A stretch of DNA of 64,000 bases from an uncultured SAR86 cluster bacterium (lineage in GTDB: Bacteria; Pseudomonadota; Gammaproteobacteria; Magnimaribacterales; AG-339-G14): contig CACEOL010000005.1 of assembly GCA_902561325.1 (NCBI GenBank), forward strand, positions 2,220-66,219, given 5' to 3'. How positions within the stretch are numbered: the stretch's first letter is position 1; every line of letters starts with the position of its first letter. A program made the position numbers and the translations under genes. The notes beneath the pieces are model-generated. The model had not been told where the DNA came from, did not search any database, and saw only the letters and a program-made list of their open reading frames with translations. This document shows positions 1 to 64,000 of the stretch, piece by piece.

Positions 1-1
1 T

Positions 2-547
2 GTTGGTCAGCACCAAATGTTTGCGGCACAGTATTATCACTTCAACGAACCAAGAAAATGGATTAATTCAGGCGGATTGGGAACTATGGGTTTTGGTTTG
101 CCTGCTGCAATGGGAGTTAAATTTGCTTTTCCTGATGAAACGGTTGCTTGCATCACGGGAGAAGGCAGCATTCAAATGTGTATCCAAGAATTATCTACGT
201 GCGGACAATATGGTTTGCCCATCAAGATTATAAATCTCAACAACAGAGCGCTTGGAATGGTTAAACAATGGCAGGATATGCAATATGGTGGAAGATATTC
301 AAGTATCTCTTACGAAGACTCCTTGCCTGACTTTATCAAGCTTGCTGAATCTTATGGACATGTTGGTATGAAAGTAGAAAAGCTTTCAGAACTAGAGGCC
401 GCAATGGAAGAGTGCTTTGCTTTAAAAAACAAATTGGTTTTTCTTGATGTCTATGTTGATCCGGATGAGCACGTTTATCCTATGTTGAAAGCTGGTGGAG
501 ACATGTCAGAAATGTACTTAAGCAAAACAGAAAAAACTTTCGAATGA
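2..547 (+). CDS. ilvI: Acetolactate synthase large subunit, 5'-truncated by window edge
   Basis: Open frame from nt 2 ([10 protein letters not shown]); [16 protein letters not shown] and TPP-binding GEGS...NN motif; followed by ilvH and ilvC. Confidence 0.95.
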
Positions 548-1056
548 ATCATATTGCCTTGCTAATGGAAAACCAACCTGGAGCTTTATCCAGGGTGATA
601 GGTTTATTTTCTCAAAGAGGCTACAACATCGATTCTTTATCGGTAGCTCCTACGCAAGATGAAACACTTTCCAGATTGACCATGACTATTGGTGAGGAAG
701 GAGCTGATATCAATCAAATTCTAAAACAGCTATATAAATTGGTTGATGTGGTGATGGTGCAAAATTTAAGTGAAGCTGACGCCTTAACTTTAGAACTTGC
801 AATAATTAAGTTAAATAAGACCAAGGCAGATGTAGAGGGTCTTATAAAAAATTATGAATTTGAAAGAGAAATTTTAGATGAAAAAGATAATTACACAGTT
901 TTCAAAGTACTAGGAGATACTCAAGAAATTGAAAATTTATTGTCTGAATTGAAGAAAGAAGAATTTTTAGAAGTGACAAGGTCTGGTACCTTAGGTATTA
1001 CTAAAGGCAATGAGTCTTTGGCAACTAATGATCAGACTAAAATTTCTTACGATTAA
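544..1056 (+). CDS. ilvH: Acetolactate synthase small regulatory subunit
   Basis: ACT domain [24 protein letters not shown]; ATGA overlap with ilvI. Confidence 0.93.
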
Positions 1057-2103
<1,047 letters not shown>

Positions 2104-2108
2104 ATTTT

Positions 2109-3101
2109 TTAGTTTTCTTCTTCAGAGAGATTTTTAAGTTGCTTCATTAAATTGAAGTGACTGTCATCTCTCATAGGTAGAAAATCATGATCGTATGCTT
2201 TTTCTGGATTCTCTCTTACTCTTCTATCTAAGGCCTTAGCATCGGGCCCAATAAGAATCCGCCACTCTTTGGCTTTGACACCATCCAAAATTACTTTCGC
2301 AGCAGCTTCAGCAGAGGTAATGGCTTTTTCTTTAAAATCTTTTTGTCTATTCATGACCGACTCACGAAACATTTCTAAAGATAGGTTGTGCACTGGCGCA
2401 CCCACTTTAATCCATCTATCTTTCATTTCCTGAAGCTCTTCATCATTCAAATCAGCAATGTCTTTTTGTCCCAATACTTTTCCAGAATTTTCGCTAATTG
2501 AAGTACCAATATGTCCTGGCATCACCAGAGATACACCAAGGTGTGGCGCATTGATACGAAAATCATTGATCAAGGCTTCGGTAAAACCTTTAACGGCAAA
2601 TTTTGCTGCAGAGTAAGAAGTATGAGGTTGAGAATGTCCAAGAGTCGCCCAAAAGCCATTTACACTGCTGGTATTGATCATATGGCCTTCTTCACTTTTA
2701 AGTAGGGCGTCCATAAATGCTCGAGAGCATAAATAAACTCCATCCCAACAAATCTTAAAAGTTCTTTCCCACTCTTCTATTCCAGATAGAACAAAACTTG
2801 CACCGCCACCAATACCAGCATTATTAAAAAGTAAATTGATATGCTCAGTTCCTTGTTGCTCTAAAACTTCATCTCTAAAACGTAAGACATCTTCTTCAGA
2901 TGAAACGTCGCATAAGTGCTTAGTGATTTTTACATGAGGATATTTTTTTGTTGCTTCTTGGAAGGTCTCTTCCATATTTTCTTCAATTACATCGCAAATA
3001 GAGACATGACAGCCTTCTGCAGCTAATTGATAAGTAAGTTCTCTTCCCATACCGGTTCCACCGCCTGTGATAACCGCAATTTTTCCATCAAAATTTTCCA
3101 T
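2109..3101 (-). CDS. Short-chain dehydrogenase/reductase
   Basis: TGGGTGMG, NNAG and YSAAK motifs; start moved to ATG 3101, which follows a GGGAGA SD. Confidence 0.88.
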   Translation of the reverse strand: MENFDGKIAVITGGGTGMGRELTYQLAAEGCHVSICDVIEENMEETFQEATKKYPHVKITKHLCDVSSEEDVLRFRDEVLEQQGTEHINLLFNNAGIGGGASFVLSGIEEWERTFKICWDGVYLCSRAFMDALLKSEEGHMINTSSVNGFWATLGHSQPHTSYSAAKFAVKGFTEALINDFRINAPHLGVSLVMPGHIGTSISENSGKVLGQKDIADLNDEELQEMKDRWIKVGAPVHNLSLEMFRESVMNRQKDFKEKAITSAEAAAKVILDGVKAKEWRILIGPDAKALDRRVRENPEKAYDHDFLPMRDDSHFNLMKQLKNLSEEEN

Positions 3102-3217
3102 CTTTCTCCCAAACAAATATTTCTTAAAGTTTTTTTACTTTACATAGTATCTACTAGAAAAAAAACCTATAATCCTTTTTCCAAGATCAGCAAGATAAGA
3201 TTTTTACTTCTAATTTT

Positions 3218-3294
<77 letters not shown>

Positions 3295-3323
3295 TAGGTA
3301 TTGTCACTCTCAATTAAAGGTTT

Positions 3324-3352
3324 TTGACAGTCAAACTGACATATCCTATATT
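3324..3352 (+). promoter_or_regulatory. Putative sigma70 promoter of the sulfatase gene, overlapped by a palindrome
   Basis: TTGACA (3324-29), 17 bp, TATATT (3347-52); TTTGAC-A-GTCAAA inverted repeat at 3323-3335. Confidence 0.55.
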
Positions 3353-3375
3353 CTTTTTTCAAGGGAAAATTCAAA

Positions 3376-5022
3376 ATGCTTAAGAAGACGCTGTACTCAC
3401 TGATTGCAATTGTTTTTATTGGGGTTATTGCTTGGGAATACAAAGTCAATATCTTAATTTGGTCCTTACCAAAGATGATGAATTTTCTTAGCCCGATTCA
3501 AGAAAACATCCCAACATCTTGGTCTATTGGGCCAGAAGAAGCAGCGAAGGACGACCGACCTAACATAATTTTAATTCTTGCTGATGATATGGGCTACAAC
3601 GATATTTCGCTCCACAATGGTGGAGCTGCTGATGGTTCATTGCAAACGCCACATATTGATGAATTGGCTACAAGTGGTGTTTGGTTTTCAAGAGGTTATG
3701 CTGCTAATGCGACTTGTGCTCCATCTCGAGCATCAATCATGACAGGCAAATATGCTACAAGATTTGGTTATGAATTTACTCCAGTACCCGATCCGGCAAG
3801 ATTTATTCTCACTTGGTTGGTTGAAGAAGACGATGCTGAATTGAGAGGGAGAATTGATCGAGAAGTCGCAAATAACTTACCTTCTTATTTCGATATGGGC
3901 ATGCCAACTGAACAAATTACTATAGCTGAAGTTCTTAAGGATGCAGGATATTACACCGCTCACATTGGTAAATGGCATTTAGGAATTACCAATGGCATGG
4001 ATCCTCAAAGTCAGGGCTTTGTTGACTCTTTGTCGCTTGCAGGGAGTTCTTATCTTTCTGAGAATGACCCTGAAGTTGTAAATGCCAAATTTGATACAAG
4101 CATTGATAAGATGGTTTGGTCTTCCTCTCAGTATGCGGCTAGATTTAATGGCAGCAAACCTTTTGCTCCTGATAAATACGTCACGGATTACTATACCGAT
4201 GAAGCATTGAAAGTGATTGAAAATAACCAGAACCGACCCTTTTTTTTATACTTAAGTCATTGGGCAATTCATAATCCATTACAAGCTTTAAGATCTGATG
4301 TTGAGCAAATGCAACATATGTCCGGCCATAACCTTCAAGTATATTCAGGCATGATTCGAGCACTTGATCGTAGTGTTGGCAAAATTATAGAAAAACTTAA
4401 AGAACTAGAAATCTATGGGAAAACCTTAATCATATTTACCAGCGATAACGGCGGTGCTAACTACATCGAATTAGAAGATATCAATAAACCTTATCGTGGC
4501 TGGAAAATATCTTTTTTTGATGGCGGTATCAGAGTGCCTTTTATTTTTAGTTGGCCTGATCGCATTGAAGCTGGTGGAAAATTCGACGATGCTATTCACC
4601 ACTTCGATATTTTTTCTACGATTGCTGCAGCGGCAAATGTAGAAATAAACAATAAACTCGTTATTGACGGAGTAAATTTACTACCTTTCATTAATAAAGA
4701 GACTTTTAATAAACCTCATGAAACTCTTTTTTGGCGCTCTGGCAATCACCAATCGGTTCTACATAAAAACTGGAAATATTTAATTAGCATTAAAGAAAAT
4801 GCTCGATGGTTGTTTGATACTTCTTCGGATCCTTTTGAAAAAAATAATGTTATTGATAAATATCCAAAACAGGCCCAGGTTATTGAAAGCTTATTGGTTG
4901 AATTCAACGATAAGCAAAGTGATCCTCTTTTCCCGTCAGCTTTTGAAGCCCCAATAATGATTGATAAATATGACGGACAAGAATATGAAGCAGGGGACGA
5001 ATATATTTACTGGTCTAATTAA
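3376..5022 (+). CDS. Cys-type formylglycine sulfatase with N-terminal membrane anchor
   Basis: ADDMG, CAPSRASIMTG (CxPxR), GKWHLG, SDNG motifs; hydrophobic N-terminus. Confidence 0.92.
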   Translation: MLKKTLYSLIAIVFIGVIAWEYKVNILIWSLPKMMNFLSPIQENIPTSWSIGPEEAAKDDRPNIILILADDMGYNDISLHNGGAADGSLQTPHIDELATSGVWFSRGYAANATCAPSRASIMTGKYATRFGYEFTPVPDPARFILTWLVEEDDAELRGRIDREVANNLPSYFDMGMPTEQITIAEVLKDAGYYTAHIGKWHLGITNGMDPQSQGFVDSLSLAGSSYLSENDPEVVNAKFDTSIDKMVWSSSQYAARFNGSKPFAPDKYVTDYYTDEALKVIENNQNRPFFLYLSHWAIHNPLQALRSDVEQMQHMSGHNLQVYSGMIRALDRSVGKIIEKLKELEIYGKTLIIFTSDNGGANYIELEDINKPYRGWKISFFDGGIRVPFIFSWPDRIEAGGKFDDAIHHFDIFSTIAAAANVEINNKLVIDGVNLLPFINKETFNKPHETLFWRSGNHQSVLHKNWKYLISIKENARWLFDTSSDPFEKNNVIDKYPKQAQVIESLLVEFNDKQSDPLFPSAFEAPIMIDKYDGQEYEAGDEYIYWSN

Positions 5023-5049
5023 ATAAACTTAATCCTGAGTTTTTTTGGG

Positions 5050-5080
5050 GAACACCCCTTCCGGAATTGAAGGGGTGCTC
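5050..5080. terminator. Probable terminator hairpin between the convergent sulfatase and receptor genes
   Basis: GAACACCCCTTC / GAAGGGGTGCTC stem (one mismatch), 7-nt loop; no clean U-tract directly after the stem. Confidence 0.5.
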
Positions 5081-5097
5081 TAGGGGGATTCTCTAAC

Positions 5098-7119
5098 TTA
5101 GAAGTTAAAGTTCAATTTGATACCGAAGTTTCGACCAGCTAAAGGCACTTCATTTTTTACAAAAGAAGTGTGATTTCTAGCTTTCTCGTCCATAAGGTTT
5201 CTTCCAAAAACAGATAAAACTAGTTCTTCGTCACTACCGATAGCAAAAGATCTTCTGATATCGAAATCGACCATGGTGTAGCCATCCGTCAAAGATTCAC
5301 CAAAACCAATATCATCTTCTTTTTGTATATCCATAACTTTGATGTCATAAGTAACATCCTCTTGTTCTAGAGCAAAACGATAGACGTTTTTAATTGGCGT
5401 AATTCTTGGAACATTTCCACCACTAGAAAAAGTTCCTACAACTTCGTCTCTACCATAAGAGATTACAAAATCTCCATTATTGGTTGTAAAAGATCTTCCA
5501 ACTTCTACTTCATATCCATTGAAGTCAGCATCAGCTTGCTTGTAATCTACATTTGGCCTGCCACTGGTAACTGTTCCTCTATTTTTAATGTAAATGTAGT
5601 TATCTACTGCATTTGCATAAACTGAGGCATTCACAAAGTAGCCATCATTTTCATAGCTCACGCTAAAATCTAAATTATTGGACCTTTCGGACTCTAAATT
5701 TACGCTACCAAACTCGTTTCTAGCTGCTGCTAAATGAGTACCATTCATAAACAGTTCTATTTCAGATGGAGCTCTTGCAACACTTGAAATACCTAGAGTT
5801 AGACCAACATTATTGTCTAAGTCCCAACCCATTGTAAGCGCAGTACTCAAATCACTTTCGCTAATATCATGAAGAGTGTTGCCAATTGCACCATCTCGAT
5901 TAACCTGATCCAAACGAACACCAAAATCTAGGTCTACAACGTCTAGCTCCCTGCAGATGAAGTAGCCAACACTTAACATTTGAGAATCTACTGGTTTCAT
6001 GAACGCTTCCTCTCCAATAATCGCCACATCTTCTTGGCTGACATTGATTGTCACATTCTGTCTGTTACCACCATCTTGGTTTCCGATATCAAGCTTCATA
6101 CCGAATTCGAAAGATTCGTTAGTGAAAGTTGTTGGACCATGTTCTTCCTCTTCTTCCTCTCCTTCTTCTTCGTGATGCAACTCTACATGACCTTCAGTAA
6201 AGGAATAATCATTTGCTTGAAAGAAATAGCTAAGTTTATCTAACCCACTTAGATTGGTCACAGCTCCTTCTATGGTCACATTTTCCGAAGAAGTATCTGC
6301 TTGAATTCTTTCTTCATGCTCCTCTTCTCCTTCATGCTCTTCTTCTTCACCATGGAAAGCAATACCGTAAGTATTTTCAATCTTGCCTAAAGAAAAACCA
6401 AAATAACCCCAGTCTTCAATTGTTGAAAGACCAAATTTTTGACTGAAAGTTGCTAAATCAGAATTTGCTAAAGTTGTTTCTGCTTCAGGCGAACCTTCGT
6501 GAATGATGGCACCGCTTGGAACCTCGTGACTTTCAAAGTTTACTTCTTTTAAAGCATAAGTCAGATTTATACCACCTACATTGCCTTTATAAGAAAAACT
6601 TCCGGTAGTTCCCATGTTTGCTGTTTGTCTTTCAAGACCTATATTAAAGTCATTACCTTCAAAGTCTTTGTTGGCAATAGTTTGATCAACGATATTGATG
6701 ATTCCACCCATTGTTCCATTGGAATATAACAAGGATGAAGGGCCACGAACCACTTCGATTTGTTGTAAGTCGTTCACATCGACATCATTTAAATGGTCAG
6801 AACCTAGGCCAGAGACATCTCTGACTAACTTACCGTTAGATAGAATTCTCACTCTAGTCCCGCCCATTCCTCTGATAATTGGTTGTCCAACTCCAGGACC
6901 AAAGCCGGATGAATTTACTCCTAGCAAATAGTCAATGCTGTCTCCTAGATTTGTTGAACCTGTATAATTAATGTCATCTCCAGTGATAACAAATATTGGT
7001 GAATCTATTTCAGCAAGTGTTGCTCCTCCAAGAGATGAAGTAACAATGACTTCCTCATCCATTGCATAAAGCACATTTAGAAATGCGAAACACAAAATAA
7101 AATACAAAGATTTTTTCAT
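5098..7119 (-). CDS. TonB-dependent outer-membrane receptor, ZnuD-like (probable metal uptake)
   Basis: Signal peptide, TonB-box-like EEVIVTS, plug motif IEVVRGPSSLLY, two His/Glu-rich loops, C-terminal Phe; SD AGGAGG. Confidence 0.88.
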   Translation of the reverse strand: MKKSLYFILCFAFLNVLYAMDEEVIVTSSLGGATLAEIDSPIFVITGDDINYTGSTNLGDSIDYLLGVNSSGFGPGVGQPIIRGMGGTRVRILSNGKLVRDVSGLGSDHLNDVDVNDLQQIEVVRGPSSLLYSNGTMGGIINIVDQTIANKDFEGNDFNIGLERQTANMGTTGSFSYKGNVGGINLTYALKEVNFESHEVPSGAIIHEGSPEAETTLANSDLATFSQKFGLSTIEDWGYFGFSLGKIENTYGIAFHGEEEEHEGEEEHEERIQADTSSENVTIEGAVTNLSGLDKLSYFFQANDYSFTEGHVELHHEEEGEEEEEEHGPTTFTNESFEFGMKLDIGNQDGGNRQNVTINVSQEDVAIIGEEAFMKPVDSQMLSVGYFICRELDVVDLDFGVRLDQVNRDGAIGNTLHDISESDLSTALTMGWDLDNNVGLTLGISSVARAPSEIELFMNGTHLAAARNEFGSVNLESERSNNLDFSVSYENDGYFVNASVYANAVDNYIYIKNRGTVTSGRPNVDYKQADADFNGYEVEVGRSFTTNNGDFVISYGRDEVVGTFSSGGNVPRITPIKNVYRFALEQEDVTYDIKVMDIQKEDDIGFGESLTDGYTMVDFDIRRSFAIGSDEELVLSVFGRNLMDEKARNHTSFVKNEVPLAGRNFGIKLNFNF
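6133..6357 (-). repeat. Two low-complexity His/Glu-coding tracts in the receptor, one with an imperfect 18-nt tandem repeat
   Basis: FHGEEEEHEGEEEHEER and GHVELHHEEEGEEEEEEHGP; ttcatgctcctcttctcc / ttcatgctcttcttcttc at 6313-6348. Confidence 0.7.
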
Positions 7120-7173
7120 AATCTCCTCCTAAGAAATTAAAAAATTAAAATTAAAAAAGTTTAAAAGTTGGTC

Positions 7174-7461
7174 TTATTGAGGCGGGGCTCTAGAAAGAAA
7201 GTAAGACTGATTCTTTTTTTCATAAAAACTGATTTGTTCAATTTCTATGTTGTCAGAGAAAAAAAGATGATATGAAGTAAATTCAAGTTCATTACTTACT
7301 TGATCGCCGATACAAGAATGACATTCATTTTGAAATTCAAATTCATGATGCTCGACATCATGAGTTTCGTGAGAATGATCATGAGAAAGCTCTCCAAGTA
7401 AGCCACTTGAAGCTAAAACCAAGCTAAAAAGAATTGCTAGTTTGTTTCCTTTCCCTAACAC
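7174..7461 (-). CDS. Putative metal-sensing ribosome-arrest leader peptide (DUF2946/CruR-like architecture)
   Basis: Basic plus hydrophobic N-terminus, HDHSHETHDVEHH, CHSC, C-terminal SRAPPQ; ends 54 nt upstream of the receptor; GTG start. Confidence 0.75.
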   Translation of the reverse strand: MLGKGNKLAILFSLVLASSGLLGELSHDHSHETHDVEHHEFEFQNECHSCIGDQVSNELEFTSYHLFFSDNIEIEQISFYEKKNQSYFLSRAPPQ

Positions 7462-7473
7462 GCGAGAGATTGT

Positions 7474-7479
7474 ATTATA
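7474..7479 (-). promoter_or_regulatory. -10 box for the uORF-receptor transcript
   Basis: Perfect TATAAT on the minus strand 12 nt before the GTG; no good -35. Confidence 0.45.
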
Positions 7480-7524
7480 AAAAAAGATTTTTTACACTTT
7501 TCATTTAATTTTTGGAAGAAAGAT

Positions 7525-8112
7525 ATGAGATTGTCATTTATTTTATTAACAGCTTTTTTTATTTCGTGTTCAGAAATTTCTCATAATTCAGCAGAGTGGC
7601 AAATTAAAACTTATTCTTCTGCTGCACCTTCATACATTGGAGATTTTGCTACTGTGATAGGCGGTAACGGAGAAATATTGAGAGAAGGTACCAACGGCTG
7701 GATTTGCCAACAAGGCAATCCAAGACCTTATCCAAAAGAAGGATGGAAATCTGCTCATGAAGCTATGCCAGCATGTCACGATGAAGAAGGGATGAAATGG
7801 ATGATGGCTTATGCTGAAGGAAAGGCTCCTAATTTAACCAGAGACACATATATGTGGATGCTTCATGGCGATGTTGGTGAAGACAATTTAGTACCTGGTG
7901 TTTTAAACAAAAGTGATTCAACCCCGGGACAATGGATTGAATCAGGTCCACACTTAATGCTGATGCCAAAAGATCCAAAAAGCCTGAAAAATTTCACTAC
8001 TGATTTCACAAATGGAGAACCTTATGTCATGTTTCCAGGAACTGTTTACGCTCATTTGATGATTCCTGTGGAAGGTTATTACGATTACCAGCCTTCAGCT
8101 AAACCAGACTAA
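7525..8112 (+). CDS. Hypothetical lipoprotein, His/Met/Cys-rich
   Basis: Lipobox-like FISC; motifs NGWIC, PACHD, WMLHGD, GPHLM, YAHLMIP. Confidence 0.7.
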   Translation: MRLSFILLTAFFISCSEISHNSAEWQIKTYSSAAPSYIGDFATVIGGNGEILREGTNGWICQQGNPRPYPKEGWKSAHEAMPACHDEEGMKWMMAYAEGKAPNLTRDTYMWMLHGDVGEDNLVPGVLNKSDSTPGQWIESGPHLMLMPKDPKSLKNFTTDFTNGEPYVMFPGTVYAHLMIPVEGYYDYQPSAKPD

Positions 8113-8113
8113 C

Positions 8114-9244
8114 TTATAGAGAGCCAAAGAAGTTTCTTAGTTCTTGGACGTAAAGTTCTGGCTTTTCCAAAGCAGCAAAGTGCCCGCCTGAATCTAAAAC
8201 ATTGTAATACTTTAGGTTGCTGTAGCGTTTTTTAAGCCAACGTTCAGATGCTTTGAAAATCTCTTTAGGATAGATACTTACTCCAGTGGGTGTTTTAACT
8301 TCTCCGCCATTGAATTCGCCAAAACTTTCCCAATATAATCTTGCGGAGGATGTTGCAGTTTCCGTTAACCAATAAAACATAACATTAGTCAGCAACTCAT
8401 CTCTTGATACGGCATTTTCTGGATGGCCGTTACAATCAGTCCATTGGTAAAACTTTTCTAGAATCCAGGCTGCTTGACCGACAGGCGAATCTGTCAGTCC
8501 ATAGCCTAAAGTTTGCGGTCTTGTGGATTGTTGTTTGGAATAGCCAGAGTCCCACTCTTGGTAGAATTGAAATCCCGCTAGAGCGTTTTGCTCAAATTCA
8601 GTTAAATCATTCATGGTATCCATATCAGGAGAAACCACTGCCATATTTAAATGAATAGCTTCACAGTCAGGATCTTGTGTGCCAAGAGCAGTGGTAACCG
8701 CAGAACCCCAGTCACCACCTTGAGCAAAATATTTTTTGTAACCAAGGTCTTTCATGAGTTGAGAAAAAGTATCTGCAATCTTTTCTACACCAAACCCTGG
8801 TTTTGTGGGTTTTCCTGAAAATCCAAATCCAGGTAATGAGGGTGTTACCACATGAAAAGCATCCTTAGGATCTCCACCATCAATTGTCGGATCTGCTAAA
8901 GGTTTAATCACTTTTAGAAATTCCACAATGGAACCTGGCCAACCATGAGTGATGATGAGAGGTTTGGCTTCTTTGTGAGGAGAGGGGTAATGAATAAAAT
9001 GAATATCCAAATCATTTATATTTGTTATGAATTGAGGAAATTCATTAATGTTTTTTTCATTTTTTTTCCAGTCATAATCATTCACCCAATATTCGTGAAT
9101 TTCTTTCATGTAAGACAAAGGAATGCCTTGAGTCCAATCGTCCGGCGTCTCTTTTTCAGGCCATCTTGTGAGTTCCAAACGTTTTTTTAAATCTTCAAGC
9201 TTACTTTCAGGAATATCTATTGAGAAATCTTTTATTTTTGACAT
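8114..9244 (-). CDS. Epoxide hydrolase (EHN-type alpha/beta hydrolase)
   Basis: HGWPGS, GGDWG nucleophile, GGHFAALE; N-terminal DLKKRL..TRWP. Confidence 0.9.
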   Translation of the reverse strand: MSKIKDFSIDIPESKLEDLKKRLELTRWPEKETPDDWTQGIPLSYMKEIHEYWVNDYDWKKNEKNINEFPQFITNINDLDIHFIHYPSPHKEAKPLIITHGWPGSIVEFLKVIKPLADPTIDGGDPKDAFHVVTPSLPGFGFSGKPTKPGFGVEKIADTFSQLMKDLGYKKYFAQGGDWGSAVTTALGTQDPDCEAIHLNMAVVSPDMDTMNDLTEFEQNALAGFQFYQEWDSGYSKQQSTRPQTLGYGLTDSPVGQAAWILEKFYQWTDCNGHPENAVSRDELLTNVMFYWLTETATSSARLYWESFGEFNGGEVKTPTGVSIYPKEIFKASERWLKKRYSNLKYYNVLDSGGHFAALEKPELYVQELRNFFGSL

Positions 9245-9332
9245 GGTATCTTTGAATACAAATTTTATGTTGTATTATTTCTCCTCAAATAAGAAAATAT
9301 CATAATTAGTTAAAAACTTACGACTTTTTATC

Positions 9333-9542
9333 ATGGAAAAATTAGCTGAGTATTTTTCAACCCATCTCGAAAATTGGGGACTAGTTTGGTTTTGTTTAAT
9401 TTTTTGGGGAAGTATATTCAACGCAATTTTTCTTAATTTTTTTAACTTCAATTCAGAATTCTATCTAAATTATTTAGGCTACTTTGCAGGACTTATTCTT
9501 GGCATATTCGCTAAATACAAAGCTTGGGGTTGGTTAGGATGA
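9333..9542 (+). CDS. Small membrane protein (about 2 TM helices)
   Basis: 69 aa hydrophobic; ATGA overlap with the desaturase. Confidence 0.6.
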   Translation: MEKLAEYFSTHLENWGLVWFCLIFWGSIFNAIFLNFFNFNSEFYLNYLGYFAGLILGIFAKYKAWGWLG

Positions 9543-10447
9543 ATCAATTTATTTTGGATAACCAAAAACTTCTCTCTATTGATGAGGAACGTATAGTTGC
9601 CAGAACCTTCATGGGCAGAATAGAGTGGGAAATGATTGTCATTGGATTAGGACAATTTTTAGTCTGGCTGGGGATTTGGGCAATGGTTTTAATGGGATCT
9701 TTATCGCTTTGGGCGGGATTTGTGCTTAGCACATTATCAACTTCATTCTCATATCTACCGTCTCACGCAGGTCAGCACGGTCACCTTTCTGGAAAGAATA
9801 AAAAATTAAAATGGTTAAACGCATTTGTCGGCCAGATTTCTTTAATTCCTCTTGCGCAATCGCACCATGTTTTAAAAGCGATTCATATGAAGCATCACGC
9901 TTACACCAATAACCCTGAAAGAGATCCCGATTTTTTTCATACTCACGTTGATCACTGGTGGCAGGCAGCTATAAATGTACACGGTCAGACGAATGGTGGA
10001 GATTCAAGACTACAAAAAATGATGGAGATGTATACCGAAGAAGATGAGAACTTTAAATCCGATATAGAAAAAGGAACCCCTTTTGCATTGATGTTTTTTT
10101 TCGGTCAAATGATTGCAGCCTTTTATTTTCCTCTGGAGACGTTGTTTCTATGGTGGCTTCCGAGAAAAATTGTCACTTCATATTTAGGAATTATTTTTTC
10201 TCATGAACCTCATAAAGTTTTGCCGCAGGGGAGATATAAAGATACTAGGTTTTGGGTAAATGGGATTCCTAGATTTTTTAATCATTCTATGCAAATTCAT
10301 GTAATGCATCATATGTACCCAAACATTTGTCATTTTGACGAACCTAAAGCAATAGAGGCTTTGAAACCTTTTATGGTTGCAAGAGGTATCCCTGGTGCTG
10401 ATGACCTCCCGGATAAGATTTCTTATAAACTTCTTACTTACAAATAA
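9539..10447 (+). CDS. Membrane fatty-acid desaturase / hydroxylase family protein
   Basis: His boxes HAGQH, HMKHH, HVMHH; TM segments; start at ATG 9539. Confidence 0.85.
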   Translation: MNQFILDNQKLLSIDEERIVARTFMGRIEWEMIVIGLGQFLVWLGIWAMVLMGSLSLWAGFVLSTLSTSFSYLPSHAGQHGHLSGKNKKLKWLNAFVGQISLIPLAQSHHVLKAIHMKHHAYTNNPERDPDFFHTHVDHWWQAAINVHGQTNGGDSRLQKMMEMYTEEDENFKSDIEKGTPFALMFFFGQMIAAFYFPLETLFLWWLPRKIVTSYLGIIFSHEPHKVLPQGRYKDTRFWVNGIPRFFNHSMQIHVMHHMYPNICHFDEPKAIEALKPFMVARGIPGADDLPDKISYKLLTYK

Positions 10448-10449
10448 TA

Positions 10450-11031
10450 TTGGCTTACACATTAAGCATTGGTGAAAATGCTCCCGACTTTGATCTGGTA
10501 GGAACTAATGTAGATTATTACTCTTTGGATTCCTTTCAAGAATACGAAAATCTAATTATTTTCTTTACTTGCAACCACTGTCCGTATGTCACCGGATCAG
10601 ACGAAGTCACACGAAAAACAGTAGAGAAATTCCAAGGACCTAGATTCAAGTTCGTTGCAATTAATTCAAATAGCAAAAATACCTACGAAGAAGACAGTTT
10701 TGAAAATATGGTTAAAAGAATAGATGACTTAAAATTTCCATGGCTTTATCTTTATGACGAGACACAAAAAGCAGCTAAAGATTATGGGGCTTTAAAAACA
10801 CCTCATTTCTTTGTTTTTGATCGGGAAAGAAAGTTGGTTTATACCGGACGAGGAGTTGATTCTCCTAAGGATTCATCTAATATTAAAGTTAACGATTTAG
10901 AAAGAGTTCTTCAAGAACTCAAAGAAGATAAAAAAATATCAGTGCCAGTTACCAATCCTATTGGCTGTAATATTAAATGGGAAGGCAAGGAAGCACATTG
11001 GATGCCTGCAGAAGCATGCGACTTAATATAG
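10450..11031 (+). CDS. Thioredoxin-like AhpC/TSA family protein
   Basis: CNHCPY, YLYDETQ..AKDYGA..TP, IGCNIKW; TTG start. Confidence 0.88.
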   Translation: MAYTLSIGENAPDFDLVGTNVDYYSLDSFQEYENLIIFFTCNHCPYVTGSDEVTRKTVEKFQGPRFKFVAINSNSKNTYEEDSFENMVKRIDDLKFPWLYLYDETQKAAKDYGALKTPHFFVFDRERKLVYTGRGVDSPKDSSNIKVNDLERVLQELKEDKKISVPVTNPIGCNIKWEGKEAHWMPAEACDLI

Positions 11032-11041
11032 GAGATAAAAA

Positions 11042-11749
11042 ATGTCAGAGTTAGCAACTTTAAAAACAGAAGGAGATGTATCGATAATTACTTTGGATGA
11101 TGGGAAGGCAAACGTTTTTTCTTATCCAATGTTGGAAACCCTTCAAAAAATTCTTTCCGAAATACCCAAAGATAAAGGTTCAGTAATTATAACTGGAAGA
11201 GATGGAATGTTTTCTGGAGGTTTTGATTTAAAAACTTTTGCCTCTGGGGATGTTGATCTCATTAAAAATATGTCGTCTTTGGGTTTCAAAACTTTATTTG
11301 ATTTGTATACCTTTCCAAGGCCTGTAGTTGCGGCAATTTCTGGCCATGCTGTAGCACTTGGTATTTTTGTAGTTTGTTGTTGTGACTACCGAATTGGGAT
11401 AGATGGGGAATTTGTGGTTCAAGCAAACGAAGTAAGAAACAACATGGATATTCCCGTACCTATTATGGAAATAGCAGCCAGTAGGGTAGATAAGCAACAC
11501 ATTTATAGAGCTCTTTTTCACGCAGATCCTTACAAAATGTCTGATGCTGTCAGTGCTGGTTGGATTGATGAAGTTGTATCTTCTCCAGAAGATCTTATGA
11601 CAAGAGCAATGGAAAAAGCAGAAGATTTGGCAACTTTAGGTCATCCTATGTACCAAAAAACAAAAGAAGTTTTTCAACAAGATATTGTAGAAAAAATCCA
11701 AGCAAATTTGCCTAATCCTTCAGATAGTCCAAGCTTCGTATCGGTTTAG
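11042..11749 (+). CDS. Enoyl-CoA hydratase/isomerase (crotonase) family
   Basis: DDGKAN, FSGGFDL, PVVAAISGHAVALG. Confidence 0.9.
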   Translation: MSELATLKTEGDVSIITLDDGKANVFSYPMLETLQKILSEIPKDKGSVIITGRDGMFSGGFDLKTFASGDVDLIKNMSSLGFKTLFDLYTFPRPVVAAISGHAVALGIFVVCCCDYRIGIDGEFVVQANEVRNNMDIPVPIMEIAASRVDKQHIYRALFHADPYKMSDAVSAGWIDEVVSSPEDLMTRAMEKAEDLATLGHPMYQKTKEVFQQDIVEKIQANLPNPSDSPSFVSV

Positions 11750-11784
11750 TTATTTGTAAACTTCTTATATAATCCATTTCCTTT

Positions 11785-11860
11785 GGGGCTATAGCTCAGC
11801 TGGGAGAGCGCCTGATTTGCATTCAGGAGGTCCGCGGTTCGATCCCGCGTAGCTCCACCA
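11785..11860 (+). tRNA. tRNA-Ala (TGC)
   Basis: GGGGCTA/TAGCTCC stem with G3:U70, anticodon loop TT-TGC-AT, CCA end. Confidence 0.96.
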
Positions 11861-11903
11861 AAATTTATACATTTCTTCTTCTTTTGTTTATATAATAATT
11901 TTT

Positions 11904-13805
11904 ATGAGAGCTTTACACGACTTAGTTATTAGAAATGGAAAAATTGTAGATGGCAGCGGAAAAAAACCCTTCCACGGCGATGTTGCTATTGATAATGGAA
12001 AGATATCTGCAGTAGGAATCGTTGAGAATCCTGGTAAAAAGGAAATTGACGCAAAAGGTAACATTGTTACTCCTGGGTGGGTAGACATACATACTCACTA
12101 TGACGGTCAAGTTTGTTGGGATCCATATTTGACTCCATCAAGTTGGCACGGGGTAACAACAGTAGTGATGGGAAATTGTGGAGTCGGCTTTGCTCCCGTT
12201 AAACCTGGTGACGAGGAATTTTTAATTCAATTGATGGAAGGAGTTGAAGATATTCCTGGTACGGCTCTTCATGAAGGAGTTGACTGGAACTGGGAAACTT
12301 TTCCAGAGTTTTTAGATGCAATAGAAAAAAAGGATTTTGTCATGGATCTAGGTTTTATGATTGGACATGGTCCTTTGAGAAGTTACGTCATGGGATACGA
12401 GAGATGTCAAAGTCAAGTTGATGCCTCAAAAGAAGAAATTTCTAAAATGTCGGATATTGTCACGGAGGCTATTGAATCTGGTGCTTTAGGGTTTAGTACT
12501 TCTAGAACAATTTTACATCGAGATGTTCACGGAGTTTATGTTCCTGGGACAGAAGCAAGCTCAGACGAAATGAAGTCTCTGGCTTTTGCCATAGATAAAG
12601 CAGGCGAGGGAACTTTGGAAATTGTTTCCGACTGGCTTGATAAAGAAATTGAAATGTCATGGATGAGAGAATACGTTGAAAAAAGCGATTGTGGACTAAC
12701 AGTCCTTCAGACAAGTGGAGATGCAGTAAAAACAATCTTATTCTGTGAAGAACAGTTTCTAAAAGGTAAAAACGTTAGACCTCAATTTCCAGGTAGGAAT
12801 GTGGGAATGATGTTTGGTTTGGAAAGTTCTTTGCATCCTTTTATTGGCCATCCTTCTTATCGCGAAATAGCAGACCTTCCTTTATCTGAGAGGGTTCAAA
12901 TTATGAAAGATCCTGCTTTTAAGGAAAAACTACTTAACGAAAAACCAAATTTTGCTTCTGAGATAGAAAAATCAATGAATAATCAAGGTAGTACTAAATC
13001 TCAAGAAGAAATTAAAGAAGCAGCTAACTTAGGCCTTAAACTTATTTCAAATTATGATACGCAGTTTATTTTGGGAGATCCTCCTAATTATGAGCCTGGA
13101 AAAGAAGACAGTATCGCAGCTTTAGCGGAGTCTAAAGGCATATCTGAACTTGAGGTCATTTATGATGAATTTCTTAAAAACGAAGGGACTAATCTGGTTT
13201 ATGCATGCTTTACCCCTTATGAAAATCATAAATTAGATTTTGTAGAAAGAGCTTATGGTCTTAAATCGTCTGTAGCTGGCGGAAGTGATGGCGGTGCTCA
13301 TTGTGGATTGATATGTGATGCAAGTATGCCAACAACTAATTTGTCACATTGGGCAAGAGATAGAGAAGCTGGTAAAAAAATCCCAATTGAATTAATTGTA
13401 AGAAAACAAACCAAGGATACTGCGGAAACTTATGGTTTATTCGATCGAGGAGAAATTAAGACAGGAATGTTAGCCGACCTAAATATTATTGACTTCGAAA
13501 AGCTTAATGTTACTCATCCAAAAATGGTTTATGACCTACCTTTAGGAGGAAGAAGATTAATTCAAACTTCTTCTGGTTACTTGGCAACAGTTAAAAGCGG
13601 CGAAGTAGTCTACGAAGCTGGCGAAGCTACCGGAGTTCTTCCAGGAAAATTAATTCGAGGAAAACAAACTTGTGAAGTAAAAACAGAAAAGGAAAGGGTT
13701 CCTTTCATTGATCGAACCTTTCGTTTGATGTCTGTAAAAGCCTTCAAATTACTTTGGAATTTTAGAAAAAGTCCTTTTAAAACTACTGTTGTTTCTGACG
13801 ACTAA
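11904..13805 (+). CDS. N-acyl-D-amino-acid deacylase family amidohydrolase
   Basis: PGWVDIHTHYD, GVTTVVMGNCG, SDGGAH; TATAAT 7 nt before ATG. Confidence 0.88.
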   Translation: MRALHDLVIRNGKIVDGSGKKPFHGDVAIDNGKISAVGIVENPGKKEIDAKGNIVTPGWVDIHTHYDGQVCWDPYLTPSSWHGVTTVVMGNCGVGFAPVKPGDEEFLIQLMEGVEDIPGTALHEGVDWNWETFPEFLDAIEKKDFVMDLGFMIGHGPLRSYVMGYERCQSQVDASKEEISKMSDIVTEAIESGALGFSTSRTILHRDVHGVYVPGTEASSDEMKSLAFAIDKAGEGTLEIVSDWLDKEIEMSWMREYVEKSDCGLTVLQTSGDAVKTILFCEEQFLKGKNVRPQFPGRNVGMMFGLESSLHPFIGHPSYREIADLPLSERVQIMKDPAFKEKLLNEKPNFASEIEKSMNNQGSTKSQEEIKEAANLGLKLISNYDTQFILGDPPNYEPGKEDSIAALAESKGISELEVIYDEFLKNEGTNLVYACFTPYENHKLDFVERAYGLKSSVAGGSDGGAHCGLICDASMPTTNLSHWARDREAGKKIPIELIVRKQTKDTAETYGLFDRGEIKTGMLADLNIIDFEKLNVTHPKMVYDLPLGGRRLIQTSSGYLATVKSGEVVYEAGEATGVLPGKLIRGKQTCEVKTEKERVPFIDRTFRLMSVKAFKLLWNFRKSPFKTTVVSDD

Positions 13806-15103
13806 ACAGTAGTTTCTAGATTAGCTTTATCTCTAGCGTATCTTCGTCCGGCAATGTAATAGCATGGAATGGCGAGAGATCCGATGAAACCGAAAATTAA
13901 TAAAGACCAAGTGTAAGGTTCTGCAATAGAGCCCTTGGTTAAATCTATTAAAATTCCTGCTCCAAGAGATCCTATTGTTAGACCAATTAAATTTATACAA
14001 AGGATATAGAAAGCGACGATTGTTGCTCTAATTTTTTCTGGAACTAACTCTTGAACAGTTGAAAAAGTAGGGCCATAAAAACATCCCAACTGAAAGTATC
14101 CTACAACTACTCCAACCCAAAAAATTACTGTTGTCGGTTCTACAAATCTATAAATTATGCCTATAGGCAATAAAATAAGAGATAACCAAAACAAGAAAAT
14201 AGGTCTTCCCTGATCCGTCTTTTCCAACCACCAGTCACTTACTAAACCGCCGAACAAAACTCCTGCCAGCCCTGCAAATACAGCGATTATTCCTGATATT
14301 TGAGCGATTACACTTCTATCAAAACCCCTTTCCTCAACCAACCAAATTTGTTCAAAGGCAGCTGCACCAAGAATGATGTGATAAAAAACGCCTCCAGAAA
14401 TGGTAAGAGTTAGGGCAGGTGATTTTTTCAAAGCGTTGACTAAAATTGTCATTACTTCGGCAAAAGCAAGTTTTTCTTCTTGTGAATTTGTGGAATTTTG
14501 AATCTCTATTCTTTTCTTATCTTTAAAGAGCAACATACAGAGCCCTAAGAAGACACCGACAATTCCTAGCATGTAAAAACAACCTCGCCAGCCAATTGTT
14601 TCTCCAAGAAGACCTTCTAAAAAAACTGGTGATTTTATATCTGCTACGAATCCAACCAATAAAAGACTTATCGCAACGCCTATAGGTACTCCTAAGTAAT
14701 AAAATCCTGAAGCAAAACCCATTCTTTTTGGAGGGAAGGCATCACCCAAAAGAGACATTGAAGTTGGAGTAAGAATTGATTCTCCTACACCAATGAACAT
14801 TCTAGGAAGAGCTAAAGTTATAAATCCTTTAGCTGCACCTGATGCCATTGTAAAAATACTCCAAAGAACAACTCCAAAAGCAATCAACTTAGTTCTATTT
14901 ACACGATCAGCCAAAGCTCCCATAAATAGACCCATTATTGAATAAAAGAAAATAAACGCTAGAGAAGTCAGCAGTCCAAATTGCCATCCTGTAAGTTCCA
15001 GCTCTGGAACTATGTAGTTGGCAAAACTTGCAATTAATTGTCTGTCAGTAATGTTTAGAAGATTTAGTACAGTCAGAAAAAAAAGAAGTCTATATGGATT
15101 CAT
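13802..15103 (-). CDS. MFS transporter (spinster-like)
   Basis: LNITDRQ, GALADRVNR motif A, many TM helices; start uncertain (15103 or 15133). Confidence 0.88.
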   Translation of the reverse strand: MNPYRLLFFLTVLNLLNITDRQLIASFANYIVPELELTGWQFGLLTSLAFIFFYSIMGLFMGALADRVNRTKLIAFGVVLWSIFTMASGAAKGFITLALPRMFIGVGESILTPTSMSLLGDAFPPKRMGFASGFYYLGVPIGVAISLLLVGFVADIKSPVFLEGLLGETIGWRGCFYMLGIVGVFLGLCMLLFKDKKRIEIQNSTNSQEEKLAFAEVMTILVNALKKSPALTLTISGGVFYHIILGAAAFEQIWLVEERGFDRSVIAQISGIIAVFAGLAGVLFGGLVSDWWLEKTDQGRPIFLFWLSLILLPIGIIYRFVEPTTVIFWVGVVVGYFQLGCFYGPTFSTVQELVPEKIRATIVAFYILCINLIGLTIGSLGAGILIDLTKGSIAEPYTWSLLIFGFIGSLAIPCYYIAGRRYARDKANLETTV

Positions 15104-15161
15104 ACTTATAGGATATTGTGAAAGAATTATCATAGTATAGGATTTTTAAAAAATAATAAAA

Positions 15162-15761
15162 ATGTTTGTTTTGGGCGTAACAGGTGGAATTGGGTCTGGC
15201 AAATCAGCCGCAACTGAAATTTTTTCTTCATTGGGAATTAAAATAGTTGATGCAGATGTTTTATCCAGGGTTCCTGTTCAAAAAGGGGAATCAGGTCTTT
15301 TAGAAATAGAAACAAGATATGGCTCTGAAATTCTTCTTTCTACAGGCGAACTTGATAGAAAAAAGTTAAGAGAAATAATATTTGAAAAAGAAGAAGAAAA
15401 AGATTGGTTAGAAAATTTACTTCACCCTTTAATTGCAGATTTAATAAAAGAGGAATTAAAATCTTCTACTTCCGCTTATACAATCCTTGCTTCTCCATTA
15501 TTGTTTGAAACTAAACAGTCCAATTATTGCAATGAAGTATTGGTTATTGATGTGTCTGAGGAAACTCAAGTTTTAAGAACAAAGACACGAGATGATGTTT
15601 CTGAAGAACAAGTCAAAACAATTATTCTCTCGCAAATCAATCGTTCTGAAAGACTTAGGTTAGCAACTCATATCATTGAAAATGAGAATACTTTAGATGA
15701 TCTAAAAAAAGCTGTTACAGAATTACATCAAAAAATAATTACTCAGATAGAAACCAAATGA
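15162..15761 (+). CDS. coaE: Dephospho-CoA kinase
   Basis: GVTGGIGSGKS, DAD, LDRKKLR, PLLFE. Confidence 0.95.
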   Translation: MFVLGVTGGIGSGKSAATEIFSSLGIKIVDADVLSRVPVQKGESGLLEIETRYGSEILLSTGELDRKKLREIIFEKEEEKDWLENLLHPLIADLIKEELKSSTSAYTILASPLLFETKQSNYCNEVLVIDVSEETQVLRTKTRDDVSEEQVKTIILSQINRSERLRLATHIIENENTLDDLKKAVTELHQKIITQIETK

Positions 15762-15910
15762 AATGTCCAAGTTGTAAAGAAGAAATTTCAGAAAGTGCTG
15801 ATAAAAAATTTAAACCTTTCTGCTCAGAAAGATGTCGTTCTCTAGATTTATCAGATTGGCTTAATGAAAGAAATGTTATTTCTTCGGATTTGTCTCACTC
15901 AGAGGATTGA
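15758..15910 (+). CDS. yacG: DNA gyrase inhibitor YacG (absent from ORF track)
   Basis: Hand translation MKCPSC...KPFCSERCRSLDLSDWLNE (50 aa); ATGA overlap with coaE. Confidence 0.92.
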   Translation: MKCPSCKEEISESADKKFKPFCSERCRSLDLSDWLNERNVISSDLSHSED

Positions 15911-16437
15911 AAAAACTCACTAATACCTGCAATACCTTGAGCACCATTTTCTTTTGCAATCTCAAAGTCTTCTTGCTTCAAACCCCCCAAAGCAAAGCTA
16001 GGTCCTGGAAATAATTTTGTAAGGTTAGAAAAGTCTTCCCAGCCTAATGAAGGATTTTTATTTGCAACATTTTTAACTGGCGAGATAAAAATATAATCCA
16101 GCTTAAGTTGCGCAGCTTTAATAACTTCATTTTTATTATGACAGGAAGCTCCTGTTATACAGGAGCTTAACTGGTTTGTTTCAATTAAATCTCTAGAGGT
16201 CAGATGAAGATATTCATAATCAGAAATAATATTTCTTAACCTCGAATTCAAAATCACTTTACCTCCCTTATTTTCATAAATTTCTTTAGTTCTATTCCAG
16301 TGCTCTAATGAAAAATCAGTTACATCAACTCTGTAGACTAAGTACTTTGAAGTATCAGATAGTTTTTCTATCAAAGAAAAGAAGTTTTCTGGAATTTTTT
16401 TTGGAGTTATTGGAATAAATCTAGCTTCTGTAATCAC
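15895..16437 (-). CDS. Thiamine-phosphate-synthase-like (ThiE/TenI fold) protein
   Basis: GASCH, DYIFISPV, LGWEDF, FALGG, GAQGIAGI. Confidence 0.75.
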   Translation of the reverse strand: MITEARFIPITPKKIPENFFSLIEKLSDTSKYLVYRVDVTDFSLEHWNRTKEIYENKGGKVILNSRLRNIISDYEYLHLTSRDLIETNQLSSCITGASCHNKNEVIKAAQLKLDYIFISPVKNVANKNPSLGWEDFSNLTKLFPGPSFALGGLKQEDFEIAKENGAQGIAGISEFFQSSE

Positions 16438-17596
16438 TATTGATTGATATGTACTCTGGGGATAGGTCTGAAGTCATGACAAGAGCTGATTGTTTAGATT
16501 TTCCAAGATTGATTTCAATATTGATTGTTTTTTTTCTAAATTCCTTTTTACCCTTTGCTTCGGAATATTTTGGGCTTAGATTTCCATTGACTAAAACCGG
16601 ATGACCCCCAATTTTTAGTGATAGATTTTTCATATCAAATTCCTTTTCATCGGCATTTCCGGCAGCGGTAATGATTCTCCCCCAATTGGGATCTTCACCG
16701 TATGCAGCTGTTTTAACTAGAGGGGAGTTTGCAACTTTTAAGGCGACTTTCTTGGAAGCTTTATAAGAGCTCAATCCCGAAACTTTAATCTTAATGAGTT
16801 TGGTTGCACCTTCTCCATCTAAAACCATCTTTTCAGCTAATTCTCTAAACACTGCAAAAAAGTTATTCTTAATTTTTTTTTGATATTTCTTAAAATCACT
16901 TTTTTTCTCTGAGGTTGTTGCAAAAATACTGGAGTCACTTGGAGATTGATCTCCATCTATTGAGATAGCGTTAAATGTTTCATCGCAAATATCTTTATGT
17001 AATTTTTTTAATTGAATTTTTGAAAGTTTTAGATCCGTAAAAACAAAACTAAGAGTTGTTGCCATATTTGGTTCAATCATTCCAACTCCTTTTGCAACTC
17101 CAATTACATTTATTTTTTGATTCCCTAGTTTGAATTCCTTCTTTACAAATTTATAACGAGTGTCTGTAGTCATTATGGCGTTAGCAAAGTCTTTCCAGGA
17201 GTTTTTTCCTAACTGAGCAGTACATTTTTTAAAAGCCAAAGATAGCTTTTTAGTATCAAGCAATTCTCCTACTACGCCTGTAGAAAAGGGGAGGATATTG
17301 TTTTTGGGTACGCTTAATAAAGAAGAAACTTCGCCAATAAGATTTTCAGAGTCTCTTATACCTTTTTTGCCGGTTGCAGCATTCGCATTTCCAGCATTGA
17401 TCATTAAGACTTTTGGTTCTGAGATATTTTTATTTATTTTTTTTAAACATATTTCAACTGGCGCTGACTTGAATTTATTTGAAGTAAACAAGCCAGACCA
17501 AATTGCTTTCTTCTCAAGTTTTATGATTGTGGAATCTAATCTAGTTCCATATTTAGTATTTGAGGATGCGCAACCAATTTTTATATCTTTCAACAT
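16421..17596 (-). CDS. argJ: Ornithine acetyltransferase ArgJ
   Basis: NAGNANAATG, STGVVG, AIMTTDT, KGVGMIEPNMATTL, DGEGATK, DPNWGRI. Confidence 0.93.
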   Translation of the reverse strand: MLKDIKIGCASSNTKYGTRLDSTIIKLEKKAIWSGLFTSNKFKSAPVEICLKKINKNISEPKVLMINAGNANAATGKKGIRDSENLIGEVSSLLSVPKNNILPFSTGVVGELLDTKKLSLAFKKCTAQLGKNSWKDFANAIMTTDTRYKFVKKEFKLGNQKINVIGVAKGVGMIEPNMATTLSFVFTDLKLSKIQLKKLHKDICDETFNAISIDGDQSPSDSSIFATTSEKKSDFKKYQKKIKNNFFAVFRELAEKMVLDGEGATKLIKIKVSGLSSYKASKKVALKVANSPLVKTAAYGEDPNWGRIITAAGNADEKEFDMKNLSLKIGGHPVLVNGNLSPKYSEAKGKKEFRKKTINIEINLGKSKQSALVMTSDLSPEYISINSDYRS

Positions 17597-20229
17597 TATC
17601 TTTTTTTCTTTTTTCTATTAGCTTTTGCTTGCAGTCTTCTTAAACGTCTATTTCCTTCTACTGGCTGATTGTTATTGGATGCTTGTTGGTTAGACACAGA
17701 ATTATCCATAAATGCTGATGGAGAATTTTCATGGATAGTTTTAGTTTTTTCTAGGACTTCTCTAGATTTCATCTTTTCAATTTCTTGTTCGTCTTCTGGC
17801 TTGACTTCGACACGGCAAAGGAACCTTATAGACTCTTTTTTTATTGTTTCAAGAAGTTGTTCAAACATCTCAAACGCTTCTCTTTTGTATTCGAGACGAG
17901 GGTCTTTTCCTGCATAACTTCGAAATCCTATATTTTGTCTGAGTGAATCAAGCTGATTGATGTGATTTTTCCAACTTTGATCTATGACTTGCAGGATGAT
18001 TTGATTTTCCAATTGAGAATAAACGTTTGGAAATTTATTTCTTTTTTCTAAGTAAATTTCGTCAGCAAAATCCAAAAGTTTATTCAGAACTTCTTGTGTG
18101 TTGGATTCACTATTTTCTAATTCACCTTTTAAATTAAATTGCAGATTAAATTCAGATTCTAGGATGTTTGTTAGTTCATCAACTTTCCAATTGGATTCTA
18201 TTTCATATTCAGGAACATGAACTTCAAAAGTCGAGCTCAAAACATCAGCTCGCATATTTGAAATTAAGTCGTCTAAATCTTTATCTTCTAATATTTCTTT
18301 ACGCTGCTTATAAATTACCTGTCTTTGTTCATTTAAGACATCATCAAATTCTAGAATTCTTTTACGAATGTCAAAATTCCTGCCTTCAACTCTTCGTTGA
18401 GCTCGTTCTATAGAATTAGTTAACATTTTATGTTCTATTGATTCTCCTTTTTTCATTCCACCAAAGGATTGCATAAGAGCTTTCATACGATCAGGAGCAA
18501 ATATCTTGAGCAAGCCGTCATCTAGTGATAAGAAAAACTGGGAAGAACCTGGGTCACCTTGTCGTCCTGACCTTCCTCTAAGCTGATTGTCAATTCTTCG
18601 AGATTCGTGTCTCTCAGTACCTATGACATGTAATCCTCCCAATTCAACAATTTCCTTTCTAGCTGTTTCAGATTCAGGGAACCCTCCAAGGACAATATCC
18701 GTTCCTCTTCCAGCCATATTTGTTGCTATGGTCACAGCTTTTTCTTTCCCAGCTTGAGAAATAATTTCAGCTTCTTGTTGATTTTGTTTGGCATTTAAAA
18801 CGCGATGAGGAATATTTAGAGCATCTAGTTTTTTAGATAAAACTTCAGAGTTTTCAACAGATATGGTGCCAACAAGAATGGGGTTGCCTTTTTCGTGATA
18901 AGTCTTTATCTCGTCGATTATGGCATCGTTTTTTTCATCCTCTGTTAGATAAATTTTATCGTTTTTGTCTTCTCTGACCATTGGGAGATTTGTGGGAATA
19001 GAAATTGCCTCTAAAGAATAAATTTCATCAAATTCTCTTTCTTCTGTTTTGGCAGTTCCTGTCATTCCTGACAGCTTTTCAAACATTCTAAAGAAATTTT
19101 GAAAAGTGGTAGATGCCAGTGTTTGACTTTCAACTTGAATATCTAGATTTTCCTTTAATTCCAGAGCTTGATGTACCCCATCAGAGAGTCTCCTACCTGG
19201 CATGGCTCGACCTGAATTTGTATCAATTAAAATGACTTTTCCATTTTGAACTATGTAATCAGTATTTTTTTCAAACAGAGTTTCAGCCCTAACAAGAGCT
19301 TGAACCATATTTAGAAGTTTTAAATTTTCACTGGCATAGAGACTCACAGAATCTTCAAGGAGGTTATTTTGCTTAAGATAATTTTCTATTTTTTCATGCC
19401 CATTTTCGGTAATTTCAATTGATCTAGATTGCAAATCTATAGTGAAATCTCCTGCCTTTATAACTTCTTCTTTTTCAAAATCAAACTCTTCCTCGTCAAG
19501 ACTGTTTACAACTGGTTTAAGTTTTCTGTATAAAGGCCCATTATCTTCTGCAACGCCACTTATAATTAAAGGAGTTCTGGCTTCGTCGATTAATATGGAA
19601 TCAACTTCATCTACCACTACAAAATAAGGATCTCTCTGAAGACGATCTTCTTCTCTAAGAACCATATTATCTCTCAGGTAATCAAAGCCTAGCTCGTTGT
19701 TTGTGGCATAAACAACATTCTTGGTGTAGTTTTCTTTTTTCTCTAAAGGATTGAGTTCCGGAGTAATAAATCCAACATTCATTCCCAAACCCTCAAATAT
19801 TGGAGCCATCCAGTTTGCATCTCTTTTGGCTAAGTACTCATTTGCAGTAACTACAATGACACTTTTTCCAGTAAGTGCATTTAGATAACAGGGCAAAGTC
19901 GCAACTAAAGTCTTGCCTTCTCCGGTTGCCATTTCAGCAATCATGCCTTGATTTAAAATGGCACCACCAATTAATTGACAATCGTAGTGACGAAGACCTA
20001 AAAATCTTTTGCTTGATTCTCTTACAGCCGCAAACGCTTCTGTCATGAGGTCTTCTAAACTTGAACCTTCTGAAAGTTTTTCTTTTAATTTACTTGTTGT
20101 ATTTTTTAGTTCTTCGTCTGTAAAAGACTCGAACTTTTGTTCTAAATTATTTATTGATTGAACAACGTTTCCAAGCTTACGTAAAACTCGCTTATCTTTG
20201 TTTCCAAATAAGAATGACAAAAAGGACAT
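17596..20229 (-). CDS. secA: Preprotein translocase ATPase SecA (no C-terminal SEC-C zinc finger)
   Basis: MATGEGKT, DEVDSILIDEARTPLIISG, TNMAGRGTDI, QLRGRSGRQGDPG. Confidence 0.97.
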   Translation of the reverse strand: MSFLSFLFGNKDKRVLRKLGNVVQSINNLEQKFESFTDEELKNTTSKLKEKLSEGSSLEDLMTEAFAAVRESSKRFLGLRHYDCQLIGGAILNQGMIAEMATGEGKTLVATLPCYLNALTGKSVIVVTANEYLAKRDANWMAPIFEGLGMNVGFITPELNPLEKKENYTKNVVYATNNELGFDYLRDNMVLREEDRLQRDPYFVVVDEVDSILIDEARTPLIISGVAEDNGPLYRKLKPVVNSLDEEEFDFEKEEVIKAGDFTIDLQSRSIEITENGHEKIENYLKQNNLLEDSVSLYASENLKLLNMVQALVRAETLFEKNTDYIVQNGKVILIDTNSGRAMPGRRLSDGVHQALELKENLDIQVESQTLASTTFQNFFRMFEKLSGMTGTAKTEEREFDEIYSLEAISIPTNLPMVREDKNDKIYLTEDEKNDAIIDEIKTYHEKGNPILVGTISVENSEVLSKKLDALNIPHRVLNAKQNQQEAEIISQAGKEKAVTIATNMAGRGTDIVLGGFPESETARKEIVELGGLHVIGTERHESRRIDNQLRGRSGRQGDPGSSQFFLSLDDGLLKIFAPDRMKALMQSFGGMKKGESIEHKMLTNSIERAQRRVEGRNFDIRKRILEFDDVLNEQRQVIYKQRKEILEDKDLDDLISNMRADVLSSTFEVHVPEYEIESNWKVDELTNILESEFNLQFNLKGELENSESNTQEVLNKLLDFADEIYLEKRNKFPNVYSQLENQIILQVIDQSWKNHINQLDSLRQNIGFRSYAGKDPRLEYKREAFEMFEQLLETIKKESIRFLCRVEVKPEDEQEIEKMKSREVLEKTKTIHENSPSAFMDNSVSNQQASNNNQPVEGNRRLRRLQAKANRKKKKR

Positions 20230-20231
20230 TT

Positions 20232-21152
20232 TTATCCGAGACTGGGGTCGATGATAGGTTCTATGTAATCAATTATGGGATTATCACTTTCAGAGGAAAT
20301 AAGTTCCCAAGAATCTGGAACTTCAATTAGTTTTCTTAATAGCAAGTTGTTTTGTGTATGCCCAGATTTATAACCCTCAAATTCTCCAATGAGATTGTGT
20401 TGTAATAAGTACAAGTCTCCAATTACATCCAAAATTTTATGTTTAACCAATTCGTCTTTGGATCGTAAGCCTTCTTCATTCAAAATTTCATTATCTTTAA
20501 TAGCGATAGCATTTTTTTGACTAGCACCTAAGGCAAGAGAATTCTTTTTTAATTCTTCAAATTCTTCCATAAAACCATAGGTTCTTGATCTGGCTATTTC
20601 TTTCAAATAAGTAGTTGAGTTAAAGTCAATTGTCGTAGTTCGAGAATGACCTTTGCGTGCTTCATCATCATAGACAAGAGAATGAGTTACTTTGAAACCA
20701 TCATAGGGTGATAATTTCGCGTAAGCACCATTATCTGTAGTTATTGAAATTTCTTTTTTAATTTTTATAAACTTTTTTGGTTTAGTTTGTTCTTTAATTC
20801 CTGCGGATTGAATCAAAAAGACAAAAGGACTGGCACTACCGTCCATAATTGGGACTTCACAATCATTTATCTCCACGGTGACATTGTCAATTCCTAGGCC
20901 AGCAAAGGCTGACATCATATGTTCCACAGTAGCAATCTCAATTTCGCCATCTTTTAATGTTGTTGCCATTGAAGTTGGCCCAACATTTTCAACTACCGCC
21001 TTTATTTCAACATTGGGCTCTAAATCAACTCTCTTAAATATTACTCCCTGATCTTCTTCGGCAGGAAGAAGATTTATAGTAATTTTTCTTCCTGAGTGAA
21101 GCCCAACACCAGTGGCTTTAATAGGATTTGTAAGTGTTCTTTGTACCAACAT
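20232..21152 (-). CDS. lpxC: UDP-3-O-acyl-GlcNAc deacetylase
   Basis: QRTL..GVGLHSG, TVEH, EVPIMDGSA, HKILDVIGD, KSGH. Confidence 0.95.
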   Translation of the reverse strand: MLVQRTLTNPIKATGVGLHSGRKITINLLPAEEDQGVIFKRVDLEPNVEIKAVVENVGPTSMATTLKDGEIEIATVEHMMSAFAGLGIDNVTVEINDCEVPIMDGSASPFVFLIQSAGIKEQTKPKKFIKIKKEISITTDNGAYAKLSPYDGFKVTHSLVYDDEARKGHSRTTTIDFNSTTYLKEIARSRTYGFMEEFEELKKNSLALGASQKNAIAIKDNEILNEEGLRSKDELVKHKILDVIGDLYLLQHNLIGEFEGYKSGHTQNNLLLRKLIEVPDSWELISSESDNPIIDYIEPIIDPSLG

Positions 21153-21856
21153 TACTTTTTAATTCTTTGTTTTCTGGCCTCAAATAGGATAACAGAACAA
21201 GCATTGGATACGTTAAGACTTTCTATTTTCTCGTTCATAGGAATTCTAATCATTTCATCTATATCTTTTTTCAGATTAGGCTTTATACCTTCGCCTTCGG
21301 AACCCATTATAATAGCCGTAGGCAAGTTATAGTCACATTCATAATAGCTTTTTTCAGCAGCTCCATCACAACCAAGAATATTGAAATTTAAAGTTTTAAG
21401 ATTTTTCAGTAGATACTTGATGTTGTTAACAATGACAAAAGGTACTATCTCCGAAGCGCCTTTAGAAACCTTTCTCACTGTTTCAGTAAGATGACATGCT
21501 CTATTTTTACTCACTACTACAGCATCTACATTAGCAGCTAAAGCACTTCTTAATATCGAACCTACATTTTGTGGGTCCATAACATGATCTAAAATAAGTA
21601 TTAGAGAATTCTTTTTTTGGCCAATCAATTTTTCTAAAAAATTAACGTCTTTAACTTGGGCCGGTTTAAAAGTGGCAGATAGTTTTTTATCTTTTTTAAA
21701 CAAGACAGGTATATCTTTTTGCTCTGCAAGAGAAATCAATTCCAAGATTTTTTTATTATTTTTATCTTTTGGAAAAGAAAGTTCTTCAATATTTTGAGGT
21801 AGGTTATCAAGCAAAGTTTTGATGAAGTTTTGATCAAGAGTTTCCAATTTTTTCAC
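21152..21856 (-). CDS. rlmB: 23S rRNA Gm2251 SPOUT methyltransferase
   Basis: LDHVMDPQNVGSILRSA, GSEGEG, IPM..ESLNVS; follows rnr. Confidence 0.88.
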   Translation of the reverse strand: MKKLETLDQNFIKTLLDNLPQNIEELSFPKDKNNKKILELISLAEQKDIPVLFKKDKKLSATFKPAQVKDVNFLEKLIGQKKNSLILILDHVMDPQNVGSILRSALAANVDAVVVSKNRACHLTETVRKVSKGASEIVPFVIVNNIKYLLKNLKTLNFNILGCDGAAEKSYYECDYNLPTAIIMGSEGEGIKPNLKKDIDEMIRIPMNEKIESLNVSNACSVILFEARKQRIKK

Positions 21857-21858
21857 GC

Positions 21859-23739
21859 CTAATTTATAACTTTTAAATCTATCCTTTTCCTAGAAGTTTC
21901 CACAGATTTTATTTTAATTTTAAATTTATCTCCCAACGCATAAACATTATTTTTGTTTGCTGACATAAGAGAATGCGTTCTAGCATCATGTACATAATAG
22001 GGTGATCTTTTAAGATTTTTTATATGACAAAATCCCTCAATATTCAGTCCTTCGATATGCATAAAAACTCCAAATTCTAATACCGATACAACTTCTCCAG
22101 TGAATTCCTTACCAATATGTTGTTCGGCACACTTACAACTTAAATATTTAGAAGATTCCCTTACGATTTTTTCTGCTTCTCTATCTTTTTCACTACAAAC
22201 TAAGGCAATTTCATCTATTTCATCTTGAGAATAGGAACTTTCTTTTTTTTCAATTATCGACTTAATAACTCTGTGCGTTACCAAGTCTGAGTACCTCCTT
22301 ATTGGAGAGGTAAAGTGACAATATTCATCAAGCCCTAGAGCAAAATGATTGCTTTCCTTTCCTGAATAAACTGCAAGCTTCATACTTCTTAAAATCTGAT
22401 AAATCAAAGAAAAGGATTTTTCTTTCTGATAAATTTCTTTCAGCCAATTGCTGAGTTTCTTTCTTGGATTGGATTCAGTCATGCCCTTACGAAGACCTCT
22501 GGCTTTTAGAAATTCTTTAAGTTTTTCCAATTCGTTGTAATCCGGATTATCGTGGTGTCGAAATGGGATAGGGGTTTTAAGTTTTTTAGTTAATTTAGCA
22601 GCACAAATATTTGCCAGAATCATAGATTCCTCTATAACTTCATTTGCCAATAGATGATTTATCGATTTGAACTTAATTATTTTGTTGTCTTTCCCAACAG
22701 GTCTGTATTCAGGAAGATAAAAATCTATTGCTTGTCTTTCTTCTCTTATTTTTCTTCTCAAACCATGTATTTTTTTTAGAGTACTTAAATTTGAGACAAT
22801 TTCATTAGAAATGGCGATTTGACCTTTTTGATAAAATTTTTCAACCTCATCATAGGTGAGACGATTTTTAGAGCAGATAACAGAATTGAAAAATTCAAAG
22901 GATTTTATTTCTCCCTCTCTATCGAGATAAATTTTACAAGTTAAAACCAATTTATCCTCGTTAGGCCTCAATGAACAAAGCTTATTTGATATAAGCTCTG
23001 GAAGCATAGGGATAACTTTCTTTTCAAAATATACCGAGGTTGCTCTGGAAAAAGCTTCTTTATCTAGCGTAGAACCTTCTTGTACATATTCGGAGACGTC
23101 TGCTATTGCTACGTATAAATAAAAGCCATCAGAACTTTCTTCAGCATACACAGCATCATCAAAATCCTTTGCATTGCTTCCGTCAATGGTAACAAAATTT
23201 AAGCTTCTTAAATCTTTTCTAGAGTCAATGTCATTTAATGAAATTTCTCTTTTAATTTTGTTGCATTCATTTACAACAGATTTAGACCATTCTGTAGATA
23301 GCTCAGTTCCATTAGTAGCAAAAATAAAAGCCTCTTCAAAAACATCATTGCTTTTTAAAGTTTTTATAGGCTTTGCTTTAGGCTTGTACTTTAAAGATGG
23401 TTGTGAGGTTATTTTTACTTCACAAATATCATTTGATTTGAAGTTCTTCAAATTCTTGCCTTCTAACAAGATATCAAGATGAAAACTTTTATCTAAACTG
23501 GTTAGATAAGTCTTGCCTTTATACTTCTTAATAATACCTGTGAGCTCAGTGGTATTTCGTTTTAAGACTTCCTTAATTTTTGCCTTTCTTCCATGCATTT
23601 TTTGACAAACAACTTCATCTCCTGGAAAAACTTTAAACATTTCTCTACTCGATAAAGATAGAAATTCTTCATCTGAATACTTAACTCTTCCTCTACCTGA
23701 TTTATTTAAAAATACTTTCGCTTTAAAATTTTCATTCAT
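21859..23739 (-). CDS. rnr: Ribonuclease R (RNB family, shortened)
   Basis: TIDGSNAKDFDDA, HFTSPIRRYSD, C-terminal S1 domain; adjacent to rlmB. Confidence 0.88.
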   Translation of the reverse strand: MNENFKAKVFLNKSGRGRVKYSDEEFLSLSSREMFKVFPGDEVVCQKMHGRKAKIKEVLKRNTTELTGIIKKYKGKTYLTSLDKSFHLDILLEGKNLKNFKSNDICEVKITSQPSLKYKPKAKPIKTLKSNDVFEEAFIFATNGTELSTEWSKSVVNECNKIKREISLNDIDSRKDLRSLNFVTIDGSNAKDFDDAVYAEESSDGFYLYVAIADVSEYVQEGSTLDKEAFSRATSVYFEKKVIPMLPELISNKLCSLRPNEDKLVLTCKIYLDREGEIKSFEFFNSVICSKNRLTYDEVEKFYQKGQIAISNEIVSNLSTLKKIHGLRRKIREERQAIDFYLPEYRPVGKDNKIIKFKSINHLLANEVIEESMILANICAAKLTKKLKTPIPFRHHDNPDYNELEKLKEFLKARGLRKGMTESNPRKKLSNWLKEIYQKEKSFSLIYQILRSMKLAVYSGKESNHFALGLDEYCHFTSPIRRYSDLVTHRVIKSIIEKKESSYSQDEIDEIALVCSEKDREAEKIVRESSKYLSCKCAEQHIGKEFTGEVVSVLEFGVFMHIEGLNIEGFCHIKNLKRSPYYVHDARTHSLMSANKNNVYALGDKFKIKIKSVETSRKRIDLKVIN

Positions 23740-23809
23740 TCATTTAATTATACTGCCCTTGATAATCTATAAAGCGATTTAATTTTTTAATGTATATTTA
23801 TAGAAATAT

Positions 23810-24286
23810 ATGACTACTCCAGACTTAAGCGATAAGTATCCTCACGTAGATTTTTTGAATTTACAGTTTACAAACTTTGGTAAAAAAGGTTTTTTTTCAG
23901 GAAAAATTGAAACTGCAATTTGCCCAAACGATAATTCAAAAGTTAAGCAAATTCTTAGCGAAGAGGGCGATGGAAAAATTTTGATTGTAGATGGCCAAGG
24001 AAGTTCTAAGGTTGCTTTAATGGGTGACATGATTGCAGAGTCTGCGGAAAAGAATAATTGGCAAGCTGTCATCATAAATGGCTGCGTCAGGGACGTAGAA
24101 GCATTGTCTAGTTTCAAGCTTGGAATATTTGCATTAGGCTCGGTTCCTAAAAAAAGTGAAAAAAAGAATCAAGGCGAAATAGGAATCAACATTAATTTTG
24201 GAGGCATTTCAATTGAATCTGGAAATTGGGCTTATGCTGATGAAAGCGGGATATTAATTTCTAAAGAACAGTTAGATTTAGATTAG
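23810..24286 (+). CDS. rraA: RraA family protein (RNase E regulator / HMG aldolase-like)
   Basis: TPDLSD, DNS, LIVDGQGS, ALMGD, GCVRD, YADESG. Confidence 0.88.
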   Translation: MTTPDLSDKYPHVDFLNLQFTNFGKKGFFSGKIETAICPNDNSKVKQILSEEGDGKILIVDGQGSSKVALMGDMIAESAEKNNWQAVIINGCVRDVEALSSFKLGIFALGSVPKKSEKKNQGEIGININFGGISIESGNWAYADESGILISKEQLDLD

Positions 24287-26718
24287 ATTTTTAGCTCTTC
24301 TGTAATTGAAATATCTTTTACAGAGGTCCCTACATGGATGACGTAATCCCCTTTAGCAATTTCCCATTTAGATTTTTTCACATCCCATTCTGAGATATCT
24401 CTTTTAGAAACTTTTAAATTCAATTCTTTAGATTTGTCTTTCGCAATTTTTAACTTTTTAAAATCTACAAGTTTTTTTGCAGGTATTTCAGCGTTTACTT
24501 TTTTTCTTTCTAGATAGCATTGCACAGTTTCAAATGTAGAAAAGTCGCCTATATTTTTAAGTTTCACTTTAATTTTGATTTCGTGTTTCTTCTTCAAAAT
24601 AGAAACCTTCTTTAATTTAAATTTTGAGTAAGATAAACCATGACCGAAAGGGAAAAGAGGTTCAATTTTCTTCTTTTCGTACCATTTATAACCAACCAAT
24701 AATTTTTCTTTGTAGTCCATTTGGAGGTCTTTACCTGGATAACAAGAATATGCTGGCGTATCAGATAGTTTTTTGGGATAAGTTGTAGGTAATTTACCAC
24801 TTGGACTTTCTTTACCAAATAATATTTCTGCTAAAGCATTTCCAAATTCTTGTCCTGGAAACCAAGTTTGTAAAATTGCTGGACAAGATTTTATCCAAGG
24901 CATGCTTACAGGAGAACCGGTATTTATTACTAAAACTATATTTTTATTTGCAGCTAAAATCTTTTTGATAAGATTATCCTGTTCGCCTGGAAGGCTTAAA
25001 CTTTTTCTATCATTGCCTTCAGTTTCCCAATCTGAATTTGTACCTACAACGAGAACTACAGCATCAGACTGTTTTGCTATTTTTACTGCTTCTTCGAGCA
25101 AATTTTTTGGGTCAGGAGGTCTGCAGCCAAATTGTATGGCAGGAAATCTCCCTTCAAATTCATACTCAACCTCAACCAGATATTCTCTTCCCTTAGAAAG
25201 TTTTATTTTGTTTCTCTTGGGAGCACATGCAAAACCAAAAAAAGCTTCTCCTTTTTTTTGAGATGACCAGTTATCAACTAACTCCTTTCCGTCGATTTTA
25301 ATTCTGGACAAGCCAATACTAAAAATCTCAAATTCAAATTCTCCGGAAATTGATGGCTTATAAATAGTAGAAAATTTAACAGACAATTCAGGTCTCTCTT
25401 TTTCATCTAAAAACTCTCTTGCAAATCCTTGCAATGCCCAAAATCTGTTTCCATTTAAAATTTGTCTTGCTATTGGCACTCCTTCAAAATTTTTTCCTCG
25501 GAAAAACTCTACTTCAAATCCATTTTCTTTTCTTCCTGGAATGTAAGAGCTTTCTTTTTCTAAAGCAGGCAGATACTTATCAACATGACAGCCTTTTGCA
25601 TAATTAATTTTAACTTTTTCCTCGTTTAAGAAATTTGAAATTCCTTCCAAAGGATGAATCTCATAATGAGGTTTCAAACCCGCACTTCCTCCACCGATTA
25701 TTTGACTATCTTTAACATTTGGACCGATTAGAGCAATTTTGGAAATTTTTGTTTTATCAAAAGGTAGGATTTTTTCATTCTTTAAAAGGACCATGCCTTC
25801 GGTAGCAGTTTTTTTAATAAGTTCGCGATGAGACTTTTTATCAATACTTTTCTCTGCAACTCTTTTTTTGTTGAATCTATTTGTAAACTTTGCAACGTTA
25901 AGAATTCTCTTTACTTTTTCATCAATCTTTTCTTCTTCAACAAACCCATCTTTAACTGCTTCGACAAGTTTTTCCCCCCAAGTCTTAGCTGGTCCAGGCA
26001 TTTCTAAATCTAGACCACCATTGGCATTTTCCACTGTTTCTAATGCAGCTCCCCAGTCACTTACAACATAGCCATTAAATTTCCATTCTTTTTTTAAAAT
26101 TTGATTTATTAATTCATCGTGAGAACTGCAATAAATGTTATTTACTTTGTTATAGGCTGACATAACGACTTTAGCTTTTGCTTTTTTTATGCCCATTTCA
26201 AAAGGGTACAAATAAAGCTCTCTTAATGTTTTTTCATCTATGTTGGAACTAACCATGTGCCTTTCAAATTCAGTATCGTTTCCGGCAAAATGTTTTAAAC
26301 AAGCAGCAACTCCTTTACTTTGAACTCCAGAAACATAAGAACAAGCAATTTTTGAAGTTAGAACGGGATCTTCTGAATAACATTCAAAATGACGACCTCC
26401 AAGTGGGTGGCGATGTAAATTTATAGTAGGGGCAAGAAGAACATCAACATCTTTAAAAAGGGCTTCCTCACCTGTGGCTGAGCCGATTTTTTTAATTAAT
26501 TTTTCATTCCAAGTAGCTCCCAAAAGAATAGGGCTAGGAAAACAAGCTGAAGTTTGAGGAGAACTCGAGTCTCCTCTTACCCCATTTGGCCCATCAGACA
26601 TTTTAATTTTTGGTATTCCATGTTTTTTAATATCTGGGGTATGCCAGTTATCAAAACCTGATAACAAAGAAACTTTCTCCTCAAGAGATAAGTTGGAAAT
26701 TATTTTTTTTAATTTCAT
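24283..26718 (-). CDS. GH3 beta-glucosidase with PA14-like insert and Fn3 domain
   Basis: SDGPNGVRG, GGRHFECYSEDP, KHF, SDWG, DLEMPG, FPFGHGLSY; no signal peptide. Confidence 0.92.
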   Translation of the reverse strand: MKLKKIISNLSLEEKVSLLSGFDNWHTPDIKKHGIPKIKMSDGPNGVRGDSSSPQTSACFPSPILLGATWNEKLIKKIGSATGEEALFKDVDVLLAPTINLHRHPLGGRHFECYSEDPVLTSKIACSYVSGVQSKGVAACLKHFAGNDTEFERHMVSSNIDEKTLRELYLYPFEMGIKKAKAKVVMSAYNKVNNIYCSSHDELINQILKKEWKFNGYVVSDWGAALETVENANGGLDLEMPGPAKTWGEKLVEAVKDGFVEEEKIDEKVKRILNVAKFTNRFNKKRVAEKSIDKKSHRELIKKTATEGMVLLKNEKILPFDKTKISKIALIGPNVKDSQIIGGGSAGLKPHYEIHPLEGISNFLNEEKVKINYAKGCHVDKYLPALEKESSYIPGRKENGFEVEFFRGKNFEGVPIARQILNGNRFWALQGFAREFLDEKERPELSVKFSTIYKPSISGEFEFEIFSIGLSRIKIDGKELVDNWSSQKKGEAFFGFACAPKRNKIKLSKGREYLVEVEYEFEGRFPAIQFGCRPPDPKNLLEEAVKIAKQSDAVVLVVGTNSDWETEGNDRKSLSLPGEQDNLIKKILAANKNIVLVINTGSPVSMPWIKSCPAILQTWFPGQEFGNALAEILFGKESPSGKLPTTYPKKLSDTPAYSCYPGKDLQMDYKEKLLVGYKWYEKKKIEPLFPFGHGLSYSKFKLKKVSILKKKHEIKIKVKLKNIGDFSTFETVQCYLERKKVNAEIPAKKLVDFKKLKIAKDKSKELNLKVSKRDISEWDVKKSKWEIAKGDYVIHVGTSVKDISITEELKI

Positions 26719-26753
26719 AACAGAGTTGAGAGTATACTTTGTAAAAACATTTT

Positions 26754-27119
26754 TTGAGAATGCCTTTTTTTATTGTTTTATTTTTTTACATCACAATTTC
26801 TATCTATCAAATCAGTGCAGTTGCTGATGCTTTAAAACTTATCTTCATGGTTGAAAGTACTTTTTTGGAAGGCATTTTATTTATCATTTCTCTTTTTCTG
26901 ACATTTACTCCTTTTCTAGGTCCAATTCTTGGAATAATTGGAGCTACTTTTGTTTGGGAGTGGAATATTTTATTTTCCGCACTATTGTTTTTTTGGCCCT
27001 ATCTATTAGGGTTTATATTTTTCTCCTTGAGAAAAAAAAGCCTTAGAAGCCATAACTCTAATAGTCGAAATTCAGATATAGAAGATGCCGAGATAATTGA
27101 GGAAGATAAATTTAAATAA
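26754..27119 (+). CDS. Hypothetical membrane protein
   Basis: Several hydrophobic helices; acidic C-terminal DIEDAEIIEE. Confidence 0.65.
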   Translation: MRMPFFIVLFFYITISIYQISAVADALKLIFMVESTFLEGILFIISLFLTFTPFLGPILGIIGATFVWEWNILFSALLFFWPYLLGFIFFSLRKKSLRSHNSNSRNSDIEDAEIIEEDKFK

Positions 27120-27121
27120 AT

Positions 27122-28366
27122 TTAAATATCTCTTATAAAGTCATACACTGCATTTGCACAACCTATAGGATTTTCAATCACATTAAAATGAGCTGATTTT
27201 GGAATAAGAGCAAAAGAATGAAATCTAGCTGAAGGCAAAATTTTTAATTTTGAATATTCATCCCTATACTCAATAAACTGCTCTTTCTTTTTTTCTGGAT
27301 TTTGGCCACTACAGTTTGGATAAATATCTTCAACTTCATTTCTAAATAGATTGTAGATTCCAAAATATGGTTGATCCGACATTAATTTTCCGTATTTTCC
27401 TATTTTGAATTCGTCTTCTCCTTGAAATTGCATTATTTTGACATTAGTGTTTTTTAGTTTCGCTCTATTAATAATCTCCTTACTCATGTCAGTTTGAAGC
27501 ATAGTTTGTCTCATCTTTAAAAGATATTTTTTTGAGGGGATGTTAGCTTTATAAACTAAATGTGTTACTCGATCATATTCTTCACTCCCTTTTTTAGCAC
27601 CTTTTAAATGCTCGGAAATTTCAGTTATAGATTGGGGAAATTTCAAAAAGAAACACAAGAAAAAAAGAAATCTAACTTGATGAGGAAATGGAAAATATCT
27701 ATGAGGAGGACCTACGCAAATCGCTGGTGCCAATTCTGCCCATTCTTCTTTATAAAAATCCCAAACTTGAGCACCCCTACTAAAGCTATTAAAAATTTCA
27801 GAATTTGAAACCAAAAGATACTCAAAAACTACCACCCCTCTGTCATGCCCTACAAAATGTGCCTTTTTAAGATTTAACTTTTTAAAAATCTTTAAAGCCA
27901 CTTTGGCTTGAGCTTCGTGACTAAATTTGGGGTCAACTTTTATTTTTTTTAAATTTACTTCTCTATCAAAAGGAAATAATTGTCCATTGAACTCAGCAAA
28001 TATGTTTTCAGCTGGATTAATTTTTGAATACTCTTCATAAAAAGGTAATTGAAATATATAAATCAAAAGCTCTTTATCTTTTTTGCATAGTTCAGCTGCC
28101 ATCCAATACATGGATTCACTGGGATTCGTAGGAAACCCTCCCATCATTACAATTGTATTCTCTTCAGAAGCATGAGGATTACCACACTTTGAGACAAGAT
28201 GTTCGTAGCCCTCAATAGAAACATACATGTGGGATATTTTAATTCCCTGAGGATCAGAAGTTTGCCCACTTTCCCTATAAAAACAAATCAACGTAATTAA
28301 GACTTTTTCAAAAAAAAGGAGGATTTTTACGAAAAAAATAAATATTACTTCAACGAAATATTTCAT
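27122..28366 (-). CDS. Divergent alpha/beta hydrolase with Asp nucleophile
   Basis: GGFP oxyanion-like motif, VGHDRG, SAHF; start corrected to ATG 28366 because the longer ORF runs through tRNA-Thr. Confidence 0.7.
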   Translation of the reverse strand: MKYFVEVIFIFFVKILLFFEKVLITLICFYRESGQTSDPQGIKISHMYVSIEGYEHLVSKCGNPHASEENTIVMMGGFPTNPSESMYWMAAELCKKDKELLIYIFQLPFYEEYSKINPAENIFAEFNGQLFPFDREVNLKKIKVDPKFSHEAQAKVALKIFKKLNLKKAHFVGHDRGVVVFEYLLVSNSEIFNSFSRGAQVWDFYKEEWAELAPAICVGPPHRYFPFPHQVRFLFFLCFFLKFPQSITEISEHLKGAKKGSEEYDRVTHLVYKANIPSKKYLLKMRQTMLQTDMSKEIINRAKLKNTNVKIMQFQGEDEFKIGKYGKLMSDQPYFGIYNLFRNEVEDIYPNCSGQNPEKKKEQFIEYRDEYSKLKILPSARFHSFALIPKSAHFNVIENPIGCANAVYDFIRDI

Positions 28367-28374
28367 CAAAAAGA

Positions 28375-28450
28375 TGGAGCTGGCGATTGGATTTGAACCA
28401 ACGACCGCCTGATTACAAATCAGGAGCTCTACCAACTGAGCTACGCCAGC
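28375..28450 (-). tRNA. tRNA-Thr (TGT)
   Basis: Reverse complement GCTGGCG/CGCCAGC stem, anticodon loop TT-TGT-AA, CCA end. Confidence 0.95.
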
Positions 28451-28501
28451 TAATTACAAATTAGATGAAGATAATATATTAATTAAAAAATAAAATGCAG
28501 A

Positions 28502-29290
28502 TTAATTTATATTTATTGAAACTTCCCCAGAAGATATTTTCTTAATTTTGTTACCTATTCTCACATTAAGAGAACCATCCGAATTAATATCCAAAACAGT
28601 TCCTTGTTTATTAATTGAATTAGAGAGAAAGACTTTTTTATCCTTCAAAAAATTCAATTTATTAAAATCTTTTACAAAGTTATCAAAACCTTTTTTTTCA
28701 AACTTGGATTTCAATAATATAACTTCGTTTGCTATGTCGGATATTATTTCATTCCTGTCCAAAACAATATTTTCTAGTTCCAATATTATAGATGTCCAAT
28801 CTCTATCAATTTCTATATTGTTTTCCATAAAAACATTTAAGCCAATTCCTACAATAATTAAGTTTTCTGCATCTCTTGTTAGAGTTTCTATCAAGATTCC
28901 TCCAATTTTCTTTTTATTCAAGTAAATATCATTAGGCCATTTAATTTCCGTAAAAATATTTTGCTTCAAAAGAACATTGTGAACTGCTAGAGCTGATACC
29001 AAACTGAATGAGCTAAAATTTTTTAACTCATGATTGGTAGAAAAGCTTATAGACATATAAATATTTTCATACTTAGGACTCTGCCATTTTTTTAAATTTC
29101 TTCCTCTTCCTTTTGTTTGGCTCTCTGATAAACAAAGGCAGTATTCATTTGGATTTGCAAACTCAATAAGGTAATCATTAGTCGATTCTAGTTCTTCAAA
29201 AATTGATAATTGCCACTCAAAATTGGAGTTTTTTTTAAGAAAGTGGCGGATTTTTTCTTCTTTTAAAGTATTTTGTTTGACATCTTCCAT
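28502..29290 (-). CDS. birA: Biotin-protein ligase without N-terminal HTH
   Basis: ESTND, QTKGRGR, IKWPND, KKIGGIL, GIGLN, SGEVS. Confidence 0.92.
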   Translation of the reverse strand: MEDVKQNTLKEEKIRHFLKKNSNFEWQLSIFEELESTNDYLIEFANPNEYCLCLSESQTKGRGRNLKKWQSPKYENIYMSISFSTNHELKNFSSFSLVSALAVHNVLLKQNIFTEIKWPNDIYLNKKKIGGILIETLTRDAENLIIVGIGLNVFMENNIEIDRDWTSIILELENIVLDRNEIISDIANEVILLKSKFEKKGFDNFVKDFNKLNFLKDKKVFLSNSINKQGTVLDINSDGSLNVRIGNKIKKISSGEVSININ

Positions 29291-29305
29291 ATGTACTCAG
29301 AGAAT
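29277..29305 (+). promoter_or_regulatory. Putative promoter for tRNA-Tyr, partly inside the birA start
   Basis: TTGACA (29277-82), 17 bp, GAGAAT (29300-05). Confidence 0.5.
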
Positions 29306-29318
29306 ACACAACTCTATA

Positions 29319-29402
29319 GGAGGGGTTGGGGAGCGGTCAAACCCATCTGACTGTAAATCAGACGCTTCGGCTTCGCAGGTTCGAATCCTGCCCCCTCCAC
29401 CA
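29319..29402 (+). tRNA. tRNA-Tyr (GTA)
   Basis: GGAGGGG/CCCCTCC stem, anticodon loop CT-GTA-AA, long variable arm, CCA. Confidence 0.96.
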
Positions 29403-29516
29403 AAAGTGTTGCAATTAAAGCAAAATTTAAGTATAAAGCCGTTCGGAGCAACGGGTGTTGAGGGTTATTTTTTTTTCTACTTTTCTTATACCGTCTCCTG
29501 CATTATTAAAGGAAAT

Positions 29517-29592
<76 letters not shown>

Positions 29593-29624
29593 TTAAATAA
29601 AAGTTTTTTAGAGAGGAATAAAAA

Positions 29625-30818
29625 ATGGCTAAAGAAAAATTTGAGAGAACCAAACCGCATTTAAATGTGGGAACTATAGGTCATGTAGATCATGGTAAAA
29701 CAACTCTAACTGCCGCTTTAACAAAAGTGTGTGCCGAAGCTCAAGGTACTGGTGAAGCAGTAGCTTTTGATGGTATCGATAATGCCCCTGAAGAAAAGGA
29801 AAGAGGAATTACGATTGCGACTTCTCATGTGGAGTATGATTCTGCTGCAAGACATTATGCTCATGTAGATTGTCCAGGCCATGCTGACTATATTAAGAAT
29901 ATGATAACAGGAGCTGCGCAAATGGACGGAGCTATTCTTGTAGTAAATTGTGCAGATGGCCCAATGCCTCAAACAAGGGAGCATATTCTTCTTGCCAGAC
30001 AAGTGGGTGTTCCATACATTGTGGTATATCTAAATAAGGCTGACCAAGTTGATGATGCAGAACTTATCGATCTCGTTGAAGTTGAGGTCAGAGACTTATT
30101 GAACGAATACGAATTTCCTGGTGATGAAACTCCTATAATTATAGGTTCAGCTCTTAAAGCTCTTGAAGGTGATGACTCAGAACATGGTATTCAATCTGTG
30201 CAAAAACTTGTTGAAGCTCTAGATTCTTATATTCCAGAGCCAACCAGAGAAACTGATAAACCTTTCCTAATGCCAATTGAAGATATTTTTTCGATTCAAG
30301 GAAGAGGAACTGTTGTCACAGGAAGAATTGAAAGGGGAGAAGTCAAGGTTAATGACGAAATGGAAATAGTTGGTATCAGAGATACTGAGAAAACTGTTTG
30401 CACAGGAGTAGAAATGTTTAGAAAGCTTTTGGATGAAGGAAAAGCTGGAGAAAACGTAGGAGTGCTTTTAAGAGGCACAAAAAGAGAAGATGTGGAAAGA
30501 GGACAAGTTCTTTCTGCGCCTGGCTCAATTACTCCTCATACCAAATTTGAAGCTCAAGTATATGTTCTAAGTAAAGAAGAGGGAGGTAGACATACTCCTT
30601 TCTTTAAAGGGTACAGACCTCAATTTTATGTACGAACTACTGACGTAACCGGTGAAGTGACTCTTCCTGATGGCGTAGAAATGGTAATGCCTGGAGATGA
30701 TGTTGCGGTAACTGTAGAGCTTATTTCTCCAGTAGCAATGGAAGATGGTATGAAGTTTGCTATCCGTGAAGGTGGTAGAACTGTTGGTGCCGGAGTAGTT
30801 TCTAAAATTATTCAATAG
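29625..30818 (+). CDS. tuf: Elongation factor Tu
   Basis: [31 protein letters not shown]. Confidence 0.99.
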
Positions 30819-30892
30819 GCCAGTAGCTCAATTGGTAGAGCGGCGGTCTCCAAAACCGCAGGTTGGGGGTTCAATTCCCTCCTGGCCTGCCA
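30817..30892 (+). tRNA. tRNA-Trp (CCA), overlapping the tuf stop codon
   Basis: AGGCCAG/CTGGCCT stem, anticodon loop CT-CCA-AA, GCCA end. Confidence 0.96.
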
Positions 30893-30938
30893 GAAAGAGA
30901 AGCCCTCTTCTTAAAGAGCATGGCATAAGAGGAGCTAG

Positions 30939-31280
30939 ATGATTTTAAGTAAAAGTCTTTGGTTGGTAGGATTGACAATTATTGCTGCCGCAGTTTGGGG
31001 TAATTCCTTTTACAGCGATATTGGTCTTCTTTACAGAGTTATAGGAGTTATAGTTTTATTTTCATTAGGCCTGTTTGTTTTAAGATTTACTGATTTTGGA
31101 TCTGTTGCTTTCCAAACTATAAAGCAGTCTACGACTGAAATCCGAAAGGTAGTTTGGCCTAATAGAACTGAAACAACTCAAACTACTCTTATTGTTGTAG
31201 GTGTAGTTATCATAGCTGCTCTCATTTTATGGGGCTTAGATTCTCTTTTTTCTTTTGTAATGAGTTTAATCTTAGGGTAA
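30939..31280 (+). CDS. secE: Preprotein translocase SecE
   Basis: EIRKVVWP..ETTQTT; three TM; position before nusG. Confidence 0.95.
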   Translation: MILSKSLWLVGLTIIAAAVWGNSFYSDIGLLYRVIGVIVLFSLGLFVLRFTDFGSVAFQTIKQSTTEIRKVVWPNRTETTQTTLIVVGVVIIAALILWGLDSLFSFVMSLILG

Positions 31281-31283
31281 ATA

Positions 31284-31817
31284 ATGTCTAAAGCTTGGTA
31301 CATCATAAATTCTTACTCAAACTACGAAAATAAGGCTAAAGAGCAACTCTTAGAGAGAATTAAATTAGAAAAAATGGAAGATCAATTTGGAAGAATAGAA
31401 ATTCCAGTACATGAAGTTGTTGAACTTAAAGGAGGAAAGGAAAAGATTACAGAAAAAAAATTCTTCCCTGGATATATTTTAGTTGAAATGGAAATGAATG
31501 ACGAAACTTGGCATTTGGTTAAAGAGACTCCTAGAGTGCTCGGTTTCATTGGCGGAACAAAAAATAATCCTAAGCCTATTTCGGATACTGAGGCAGCAAA
31601 GATTTTAAATCAAATGGAACATGGAATTGAGGAGACATCACAAGGCACTGTTTATGAGCCTGGAGAAATGATTAGAGTTATAGACGGCCCATTTAATGAC
31701 TTCAGTGGCGTTGTTGAAGAAGCTGATAATCAAAAAGGTAAAGTAAAAGTTGCTGTAATGATATTTGGAAGATCTACTCCTGTTGAATTGGACTTTTCTC
31801 AAATTGAAAGAGGATAA
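31284..31817 (+). CDS. nusG: Transcription factor NusG
   Basis: KFFPGY, KOW motif [17 protein letters not shown]. Confidence 0.97.
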
Positions 31818-31819
31818 AG

Positions 31820-32248
31820 ATGGCTGAAAAGAAAATAATGACATATATAAAACTTCAAGTACCTGCTGGAGCTGCATCTCCAAGTCCTCCTGTTGGTCCG
31901 GCTTTAGGGCAACACGGAGTAAATTTAATGGACTTTTGTAACGCATTTAATTCTAAAACCAACGAATTGGAAAAAAATCTTCCTGTACCAGTAGTCATTA
32001 CAGTATATGAAGATAGAAGTTTTGATTTCATTGTAAAAACAACTCCAGCGAGTGTTCTTTTAAAAAAAGCAGCAGGTCTTTCTAAAGGAAGCCCAACACC
32101 AAATTCAGAAAAAGTCGGAAAAGTATCTAGGAAACAATTAGAAGAAATTGCAGAGGCAAAAATGTCTGATTTAAATGCTACTGACATGGATCAAGCTGTA
32201 AAAATTATTGAAGGAAGTGCAAGAAGCATGGGAATAGAGGTAATTTAA
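31820..32248 (+). CDS. rplK: 50S protein L11
   Basis: [13 protein letters not shown]. Confidence 0.98.
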
Positions 32249-32904
32249 TGTCTCAAGAAACTAAAAAATATTTGATTGAGGAAGCTTTGGGCGAACTTAA
32301 TTCTAAGGCTTCAAAAAAATTCATTGAATCCTTGGATGTTTCAATTAACTTAGGAATTGATACTTCCAAATCAGACCAAAATGTTAGAGGAGCTTCAAAT
32401 CTTCCTCATGGAAACGGTAAATCTTTCAAAGTCGCAGTATTTGCCGATGGAGATGAAGCAACTCAAGCAAAAGAAGCGGGAGCAGATAAAGTAGGCATGG
32501 AAGATCTGGCAGATGAAATAAAGGCAGGCAACATGGATTTTGATGTAGTGATTGCAACTCCAGATACTATGAGAGTAGTTTCTCCCTTAGGACAAATTCT
32601 TGGCCCAAAGGGATTGATGCCAAATCCAAAATCAGAAACTGTTACTAAGGATATTCCAAATACAGTGAAAAATGCAAAATCAGGACAAATTAGGTACAAA
32701 TCAGATAAACAAGGTATAATCCACGCCCGTATTGGACAGATAGGTTATACAGAAGAACAATTGAAAGATAATTTAGAAGCTTTTTTAACAGACGTTAAGA
32801 AGGCAAAACCCCCTTCTGCAAAAGGGGTTTATATTTCAAAAGTAACCCTCTCTTCCACAATGGGTAAAGGGTTTGAAATTGATACTGCAAAACTTAATTT
32901 TTAA
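32248..32904 (+). CDS. rplA: 50S protein L1 (short N-terminus)
   Basis: [22 protein letters not shown]. Confidence 0.97.
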
Positions 32905-32963
32905 TTTATAGATGAGTTTGTTTGGAAAAATAAGAATTTTAAGCTGTTGTAACTTCGTTACAA

Positions 32964-33025
32964 CCGTCTTAGACCGTAGGAGTTTAACTTCATTAAACTT
33001 AATGTTTCCTACGCAGATAGTTCAA
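32964..33025 (+). promoter_or_regulatory. L10 leader (rplJ autoregulatory RNA)
   Basis: AGACCGTAGG...TTAA...CCTACGCAGA core in the 187-nt rplA-rplJ gap; preceded by hairpin GTTGTAAC-TTC-GTTACAAC (32946-64). Confidence 0.8.
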
Positions 33026-33091
33026 AAAGATTTTTCTTTTTGGGCAAAAGGTTCCTCTTTTGGAAATTTAATCAAAGGAGGGTTTTAATTA

Positions 33092-33610
33092 ATGTCACGC
33101 TTAGATACTAAGAAAGTTCTAGTTGAGGATTTAAATAAGATTGCTCAAGAAGCATTTTCTGTGATTGCTGTTGATTATCGAGGAACTAACGTTCCTGGAT
33201 TAACTCAACTTAGAAAGGAAGCTAAATCACAGTCTGTTCAATTAAAAGTTATAAAAAATACTTTAGCAAAAAGAGCTTTGGAGAATACTAAATTTGATTC
33301 TCTAAATGAAATTCTCACAGGTCCAACCCTGTTGGCTTTTTCTATGAATGATTTTCAAAGCGCAGCAAAACTTGTAAAAGACTTTGCAGCCAAAGAAGAA
33401 TCGTTTGAAGTAAAAGGACTTTCCATAGGAGAAGGTTTTCTTGAGCCAAATGAGCTCAAAGCCCTAGCTTCTCTTCCATCAAAAGAAGAAGCAATTTCTA
33501 TGCTTTTAGGATTAATGCAGGCTCCACTTAATAAACTTGCCGGAACTTTAAATGAGGTTCCGTCACAGTTAGTTAGGACTGTTAATGCAGTAAGCCAAAC
33601 TAAATCTTAA
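33092..33610 (+). CDS. rplJ: 50S protein L10
   Basis: DYRG, KNTLAKRA, LASLPSKEE. Confidence 0.97.
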   Translation: MSRLDTKKVLVEDLNKIAQEAFSVIAVDYRGTNVPGLTQLRKEAKSQSVQLKVIKNTLAKRALENTKFDSLNEILTGPTLLAFSMNDFQSAAKLVKDFAAKEESFEVKGLSIGEGFLEPNELKALASLPSKEEAISMLLGLMQAPLNKLAGTLNEVPSQLVRTVNAVSQTKS

Positions 33611-33636
33611 TAATCTAGGTATAACGGAGAAAAATA

Positions 33637-34017
33637 ATGGCTATTACTAAAGAAGAAATACTTGATGCGATATCAGAAATGAGCGTTATGGATGTAGTTG
33701 ATTTGGTAAAACTTATGGAAGAAAAATTTGGTGTCACTGCTGCAGCTCCAGTTGCTGCCGCTGCTGCTCCTGCTGCAGGTGGCGAAGCAGCTGCCGCTGA
33801 AGAGCAAAGTGAATTTGAAATTTTCTTAGCTGATGTTGGTGAAAAGAAAATCGATGTCATCAAAGCTGTAAGAGCAATCACTGGCTTGGGCTTGAAAGAA
33901 GCGAAAGCAATAGTTGATGGTGCTCCTGCTTCTGTTAAAGAAGGCGCAAATAAAGATGAGGCTGAGCAAGCTAAGTCTCAACTTGAAGAAGCTGGCGCGA
34001 AAGTAGAACTAAAATAA
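33637..34017 (+). CDS. rplL: 50S protein L7/L12
   Basis: [29 protein letters not shown]. Confidence 0.98.
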
Positions 34018-34040
34018 CATCATTTATAGGCTAAATTTAT

Positions 34041-37000
34041 ATGGCAAGTACTTACACATTTGCAGAAAAAAAGAGAATAAGAAAAAGTTTTGAAAAGATT
34101 TCTAGTGCGATGTCTCTACCCGACATCCTTGAAATACAAACAGATTCATATGATTATTTTTTACAAAATATCCCTGATGCGACAAAAAGAAAAAATCAAG
34201 GTTTAGAAAGCGTTTTTCAATCGATTTTTCCAATCAACAGCGTCTCTGGAAATGCAAGGATTGAGTATTTAGGTTATAAATTACAAGACCCCGAATTTGA
34301 TGTTCAAGAGTGTCTTCCGCGAGGAAAAACTTATGAAGCGGCTCTAATAATAAGATGCAGAATTATCTTTATTGATAAAACTACTGGCGAAGAAAACCTA
34401 AAGAGTGCTAGGGAAGAAGAAGTCTACATGGGAACTATTCCCTTGATGACAGAACATGGAACTTTCGTAATCAATGGAACTGAAAGAGTAGTTGTTTCGC
34501 AGCTTCATAGGTCTCCCGGTTTGATATTCGATCATGACAGAGGTAAAACTCATTCGTCAGGAAAACTTTTGTACTCATCTAGAGTTATTCCATATAGAGG
34601 TTCTTGGCTAGACTTTGAATTTGACCATAAAGATCTTGTTTATATTCGTATAGATAGAAGAAGAAAACTCTATGCAACCATCTTATTAAGAGCAATAGGC
34701 TTCTCTTCGCAAGAGATATTAGAAAAATTCTACGAAAAAGAAACTTACTTAATTGGTCCGAATAATTACTCTTTGAAAGTTGTTCCTAGAAGAATGGTTG
34801 GTAAGATTGCGCCATCAGATATTAAAGGTACGCAAGGTGTAATAATCGAAGCAGGTAAGAGAATCACTGCTAGACATATAAGACTTATTGAATCAAGCAA
34901 GATTAAAACCTTAGACGTTCCAAAAGAAAGTCTTTTCAATCAAACTATCGCTGAAGATATTATTGATTCTTCAACTGGGGAAATCGCTCTGGCTTGCAAT
35001 ACTTTGATTGATGAAGAAGTTCTTCTTAAGCTTCATGAATTAAAACTTAAAGAAATTAATGTTCTTTATATCAATGAGCTTGAATCAGGTCCGTATATTT
35101 CAGATACCTTAAGATCAGATACTACTTCAAATTCACTGGAAGCTCTTGCTGAGATTTACCGAATGATGAGACCAGGTGAGCCACCTACTAAAGAAGCAGC
35201 AACTCTTTTATTCGAGAATTTATTCTTTAATGCTGATAAATATGACCTTTCTGACGTAGGAAGGATGAAATTCAATAAAAGGCTTGGTAGGGAAGAATTA
35301 ATTGGGAAAGGAACTCTTGATAATGATGATATCTTGGAGGTTATAAAAACTTTGGTGGATATCCGAAATGGAAAACAAAATTGTGACGATATTGATCATC
35401 TTGGAAATCGAAGGATTAGATCAGTTGGAGAAATGGTAGCTAACCAAGTTAGAGTAGGTTTATTGAGAGTAGAAAGAGCTGTAAGAGAAAGGTTAAATAT
35501 TGCAGAAGCTGAAGAACTTGGTCCAGCAGATTTAATCAATGCAAAACCAATAACAGCAGCAATAAATGAGTTTTTTGGCTCAAGTCAATTATCCCAATTT
35601 ATGGACCAAAATAATCCTCTATCCGAGGTAACTCATAAAAGAAGAGTTTCAGCACTTGGTCCTGGAGGCTTGACCCGAGAAAGAGCTGGTTTTGAAGTTA
35701 GAGATGTTCATCCTTCTCATTACGGAAGAGTATGCCCAATTGAAACTCCTGAAGGACCAAATATTGGTCTCATTAATTCCTTGTCTGTGTATGCAAAAGT
35801 AAATGATTTCGGCTTTATTGAAACTCCTTACAGAAAAGTTGAAAACGGCAAAGTAACTGATGAGATTAAATATGTGTCTGCAATAGAAGAAGGAGAATTT
35901 GTAATAGCGCAAGCCTCGGTAAAACTAGATAAAAACAATAAATTTATTGAAGAACTTGTACCTGTTCGATATCGAAATGAATTTGAGTTGATGACTGTAG
36001 ATAGGGTTGATCTTATGGATGTTTCTCCCCAACAAGTAGTTTCGATTGCTGCAGCCTTAATACCATTTTTAGAGCATGATGACGCAAATAGGGCTTTGAT
36101 GGGATCAAACATGCAACGTCAAGCAGTTCCAACATTATCAACAGAAGCTCCACTAGTTGGTACCGGTATGGAAAGACTGGTAGCACAATACTCTGGAGAT
36201 TGCATTATTGCTAAAAATTCTGGAACGGTTGAAAAAGTTGATTCAGGAAAAATAGTTGTAAGAAAAAACCTCAAAGAGATAAGCGCAACCGATTCAGCTG
36301 TTGATATTTATAATCTTATTAAATATACAAGATCAAATCAAAATACCTGTATCAATCAGAGACCTATTGTAAGTGAGGGAGACAAGATTTCTTCCGGAGA
36401 CATATTAGCAGACGGCTCGTCCATTGACTTAGGAGAATTGGCTCTTGGACAAAACATAAAAATAGCCTTGATGACGTGGCATGGATATAACTTTGAAGAT
36501 TCAATTTTAATTTCAGATAAATTAGTAAAAGAAGATAAGCTTACAAGTGTCCATATTATTGAAGAGACTTGCACTGCAAGAGATACAAAGCTAGGTCCGG
36601 ATGAAATTACAGCTGATATTCCTAATGTTGGTGAGTCTGCCCTATCAAAACTCGATGAATGCGGGATAGTGCACATTGGAGCTGAAGTAAATGCAGGAGA
36701 TATTCTTGTTGGTAAAGTAACACCAAAAGGAGAAACCCAACTTTCTCCGGAGGAAAAACTTTTAAGAGCTATTTTTGGAGAAAAAGCATCTGATGTAAAA
36801 GACACTTCTTTAAGAGTTAAGGCTGGACAAGATGGAACTGTTATTGATGTTCAAGTATTTACTAGAGAAGGCTTAGAAAAAAATTCCCGTGCTGAAGTAA
36901 TAGAATCGGTTTCTTTAGCAGAAATCCAAAAAGATATTGATCAGGAACTTAGTATAGTTTCTGAAGCAACTATTAATTCTCTTATGCCTTCACTTGAAGG

Positions 37001-38117
37001 CAAAAAAGTTATCAGTGGCAGAAATATTTCTAAAGGAGAAGCTTTGACAAAAGATTTCTTAAAAAGCTTGCCATCTTCAGAGTGGTTTAAATTGAGATTA
37101 CAAGACGACAAGCTTAACGATTTGATAAAAGAATCTAAAGATAATCTCAAAAAATATGAGGATATGCTCAAAGAACGTTTTGAAGCTAAAAAAAGAAAAA
37201 TAGTTTCCGGCGATGATTTGCCTCCTGGAGTTCAGCAAGTAATTAAAGTTTACCTAGCTGTAAAAAGAAAAATTCAACCGGGAGATAAACTTGCAGGAAG
37301 GCATGGAAACAAAGGAGTGATTTCAGTGGTTATGCCTGTTGAGGATATGCCTTATGATGAAAATGGAGAGCCAGTTGATTTAGTTCTAAACCCTTTAGGA
37401 GTCCCTTCAAGAATGAATGTAGGACAACTTCTTGAAGTTCATCTAGGCTGGGCTTCAAAAGAACTAGGTAAAAAAATAGGCGAGCTAGTTGAAAAGTCTA
37501 AGAGCCTTTCCGAAGTAAAACCTTTTGTTCAAAAAATTTACTCTTCAACTGGAAAAAAAGAAGAACTAGAAAAACTATCCGATAAAGAATTTAAAGAGCT
37601 ATGTGAAAATTTAAAATCCGGAGTGCCAATGGCTACACCAGTTTTTGATGGAGCTTCAGAAGAAGAAATTAAAAAAATGCTTGAACTAGCTGATTTACCA
37701 TCATCTGGCCAAGCTCAACTATACGATGGAAGAACAGGTGAGGCTTTCGACAGGTTAGTAACAATTGGATACATGTATATCCTAAAATTAAATCACTTAA
37801 TCGAAGACAAGATGCATGCAAGGTCTACAGGTTCATACAGTCTTGTTACTCAACAACCTCTTGGAGGAAAAGCTCAATTTGGAGGACAAAGACTTGGAGA
37901 AATGGAAGTATGGGCTTTAGAAGCTTATGGTGCTGCTAATACTTTACAAGAAATGTTAACTGTAAAATCAGATGACGTACCTGGAAGAACAAAAGTATAC
38001 AAAAACATTGTAGATGGTAATTATGAAATGGAAGCTGGTATCCCCGAATCCTATAACGTTTTAACCAAAGAAGTCAGGTCATTAGGAATCGACATAGACT
38101 TTGATGAGGTAGATTAA
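34041..38117 (+). CDS. rpoB: RNA polymerase beta subunit
   Basis: [31 protein letters not shown]. Confidence 0.99.
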
Positions 38118-38121
38118 ATTT

Positions 38122-41100
38122 ATGAAAGATTTATTAAAACTTTTTAAACAGGAAGAAGAAAACAATTTCAATGCAATCAAAGCTGGATTAGCTTCCGGTC
38201 AGCAAATTAGATCTTGGTCTTTTGGAGAAGTAAAAAAGCCTGAAACCATAAATTATCGTACTTTCAAACCTGAGAGAGATGGTCTATTTTGCGCAAAAAT
38301 ATTTGGACCAGTGAAAGATTATGAGTGTATCTGTGGCAAATATAAAAGAATGAAGCACAGAGGAGTTGTCTGTGAAAAGTGCGGAGTTGAAGTAACACTA
38401 GCTAAGGTCAGAAGAGAAAGAATGGGGCATATAGAACTAGCAGCTCCAGTTGCGCATATATGGTTTTTAAAATCTCTACCTTCTAGAATATCTCTTCTCT
38501 TGGATAAAACACTAAGAGAAGTTGAAAGAATTTTATACTTTGAGTCTTTTGTCGTCACGGATCCAGGTATGACTGATCTCGAAAAAGGTCAGATCTTGGA
38601 TGAAGAAGAATATTTTGAAAAACTAGAAGAGTTTGGAGAGGAGTTTTCCGCTGGCATGGGTGCAGAATCGGTAAAAATTCTTCTCTCTGAGATGAATTTA
38701 GATAATGAAATATCAGAAGTCCAAGAACAAATAGATTCTACAAATAGTGATGCCAAGAAAAAGAAGCTTTCCAAAAGACTGAAAATTCTGAAGGCTTTTA
38801 CTTCCTCAAACAACAAGCCAGAGTGGATGATTTTGGACGTATTGCCTGTCTTACCCCCAGACTTAAGACCTCTAGTGCCTCTAGAAGGTGGAAGGTTCGC
38901 AACTTCTGACCTGAATGATCTCTATAGGAGAGTTATCAATCGTAATAATAGGCTTAAGAGATTAATAGAGCTAAATGCTCCTGAGATAATTGTGAGAAAT
39001 GAAAAAAGAATGCTTCAAGAATCAGTAGATGCATTACTTGACAATGGAAGAAGAGGCAGAGCCATAACTGGTTCAAACAAAAGACCTTTGAAATCTCTGG
39101 CTGATATGATTAAAGGAAAACAAGGAAGATTTAGACAAAATCTACTTGGCAAGAGAGTAGATTATTCCGGAAGATCAGTAATTGTTGTAGGTCCAACATT
39201 AAAACTTCACCAGTGTGGACTTCCCAAGAAAATGGCCTTAGAGCTTTTCAAACCATTTGTTTTTGGAAAACTTCAACAACTGGAGTTAGCAACAACTATT
39301 AAAGGCGCCAAAAGAATGGTTGAAAGGGAAGAGCCAGTAGTTTGGGATATTTTAGCTGATGTAATTAGGGAGCATCCTATTCTTCTAAATAGAGCGCCAA
39401 CTTTGCACAGGCTTGGAATTCAAGCTTTTGAACCGACTTTAATCGAAGGAAAGGCCATTCAACTTCATCCTCTTGTTTGTAAAGCTTACAACGCAGATTT
39501 TGATGGCGATCAAATGGCTGTACATGTCCCTCTTACTTTAGGAGCTCAACTAGAGTGTAGGGCTTTAATGATGGCAAGTAATAATATTCTTTCGCCCTCT
39601 AACGGAAAACCAATAATTGATCCTTCTCAAGATGTTGTCTTGGGTATTTATTACATGACAAGAGAAAAGATTTCAGCAAAAGGTGAAGGTTCCATTTTTG
39701 CTGATATAAATGAAGTTCATAGGGCTTACGAAAGTGGAAATATTGATCTTCAGGCAAAAGTAAAGGTTAGATTGACAAATAAAGAGTCTGAATTAAGTCT
39801 TGTTGATACAACTGTTGGAAGAGCAATTCTTTCTGGAATTCTTCCTAAAGAACTTGATTTTGAACTCATAAACAAACCTTTAGATAGTAAAGCAATATCT
39901 TCTCTTATTAACATGGCATACAGACACAGCGGTCTAAAAGAAACAGTAATATTTGCAGATAAATTAATGTATTTAGGATACGAGTACTCTACAAAATCTG
40001 GCTCTTCAATTTGTGTTGATGATTGTCAAATTCCTACAGATAAAGAAGAAATCATCTCAAGTGCTGAGTCTGAAGTAAAAGAAATTGAATCTCAGTATTC
40101 ATCTGGACTTGTAACTCAGGGCGAAAAGTACAATAAAGTTATTGATATTTGGTCAAGAGCAAATGAAAAAGTTGCAAGCTCATTAATGGATACAATCTCA
40201 ACAGAAAAAGTTGAAGACAGAGAAGGAAATTCTATAGATCAAAAATCCTTTAACTCGGTATTCATGTATCTTGATTCTGGCGCAAGAAGTTCTCCTGCGC
40301 AGGTCAGACAACTTGCAGGAATGAGAGGGCTAATGGCCAAACCAGATGGCTCAATAATTGAGACTCCAATTACTGCAAACTTTAGAGAAGGTTTAACAGT
40401 ACTCCAATATTTCACTTCTACTCATGGAGCTAGAAAAGGTTTGGCAGATACTGCTTTAAAGACTGCTAACTCAGGTTATCTAACAAGAAGATTGGTAGAT
40501 GTTGCACAAGATTTAGTAATTAGAGAAGAAGATTGTGAAACAAAAGAAGGTATAGAATTAAGATCAATTATTGAAGGTGGTGAAGTTGTTCAGCATCTAA
40601 AAGATAGAATTTTAGGTAGAGTTTTAGCCGAACCATTATCTTCAAAAGATGGGACTTTCAAAATTCCCAAAGGCACTCTAATTGATGAAGCATTAGCTGA
40701 ACAAATTGAACAAAACAATATAGATATTGCAAAAGTAAGATCTCCAATAACCTGTGAAACAAGTTTTGGAATTTGTTCAAAATGTTATGGAAGAGATCTG
40801 GGAAGAGGAAATTTAGTAGATCCTGGCGAGGCCGTTGGGATTGTTGCAGCCCAATCTATTGGAGAACCAGGTACTCAGCTTACAATGAGAACTTTCCACA
40901 TTGGAGGAGCTGCTTCTAGATCTTCAGAAGAAGATAGAATTCAAGCTAAGTATGATGGAACTGTGAAATTTAGAAATCTGAATTCACTTCAAAATAAATC
41001 TAAAAAACAAGTTTGTATTTCTAGATCCGCCGAATTAGTTCTTTTTGATGAAAATGAATCTGAAAAAGAAAGATACAAAATCCCTTACGGAGCAGAAATA

Positions 41101-42294
41101 AACGTCAACGAAGGCGCTGCGATTAAATCTGGAGAATTGTTGGCTACCTGGGATCCATTAAATCACCCGATAATTTCTGAAGTTAAGGGTAAGGTAAATC
41201 TTAAAGATATGGAAAATGGTATAACCATTAGAGAGGTAACTGACGAGTTAACAGGCTTATCAAGTGTGGAGATTTTGGATGCATCTGAGAGAACCTCTGC
41301 TGGGAAAGATATGAATCCTATGGTAGTCATAACAGATGCAAAAGGAAAAGAAGTTATGCTTCCTGGAGGTAAAAGACCTGCTGAATATAAGTTAGAACAA
41401 AAATCTCTTGTGAATGTAACTGATGGTCAATCTATTGAAATTGGTGATGTTCTTGCAAGGATTCCAAAAGAATCATCTAAAACAAGAGATATTACCGGAG
41501 GACTTCCTAGAGTTGCTGATCTATTTGAAGCAAGACAACCAAAAGAAGTAGCCATTCTTGCCGAAATAAGCGGCACAGTTTCTTGGGGAAAAGAGACTAA
41601 AGGAAAAAGAAGACTTGTTTTAACTGGAAAGGAAGGCAAAGAAGAGATTGTTCGTGAAACTTTAATACCTAAAACAAGAAGTATTAATGTTTTTGAAGGA
41701 GAAACAGTTAATAAAGGAGATGTTATAAGCGAAGGCTCCTTGAGCCCTCATGATATTCTTTCTTTAAAAGGAGTCGAAGAGCTAACAGAGTATGTAGTAA
41801 ACGAAATTCAAGATGTTTATCGCTTACAAGGTGTTGAAATAAGTGATAAGCATATCGAGTGTATCCTCAGACAAATGCTCAGAAAAGTTGAAGTTACTGA
41901 GTCTGGAGATACAGATTTAATCATAGGCGATCAACTCGAACTTTCAGAGGTACTACTACAAAATAAAAAAGCTTCTTCAGATGGTGGAATTCCAGCTAAA
42001 TTCAAGCGTCTTTTATTAGGAATTACCAAAGCATCTCTTGCTACCGAGTCTTTTGTCTCAGCTGCTTCTTTCCAAGAAACCACGAGAGTTCTTACTGAAG
42101 CATCAGTAACTGGAAAGGTAGATAAGCTAAGAGGGTTAAAGGAAAATGTAGTAATAGGAAGGCTTATTCCTGCTGGTACTGGATACGGAGCTTCTCAAGG
42201 ACAAGCAGATTTAGTCTCAGATATTGAATCTGAACTAAGTGAAGTAATTGCAGATACTGAAGCCGATCAAAGTGAAATTTCAAGCGAAGAATAG
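38122..42294 (+). CDS. rpoC: RNA polymerase beta' subunit
   Basis: NADFDGD catalytic motif; N-terminal zinc ribbon. Confidence 0.99.
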
Positions 42295-42295
42295 T

Positions 42296-42330
42296 TTGAC
42301 CAAATGATAATGTCTCATTAAAATCGCGCA
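42296..42330 (+). promoter_or_regulatory. str operon promoter with GC-rich discriminator
   Basis: TTGACC (42296-301), 17 bp, TAAAAT (42319-24), then CGCGCA. Confidence 0.72.
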
Positions 42331-42337
42331 CTTAATT

Positions 42338-42709
42338 ATGGCAAGAGTAAATCAATTAATAAAAAAACCAAGAAAGGTTAAGAAAGCAAAAAGTGACGTT
42401 CCTGCTTTGGTAGGTTCTCCCCAAAAAAGGGGAGTTTGCACTAGGGTTTATACAACAACTCCAAAAAAACCTAATTCGGCTTTAAGAAAAGTTTGTAAAG
42501 TAAGATTAACCTCGGGATATGAAGTAATCTCTTACATTGGCGGAGAAGGGCATAACCTTCAAGAACACTCCGTTGTTTTAATAAGAGGTGGTCGAGTAAA
42601 AGACCTTCCTGGTGTTAGATATCACACTGTAAGAGGCACTCTCGATACTACGGGTGTCGATGATAGAAAACAACGCAGATCCAAATATGGATCTAAGAGA
42701 CCTAAATAA
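42338..42709 (+). CDS. rpsL: 30S protein S12
   Basis: [21 protein letters not shown]. Confidence 0.99.
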
Positions 42710-43179
42710 TGCCTAGAAAAGGACCAGTCCCAAAAAGAGATGTAATCCCCGATCCAAAATATGGGAATGTAAAACTTGCTAAGTTTGTAAATAACCTAAT
42801 GCAAAGAGGCAAAAAAAGTACAGCTGAAAAAATTATTTACTCAGCTTTAGATCAAGTTTCTTCAAAATCAAAAAGGGATCCGCTTGAAGTTTTCGAAGAA
42901 GCATTAGATCAGGTTGGCCCTCAAGTTGAAGTTAAATCGAGAAGGGTTGGTGGTGCTACTTATCAAGTTCCTTTAGAAGTAAAGACTTCAAGACGTCTTG
43001 CCTTAGCTATGAGATGGATTGTTTCAAGTGCCAAGAAAAGATCTGAAAAAAACATGTCTACAAAACTGGCCGGAGAATTAATTGATGCTGCCGATGGACG
43101 TGGAGAGGCAGTAAAAAAACGTCAAGATACTCATAAAATGGCTGAAGCAAACAAAGCTTTCTCTCACTTTAGATTTTAA
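42709..43179 (+). CDS. rpsG: 30S protein S7
   Basis: [20 protein letters not shown]. Confidence 0.98.
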
Positions 43180-43182
43180 TAA

Positions 43183-45297
43183 ATGTCTACAAGAAAAGTT
43201 CCATTAAACCTTTACAGAAACATTGGTATTTGCGCTCACGTGGATGCTGGCAAGACTACAACAACTGAAAGAGTGCTTTTCTATACTGGAATATCACACA
43301 AAATAGGTGAAGTTCATGACGGTGCCGCCACAATGGATTGGATGGAACAAGAACAAGAGAGAGGTATTACAATTACTTCAGCTGCTACTACTTGTTTTTG
43401 GAAAGGTATGAGGAGTCAATTCAACGAACATAGAATAAATATAATTGATACTCCTGGCCACGTTGATTTTACTATCGAAGTCGAAAGATCATTAAGAGTT
43501 TTGGATGGCGCTGTAGTAGTTTTCTGCGGAAGCTCTGGCGTTGAACCCCAATCTGAAACTGTCTGGAGGCAAGCAAACAGATATAAAGTTCCTAGAATAG
43601 CTTTTATAAATAAAATGGATAGAGCTGGAGCTGATTTCTTGAGAGTTGTTGGCCAAATCAAAGACAGGTTAGGTGCTACTCCCGTTCCGATACAACTTCC
43701 TATAGGAGCAGAGGATGATTTCAAAGGAATTATTGACTTGATGAGAATGAAAGCCCTCTACTGGGATGGAGACGATATGGGAACATCTTATAAGGAAGAA
43801 GATATTCCTTCAGACCTTCTAGAGCAGTCAAACAAATATAGAGAGGCTATGCTCGAAACAGTAGCCGAAGCTAGTGAAGATTTAATGGAAAAATATTTAG
43901 AAAATGGCGATTTATCTCTTGAAGAAATAATTCAAGGTATCAGGATTAGAACCTTAAATAATGAAATAGTCCCTACTATATGCGGTTCTGCCTTTAAGAA
44001 TAAAGGTGTTCAACCTATGTTGGATTGTGTAATTGATTTTCTTCCTTCACCTGATGAGGTAGAAGCAATACAAGGTATTTTAGAAGATGAAGAAACAACT
44101 GATCAAAGATCATCAAGCGATGAAGAACCTTTTTCTGCTTTAGCCTTCAAAATTGCCACAGACCCCTTTGTTGGAACCTTAACATTTGTGAGAGTTTATT
44201 CAGGCGTTCTAAATTCTGGAGATGCTGTTTATTCTCCAGCTAAAAGATCTAAAGAGAGAATTGGAAGGATGCTTCAAATGCATGCCAATAATAGAAGTGA
44301 AATATCAGAAGTAAGAGCAGGAGATATAGCTGCAGTTATTGGCTTAAAAGACGTAACTACTGGGGATACATTATGCGATCTCAAAAAACCAATTATCTTG
44401 GAAAAAATGACTTTCCCGGAACCTGTTATTTCAGTTGCGGTAGAACCTAAAACAAAAACAGATCAAGAAAAAATGTCAACAGCCTTAGGTAGACTCGCGC
44501 AAGAAGATCCATCATTTAGGGTAAATTCTGACGAAGAGTCGGGTCAGACAATTATCTCAGGTATGGGAGAACTTCATCTTGATGTCCTTGTTGACAGAAT
44601 GAAAAGAGAATTTGATGTTGAGGCTAACATTGGTAAGCCTCAAGTTGCCTATAGAGAAACAATCAAGAAAGATGTTGAGTCTGAAGGAAAATTTGTCAGA
44701 CAATCTGGAGGAAAGGGTCAATATGGCCATGTTTGGTTAAAAATAGAACCCTTAGAAGAATCTGAAAAAGAAGATGAAAATGAAGTATTCCAATTTGTGA
44801 ATAAAATTGTTGGAGGAACTATTCCCAGAGAATTCATTCCAGCCGTTGAAAAAGGTGCCTTCGAGCAAATGCAATCGGGAATATTAGGCGGCTTTCCTTT
44901 AATCGATGTAAAAGTAACAGTTTATGATGGATCTTTTCACGATGTAGATTCTTCAGAGATTGCTTTTAAAGTTGCCTCCTCGATGGCTTTAAAAGATGGA
45001 GCACTGAAAGCTAATCCAGTCATCCTTGAACCAATTATGAAACTGGAAGTTGTAACTCCAGAAGAGTATATGGGCGATGTTGTTGGAGACTTGAATAGAA
45101 GAAGAGGAATAGTCCAAGGTATGAATGATATTCATGCTGGAAAGGTTCTAGATGGAGAAGTTCCACTTGCTGAAATGTTTGGTTATGCAACTGATTTAAG
45201 GTCTGCTACTCAAGGAAGAGCAACTTTTACCATGGAACCTTTGAAGTATTCAGAAGTCCCTGCAAATGTTGCAGAAGTACTTATAAATAAAGGTTAA
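43183..45297 (+). CDS. fusA: Elongation factor G
   Basis: [25 protein letters not shown]. Confidence 0.99.
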
Positions 45298-45304
45298 TTT
45301 CTTA

Positions 45305-45339
45305 TTGACAGTCTCTAAGGGCAGGCATAGAATTGCCGC
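45305..45339 (+). promoter_or_regulatory. S10 operon promoter
   Basis: TTGACA (45305-10), 17 bp, TAGAAT (45328-33), GC-rich TGCCGC discriminator. Confidence 0.78.
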
Positions 45340-45420
45340 TCTTTTGCGTATTTATACATAAAAGACCGAATTTTTTCGGAACGTTCTTTAAAAATTTTGT
45401 TGTTTAAATAGAGGTAAGCT

Positions 45421-45741
45421 TTGCAAAGCCAAAATATAAGAATTCGTCTAAAAGCTTTTGATAACAAGCTGATAGATAAGTCTGCAAAAGAAATTGTGGA
45501 AACTGTTAAAAGAACTGGCGCAGTTGTAAAAGGGCCTATTCCCATGCCTGTGAGAAAAAGGCAAACAACAATTTTAATTTCTCCCCATAAAGATAAGGAT
45601 GCTCGTGATCAATACGAGATTAGAACTTACAAACGTATTATGGACATAATCAAACCTACTGAAAAAACAGTGGATGCACTCATGAAACTAGATCTTTCTG
45701 CTGGTGTAGACGTACAAATATCTCTGGATGAACTCAACTAG
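45421..45741 (+). CDS. rpsJ: 30S protein S10
   Basis: [22 protein letters not shown]; TTG start after GAGGT. Confidence 0.97.
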
Positions 45742-45744
45742 AAA

Positions 45745-46383
45745 ATGATTGGATTAATTGCAAGAAAAGAAGGAATGAGCAGGGTTTTCACTGATGAAGG
45801 GAAGTCTATTCCTGTTACGGTTTTAAAAATTCATTCAAATGTTGTTTCTCAGATTAAAACTTCTGAAAAAGATGGTTACGATGCCATTCAAATATCAGCA
45901 GTAGAGCAATCGGAAAAAAATCAATCTAAAGCCGAAATAGGTCATTTGAAAAAAAATAATATTTCCTTCAAAAAACTTTCTCAAGAATTTTCCTCAAATA
46001 TAAGTGAAGAAGAAAATCTTGATATAGGTTCTGAAATAAAGGCCGATATATTTGAGGAAGGCCAATTTGTTGATGTAATAGGAACGACAAAGGGAAAAGG
46101 ATTTGCGGGTACAGTTAAAAGATGGAATTTCGCAACTCAAGATGCTACTCATGGAAACTCTCTTGCACATAGAAAACCTGGTTCAATTGGACAATGTCAA
46201 ACTCCTGGAAGAGTTTGGAAAGGAAAAAAAATGTCAGGACACATGGGTAACGTAAGACAAACTACACAAAATTTGAAAGTCCAAAAAATTGATTTGGAAA
46301 ATAACTTCATTTTAATCAAGGGAGCTGTTCCTGGTCCAAATGGATCAGAAGTTACCATTAAACCGGCAACTAAAAAATCATGA
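45745..46383 (+). CDS. rplC: 50S protein L3
   Basis: KGKGFAG, PGRVWKGKKM. Confidence 0.97.
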   Translation: MIGLIARKEGMSRVFTDEGKSIPVTVLKIHSNVVSQIKTSEKDGYDAIQISAVEQSEKNQSKAEIGHLKKNNISFKKLSQEFSSNISEEENLDIGSEIKADIFEEGQFVDVIGTTKGKGFAGTVKRWNFATQDATHGNSLAHRKPGSIGQCQTPGRVWKGKKMSGHMGNVRQTTQNLKVQKIDLENNFILIKGAVPGPNGSEVTIKPATKKS

Positions 46384-46994
46384 AATTACCTTTTTTAAAA
46401 TCTTCTAAAACAACTGATGCTGAAGTTTCAGAAAAAATCTTTGGAGTTGAGATAAATAAAGATCTTATCGCTCAACTCATTAAAATCTATATTGAAAATA
46501 GCCACCCCGGTACAAAGGCTCAAAAAAACAGATCTGCTGTTAGAGGAGGTGGAAAAAAACCTTGGCGTCAAAAGGGAACAGGAAGAGCTAGGGCAGGAAC
46601 ATCTAGAAGTCCTCTCTGGCGTGGTGGAGGAGTTGTATTTCCTGCTTCAACTAAGTCAGCAAAACCAAAAAAACTTAACAAGAAAATGTATAAATCTGCC
46701 ATGCGATCAATTTTTTCGTCTCTTGCAAAAGAAAATAGAGTCTTTTTATCTGACCAAATAAATATAGAAAACCCAAAGACTAAAGATTTTGTTGAGTTTT
46801 TAAAGAAAAATGAACTTAAAGAAGGCCTATTTATTGTTGACGAAATTTCAAACAATCTCTCTTTAGCTTCAAGAAACCTTCCAAATGTGAATGTAACCAA
46901 CTTGAATACTTTGAATCCTATTAACTTATTGAAATTTAAGTCAGTAGTGATTGTAGAAAATTGTCTTAACCTCATTGAAGAGAAATTGTCGTGA
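46380..46994 (+). CDS. rplD: 50S protein L4
   Basis: KPWRQKGTGRARAG. Confidence 0.97.
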   Translation: MKLPFLKSSKTTDAEVSEKIFGVEINKDLIAQLIKIYIENSHPGTKAQKNRSAVRGGGKKPWRQKGTGRARAGTSRSPLWRGGGVVFPASTKSAKPKKLNKKMYKSAMRSIFSSLAKENRVFLSDQINIENPKTKDFVEFLKKNELKEGLFIVDEISNNLSLASRNLPNVNVTNLNTLNPINLLKFKSVVIVENCLNLIEEKLS

Positions 46995-47293
46995 GTACTA
47001 TTATTCCAAACAAAATCATCGAATCAGCTTTAGTTTCTGAGAAATCTTCTTTGGTTGGACAAAACTCAAATACATACGTGTTCAAAGTGAATACTTCTGC
47101 AACAAAAAATCAAGTAAAAAAAGCTATAGAAGCAAAATTTGATGTAAATGTTACGAAGGTGAATATTTTGAATGTTAAAGGTAAGACAAAACGAATGATG
47201 AATCTTAGGGGGAAGATTAGAAAAAAATCTGATTGGAAAAAAGCTTACGTTTCATTAAAACCAGAACAACAAATCGAGATTATTCAAGAATAA
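46991..47293 (+). CDS. rplW: 50S protein L23
   Basis: [12 protein letters not shown]; GTG start. Confidence 0.95.
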
Positions 47294-47294
47294 A

Positions 47295-48119
47295 ATGGCA
47301 GTAGTAAAGGCAAAACCAACGTCACCAGGAAGAAGATTTAGAAGCCTTCAAACTGGAAAAGATTTATACAAAGGTAGGCCTTTGTCCTCTCTTGTAACTA
47401 AAAAAAGTAAAACTGGCGGTAGAAACAATGCGGGAAGAATTACAACACGCCACATTGGTGGGGGGCATAAGCAACACTATAGGATTATTGATTTCAAAAG
47501 GAACAAGGATAATATCCCCGCAAAGGTAGAAAGAATTGAATATGATCCTAATAGGTCAGCATTTATAGCTTTATTGCTTTACAACGACGGGGAGAGAAGA
47601 TACATAATTTCCCCTAAAAACCTAAAAGTAAATGACCAGGTAATTTCTGGAGAAAAGGCATCGGTAAATATTGGAAATACCCTGATTTTAAAAGATATTC
47701 CTGTTGGAACAATTCTTCACTGTGTGGAGCTTAAACCAGGAAAAGGAGCACAACTCGCAAGAAGCGCAGGTACCTACGTACAGTTTGTCGCTAAAGAAGG
47801 TCAGTACGCAACGCTAAGACTTAAAAGCGGTGAGGTTAGAAAAGTTCTGACTGAATGCAGAGCAACAATTGGAGAAGTCTCAAATCAAGAACATTCTCTA
47901 AAATCTTTCGGTAAAGCTGGCGCTAAAAGATGGATCGGAGTGAGACCCACAGTTAGAGGAGTAGCTATGAACCCCATTGACCATCCTCATGGAGGTGGTG
48001 AGGGAAAAACATCTGGAGGAAGACATCCTGTTTCTCCATGGGGAGTTCCTACTAAAGGATACAGAACCAGAAGCAATAAAAGAACAGATTCATTAATTGT
48101 TAGAAGAAGGAAGAAGTAA
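47295..48119 (+). CDS. rplB: 50S protein L2
   Basis: [21 protein letters not shown]. Confidence 0.98.
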
Positions 48120-48391
48120 TGGTTAGATCAGTAAAAAAAGGTCCTTTTGTAGATCATCATCTTGAAGAAAAAGTTCAAAAGGCGATTGAAGAAAAGAGCA
48201 AAAGACCTATTAAAACTTGGTCAAGGAGATCAATGATTACGCCTGAAATGGTGAACTTGACTATTGCAGTCCACAACGGCCGTGCTCACGTACCAATTCT
48301 TATTAAAGAGGACATGGTTGGACACAAGTTAGGAGAATTTGTCCCAACAAGAACATTCAAAATGCACTCAGGAGATAGACAAGCGGGTTAA
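48119..48391 (+). CDS. rpsS: 30S protein S19
   Basis: [16 protein letters not shown]. Confidence 0.98.
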
Positions 48392-48393
48392 TT

Positions 48394-48735
48394 ATGACTG
48401 AAGTAAAAGCAAAGCTTAGTAGATTAACTGTTTCACCTTACAAAGTAAGGTTGGTAGCTGATCAAATTAGAGGAAAGAGCGTTGAAGAGGCCATAGACAT
48501 ATTATCTTTTAGCAAGAAATCTTCTGCCTCAAATGTACTTAAGCTTTTGGAGTCAGCAATCGCAAATGCCGAAAACAACAAAGGTTTGGATATCGACGAT
48601 CTTTTTGTTTCAGAAATTAAAGTTGATGAATCTTTTATTCTCAAAAGAATCCAGGCAAGGGCTAGAGGAAGAGCGGACAGAATTCAAAAACGCAGTTGTC
48701 ATGTCAACATAACTTTAGGGAGTGAAAAAAACTAA
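48394..48735 (+). CDS. rplV: 50S protein L22
   Basis: [26 protein letters not shown]. Confidence 0.97.
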
Positions 48736-49386
48736 ATGGGACAAAAAGTAAACCCGATAGGAATTCGATTAGGAATTTCAAGAAAACACAATTCAACTTG
48801 GTATGCTGAAAAAGATAAGTATCAAGAACTTTTGCTTAATGATTTCGCCGTAAGAGAGTTCCTTAAAAAAGAACTTGATAATTCTTTTGTAAGCAAAATT
48901 GAAATTGAACGTCCTTCACAAAGTGGAAAAGTAACCATCCATACTTCAAGGCCAGGAATGATCATTGGAAAAAAAGGTGAGGACATAGATCGTTTAAGGG
49001 ATGAGCTTACAAAGTTAATGGAAGTTCCAGTTAGCTTAAATATACAAGAGATAAGAAAACCTGATTTAGATGCTCAACTGGTTGCTGCAAATATTGCGGT
49101 TCAACTTGAAAGACGTGCAATGTTTAGAAGAGTTATTAAAAGAGCCGCACAAAATACTATGCGTCAAGGTGCTCAAGGAGTAAAAGTTAGAGTTGCAGGA
49201 AGATTAGGGGGTGCAGAAATTGCGAGAGCCGAATGGCATAAAGAGGGAAGAGTACCTCTTCATACTCTTAGAGCAGATATAGATTATGGTCTTGCAGAAG
49301 CAAAAACAACTTATGGAATCATTGGAGTTAAAGTTTGGATTTGTAGAGGTGAAGTATCTACTAAACCTAAAAAAACAGATAACTAA
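48736..49386 (+). CDS. rpsC: 30S protein S3
   Basis: [21 protein letters not shown]. Confidence 0.98.
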
Positions 49387-49391
49387 AAATT

Positions 49392-49805
49392 ATGTTTCAA
49401 CCTAAAAGAACAAAATATAGAAAACAAATGAAGGGCCGCAATAGAGGTCTTGCCCAAAAGGGTAATTCCTTGGATTTCGGTGCTTTCGGTCTCAAAGCCA
49501 CGTCTCGAGGACAAATTACTTCAAGACAAATTGAGGCTGCAAGAAGAGCTATGACAAGACATGTTAAGAGGGGAGCAAAAATTTGGATAAGAATCTTTCC
49601 CGACAAGCCAATTACAAAAAAACCTCTTGAAGTTAGACAAGGTAAAGGAAAAGGAAATGTTGAGTATTGGGTTTGTCCTATAAAACCAGGAAGAATCCTC
49701 TATGAGATGGAAGGTGTTGATGAATCAATTGCAAGAGAAGCTTTGACTTTAGCAGCTGCAAAATTACCTGTAGGAACAAAATTTGTTCAAAGGAGATCGG
49801 TTTAA
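49392..49805 (+). CDS. rplP: 50S protein L16
   Basis: [24 protein letters not shown]. Confidence 0.98.
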
Positions 49806-49975
49806 TGGCCAAGAAAAAAGCAAACTTATCTGAAATTGAAAAACTCAATATGGAGTATTTAGATTTGAAATTAAAAAATAGTTCGGGCTCGCTTAAAGAG
49901 ACTCACAAACTATCGGAATTGAGAAAAGACATTGCAAGATTAAAAACTAAAGAAAGAATGGGAATAGAAAAATGA
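49805..49975 (+). CDS. rpmC: 50S protein L29 (absent from ORF track, N-terminally shortened)
   Basis: Hand translation [24 protein letters not shown]...LRKDIARLKT (56 aa) between rplP and rpsQ. Confidence 0.88.
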   Translation: MAKKKANLSEIEKLNMEYLDLKLKNSSGSLKETHKLSELRKDIARLKTKERMGIEK

Positions 49976-50235
49976 GCGAAGTAATTGAAAGAACTTTGGT
50001 TGGATCAGTTGTTAGTATTTCTGGAGATAAGTCTAGGGTAGCTCTTATTCAGAGAAGCGTTAAACATAAAACATTAGGAAAAATTATAAAACGCTCGTCA
50101 AAAATTAGCTTCCATGATGAAGATAATTCTAGCAATTTAGGAGATAAGGTAAAAATTATGGAATGTAAGCCTTACTCAAAATCTAAATCTTGGAAACTTA
50201 TCGAAGTGCTTAGAGTATTTGAGGGGGTTGAATAA
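49972..50235 (+). CDS. rpsQ: 30S protein S17
   Basis: [22 protein letters not shown]. Confidence 0.95.
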
Positions 50236-50237
50236 AA

Positions 50238-50606
50238 ATGATTCAAACTCAGACCATTTTAGAAATTGCGGATAACAGTGGAGCAAGGAAAGTTATGTGT
50301 ATAAAAGTTCTTGGTGGCTCTAAAAGAAGATATGCTCGAGTTGGGGACATTATCAAAGTCGCTATAAAAGAAGCTATTCCAACTGGAAGAGTAAAAAAAG
50401 GACAGGTTGCTGAAGCAGTCGTAGTTAGAACTAAAAAAGATATTAAAAGAGAAGATGGTTCGAGTATAAGATTTGATGATAACGCAGCAGTTTTAGTTAA
50501 TACTCAAAAACAGCCAATTGGAACTAGAATTTTTGGGCCCGTATCTAGAGAGCTTAGAAGTAAAGATTTTATGAGAATTATTTCTCTTGCTCCGGAGGTC
50601 ATTTAA
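50238..50606 (+). CDS. rplN: 50S protein L14
   Basis: [20 protein letters not shown]. Confidence 0.98.
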
Positions 50607-50608
50607 TT

Positions 50609-50920
50609 ATGAAAAAACTTAGAACTGGAGACGAGGTTATTGTGATATCCGGAAAAGATATAGGAAAAACTGGAACTCTTTCTAAATTTATCTCAGAAAC
50701 AAAATGCATTGTCTCTGGAGTTAAAATCGCTAAAAAACATCAGAAGCCTAATCCTCAACTTAATATACAAGGAGGAATTCTTGAAAAAGAATCACCAATT
50801 GATGTTTCTAATTTAGCTATCTACAACAAGAAATCAAAAAAAGCAGACAAAATTAATATTGAAATTAAAAAAGATAAAAAAATAAGAGTATTTAAATCGG
50901 ATGGAAAAGAAATCAAATGA
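50609..50920 (+). CDS. rplX: 50S protein L24
   Basis: [17 protein letters not shown]. Confidence 0.96.
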
Positions 50921-51465
50921 GCACTTCAATTTTAAAGAAAACTTATCTTGAAAAGGCAGTTCCAAACTTAAAGGAATCTTTAGGTTGTAAGTCAAATATG
51001 GCAGTACCTAAAATTACTAAAGTAACTCTTAACATGGGTTTAGGGCCCGATGCAGTAAACGACAGAAAAGTTATTGATACTGCAATCGAAGATTTAAGAC
51101 TCATTTCTGGTCAGCAGCCAGTAAAAACACTTGTAAGAAAGTCAGTAGCAAGTTTTAAAATTAGAGATGGCTATCCTATAGGTTGTAAAGTAACCCTAAG
51201 AGGGGAAAGAATGTACGATTTTCTAGACAGACTCTTGAATATCGCAATTCCAAGAGAAAGAGATTTCAGAGGACTTAGCGTCAAGTCTTTTGATGGACAA
51301 GGTAATTACACCATGGGAATAAAAGAGCATATTATTTTCCCGGAAATTGATTATGACAAAGTCCAAAAAATCAGAGGTATGGATATAAGTATTACTACTT
51401 CTGCAAGAAACGATGAAGAAGGCTTGTCCTTACTTAAAGAACTAAATTTTCCATTTGTTAGCTGA
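50917..51465 (+). CDS. rplE: 50S protein L5
   Basis: [22 protein letters not shown]. Confidence 0.97.
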
Positions 51466-51474
51466 GGTAAAAAA

Positions 51475-51780
51475 ATGGCAAAAAAATCAATGATAGCAAG
51501 AGAACTAAAGAGACAAAAAACAGTTGAACGCTTTGCTGCTAAAAGAGCAGAGCTTAAAAAGATAATTGCCGATTCTCAATCTTCTGATGAAGATAAGTTT
51601 GCTGCTAGGGAGAAATTACAAAAACTTCCAAGAGATGCAAATCCAATTCGTCTTCAAAGAAGATGTCAAATAACAGGAAGACCTCATGCTGTTTATAGGA
51701 AATTTGGTCTTTCAAGAAATAAATTAAGAGAATTAGCTATGAGAGGAGACGTCCCAGGATTAGTAAAATCAAGCTGGTAA
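51475..51780 (+). CDS. rpsN: 30S protein S14 (long, non-zinc type)
   Basis: [26 protein letters not shown]. Confidence 0.97.
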
Positions 51781-51785
51781 GAATT

Positions 51786-52181
51786 ATGAGTATGCAAGAT
51801 CCAATTTCAGACATGATAGCAAGAGTTAAAAATGCTCAATCTAGAGGTCACAAAGAAGTACTTCTTGACTCCTCTAAAATTAAGTTCGGTATATGCAAGG
51901 TTCTCGAATCAGAAGGTTATATCAAAAAAGTTGAGCTAGTAGGAGAACAGCCCAAGCAGGAAATTAAAATTACTCTAAAATATTTCGAGGATTTACCTGT
52001 TATTAAAGAATTTGACAGAGCAAGCAAACCAGGGCTTCGCAAGTACTTTTCCTTTGATCAAATTCCTCCTGTTAAAGGGGGTTTGGGTACAGCCATCATG
52101 ACAACCAGTAAGGGAATCATTACTAGCGATCAAGCAAAAAAAGAAAAAGTGGGTGGCGAACTAATCTGTACGGTATTTTAA
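51786..52181 (+). CDS. rpsH: 30S protein S8
   Basis: MQDPISDM, SKPGLR, VGGEL. Confidence 0.97.
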   Translation: MSMQDPISDMIARVKNAQSRGHKEVLLDSSKIKFGICKVLESEGYIKKVELVGEQPKQEIKITLKYFEDLPVIKEFDRASKPGLRKYFSFDQIPPVKGGLGTAIMTTSKGIITSDQAKKEKVGGELICTVF

Positions 52182-52182
52182 A

Positions 52183-52722
52183 ATGGCAAGAAATATAAAT
52201 AGAAAACTACCTCTTTCTGATGGCGCAAAAGCGTCAATAGCTGAAGACGTTCTATCGATTTCTGGAGCAAAGGGAGAGCTTTCTCTTAATGTGCACGATA
52301 CTGTTAAAGTTTCTTTAGAGGACGATTCAATTCTCTTCAACCCGAAAGACTTGGAGGACAAAACCTCTGTTTCAATGACAAGTACCATGAGATCTCTTAC
52401 TTTGAATATGATAGAAGGTGTCACTAAAGGTTTTGAAAAAAAACTTGAAATTAATGGCGTCGGTTACAGGGTAAAAGTATCAGGAGCAAATCTTGAACTC
52501 TCACTTGGCTATTCACATCCAATTAACTACAAACTGCCTGATGGAGTTACTGCTGAAGCTCCTACCAATACAGAATTAGTTTTGACGTCTACTAACAAAC
52601 AACTTCTAGGTGATACAGCCTCAGAGATAAGAGCTTTTAGACCTCCGGAACCCTACAAAGGAAAAGGAGTTAAATATTCCGATGAACATATAAAAAGAAA
52701 AGAATCTAAGAAAACTGCCTAA
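52183..52722 (+). CDS. rplF: 50S protein L6
   Basis: [20 protein letters not shown]. Confidence 0.97.
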
Positions 52723-52723
52723 G

Positions 52724-53071
52724 ATGAAAAAGATTGAAGCAAGAAATAGAAGAGCAAGAAAACTAAGAAGTCTATCTGAGGGCCTTAATGTTAATAGGCT
52801 TGCTATATTTAGATCTGCAAAACACATATATGCACAAGTTTTTTCAGTTGATGGAAAACAAATACTTGCACAGGCTTCCTCACTAGATAAAGAGTTAAAA
52901 GCTACTAACGGAGGAAACGTTGAAGCAGCTGAGAAGGTCGGAGAATTAGTTGCAAAAAGAGCAATTGAGCAAGGGATAAAAAAAGTTACTTTTGATAGAT
53001 CTGGCTATAAATATCATGGAAGAGTGAAGTCGCTTGCTGATGGTGCTAGGTCTCAGGGATTAGAATTTTAG
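52724..53071 (+). CDS. rplR: 50S protein L18
   Basis: [17 protein letters not shown]. Confidence 0.97.
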
Positions 53072-53079
53072 AGAAGAAT

Positions 53080-53562
53080 ATGGAAGAAAATTTTGAACAA
53101 ACCACAGAAGTTTTAGAAGAAAAACTAGTTGGCGTAAACAGAGTTGCCAAAGTTGTTAAAGGAGGAAGACTATTTGGTTTTACTGCCTTAACTGTAGTAG
53201 GTGACGGAAAGGGAAAGGTTGGATTTGGTAGAGGAAAAGCAAGGGAAGTTCCTATAGCAATTCAAAAGGCATTAGAAAGTGCTAGAAGAAATATGGTTAA
53301 TGTCGACCTTAACGGATCAACTATTCATTACGCAGTAAAAGCTAAACATGGATCGGCAACTGTTTACATGCAGCCTGCATCACCCGGTACAGGAATTATC
53401 GCTGGAGGAGCAATGAGAGCAGTTTTAGAGCTTGCTGGCGTAAAAGATGTATTAGCAAAATCATACGGCTCGACAAATCAAATTAATGTTGTAAGAGCTA
53501 CATTCAAAGGCTTGTCGGAAATAGAATCACCAGAAAAAGTTGCATTAAGAAGATCAAAATAA
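53080..53562 (+). CDS. rpsE: 30S protein S5
   Basis: [15 protein letters not shown]. Confidence 0.97.
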
Positions 53563-53564
53563 TT

Positions 53565-53753
53565 ATGGCTGAAGAAAAAACAATTTCTGTAAAACAAATT
53601 AAAAGCGTTACTGGCTCTAAAAGAAACCAGAGACTCTCTTTAAAAGGACTGGGCTTAAAAAAAATCAATCACGTTGTGCAAGTTAAAAACACTAAAGAAA
53701 ATCTTGGCATGATAAATAAATGTAGGCATTTAATAGAGGTAATTGAAGAATAA
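53565..53753 (+). CDS. rpmD: 50S protein L30
   Basis: LKGLGLKKI, GMINK; position between rpsE and rplO. Confidence 0.93.
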   Translation: MAEEKTISVKQIKSVTGSKRNQRLSLKGLGLKKINHVVQVKNTKENLGMINKCRHLIEVIEE

Positions 53754-54181
53754 TGAAACTTAATGAATTAAATCCTAATTTAAAAAATAAACCCACTAAA
53801 AGAGTTGGTCGAGGAGCAGGTTCTGGCTTAGGCAAAACTTCTGGTAAAGGGCATAAAGGTCAAAAAGCAAGATCTGGAGGAAAGGTTCGTCCTGGATTTG
53901 AAGGTGGACAAATGCCAATTCAACAAAGATTACCTAAATTTGGCTTTACCTCTAAATCATCAAAATACAAAACACATATCAAGCTTGGTGATTTAAACAA
54001 TTTATCTGAAGACGTTATTGATTTAGATGTTTTAAAGGCAAATAAACTAATTTCAAGAATAACAAAAGAAGTTAAGGTAATTAATTCTGGTGAGTTGAAA
54101 AAAGCCATCAAAATAAAAGGTCTAAAAATTTCAAAAACTGCTTCAGAAGAAGTTAAAAAATCTGGAGGCGAGGTAGGTTAA
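53753..54181 (+). CDS. rplO: 50S protein L15
   Basis: RVGRGAGSG, GFEGGQMP. Confidence 0.97.
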   Translation: MKLNELNPNLKNKPTKRVGRGAGSGLGKTSGKGHKGQKARSGGKVRPGFEGGQMPIQQRLPKFGFTSKSSKYKTHIKLGDLNNLSEDVIDLDVLKANKLISRITKEVKVINSGELKKAIKIKGLKISKTASEEVKKSGGEVG

Positions 54182-55485
54182 TGGCGGCTATTAATCCCAA
54201 ATCCTCTGGGCTTTCAGAACTTTGGTCAAGACTGAGATTTGTCTTACTAGCACTTATCATCTACAGGATTGGAACTCACATACCTGTACCTGGAATAGAC
54301 CCTGTAAAAATTTCTTCTTTATTTGACCAAAATCAAGGAACCTTGCTTGGCTTGTTCAATATGTTTTCAGGGGGTGCTTTGGAAAGAATGAGCATCATGG
54401 CTCTTAACGTAGTTCCTTATATTACTGCGGCTATTGTGATGAATCTTTTAGAAGCAACTACTCCAAGTTTAAAGAAAATGTTTAGACAAGAAGGAGAACA
54501 AGGTAGGAGAAAAAGAACCCACTATGTGCGTTTAGGAACTTTACTTCTAGCAATATTTCAATCTATGGGATTTGCAATTGCTCTCTCTTCTCAAGGAATG
54601 GCAATAGACCCAAGTACCATGTTCATTTTTACTGCGGTGGTCTCTTTCGTTACAGGAACAATGTTTTTAGTTTGGCTTGGAGAGCAAGTAAATGAAAGAG
54701 GAATTGGAAATGGTATTTCGCTAATTATTTTTGCAAGTATTGTATCTGGTTTGCCAAGTGCAATTGGACAATCCTTTGAAGGGGCGAGACAAGGAGAAAT
54801 AAGTCTCATTTTGCTTCTTACAGTTGCTTTTATGGCGATACTTGCCATTTCTTTCATAGTTTGGGTAGAAAGAGCACAAAGAAGAGTTACTGTAAATTAC
54901 GCTAGAAGAAATCCTAACCAAATGGCTATGGGACAAGCTTCGCATGTTCCATTAAAAGTAAACATGTCAGGAGTGATTCCTGCTATTTTTGCAAGCAGTA
55001 TAGTTCTTTTTCCAGCTTCAATTAGTTCTTGGTTTGGACAAAGTGAAGGGATGGAGTGGCTGCAAGAAGTATCTTTGGCATTAAGTCCTGGACAACCTTT
55101 ATACGTAGTTGTGTTTTCTATTTTGATTGCTTATTTTTGCTTTTTTTACACTGCTATACAGTTTCCAGCAAAAGATATTTCAGATAATTTGAAAAGGTCT
55201 GGTGGCTTCCTTCCTGGAATTAGACCGGGAGGTCACACGGAAGAATACATTGATAATGTTATGTCCAGACTGACAGTCTGGGGATCTATTTATATGATAA
55301 TGATTTGTTTATTACCCCAATTTTTAATTGTCTCTGCAAACGTTCCTTTTTACTTGGGAGGAACTTCACTTTTAATTGCAGTAGTAGTGGTAATGGACTT
55401 CATGGCTCAGGTACAATCTCACCTTTTATCGAGTCAATATCAGTCTTTGATGAAGAAAGCTAATTTGAAAGGGTTTAAAAGATAA
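54181..55485 (+). CDS. secY: Preprotein translocase SecY
   Basis: [27 protein letters not shown]. Confidence 0.98.
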
Positions 55486-55486
55486 A

Positions 55487-55603
55487 ATGAAAGTAAGAGC
55501 ATCAGTAAAAAAAATATGCAAAGATTGCAAGCTTGTTAAAAGAAGAGGCACAGTTTATGTAATCTGCAAAACTGATCAAAAACATAAACAGAGGCAGGGA
55601 TAA
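55487..55603 (+). CDS. rpmJ: 50S protein L36, zinc-binding type (absent from ORF track)
   Basis: Hand translation [38 protein letters not shown]. Confidence 0.96.
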
Positions 55604-55959
55604 TGGCAAGGGTAGCTGGAGTAAACATACCTGATAAGAAGCAGGCTTGGATATCACTAACACATATTTTTGGAATAGGTAGAACAACTGCTCTAAAAAT
55701 TTGTGAAACTACAGGAATTAAGTTTGATACAAAAATTTCTGCATTAAACGATCAAGAATTAGAAAAGTTAAGAAAAGAAGTGGGTAATTTTCTCGTAGAA
55801 GGAGACTTGAGAAGAGAGGTAAGTACCAACATCAAAAGATTAATGGACCTTGGTACCCTAAGAGGTATCAGGCATAGAAAAAGACTACCCGTAAGAGGTC
55901 AAAGAACAAAGACAAATGCTAGGACTAGGAAGGGGCCTAGAAAACCAATTAGAAGATAA
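55603..55959 (+). CDS. rpsM: 30S protein S13
   Basis: [27 protein letters not shown]. Confidence 0.98.
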
Positions 55960-55961
55960 TA

Positions 55962-56351
55962 ATGGCAAAAGAAAAAGGAAAGAAAACAAAAAACGCTAAG
56001 GCTGTTGCTAGTGAGGGTATAGCTCATATTCTAGCAACTTTTAATAATACAATTATTAATATAACGGACAAAAAAGGAAATACTATCTCTTGGTCAAGTT
56101 CTGGAGCAAATGGATTTAAAGGCTCAAGAAAAAGTACTCCCTTTGCCGCCCAAATAGCCGCAACTAAAGCTGGAGAGCAAGCTATGAATTTAGGTCTATC
56201 AGAGGTAGAAGTGGAAGTTTCTGGTCCTGGGTCAGGTAGAGAGTCAGCGGTTAGAGCTTTAAACGGTTGTGGTCTAAAAATCACGAAAATTTCAGATGTA
56301 ACACCAATTCCTCATAATGGTTGTAGACCGCCAAAAAAGAGAAGAGTGTAA
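55962..56351 (+). CDS. rpsK: 30S protein S11
   Basis: [22 protein letters not shown]. Confidence 0.98.
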
Positions 56352-56353
56352 TT

Positions 56354-56974
56354 ATGGCAAGATATAGAGGACCAAAAATTAAGCTTTCTAGAAGAGAAGG
56401 TACTGATCTTCAACTTAAAAGCGGATACAGATCTTATGAATCTAAAGCTAGGTCGGAAAACCCTCCGGGGGTTCATGGATTAAGGAGAGGCAGGCTTTCT
56501 GATTACGGTATGCAATTAAGAGAAAAGCAGAAAGTAAAAAGAATGTATGGCGTCTTAGAAAAACAATTTAGAAATTATTACAAAAGAGCAGCTCGTCAGA
56601 AGGGTGAAACCGGTACTAATTTATTACTTTTCTTAGAGAAAAGACTTGATAACGTTCTTTATAGAATTGGTTTTGCTTCAACTAGAGCCGAGGCAAGACA
56701 GCTTGTCAGTCATAAATCTGTCCTAGTGAATGGAAAAACAGTAAATATTCCTTCCTATCAGGTTGCTGAAGGCGATGAGATTTCTATAGCAGAAAAATCT
56801 CAATCGCAAAAAAGAATTACACAGGCTTTATCTTTAAGTGAACAAAGAGAAGAATGTGAATGGGTATCGGTAGATAAATCTAAATTTACAGGTACTTTTA
56901 AAAATTTACCTACGAGAGAGTTGCTAAGTAGTGAAATAAACGAGAACTATATAGTAGAGCTTTATTCAAGGTAA
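56354..56974 (+). CDS. rpsD: 30S protein S4
   Basis: [21 protein letters not shown]. Confidence 0.98.
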
Positions 56975-56996
56975 AAAATCTAAATTTGAGGATCAT

Positions 56997-57989
56997 ATGA
57001 CAGACAATTTTGACATTATCAAGGACTTCTTAACTCCAAAAGAAATTATTGTTGAGGAGGTTAATCCCAATCATTCAAAAATTATATTAGAACCCTTAGA
57101 AAGAGGATTTGGCCATACATTAGGGAACGCTTTAAGAAGAATTATTTTATCTTCCATACCTGGTTCATGTGTTGTAGAAGCAAAAATTGACGGAGTTTTG
57201 CATGAATTCTCAACAATTGATGGAATTGCTGAGGACGTGATAAATATCCTTTTAAATCTAAAAGGTATAGCTGTTCGAATGATGGATGTTGAAGAAGCAG
57301 AATTATCTGTCGAGAAATCCGGAACTGGAAAATTAACTGCAGGAGATTTTGAACTTCCTGCTGGTGTAGAAATCATTAATCCAGATCATCAAATTGCAAC
57401 ATTAGCAGACAACGGTAGTATAAAAATGTCTATTAGAGTTAAAAAAGGAAGAGGTTATGACCCAGTAATAATTTCTGCTACTGAGGAAGGAGAAAGTAAA
57501 GAAGTTGGATTGTTAAGATTAGATGCTTCTTATTCACCAATAGAGAAAGTAGCTTATCAAGTTGAAAATACAAGGGTAGAAAACAGAACAGACCTCGATA
57601 AGCTTATTTTAGATGTTCATACTAATGGCACAATTGACCCAGAAGAAATTTTAAGATTAGCTGCAACTATTTTACAAAGACAACTAATTGCATTTGCTGA
57701 GTTAGGGTTTGAAACTGAAGAGGAAGAAGAAGAGGAGATACCTCCAGTGGATCCAATCATGCTCCGACCTGTTGATGAATTAGAACTTACAGTTAGATCA
57801 GCTAATTGCTTGAAAGTAGAGAAAATTTATTACATTGGTGATCTTGTTACTAGAAAAGAATCTGATTTATTAAAAACACCTAACCTTGGAAGAAAGTCCT
57901 TGAATGAAATTAAAGATGTATTGGCTGCTAGGGGATTATCTTTAGGATTAGAGTTAGATAACTGGCCGCCTTCAAATATAGAAAGTTAA
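56997..57989 (+). CDS. rpoA: RNA polymerase alpha subunit
   Basis: [26 protein letters not shown]. Confidence 0.98.
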
Positions 57990-58399
57990 TGAGCAATTTA
58001 AAAAGAGGCAGAACCTTTGGTAGGAATAGCTCCAGAAGAAAGGCATTATTTCAATCTTTAGCTATTTCTCTTATAGAACATGAAGGTATTAAAACAACTT
58101 TGCCTAAAGCCAAAGAATTAAGGTCATTCATTGAACCTCTCATAACTCTTGCTAAGGATGATTCTGTAAGTAACCGAAGACTCGCTTTTTCAAAAATAAG
58201 AAATAAGTCTGCAGTAGGAAAACTCTTTTCTGATTTAGGTCCAAGATTCAAAGATAGGCCTGGAGGCTATTCAAGAATAATTAAGATTGGCTTCAGAAAA
58301 GGAGACGCTGCTCCTGTTGCCTTTATTGAACTTGTAGACAGATCTATAGAGGGCGAAACTGTTACTGAAGTACCAGCAGCAGAGCCTGAAAAAGCATAG
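57989..58399 (+). CDS. rplQ: 50S protein L17
   Basis: [24 protein letters not shown]. Confidence 0.96.
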
Positions 58400-58421
58400 T
58401 CTGATTTTTTTACTAAGTAAT

Positions 58422-61223
58422 TTATAAAAACTTACCGGTATAGGACTTTTTGCATTTAGCTAGTTGACTAGTGTTGCCTGTAGCAACTATTTGTCCGCCA
58501 CCGTTTCCACCTTCGGGTCCAATATCAATAATCCAATCAGAGTTTCTAATTACATCTAGGTTGTGTTCAATAACTACAATTGTATTTCCCTGGGAATTTA
58601 GTTTCTGCAGAACATCCATCAAAAGCTGGACATCATGAAAATGCAAACCTGTCGTAGGCTCATCTAATAAATAGATTGTTTTTCCCGTAGAAGTTTTGGA
58701 GAGTTCTTTAGCTAATTTTACTCTTTGAGCTTCTCCTCCAGACAATGTAGTAGCTGGTTGTCCTAACCTCAAATAGCCAAGCCCCACTTGATTTAAAGTA
58801 TCGAGTTTTTTCTTAATTTTTGGGACGGCTTCAAAAAATATAGTTGCTTGTTCAACAGTCATATTTAAAACTTCTGAGATATTTTTACCTTTATATTTAA
58901 TCGTTAGGGTTTCGTTGTTATATCTCTTTCCATTACATACATCACATTTAACATAAACATCTGGAAGAAAATGCATTTCTACTTTTATCATTCCATCTCC
59001 TTCACAGGCTTCACATCTTCCTCCTTTGACATTGAAGCTGAATCTGCCAGGTTTGTATCCCTTGGCTCTTGCCTCTTGCGTTCCAGCAAAAAGTTCTCTT
59101 ATAGGTGTAAAAATACCTGTATAAGTTACTGGATTAGATCGAGGAGTTCTACCAATGGGGCTTTGGCTTATTTCAATTACTTTATCGATAAGTTCTGTTC
59201 CTTCTATTTTTTCAAATGCCTCAGTCTTCAAAGAGCTTTTACTCAAAATATTTGATAGAGCGGGGTAAAGCGTTTGATTAATCAAGGTAGATTTTCCAGA
59301 GCCAGAGACTCCTGTTATGGATATTATATTCCCTAGCGGAATTTCTAAATCTACATTCTTGAGGTTATTTCCTGAACATCCTGATAACTTAATTTTTCCT
59401 TTATCTGTAATTTTTTTCTTTTTTTCTATTTGAATTCTTTTTTTTCCAAAAACATATTGAGACGTAAGAGAGTTTTTAGCCTTTTTAAGTGATTTAATAT
59501 CACCTGAGAAACAAACTTCTCCTCCATGAATCCCTGCTTTTGGTCCTATATCTATAATGTGGTCTGCTTCTTCAATTGTTTCTTGATCATGTTCTACGAC
59601 TATTACAGTATTACCCAGGTCCTTCAGCCTTTTAAGAGTAGATAAAAGTTTTTTATTATCTCTTTGATGCAAGCCAATAGAAGGTTCATCAAGTATGTAG
59701 GTTACGCCCACTAAGCCTGCACCAATTTGAGAGGCAAGTCTTATTCTTTGTGCTTCACCTCCACTTAAAGTTTCTGCACTTCTAGAAAGTGTCAGGTAGT
59801 TAAGACCAACATCAGAAAGGAAGGTTAAGCGTTCTTTTATTTCTTTAATAATTTTTATTGCTATTTGACCTTTTACTCCTGTTAAAGAGAGCTTTTTAAA
59901 AAAATTAAGAGCGTCGCCAATTGTCATCCCTACAATTTCAGGTAAAGAATATTTATTTATAAAGACACTTCTTGCTTCTAAATTTAATCTAGTTCCACAG
60001 CATTCATCGCAAAGAGTATTGGTCATAAATTTTGCATAATACTCTCGTCTAAAATTGGAATCTGTATCACTAAGTCTCCTTTCAATATTTCTTACGATGC
60101 CTTCAAATGGCTTAAATATCTCTCTTTTGAAACCTCTTTTAGAAACATAGCTAAAATCAACTTCAATATTGCTTCCATAAAGAACAATCTTTTTTTCTTT
60201 TTCTGATAGGTCTTCGAAAGGTGTATCTAGAGAAAATCCAAAAGTTTGACTGACTCTATTTAAGAGGTATCTATTATGATAGGTGTGACTTGCATCCCAG
60301 TCTTTTATCGCTCCTTGATTAAGACTTAGTTCTGGTCTAACAATTAATTTAGAAAGATCGATTTTTGATTTATACCCCAAACCATCACAAGATGGGCAAG
60401 CACCTGATGGACTATTAAATGAAAATAATCTTGGCTCCAATTCTTGAATGCTAAAACCGCATTTGGGACAAGCCATTTTAGTCGAGAATGTATCAAAGCT
60501 TTTTTCATCATCCATGTCTTGAATTTCTACCAATCCATTAGATTCAGAAACACATGTCTCTAAAGATTGTATGAGGCGACTATTATTTTTTGAATCAACG
60601 GTGAGTCTATCAACCACTATTGATATAGAATGTTTTTTGTTTTTATCTAGTTTGATTTGATCGCTTAAATCATAAACCGCTCCATTCACTGTTACTCTTA
60701 CATATCCTTTCATGAGAAGGTCATTAAATAAGTTCAAATGCTCACCTTTTTGCTCTTTTACTAAAGGAGCTAAAATAAAAATTCTTTTTTTATTAAAAGT
60801 ATTAAGTATTTTTTTACTTATCTGATCAATGGTTTGTCCTTCAAGAGAGATATCATGATCTAGGCATTTTGCAGTGCCTGACCTAGCAAAAAGAAGCCTT
60901 AGATAATCATAAATTTCTGTCACAGTGCCAACAGTCGACCTAGGATTATGAGAAGTTGATTTTTGTTCAATGGATATCGCGGGAGATAATCCTTCTATAG
61001 TATCAACCTCTGGTTTATCCATGACAGAAAGGAATTGTCTGGCATAAGCAGAAAGAGATTCTACATATCTTCTTTGTCCTTCAGCATATAAGGTATCAAA
61101 AGCAAGCGAGGATTTTCCTGAACCCGATAAGCCGGTTATCACAGTCAGTTTGTCTCTAGGTATATCTAAATCGATATTCTTAAGATTGTGCTGCTTGGCA
61201 CCTTTGACATGGATAAATTTCAT
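58422..61223 (-). CDS. uvrA: Excinuclease ABC subunit A
   Basis: [14 protein letters not shown], two LSGGEAQR signatures, zinc fingers. Confidence 0.98.
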
Positions 61224-61270
61224 TTATTTAATTTTTCTTTTAGATTAGACTAACTTATCAGATATCAATT

Positions 61271-61714
61271 ATGGCTCAAAGCGGAATAAATAAGGTTATA
61301 TTACTTGGAAATTTAGGACAGGACCCTGAAGTTAGATACACTGCTGGAGGTGTGCCAATAGCAAATGTATCTATTGCTACCTCAAATAGCTGGAAGGATA
61401 AAAATTCTGGAGAGACTGTTGAACAAACCGAGTGGCATAGAATTGTTTTCTTTAATCGCCTTGCAGAAATCGTTGAACAATACCTTAAAAAAGGTTCAAA
61501 AATTTATGTAGAAGGGCAATTAAGAACTAACTCCTGGGAAGATAAAAATACTGGAGAAAAGAAATTTAGAACTGAAATTGTTGCAAGAGAAATGCAAATG
61601 CTTAGTTCTAGAGGAGAGATGAACCAGCAAAATCAGGATTCAGGATTAGATCAGTCTCCACAAAATTCTCAAGAAGAAAGCGTCCCATGGGACGATGAAG
61701 ATATACCCTTTTAA
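61271..61714 (+). CDS. ssb: Single-stranded DNA-binding protein
   Basis: [16 protein letters not shown]-terminal DIPF; divergent from uvrA. Confidence 0.97.
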
Positions 61715-62934
61715 TTTTCGTATTTAGAAAGAACTAAACTCACATTAGTTCCACCAAAACCAAAACTATTACTCATAAAAGAATTAAATTCTTTTTCCAA
61801 AGATTTTTCAGGAATATTTATGCCATCTGCTTCAGGAATCGGATTAGTTAAATTTTTATTTCCAGCGATGAAGTTTCCGTTCATCATAAGTATGCTGTAA
61901 ATACACTCTTGTACACCTGCTGCACCTAAAGTATGTCCAGTAAGGGATTTTGTTGAACTTACTATTGGAATATCATCTTTGAATACTGATTTTATAGCAT
62001 TCAACTCTATAGGATCTCCAGCAGGAGTGGATGTTCCATGGGCATTAAGATAATCAATAGATTTTAGACCGCTCATTTCCAGAGATTTTTTCATACAATT
62101 TTTCGCTCCTTCACCAGATGGAGCAACCATATCATCTCCATCCGATGTTGCTGAGTATCCTTTTATTTCTGCATATATTTTTGCTTTTCTTGACAAGGCA
62201 TGTTCGAGTTCTTCAACTATCAAAATTCCTCCTCCACCAGAAATTACAAAACCATCCCTATTTTCGTCGAAAGGCCTTGACGCTGCAGTTGGATTTTCGT
62301 TGTAATTACTGGATAAAGCTCCCATGGCATCGAACAATCCGGATTGTGTCCAATGTTCATCTTCTGCTCCTCCTGCAATAATCACATCTTGATTACCAAG
62401 TTGAATCTGCTCCCAAGCAGAACCTATGCAGTGAGCGCTAGTAGAGCAGGCTGAGGAGATTGAGAAATTTACTCCTTTGATTTTTAAAGAAGTAGCCAGG
62501 CAAGCCGAAACTGTACTTCCCATAGTTTGAGTTACTCTATAAGGACCAACTCTCTTGACTCCTTTTTCTCTTAAAATATCTGCTGCATCAACTTGACTTC
62601 TGGAAGATGCGCCGCCAGAACCCGCGATAACTCCTATCCTGTCAGTCTCAAAGATACTATCTGGTAATTTAGAGTCTTTTAATGCATCTAAAGCACTTAA
62701 ATAGGAATATGCTGCAGCTTCTCCCATAAATCTAAATAATTTTCTATCAATTAAATCTTTAAGATCAATTAAAATGGATCCAGAAATTTTGCTTCTAAAT
62801 CCTAAATCATCGTATTCATCATTTTTAGATATTCCCGAGTTACCTTTTCTCAAAGATTCAGATATTTCATCTAAGTTATTTCCAATACAGGAAACTGAAC
62901 CCATTCCTGTGATAACTGCTCTTTTTTTTGTCAT
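61711..62934 (-). CDS. fabB: Beta-ketoacyl-ACP synthase I
   Basis: [21 protein letters not shown]; downstream of fabA; start at ATG 62934. Confidence 0.93.
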
Positions 62935-62935
62935 T

Positions 62936-63457
62936 TTAGAAATTTTGTGGATCTTCAAATAAACCAACTCTTAAATCTTTGGCAGAATAAATTTCTTTTC
63001 CATCGACAAACATTAATCCATCAGCGAATCCAATAACAAGTTTTTGTTTTCTGATTTTTTTTATACTGATTTTGTATTCAACTAGTTTAGCTTTTGGCAG
63101 AACTTGACCATAAAATTTTACTTGTCCTGAACCTAGAGCTCTTCCAATGCCACTATTACCTTCCCACAAAAGATAAAAACCTAATAATTGCCACATTGCG
63201 TCAAGTCCAAGACAACCTGGCATAACTGGATCTGTTGAAAAGTGACAGTCAAAAAACCAAAGCTCAGGAGTTATATCTAACTCACCTTGAATTTCTCCAT
63301 TATTGTAATCACCTTTAGAATTATTGATTTCAACAATTCTATCCATCATCAACATTTCATTATTTGGCAATCTTCCATTTCCTGGCCCAAATAAATTTCC
63401 ATCTGAGCAAGCTATAAGCTCATCTTTAGAAAAATTATGTTTATTTTTTAAATCCAT
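62936..63457 (-). CDS. fabA: 3-hydroxydecanoyl-ACP dehydratase/isomerase
   Basis: [22 protein letters not shown]. Confidence 0.96.
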
Positions 63458-63543
63458 TTTTAATTAATTATCATACTCTTCTTAAAGATTGCGATGGAAG
63501 ACTTTATCCTATACTATTCGCATCTATTTTGTAATTTGTAACG

Positions 63544-63861
63544 ATGTACGCGGTAATAAAAAGCGGAGGAAAGCAACATAAAGTTTCAGAAGGAGAAGAA
63601 ATTCTACTTGAAAAGATATCTCTAGATGAAGGAGAAATCATTGAATTTTCCGAAGTTTTAGCTGTAAACAAAGACGGCACTTTAAACTTGGGTAAACCAC
63701 TCCTAGAAGGAGCAATTGTTAAGGGCAAGGTAATAAACCATCTCAAGACAAAAAAAATTACTGTCATAAAAATGAAAAGAAGAAAAGATTATAGAAAAAA
63801 ACAGGGACATAGGCAGAATTTAACAAAAGTAAAAATTGAATCTATAAGTTATGGCGCATAA
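63544..63861 (+). CDS. rplU: 50S protein L21
   Basis: [15 protein letters not shown]. Confidence 0.97.
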
Positions 63862-64000
63862 AAAAGCTGGCGGAAGCTCAAGAAATGGAAGAGATTCTGA
63901 GTCGAAGAGACTTGGAGTTAAAAGATATGGTGGCCAAGTAGTTTCTGCAGGAGAAATAATTGTCAGGCAAAGAGGGACAAAATTTCATCCTGGACAGAAT
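63851..64000 (+). CDS. rpmA: 50S protein L27, 3'-truncated by window edge
   Basis: Hand translation [24 protein letters not shown]...[10 protein letters not shown]; overlaps rplU by 11 nt. Confidence 0.96.

What the first reader, a model, noticed from the sequence alone, without database searches (positions are those of the whole stretch)
5098..7479. Candidate zinc-sensing ribosome-stalling switch: His-rich CxxC/RAPP uORF in front of a ZnuD-like TonB receptor
Seen: a 95-aa ORF on the receptor's strand, ending 54 nt upstream of it. It has an export-signal-like N-terminus (GKGNKLAILFSLVLASSGLLG), a His cluster (HDHSHETHDVEHH), CHSC, a ~40-residue spacer, then SRAPPQ-stop. The receptor has two His/Glu-rich loops. 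Established: RAPP/RAGP motifs arrest ribosomes (ApdA, ApdP, SecM), and arrest can be relieved by pulling force during export. The DUF2946 uORF CruR of Bordetella (CxxC plus RAPP) controls the TonB transporter BfrG in response to copper, and Rhodobacter CutF acts similarly on cutO. His-rich loops characterise the Neisseria zinc receptor ZnuD. Inference: this is a CruR-like nascent-chain sensor, but its added poly-His tract and ZnuD-like partner point to Zn (or Ni/Co) rather than Cu. The spacer is long enough to place the metal site outside the exit tunnel during arrest. This would give repressor-free metal regulation in a streamlined genome; I know of no characterised zinc-responsive example.
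Basis: partly seen in the sequence, partly recalled or inferred. Interest (0 to 1): 0.9.

Follow-up and report, generated by a model that had tools for sequence, protein, structure and literature searches.

The report
Ribosome-stalling leader before zinc importer
A small conserved leader gene ending in a ribosome-stalling motif sits in front of a zinc-type outer-membrane importer in tiny marine bacteria that mostly lack the usual zinc repressor, and it probably lets the ribosome itself switch the importer on when zinc is scarce, a trick so far shown only for copper.

Summary
The 95-codon leader (hydrophobic N-terminus, His, CxxC, 40 residues, RAPP) is the genome's only RAPP/RGPP-ended ORF. It precedes the receptor in 127 of 128 relatives' loci with upstream DNA: spacer 40-42, RAPP in 106, the known arrest variant QAPP in 21. 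The receptor keeps all four zinc ligands of Neisseria ZnuD. Zur was found in only 13 of 266 genomes of the order; 5 of the 6 with intact zur and the receptor carry a Zur box at this operon, one of them without the leader. Other Gammaproteobacteria show box, leader, both or neither. This ties the operon to zinc. The poly-His tract is not conserved (1-7 His), and the leader often coexists with Zur. In most relatives the RAPP codons mask the receptor's ribosome-binding site; in this genome that pairing is weak. It works like CruR/CutF but fails the Pfam DUF2946 test. Arrest and metal sensing are inferred, not shown. The scan noted this design on other genomes before; I found no paper describing a zinc-responsive case. 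Verdict: new variant of a known kind.

The parts
7474..7479 (-). TATAAT, likely -10 box, 12 nt before the GTG; no Shine-Dalgarno, so a leaderless or nearly leaderless start (inferred)
   Evidence: 118 of 121 homologous starts lack an SD and many lie 6-12 nt after a -10-like hexamer; the promoter scan did not list it
7174..7461 (-). 95-codon leader ORF (putative metal-sensing arrest peptide)
   Evidence: homologues at 127 of 128 receptor loci with upstream DNA
7396..7440 (-). hydrophobic export-signal-like segment, residues 8-22
   Evidence: 12-residue hydropathy of 1.8 or more in 123 of 124 homologues scored; no signal-peptide predictor was run
7345..7383 (-). His/acidic cluster, residues 27-39; only the H27 column is nearly invariant
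7312..7323 (-). CxxC (C47, C50); first Cys in 127 of 127, second in 119 of 127
7192..7311 (-). 40-residue spacer, fixed in length (40/41/42 in 38/84/5 loci) and free in sequence
7180..7191 (-). RAPP arrest motif; in most relatives these codons also form the anti-SD arm
7120..7173 (-). 54-nt U-rich intergenic region with the receptor SD (AGGAGGAG, 7123-7130)
   Evidence: gap 32-65 nt across 127 loci
5098..7119 (-). ZnuD-like TonB-dependent receptor, 673 aa; D108, H109, E309 and H462 match ZnuD zinc ligands D99, H100, E340 and H499; His/Glu runs at 6313-6354 and 6139-6189

Best explanation
The leader is a cis-acting nascent-chain sensor for zinc that controls a zinc importer. Shown here: the conserved anatomy, the fixed Cys-to-RAPP length, the ZnuD-type zinc site in the receptor, and Zur boxes on the same operon in relatives that keep Zur. 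Inferred: (1) A ribosome stalls at the Pro-Pro codons when the N-terminal His/Cys site is empty, as measured for CruR. (2) The stalled ribosome keeps the receptor gene ON. In most genera it does so by covering the RAPP codons that otherwise pair with the receptor's SD. In this genus the pairing is weak, so protection from Rho may carry part of the effect. (3) Zinc bound by the invariant His and Cys just outside the exit tunnel releases the stall and turns the receptor OFF. In most genomes of this streamlined order no Zur was found, so the leader is the only recognisable zinc control on the importer. Rough odds: regulatory arrest leader 0.9; metal-responsive 0.8; zinc-responsive in this direction about 0.6.
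For: Conservation: 127 of 128 loci, spacer 40-42. The only substitution of the motif is QAPP in 21 of 21 genus-g17 loci, and QAPP is a tested arrest motif (PMC10987492). CruR arrests at RAPP in vitro (PMC12992588). Receptor: best NCBIfam and PDB match is ZnuD; four zinc ligands invariant in 41 of 41 aligned receptors. Zur box of at least 12/14 directly upstream of the leader in 6 of 7 g14 loci against 0 of 116 other loci. G059 has a Zur-like gene, a 13/14 box 33 nt before the receptor, and no leader. Outside the order, 11 of 24 ZnuD-like loci have such a leader (profile match to ours, probability 96.9, E 1.3e-10), 4 of them behind a box of at least 12/14, and in 3 of those zur lies beside the locus. 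Of 20 such genomes tested, 10 of 10 with a box score of at least 11 have a Zur-like gene against 3 of 10 with a score of 9 or less. SD opening cost falls by more than 2 kcal/mol on stalling in 107 of 127 loci (median 8.0 to 3.0). SD GGAGT goes with Ala codon GCT in 38 of 39 loci and never with the Pro1-CCT-only register (0 of 48).
Against: No arrest, metal-binding or expression experiment exists for this family. Zur boxes show that the operon is zinc-controlled, not that the leader senses zinc; a second layer could sense something else. The six boxed g14 loci are one clade, so they are one event. G121 has intact zur but no box at this operon. 4 of 24 outside loci have neither leader nor box, and no Zur-like gene. 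In this window the SD hairpin is weak: 6.3 against 5.5 kcal/mol, z = +1.09, and native codons do no better than randomised ones. For genus g1, own-pair duplexes are weaker than cross-genus ones. Pro-Pro codons complement any GG-rich SD by default, and the SD covariation rests on 4 independent pairs, p 0.25. The receptor scores 245 bits against a ZnuD cut-off of 950. CxxC is also the copper site of CruR. No ZnuA was found in 61 genomes.
Confidence: 0.6

Rival explanations
1. Same arrest switch, but the sensed metal is copper, nickel or cobalt, or several metals; the leader is a cross-check on a zinc importer or the receptor carries another metal.
For: The two characterised relatives sense copper through Cys motifs. 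His-only CutF-like clusters precede HupE/UreJ genes and were proposed to bind Ni/Co. The receptor is far below the ZnuD cut-off. Where Zur already controls the operon, a second zinc sensor is partly redundant.
Against: The receptor keeps the four ZnuD zinc ligands and scores far lower on the copper-receptor model (54 against 245 bits). The second Cys is lost in 8 of 127 leaders while the first Cys is kept and His always precedes it. The operon is Zur-boxed in relatives. No Fur box above shuffled background was found in 123 loci.
Confidence: 0.17
2. Output step only (compatible with zinc sensing): in this genus the stall acts by blocking Rho-dependent termination, as in CruR, and not by freeing the SD.
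For: Weak SD hairpin in the window and in genus g1. Rho is present. A C>G, U-rich stretch covers the leader's 3' end (up to 16 C against 5 G per 78 nt).
Against: The gap is 54 nt against 162 nt in CruR. 107 of 127 loci have a strong stall-reversible SD hairpin. The C excess is modest and was not tested against a background.
Confidence: 0.2
3. The leader is a SecM/ApdP-like export or envelope-redox monitor that paces receptor synthesis with translocation capacity, and does not sense metal.
For: Hydrophobic N-terminus in 123 of 124 homologues. RAPP/QAPP leaders are best known upstream of sec/yidC genes. CxxC can form a disulfide (general knowledge).
Against: The downstream gene is a metal receptor. 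The invariant His and Cys at a fixed distance from RAPP are not needed for export monitoring. The second Cys is dispensable in 8 loci, which argues against a disulfide sensor.
Confidence: 0.1
4. The ORF encodes a small secreted metal-binding protein and has no regulatory role.
For: Signal-like start and a His/acidic cluster.
Against: RAPP is strongly avoided in bacterial proteomes yet invariant here. The 40-residue spacer changes freely in sequence but not in length. The gene always lies 32-65 nt before the receptor.
Confidence: 0.04

Closest known systems
CruR (Bp2923, Pfam DUF2946/PF11162) before the copper TBDT BfrG/CrtA of Bordetella pertussis (PMC9426467, PMC12914433, PMC12992588)
   Same: First gene before a metal-import TBDT; predicted export signal; CxxC at a fixed distance from a C-terminal RAPP; expected logic of stall = ON, metal = OFF.
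   Different: No PF11162 match. Spacer 40-42 against 45. Gap 32-65 against 162 nt. ZnuD-type receptor with Zur boxes in relatives. Invariant His before the Cys; second Cys dispensable in 8 of 127. SD masking by the RAPP codons in most loci, where CruR uses Rho.
CutF before cutO in Rhodobacter capsulatus (PMC9973294; bioRxiv 10.1101/2025.02.05.636593)
   Same: Exported Cys-containing leader with a Pro-rich end; control of a downstream SD through a stem-loop.
   Different: CutF has CxxxC and PPP, copper induces its stall, and the target is a detoxifying oxidase. Here the target is an importer, so the opposite polarity is expected.
RAPP/QAPP ('RQH') arrest peptides such as ApdA and ApdP (PMC10987492, PMC12992588)
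   Same: Small protein with a localisation signal and a C-terminal RAPP or QAPP. RAPP leaders before TonB receptors are already reported as an enriched class, and 9 source-data rows list a 'zinc-regulated' TonB receptor downstream.
   Different: The tested ones precede sec/yidC or Streptomyces genes; in the passages read, none was tested for zinc or placed before ZnuD.
ZnuD of Neisseria meningitidis and its Zur control (PMC2895646, PMC4557270)
   Same: Four high-affinity zinc ligands conserved; His/acidic loops; Zur box on orthologous operons.
   Different: 245 bits against a cut-off of 950. No Zur or Zur box in this genome and no ZnuA in 61 relatives. A leader gene sits in front.

Membership tests
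DUF2946 / CruR | match to Pfam PF11162 | tested here: not met
   0 hits for the leader, 0 of 35 homologues, 0 of 61 genomes. 4 of 11 related leaders from outside the order hit below the cut-off, best 23.5 against 23.7 bits. Atlas nearest named clusters are DUF2946 and DUF2607 at 0.92 with 139 and 145 shared features, a lead only.
DUF2946 / CruR | CxxC motif | tested here: met
   C47/C50; 119 of 127 homologues
DUF2946 / CruR | C-terminal RAPP | tested here: met
   residues 91-94; 106 RAPP and 21 QAPP of 127, 1-5 residues before the stop
DUF2946 / CruR | about 45 residues between CxxC and RAPP, conserved to within 1-2 | tested here: not met
   40 here, 40-42 in the family, against 45 in CruR, where +5 broke regulation
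DUF2946 / CruR | predicted export signal; first gene before a TBDT | tested here: met
   hydropathy only; gene order
DUF2946 / CruR | copper-related downstream genes and copper response | tested here: not met
   receptor is ZnuD-like, not OprC-like; it was not compared with CrtA directly; the response itself is not testable here
DUF2946 / CruR | Rho-dependent termination in a long intergenic region | tested here: inconclusive
   Rho present, modest C>G stretch, gap only 54 nt
CutF-like leaders (broad rule set of PMC9973294) | under 150 aa, PP within the last 15 residues, signal peptide, same-strand neighbour within 1000 nt | tested here: met
   rules read; anatomy (signal by hydropathy only)
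CutF-like leaders (broad rule set of PMC9973294) | stem-loop masking the downstream SD | tested here: inconclusive
   strong in 107 of 127 loci, weak in this window
RAPP/RQH arrest peptides | ribosome arrest at the Pro-Pro codons | not testable with these tools
   needs toeprinting or in vitro translation
ZnuD (NF038289) | score above the curated cut-off | tested here: not met
   245 against 950 bits, still the best model; 0 of 301 class genomes pass the cut-off
ZnuD (NF038289) | zinc site D99/H100/E340/H499 | tested here: met
   D108/H109/H462 from direct alignment to 4rdr; E309 through the bridging protein in L175; numbering offset of 14 worked out by hand from the printed alignments; invariant in 41 of 41
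ZnuD (NF038289) | Zur box in the promoter | tested here: not met
   best 10/14 here; met in 5 of 6 relatives with intact zur and the receptor

The most novel reading that the evidence does not exclude
This is the zinc counterpart of CruR: a family of nascent-chain zinc sensors before ZnuD-type importers across Gammaproteobacteria. It began as a second layer under Zur and became the only zinc regulator of the importer in an abundant streamlined marine order that lost Zur. Its four arrest codons double as the anti-Shine-Dalgarno arm, so about 330 nt replace a transcription factor.
Probability: 0.45. Interest if true: 0.8.

Novelty: new variant of a known kind. Interest (0 to 1): 0.6.

Why it matters
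Roy et al. (PMC9426467) note that no riboswitch is known for copper or zinc and call CruR the first leader that responds to a transition metal. A zinc-sensing arrest peptide would extend this to the second of those metals. It would also explain how small-genome marine bacteria, in which Zur was found in 13 of 266 genomes, control a zinc importer. The natural series (leader only, leader plus Zur box, Zur box only, RAPP or QAPP, with or without the second Cys) gives ready test cases, and the short leader could serve as a translation-level zinc reporter. The mechanism class, and RAPP leaders before TonB receptors, are already published, which caps the surprise.

Tried and rejected
Pfam and NCBIfam gave no family for the leader; Rfam found nothing in 4800-8200. 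The promoter scan was at chance level. The scan of genome contigs gave one locus, a duplicate of one fetched later, which was dropped. My first idea, that leader and Zur exclude each other, came from G059 alone and was rejected: they coexist in genus g14, in G121 and in 8 of 11 outside loci. The poly-His tract as the zinc determinant was rejected. A Fur box upstream of the leader was rejected: best 12/19 in 123 loci, no better than shuffles. A first 'stalled' folding model let upstream RNA pair across the ribosome and was replaced. SD covariation did not reach significance on the tree (4 pairs, p 0.25); the alternation of the two codon registers did (9 pairs, median p 0.03, FastTree). RNA-library contigs bridge leader and receptor (6964-7368 and 7020-7267), but they come from one sample, have no strand, and cannot show one transcript. 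No structure model was obtained, so the ligand match rests on sequence alignment. L059 (G049) had no receptor N-terminal hit and was not counted. Duplicated fetches of one locus were counted once.

Full report
Observation. The leader (7174-7461, minus strand, GTG, 95 aa) ends 54 nt before a 673-aa TonB-dependent receptor (5098-7119). Of 3422 frames of 60 aa or more in this 1.17-Mb, 87%-complete genome, it is the only one ending in R[AG]PP. The genome belongs to an order of 0.7-1.8-Mb genomes, and near-identical sequence occurs in marine RNA libraries. I take the group to be SAR86 from recall of its traits; no call names it.

Conservation. I examined 129 receptor loci (top hits plus hand-picked ones; duplicates counted once). 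127 carry the leader (125 genomes, 17 genera), one is cut 42 nt upstream, and one (G059) has an unrelated Nmad3 gene there. The motif is RAPP in 106 and QAPP in 21, the latter all in genus g17. The Cys-to-motif spacer is 40, 41 or 42 (38, 84, 5 loci). The first Cys is always present, the second in 119. His in the 26 residues before the first Cys ranges from 1 to 7, most often 2. In a 35-sequence alignment C47 and RAPP are invariant and H27 and C50 nearly so. A profile hits 204 of 266 genomes of the order, mostly once, and 293 representatives of the 50%-identity library; 116 of the best 150 end in RAPP, QAPP or RGPP. QAPP arrests ribosomes in a tested peptide (PMC10987492, passages), so the one substitution seen stays within the known arrest motifs.

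The receptor. Its best NCBIfam model is ZnuD (245 bits, cut-off 950) and its best solved relative is Neisseria ZnuD. The buried zinc site of ZnuD is D99, H100, E340, H499 (PMC4557270, passages). These map to D108, H109, E309, H462 (offset of 14 counted by hand; E309 through a bridging homologue). All four are invariant in 41 of 41 aligned receptors, 24 of which were picked with the ZnuD model.

Zur link. 57 of 61 relatives have a Fur-family gene, and only G059 has a clear second one, which scores best as Zur (122 bits, cut-off 167). With it as query, 13 of 266 genomes match, all in one family, none among the 49 others of this window's family; the copy in G120 has stops. This is one query on mostly incomplete genomes (3 of 57 among those at least 90% complete). 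The receptor was found in 7 of the 13. Of the 6 with intact zur, 5 have a box of at least 12/14 against the consensus printed in PMC2895646 (passages); G121 has none. The box lies just before the leader's start in 6 of 7 g14 loci against 0 of 116 other loci, and 33 nt before the receptor in leader-less G059. The six g14 loci are one clade. A genome-wide scan of 5 Zur genomes at one mismatch gave 7 sites: 2 at this operon, 3 before a MerC-like gene, 1 before another TonB receptor, and 1 with no clear target. Outside the order, 30 of 35 ZnuD-like matches from 301 genomes were fetched. After removing 3 in-order and 3 unpublished ones, 11 of 24 have a His/Cys...RAPP or RGPP leader (upstream DNA 519-1488 nt, no shuffle control), homologous to ours by profile comparison. 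4 of the 11 sit behind a box of at least 12/14, 3 with zur alongside. Of 20 of the 24 genomes tested, a Zur-like gene (97 bits or more; two read through a stop) was present in 10 of 10 with a box score of at least 11 and in 3 of 10 with 9 or less. So the box is a real Zur signal, the operon belongs to the zinc-starvation response, and the leader is an added layer, not a strict replacement: 8 of 11 outside leaders coexist with a Zur-like gene. Four outside loci have neither leader, box nor Zur-like gene.

Output step. In most loci the Ala-Pro-Pro codons pair with the receptor's SD. Removing what a stalled ribosome would cover lowers the SD opening cost from a median of 8.0 to 3.0 kcal/mol, by more than 2 in 107 of 127 loci. 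Native codons beat the mean of 40 synonymous randomisations in 100 of 127. SD GGAGT goes with GCT in 38 of 39 loci and with the CCT-only register in 0 of 48, but this rests on 4 independent pairs, p 0.25. This window is an exception: 6.3 against 5.5 kcal/mol, z = +1.09, no gain over randomised codons. Rho is present and a modest C>G stretch covers the leader's end, so a CruR-like route stays open here. 118 of 121 leader starts lack an SD.

Mechanism. Most likely the ribosome stalls at Pro-Pro while the His/Cys site is empty and keeps the importer on; zinc binding about 43-66 residues from the stall site releases it. Arrest, ligand, polarity and compartment are all inferred. CruR works without its signal peptide and CutF needs it, so neither cytoplasmic nor periplasmic sensing is settled.

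Known systems. It works like CruR, with an output like CutF's in most genera. It is not filed as DUF2946: the Pfam match and the 45-residue spacer were tested and not met. Papers seen: PMC9426467, parts 1-4 of 7 and a search of 3 supplements; PMC9973294, passages and 3 short supplements, its neighbour table not seen; bioRxiv 10.1101/2025.02.05.636593, part 1 of 6 and passages, supplements closed; PMC12992588, passages and 10 supplements, one cut and one further file not searched; PMC6103462, PMC12914433 and PMC11672702 (half of the text held), passages only. PMC12992588 already reports RAPP leaders as enriched before TonB receptors, and its source data list 9 with a 'zinc-regulated' receptor downstream; the listing shows no 'zinc' in its main text. 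Searches found no zinc-responsive arrest leader; the library lacks most subscription papers, and unseen supplements could list this family.

Earlier scan notes. A look-up by sequence found nothing. By words it returned eight unchecked notes on other genomes with the same design, including SD pairing and Zur operators. My Zur and hairpin results came before that look-up. The notes gave the CrtA name, which led to PMC12914433, and mention a signal-less variant that I did not test. They are not independent support.

Verdict. A real, strongly conserved regulatory leader; a new variant of the CruR/CutF kind, probably for zinc (about 0.6). Interest 0.6.

Noticed in passing
L170:1120-1500, L168:1093-1500, L172:1094-1498: A MerC-like membrane gene between secG and rimP lies directly behind a Zur box in three Zur genomes. 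With no ZnuA in 61 genomes it is a candidate inner-membrane zinc importer. This genome has only a weak match (C13:15820-16185, E 2e-4).
   Followed up: partly
G120:C1:688025-688426 (L211): zur copy with four stops in the same gene context as intact zur of G121: an apparent loss in progress.
   Followed up: partly
L174:1536-3014 (G204): In genus g19, where neither leader nor this receptor was found, a different TonB receptor sits behind a perfect Zur box.
   Followed up: no
window 7525-8112 (+): Divergent 195-aa lipoprotein-like gene of no known family, with Cys, His and Met motifs, sharing a 63-nt promoter region with the leader; also divergent in most genus mates.
   Followed up: partly
window 5050-5080: 12-bp hairpin between the convergent sulfatase and receptor genes (z -3.7), followed on the receptor's strand by an A-run, not a U-run; the terminator scan did not list it.
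   Followed up: partly
L032-L058 and L016-L030 receptors: Histidine content of the orthologous receptor ranges from 10 to 46 through expansion of His/acidic loops; this genus has the short form.
   Followed up: no
L008, L058 (G003); L011, L057 (G008): Two leader-receptor copies in each of two genus mates; one G003 receptor has internal stops. Duplication or mixed assembly not resolved.
   Followed up: no
L021, L023, L024, L027, L028 (genus g2): A second TonB receptor of about 945 aa follows the ZnuD-like gene on the same strand, about 65 nt downstream in four loci, and may fall under the same leader.
   Followed up: no
L091:1264-2748 and 5509-6315 (G059): The leader-less receptor lies between an integrase-like gene (by eye) and an Nmad3 gene, which suggests a rearranged or acquired locus.
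   Followed up: no

Follow-up and report, generated by a model that had tools for sequence, protein, structure and literature searches.

Metal-sensing arrest leaders known so far respond, as far as the accessible text of the reports extends, to copper, and act either via Rho (CruR) or through an intergenic stem-loop (CutF). CruR of Bordetella pertussis (Bp2923; DUF2946, PF11162) precedes the gene for the TonB transporter BfrG, with a fixed spacing between its CxxC and RAPP motifs (PMC9426467), and its arrest has been shown (PMC12992588). In the CutF-cutO pair of Rhodobacter capsulatus, copper induces an exported metal-sensing leader to stall, which opens an intergenic stem-loop over the next Shine-Dalgarno sequence (SD) and leads to expression of a detoxifying oxidase (bioRxiv 2022.11.11.516240; 2025.02.05.636593). 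The accessible account of SecM-secA and uDF_RQH_Enterobacterales-secDF2 has RAGP/RAPP-type arrest freeing a sequestered SD, with stem mutations that derepress; these leaders lack a metal motif, sense protein export and have Sec genes as their targets (PMC10987492). Small RAPP/RGPP ORFs 5' of TonB-dependent receptors are widespread in Gram-negative bacteria, and the accessible part of the survey that describes them gives no RNA mechanism, zinc link or codon-SD covariation for the class (PMC12992588). In the open-access literature we found neither a zinc-responsive RAPP leader nor codon-SD covariation at RAPP; supplementary lists may hold these leaders.

The leader considered here is of the same class, in the same neighbourhood. 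It lies in the window, the 64,000-nucleotide stretch of SAR86 DNA that was analysed, and it shares with CruR the form of a small, probably exported leader with a CxxC, a C-terminal RAPP and a fixed spacing between them, placed before a TonB-dependent importer. Stalling would turn the receptor on and metal would turn it off, a sign that we infer for the SAR86 leader from its importer target and from the analogy with CruR. The two differ in that CruR, in the accessible text, is a copper sensor that acts by way of Rho over a gap of 162 nt, whereas here the gap is 35-65 nt and pairing to the SD is encoded in codons; the spacing is 45 residues in CruR against 40-42 here, and here the receptor is ZnuD-like and the leader has no DUF2946 match. 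Compared with what is described for CutF, the masking strand lies in the leader's last codons rather than between the genes, and the gene controlled encodes an importer, probably with the opposite sign of regulation.

The gene anatomy could be read directly from the minus strand. The leader ORF (7461-7174) encodes 95 residues from a GTG and is separated by 54 nt from the gene for a TonB-dependent receptor (5098..7119; 673 residues, with His/Glu-rich loops), for which ZnuD is the top NCBIfam match. The neighbours are a sulfatase gene (3376-5022) and an epoxide hydrolase gene (8114-9244), and beside the leader a divergent gene (7525-8112, plus strand) encodes a lipoprotein-like protein of 195 residues without a Pfam match. 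The genome measures 1.17 Mb at 34% GC and 87% completeness, and the locus is present in marine runs. In two of four RNA runs, all from one study, one contig extends across leader and receptor, such contigs showing neither the strand nor a single transcript; in the other two the RNA contigs end within the repetitive spacer. The hexamer TATAAT at 7474..7479 (minus strand), absent from the promoter scan's list, lies 12 nt 5' of the leader GTG with no SD between, and is likely a -10 element, which would leave the leader a very short 5' UTR. Leader starts in most genera, and in the window (7479-7461), mostly lack an SD and often have a TATAAT-like hexamer 6-12 nt 5', which suggests that the leader transcripts of most genera are leaderless or nearly so. 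Inside the leader's His-rich codons there is a terminator-like hairpin (7363-7343, minus strand) of nine pairs, followed by a U-rich run.

The N-terminus of the leader protein is hydrophobic; then come a His-rich stretch with an invariant His27, the motif C47-x-x-C50 (CHSC) and the end R91-A-P-P-Q-stop. In the alignment the N-terminus is basic and then hydrophobic, an export signal judged by inspection and likely a Sec signal; two homologs (L058 and L196) have ATG where the window's leader has GTG. An alignment of 33 leaders shows one His and one Cys without variation. The CxxC is found in 112 of 127 leaders and in all 112 stands 41-43 residues before the Arg (40-42 intervening). A single Cys of this motif is left in 14 full-length leaders, including all those of genus g16 (L017, L031, L032, L091, L110, L117, L120, L127, L136, L139, L142, L146, L148 and L149). 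The C-terminal motif is RAPP in 116 leaders, QAPP in 10 and RDPP in one. QAPP replaces RAPP in 10/10 leaders of genus g17 (L094, L096, L097, L100, L101, L104, L124, L126, L144 and L147) and RDPP ends one leader of genus g7 (L114), with the codon-SD pairing mostly retained in these non-RAPP leaders. In the window the RAPP codons read AGA GCC CCG CCU (7180..7191, minus strand). From the geometry given in the accessible text of PMC10951233 and PMC12992588, the stall is predicted with the P-site on CCG (7185-7183) and the A-site on CCU. The predicted P-site codon is CCG in 27/31 members of genus g1; CCG is rare, accounting for 7% of the genome's Pro codons.

Searches of Pfam and NCBIfam with the window's leader gave no family match. 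At gathering score, DUF2946 (PF11162) matched neither this leader, nor nine relatives, nor anything else in its own genome; among 129 leader homologs it gave three weak matches (best E 0.0029). A leader profile aligned with one DUF2946 protein over the RAPP end only, at 18% probability, and an Atlas hit to a DUF2946 cluster at 0.92 serves as a lead only. A second Atlas lead, DUF2607, was dropped with one weak match in 201 genomes and in 1/129 homologs. With E values of at most 0.001, the leader profile search itself added 218 clusters. Of the CruR-type traits, the CxxC and the C-terminal RAPP are present; the spacing falls outside 45 residues with a tolerance of 1-2. The CutF-like class comprises, in the accessible description, proteins of <150 residues with PP in the last 15 residues, a signal peptide and a same-strand neighbour within <=1000 nt (bioRxiv 2022.11.11.516240); the window's leader falls within these bounds with 95 residues, PP at 93-94 and a gap of 54 nt, its signal peptide being judged by inspection. 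By its sequence, the leader is CruR/CutF-like in architecture and lies outside DUF2946 by score and by spacing.

Of 61 relatives, 55 have a ZnuD-like receptor, as do 126 of the 154 genomes of the order. We examined 134 receptor loci: 131 have the leader, one (in genome G059) lacks it and two are cut by contig ends, so that the leader is present in 131/132 loci with upstream DNA, one place having been fetched twice. Three identical junctions and one containing an N were left out, and the remaining 127 junctions (126 genomes, 20 genera) were analysed. Across these, the distance from leader stop to receptor ATG is 35-65 nt and that from the P-site to the SD 41-67 nt. Two genomes each carry two leader-receptor copies (L008 and L057 in G003; L011 and L056 in G008); the receptor of L008 has two internal TGA stops, and the receptor of another genome (L026 in G007) is split into three pieces.

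The link to zinc comes from the receptor and from its regulation in relatives. ZnuD (NF038289) is the best NCBIfam match of the receptor (E 1.6e-72), ahead of the other matches among 25 families by 41 orders of magnitude, with a score of 245 bits that does not reach the curated cut-off of 950. A Zur-like gene is present in 9 of the 154 genomes, and for all five Zur-like proteins tested Zur was the best family at a score below its cut-off. G059, the genome with the sole leaderless receptor locus (L039), has a Zur-like gene, and about 40 nt 5' of the receptor, flanked by the hexamers TTGACT and TTTAAT at a spacing of 17 nt, lies a Zur box (L191:7480-7510) that agrees by eye at 16/19 positions with the gammaproteobacterial box in the accessible text of PMC3516566. 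This receptor is flanked 5' by an unrelated gene and 3' by a tyrosine recombinase gene. In three genomes (G094-G096) that have both Zur and the leader, a site resembling the box lies where the leader begins (15, 14 and 14 of 19), and in G094 a Zur box with one mismatch stands immediately 5' of the leader; G086 has Zur and the leader and no Zur box over the leader. Zur-box scores at leaders range over 10-15 of 19 and are confounded by the -10 element. One-mismatch counts were no higher than those of a reversed-pattern control, and we therefore used only exact matches and position. Exact Zur-type boxes also occur 5' of a MerC-like membrane gene in G127, G128 and G059 (L234, L235, L239, L240 and L223), and in G127 and G128 before a different TonB receptor, with no ZnuD-like receptor match there. 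Read from sequence, the boxes tie the ZnuD-like receptor to zinc control in relatives and stop short of proving the leader's own ligand; zinc as the metal is suggested by the ZnuD-like receptor together with G059, where a Zur box stands in place of the leader. The description of the window's genome as one without Fur and Zur was rejected for Fur, since Fur occurs in 138/154 genomes and the assembly is 87% complete.

Across the order the leader's last codons change with the receptor SD, the third bases of the Ala and Pro codons following its fifth base. Where the SD is GGAGU, the Ala codon is GCU in 31/33 loci and Pro1 is CCU in 0/33; where it is GGAGG, Pro1 is CCU in 45/80, against 1/47 with other SDs (genome usage is 0.42 for GCU and 0.44 for CCU). 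Either GCU-CC or CCU-CC supplies a single CUCC, and the two are combined in just 1 of 126 cases. The switch recurs inside genus g18 and between sister groups, and counting by genus-by-SD units, which are themselves related, gave Fisher p values of 0.003 and 0.006. Over the 20 genera the predicted duplex energy was -11.1 kcal/mol with the own SD context and -9.3 +/- 0.3 kcal/mol with swapped ones; no genus permutation of SD contexts did as well in 200,000, and none when permuted within families. In four genera (g9, g10, g20 and g21) the own SD paired no better than those of others by energy permutation. Measured against synonymous recodings, only 4/53 loci did better at p<0.05, in part because Ala-Pro-Pro is encoded by C-rich codons in any case. 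Tree-aware tests were set aside as proof of covariation, there being too few independent events for significance: SD base against codon had two independent pairs on supported branches and GCU against CCU eight pairs (median p 0.125), both underpowered. That the last codons covary with the receptor SD across the order is, on these comparisons, well supported, and since they change together a stalled ribosome would likely unmask the SD.

The position of the complementary strand differs between groups. Measured as the partner of the first SD G relative to the P-site, the register is +4 in 57 loci, +1 in 37, +11 in 13, -8 in 12 and scattered in eight, and the predicted masking strand lies within -6..+15 of the P-site in 108/127. 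There are four anti-SD registers, in the Pro-Pro codons, in the Arg-Ala-Pro codons, in the last two codons with the stop, and, specific to the window's genus, in F-L-S-R. More distant receptors, from a Halieaceae MAG and a metagenome contig, have a helix of 10 to 11 pairs in the +1 register with different letters.

At the window junction the earlier note had proposed a helix, here H1, of 11 contiguous pairs including four G:U, and direct reading of the minus strand bears this out: 7200-7190, UUUCUUUCUAG, which comprises the F-L-S codons and the first two bases of the RAPP Arg codon, is complementary to 7132-7122, UUAGGAGGAGA. The receptor SD does lie inside the 3' arm (7122..7132), as GGAGG at 7129-7125, the complement of the 16S tail in this genome. 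The intervening spacer (7133..7173, minus strand), described there as almost pure U/A with little competing structure, is indeed A/U-rich, with U-runs split by AA, and over the 127 junctions the spacers are 91% A+U (G 1.9%, C 7%); competing structure, by contrast, is available, as two further helices pair with the SD region. H2 joins the last Pro, Gln, the stop and 2 nt (7172..7182, minus strand), which would sit in the A-site and entry channel of the stalled ribosome, to 7134-7130 and 7128-7125. H3 is a local hairpin (7119..7139, minus strand; 7139-7131 with 7127-7119) that reaches from the last nine spacer bases to the 3' half of the SD and the A of the AUG. It leaves AGG open in its loop, which H1 and H2 close in part or fully, and H1 and H2 may thus work by concealing the site that the 30S subunit contacts first.

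Folding energies are predictions throughout. Taken alone at 37 C, the helices come to -6.2 (H1), -6.2 (H2) and -4.7 kcal/mol (H3; -6.2 with its extension). The check by folding without the ribosome went against the earlier note, H1 being the minimum-energy fold in 0/9 settings of segment length and temperature; the best fold of the 131-nt segment is H2. The pair probability of the H1 core was 0.47, 0.16 and 0.06 at 37 C and 0.11, 0.09 and 0.01 at 20 C (131-, 201- and 431-nt segments), and <0.01 for 431 nt at 10 C. With an outcome that varies so with segment and temperature, single-sequence folding was rejected as proof of H1. The junction region folds more weakly than its shuffles (z +1.95). 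A full 11-nt partner of the SD stretch occurs in the last 60 nt of 11/1035 ORFs of the genome, an equally good SD duplex in 16/143 control SD genes, and synonymous recoding of the leader end matches the H1 duplex with p=0.35; at the window locus alone, H1 is weak and only modestly above chance.

A stalled ribosome was modelled by forcing its footprint unpaired at 20 C. With the footprint at RAP-P, opening of the SD was eased by a predicted median of 5.3 kcal/mol over the 127 junctions (>1.5 in 107, >4 in 80), against medians of -0.02 at 23 control junctions and 0.07 for 120 other genes of the own genome (>4 in 12/143), part of the effect being built in, since RAPP codons are C-rich under any codon choice. 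The cost of opening the SD exceeded the synonymous null in 103/127 loci. Outside the window's genus the gain was about 5 kcal/mol with the P-site <=4 codons from Pro1, 2.3 at +6 and about zero from -6 upstream; within that genus a sliding-footprint scan gave no peak at RAPP. At the window junction the predicted gain comes to 0.8 kcal/mol (20 C) or about 1.1 kcal/mol (37 C), and among the members of the window's genus it runs from none to 5.4 kcal/mol, being <=0.1 in 3-4 of 15. The proposal that a stall at RAP-P would free the SD is well supported for the leader family, by covariation over 20 genera and by the footprint effect, and is weak for the F-L-S-R helix from which it was drawn. Protection of mRNA by the ribosome is less sure behind the E-site. 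Since the H1 arm (7190..7200) lies at -15..-5 from the P-site, only part of it would be covered with certainty, where most had been claimed.

Within the window's genus, to which 16 metagenome members, mostly near copies, were added, the -8 register is found in 11/15 members, and a further member has -9; outside the genus it occurs at a single locus, counting -8 only. H1 is the best SD-covering duplex in 12/15. The homolog check proposed for it gave conservation without covariation: over 15 members 94% of cells are paired, against 50-79% when H1 is slid to other positions, and two-sided changes number zero, H1 doing no better than its shuffle control. Of the SD contexts of 20 genera, the one that suits the H1 arm of the window's genus best is its own (rank 1). 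The Leu(-2) codon is CUU or CUC in 12/13 of the window's genus, whereas in genus g6, with the same GGAGGA and the +4 register, it is UUA or CUA in 14/14; the sole exception (L013, CUA) breaks H1 and is the sole member to gain CCU-CCU. In four members without the extra U (L004, L006, L008 and L009), H1 grows to 13 pairs with a predicted gain of 1.8-5.4 kcal/mol. Synonymous changes at F, L and S (1, 3 and 2, against control means of 0.8, 4.7 and 2.9) are not clearly fewer. The genus consensus fold is H3, 97% paired with one two-sided change; H2 is 85% paired and never covaries. H1 as the main repressor in this genus is plausible and unproven, at about even odds, and of the forms that a likely SD-masking switch takes it is the weakest and has the least proof.

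With moderate confidence, we favour the following explanation for the locus as a whole, in which stalling, the metal and the direction are drawn from CruR and CutF and from the type of receptor. When metal, probably zinc, is scarce, the 95-codon leader would likely stall its own ribosome at RAP-P; the ribosome would then cover leader codons able to pair with the receptor SD, and the receptor would be made only during the stall. As suggested by CruR, metal binding to the His/CxxC segment (41-43 residues ahead of the Arg) would pull the chain from its arrest, and with the ribosome's departure the SD would be masked again. In the window, H1 likely shares the masking with H2 over a constant local hairpin, H3, which makes the predicted switch shallow there. 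A bolder version, which we think less likely than not, is that a zinc arrest switch replaced Zur across this order of streamlined marine Gammaproteobacteria, and that a single anti-SD word in synonymous codons slid between the four registers, the window's genus then having the fourth, behind-the-ribosome register. An arrest leader of zinc type would show how metal uptake can be controlled in very small marine genomes without a dedicated repressor. The four registers, each with a known distance to the P-site, offer a natural test of how far a stalled ribosome blocks mRNA pairing on both sides, in which H1 matters mainly as the edge case, and they suggest that the choice among synonymous codons at an arrest motif can serve regulation.

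We think it unlikely, if somewhat less so than the other alternatives, that the family switch is real and H1 incidental in this genus, with repression by H2, or with a decayed switch in which H3 sets a constant level. The equal -6.2 kcal/mol of H1, H2 and extended H3, the position of H2 in the A-site and entry channel and as best 131-nt fold, and the consensus status of H3, which holds the only two-sided change, all suit that reading, as do the 0.8 kcal/mol of the window switch and the p=0.35 for H1, which reflects the naturally U/C-rich Phe-Leu-Ser codons. Yet H2 is the helix with only 85% pairing and no covariation, and H3 starts 46 nt beyond the P-site, so that a stalled ribosome cannot open it; the gain of 1.8-5.4 kcal/mol from the 13-pair H1 of four members, and the contrast in Leu codons with g6 and L013, favour H1.

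Control of the CruR type, in which a stall blocks Rho, release lets Rho end transcription ahead of the receptor and SD pairing plays a secondary part, seems to us improbable. The mechanism has been shown for CruR, likewise ahead of a TonB receptor, according to the accessible text (PMC9426467), the genome has rho, and the leader end and spacer are weakly folded with a C-over-G excess of 0.17 against an average of 0.07; but the gap of 35-65 nt is short against 162 nt for CruR, the spacer is 7% C, and Rho leaves the codon-SD covariation unexplained, even if polarity could still follow from blocked translation of the receptor. Slightly less probable again is the same RNA switch with another input or sign, the leader sensing export or Ni, Co, Cu or Mn, or stalling upon metal binding like CutF. 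CutF stalls on binding Cu, and His-rich CutF-like proteins stand by Ni/Co genes in the accessible text (bioRxiv 2022.11.11.516240). The missed ZnuD cut-off, the second Cys missing from 14 full-length leaders and the lack of a Zur box over the G086 leader point the same way, whereas the Zur boxes before the G059 receptor and, with one mismatch, before the G094 leader argue against it. A metal importer is, moreover, expected to be on at low metal. Set beside these alternatives, the preferred reading remains a stall at RAP-P that would unmask the receptor SD when metal is scarce.

Two minor observations concern the sequence around the SD. In several genera UUUCAU just 5' of the SD can pair with AUGAAA to form a hairpin with the SD in its loop, a counterpart of H3 (loci including L016-L020, L022, L025, L034 and L046). 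The window's spacer (7167-7136) is built of units of a U-run and AA whose number varies among relatives (L007, L010 and L012), L010 having one unit extra.
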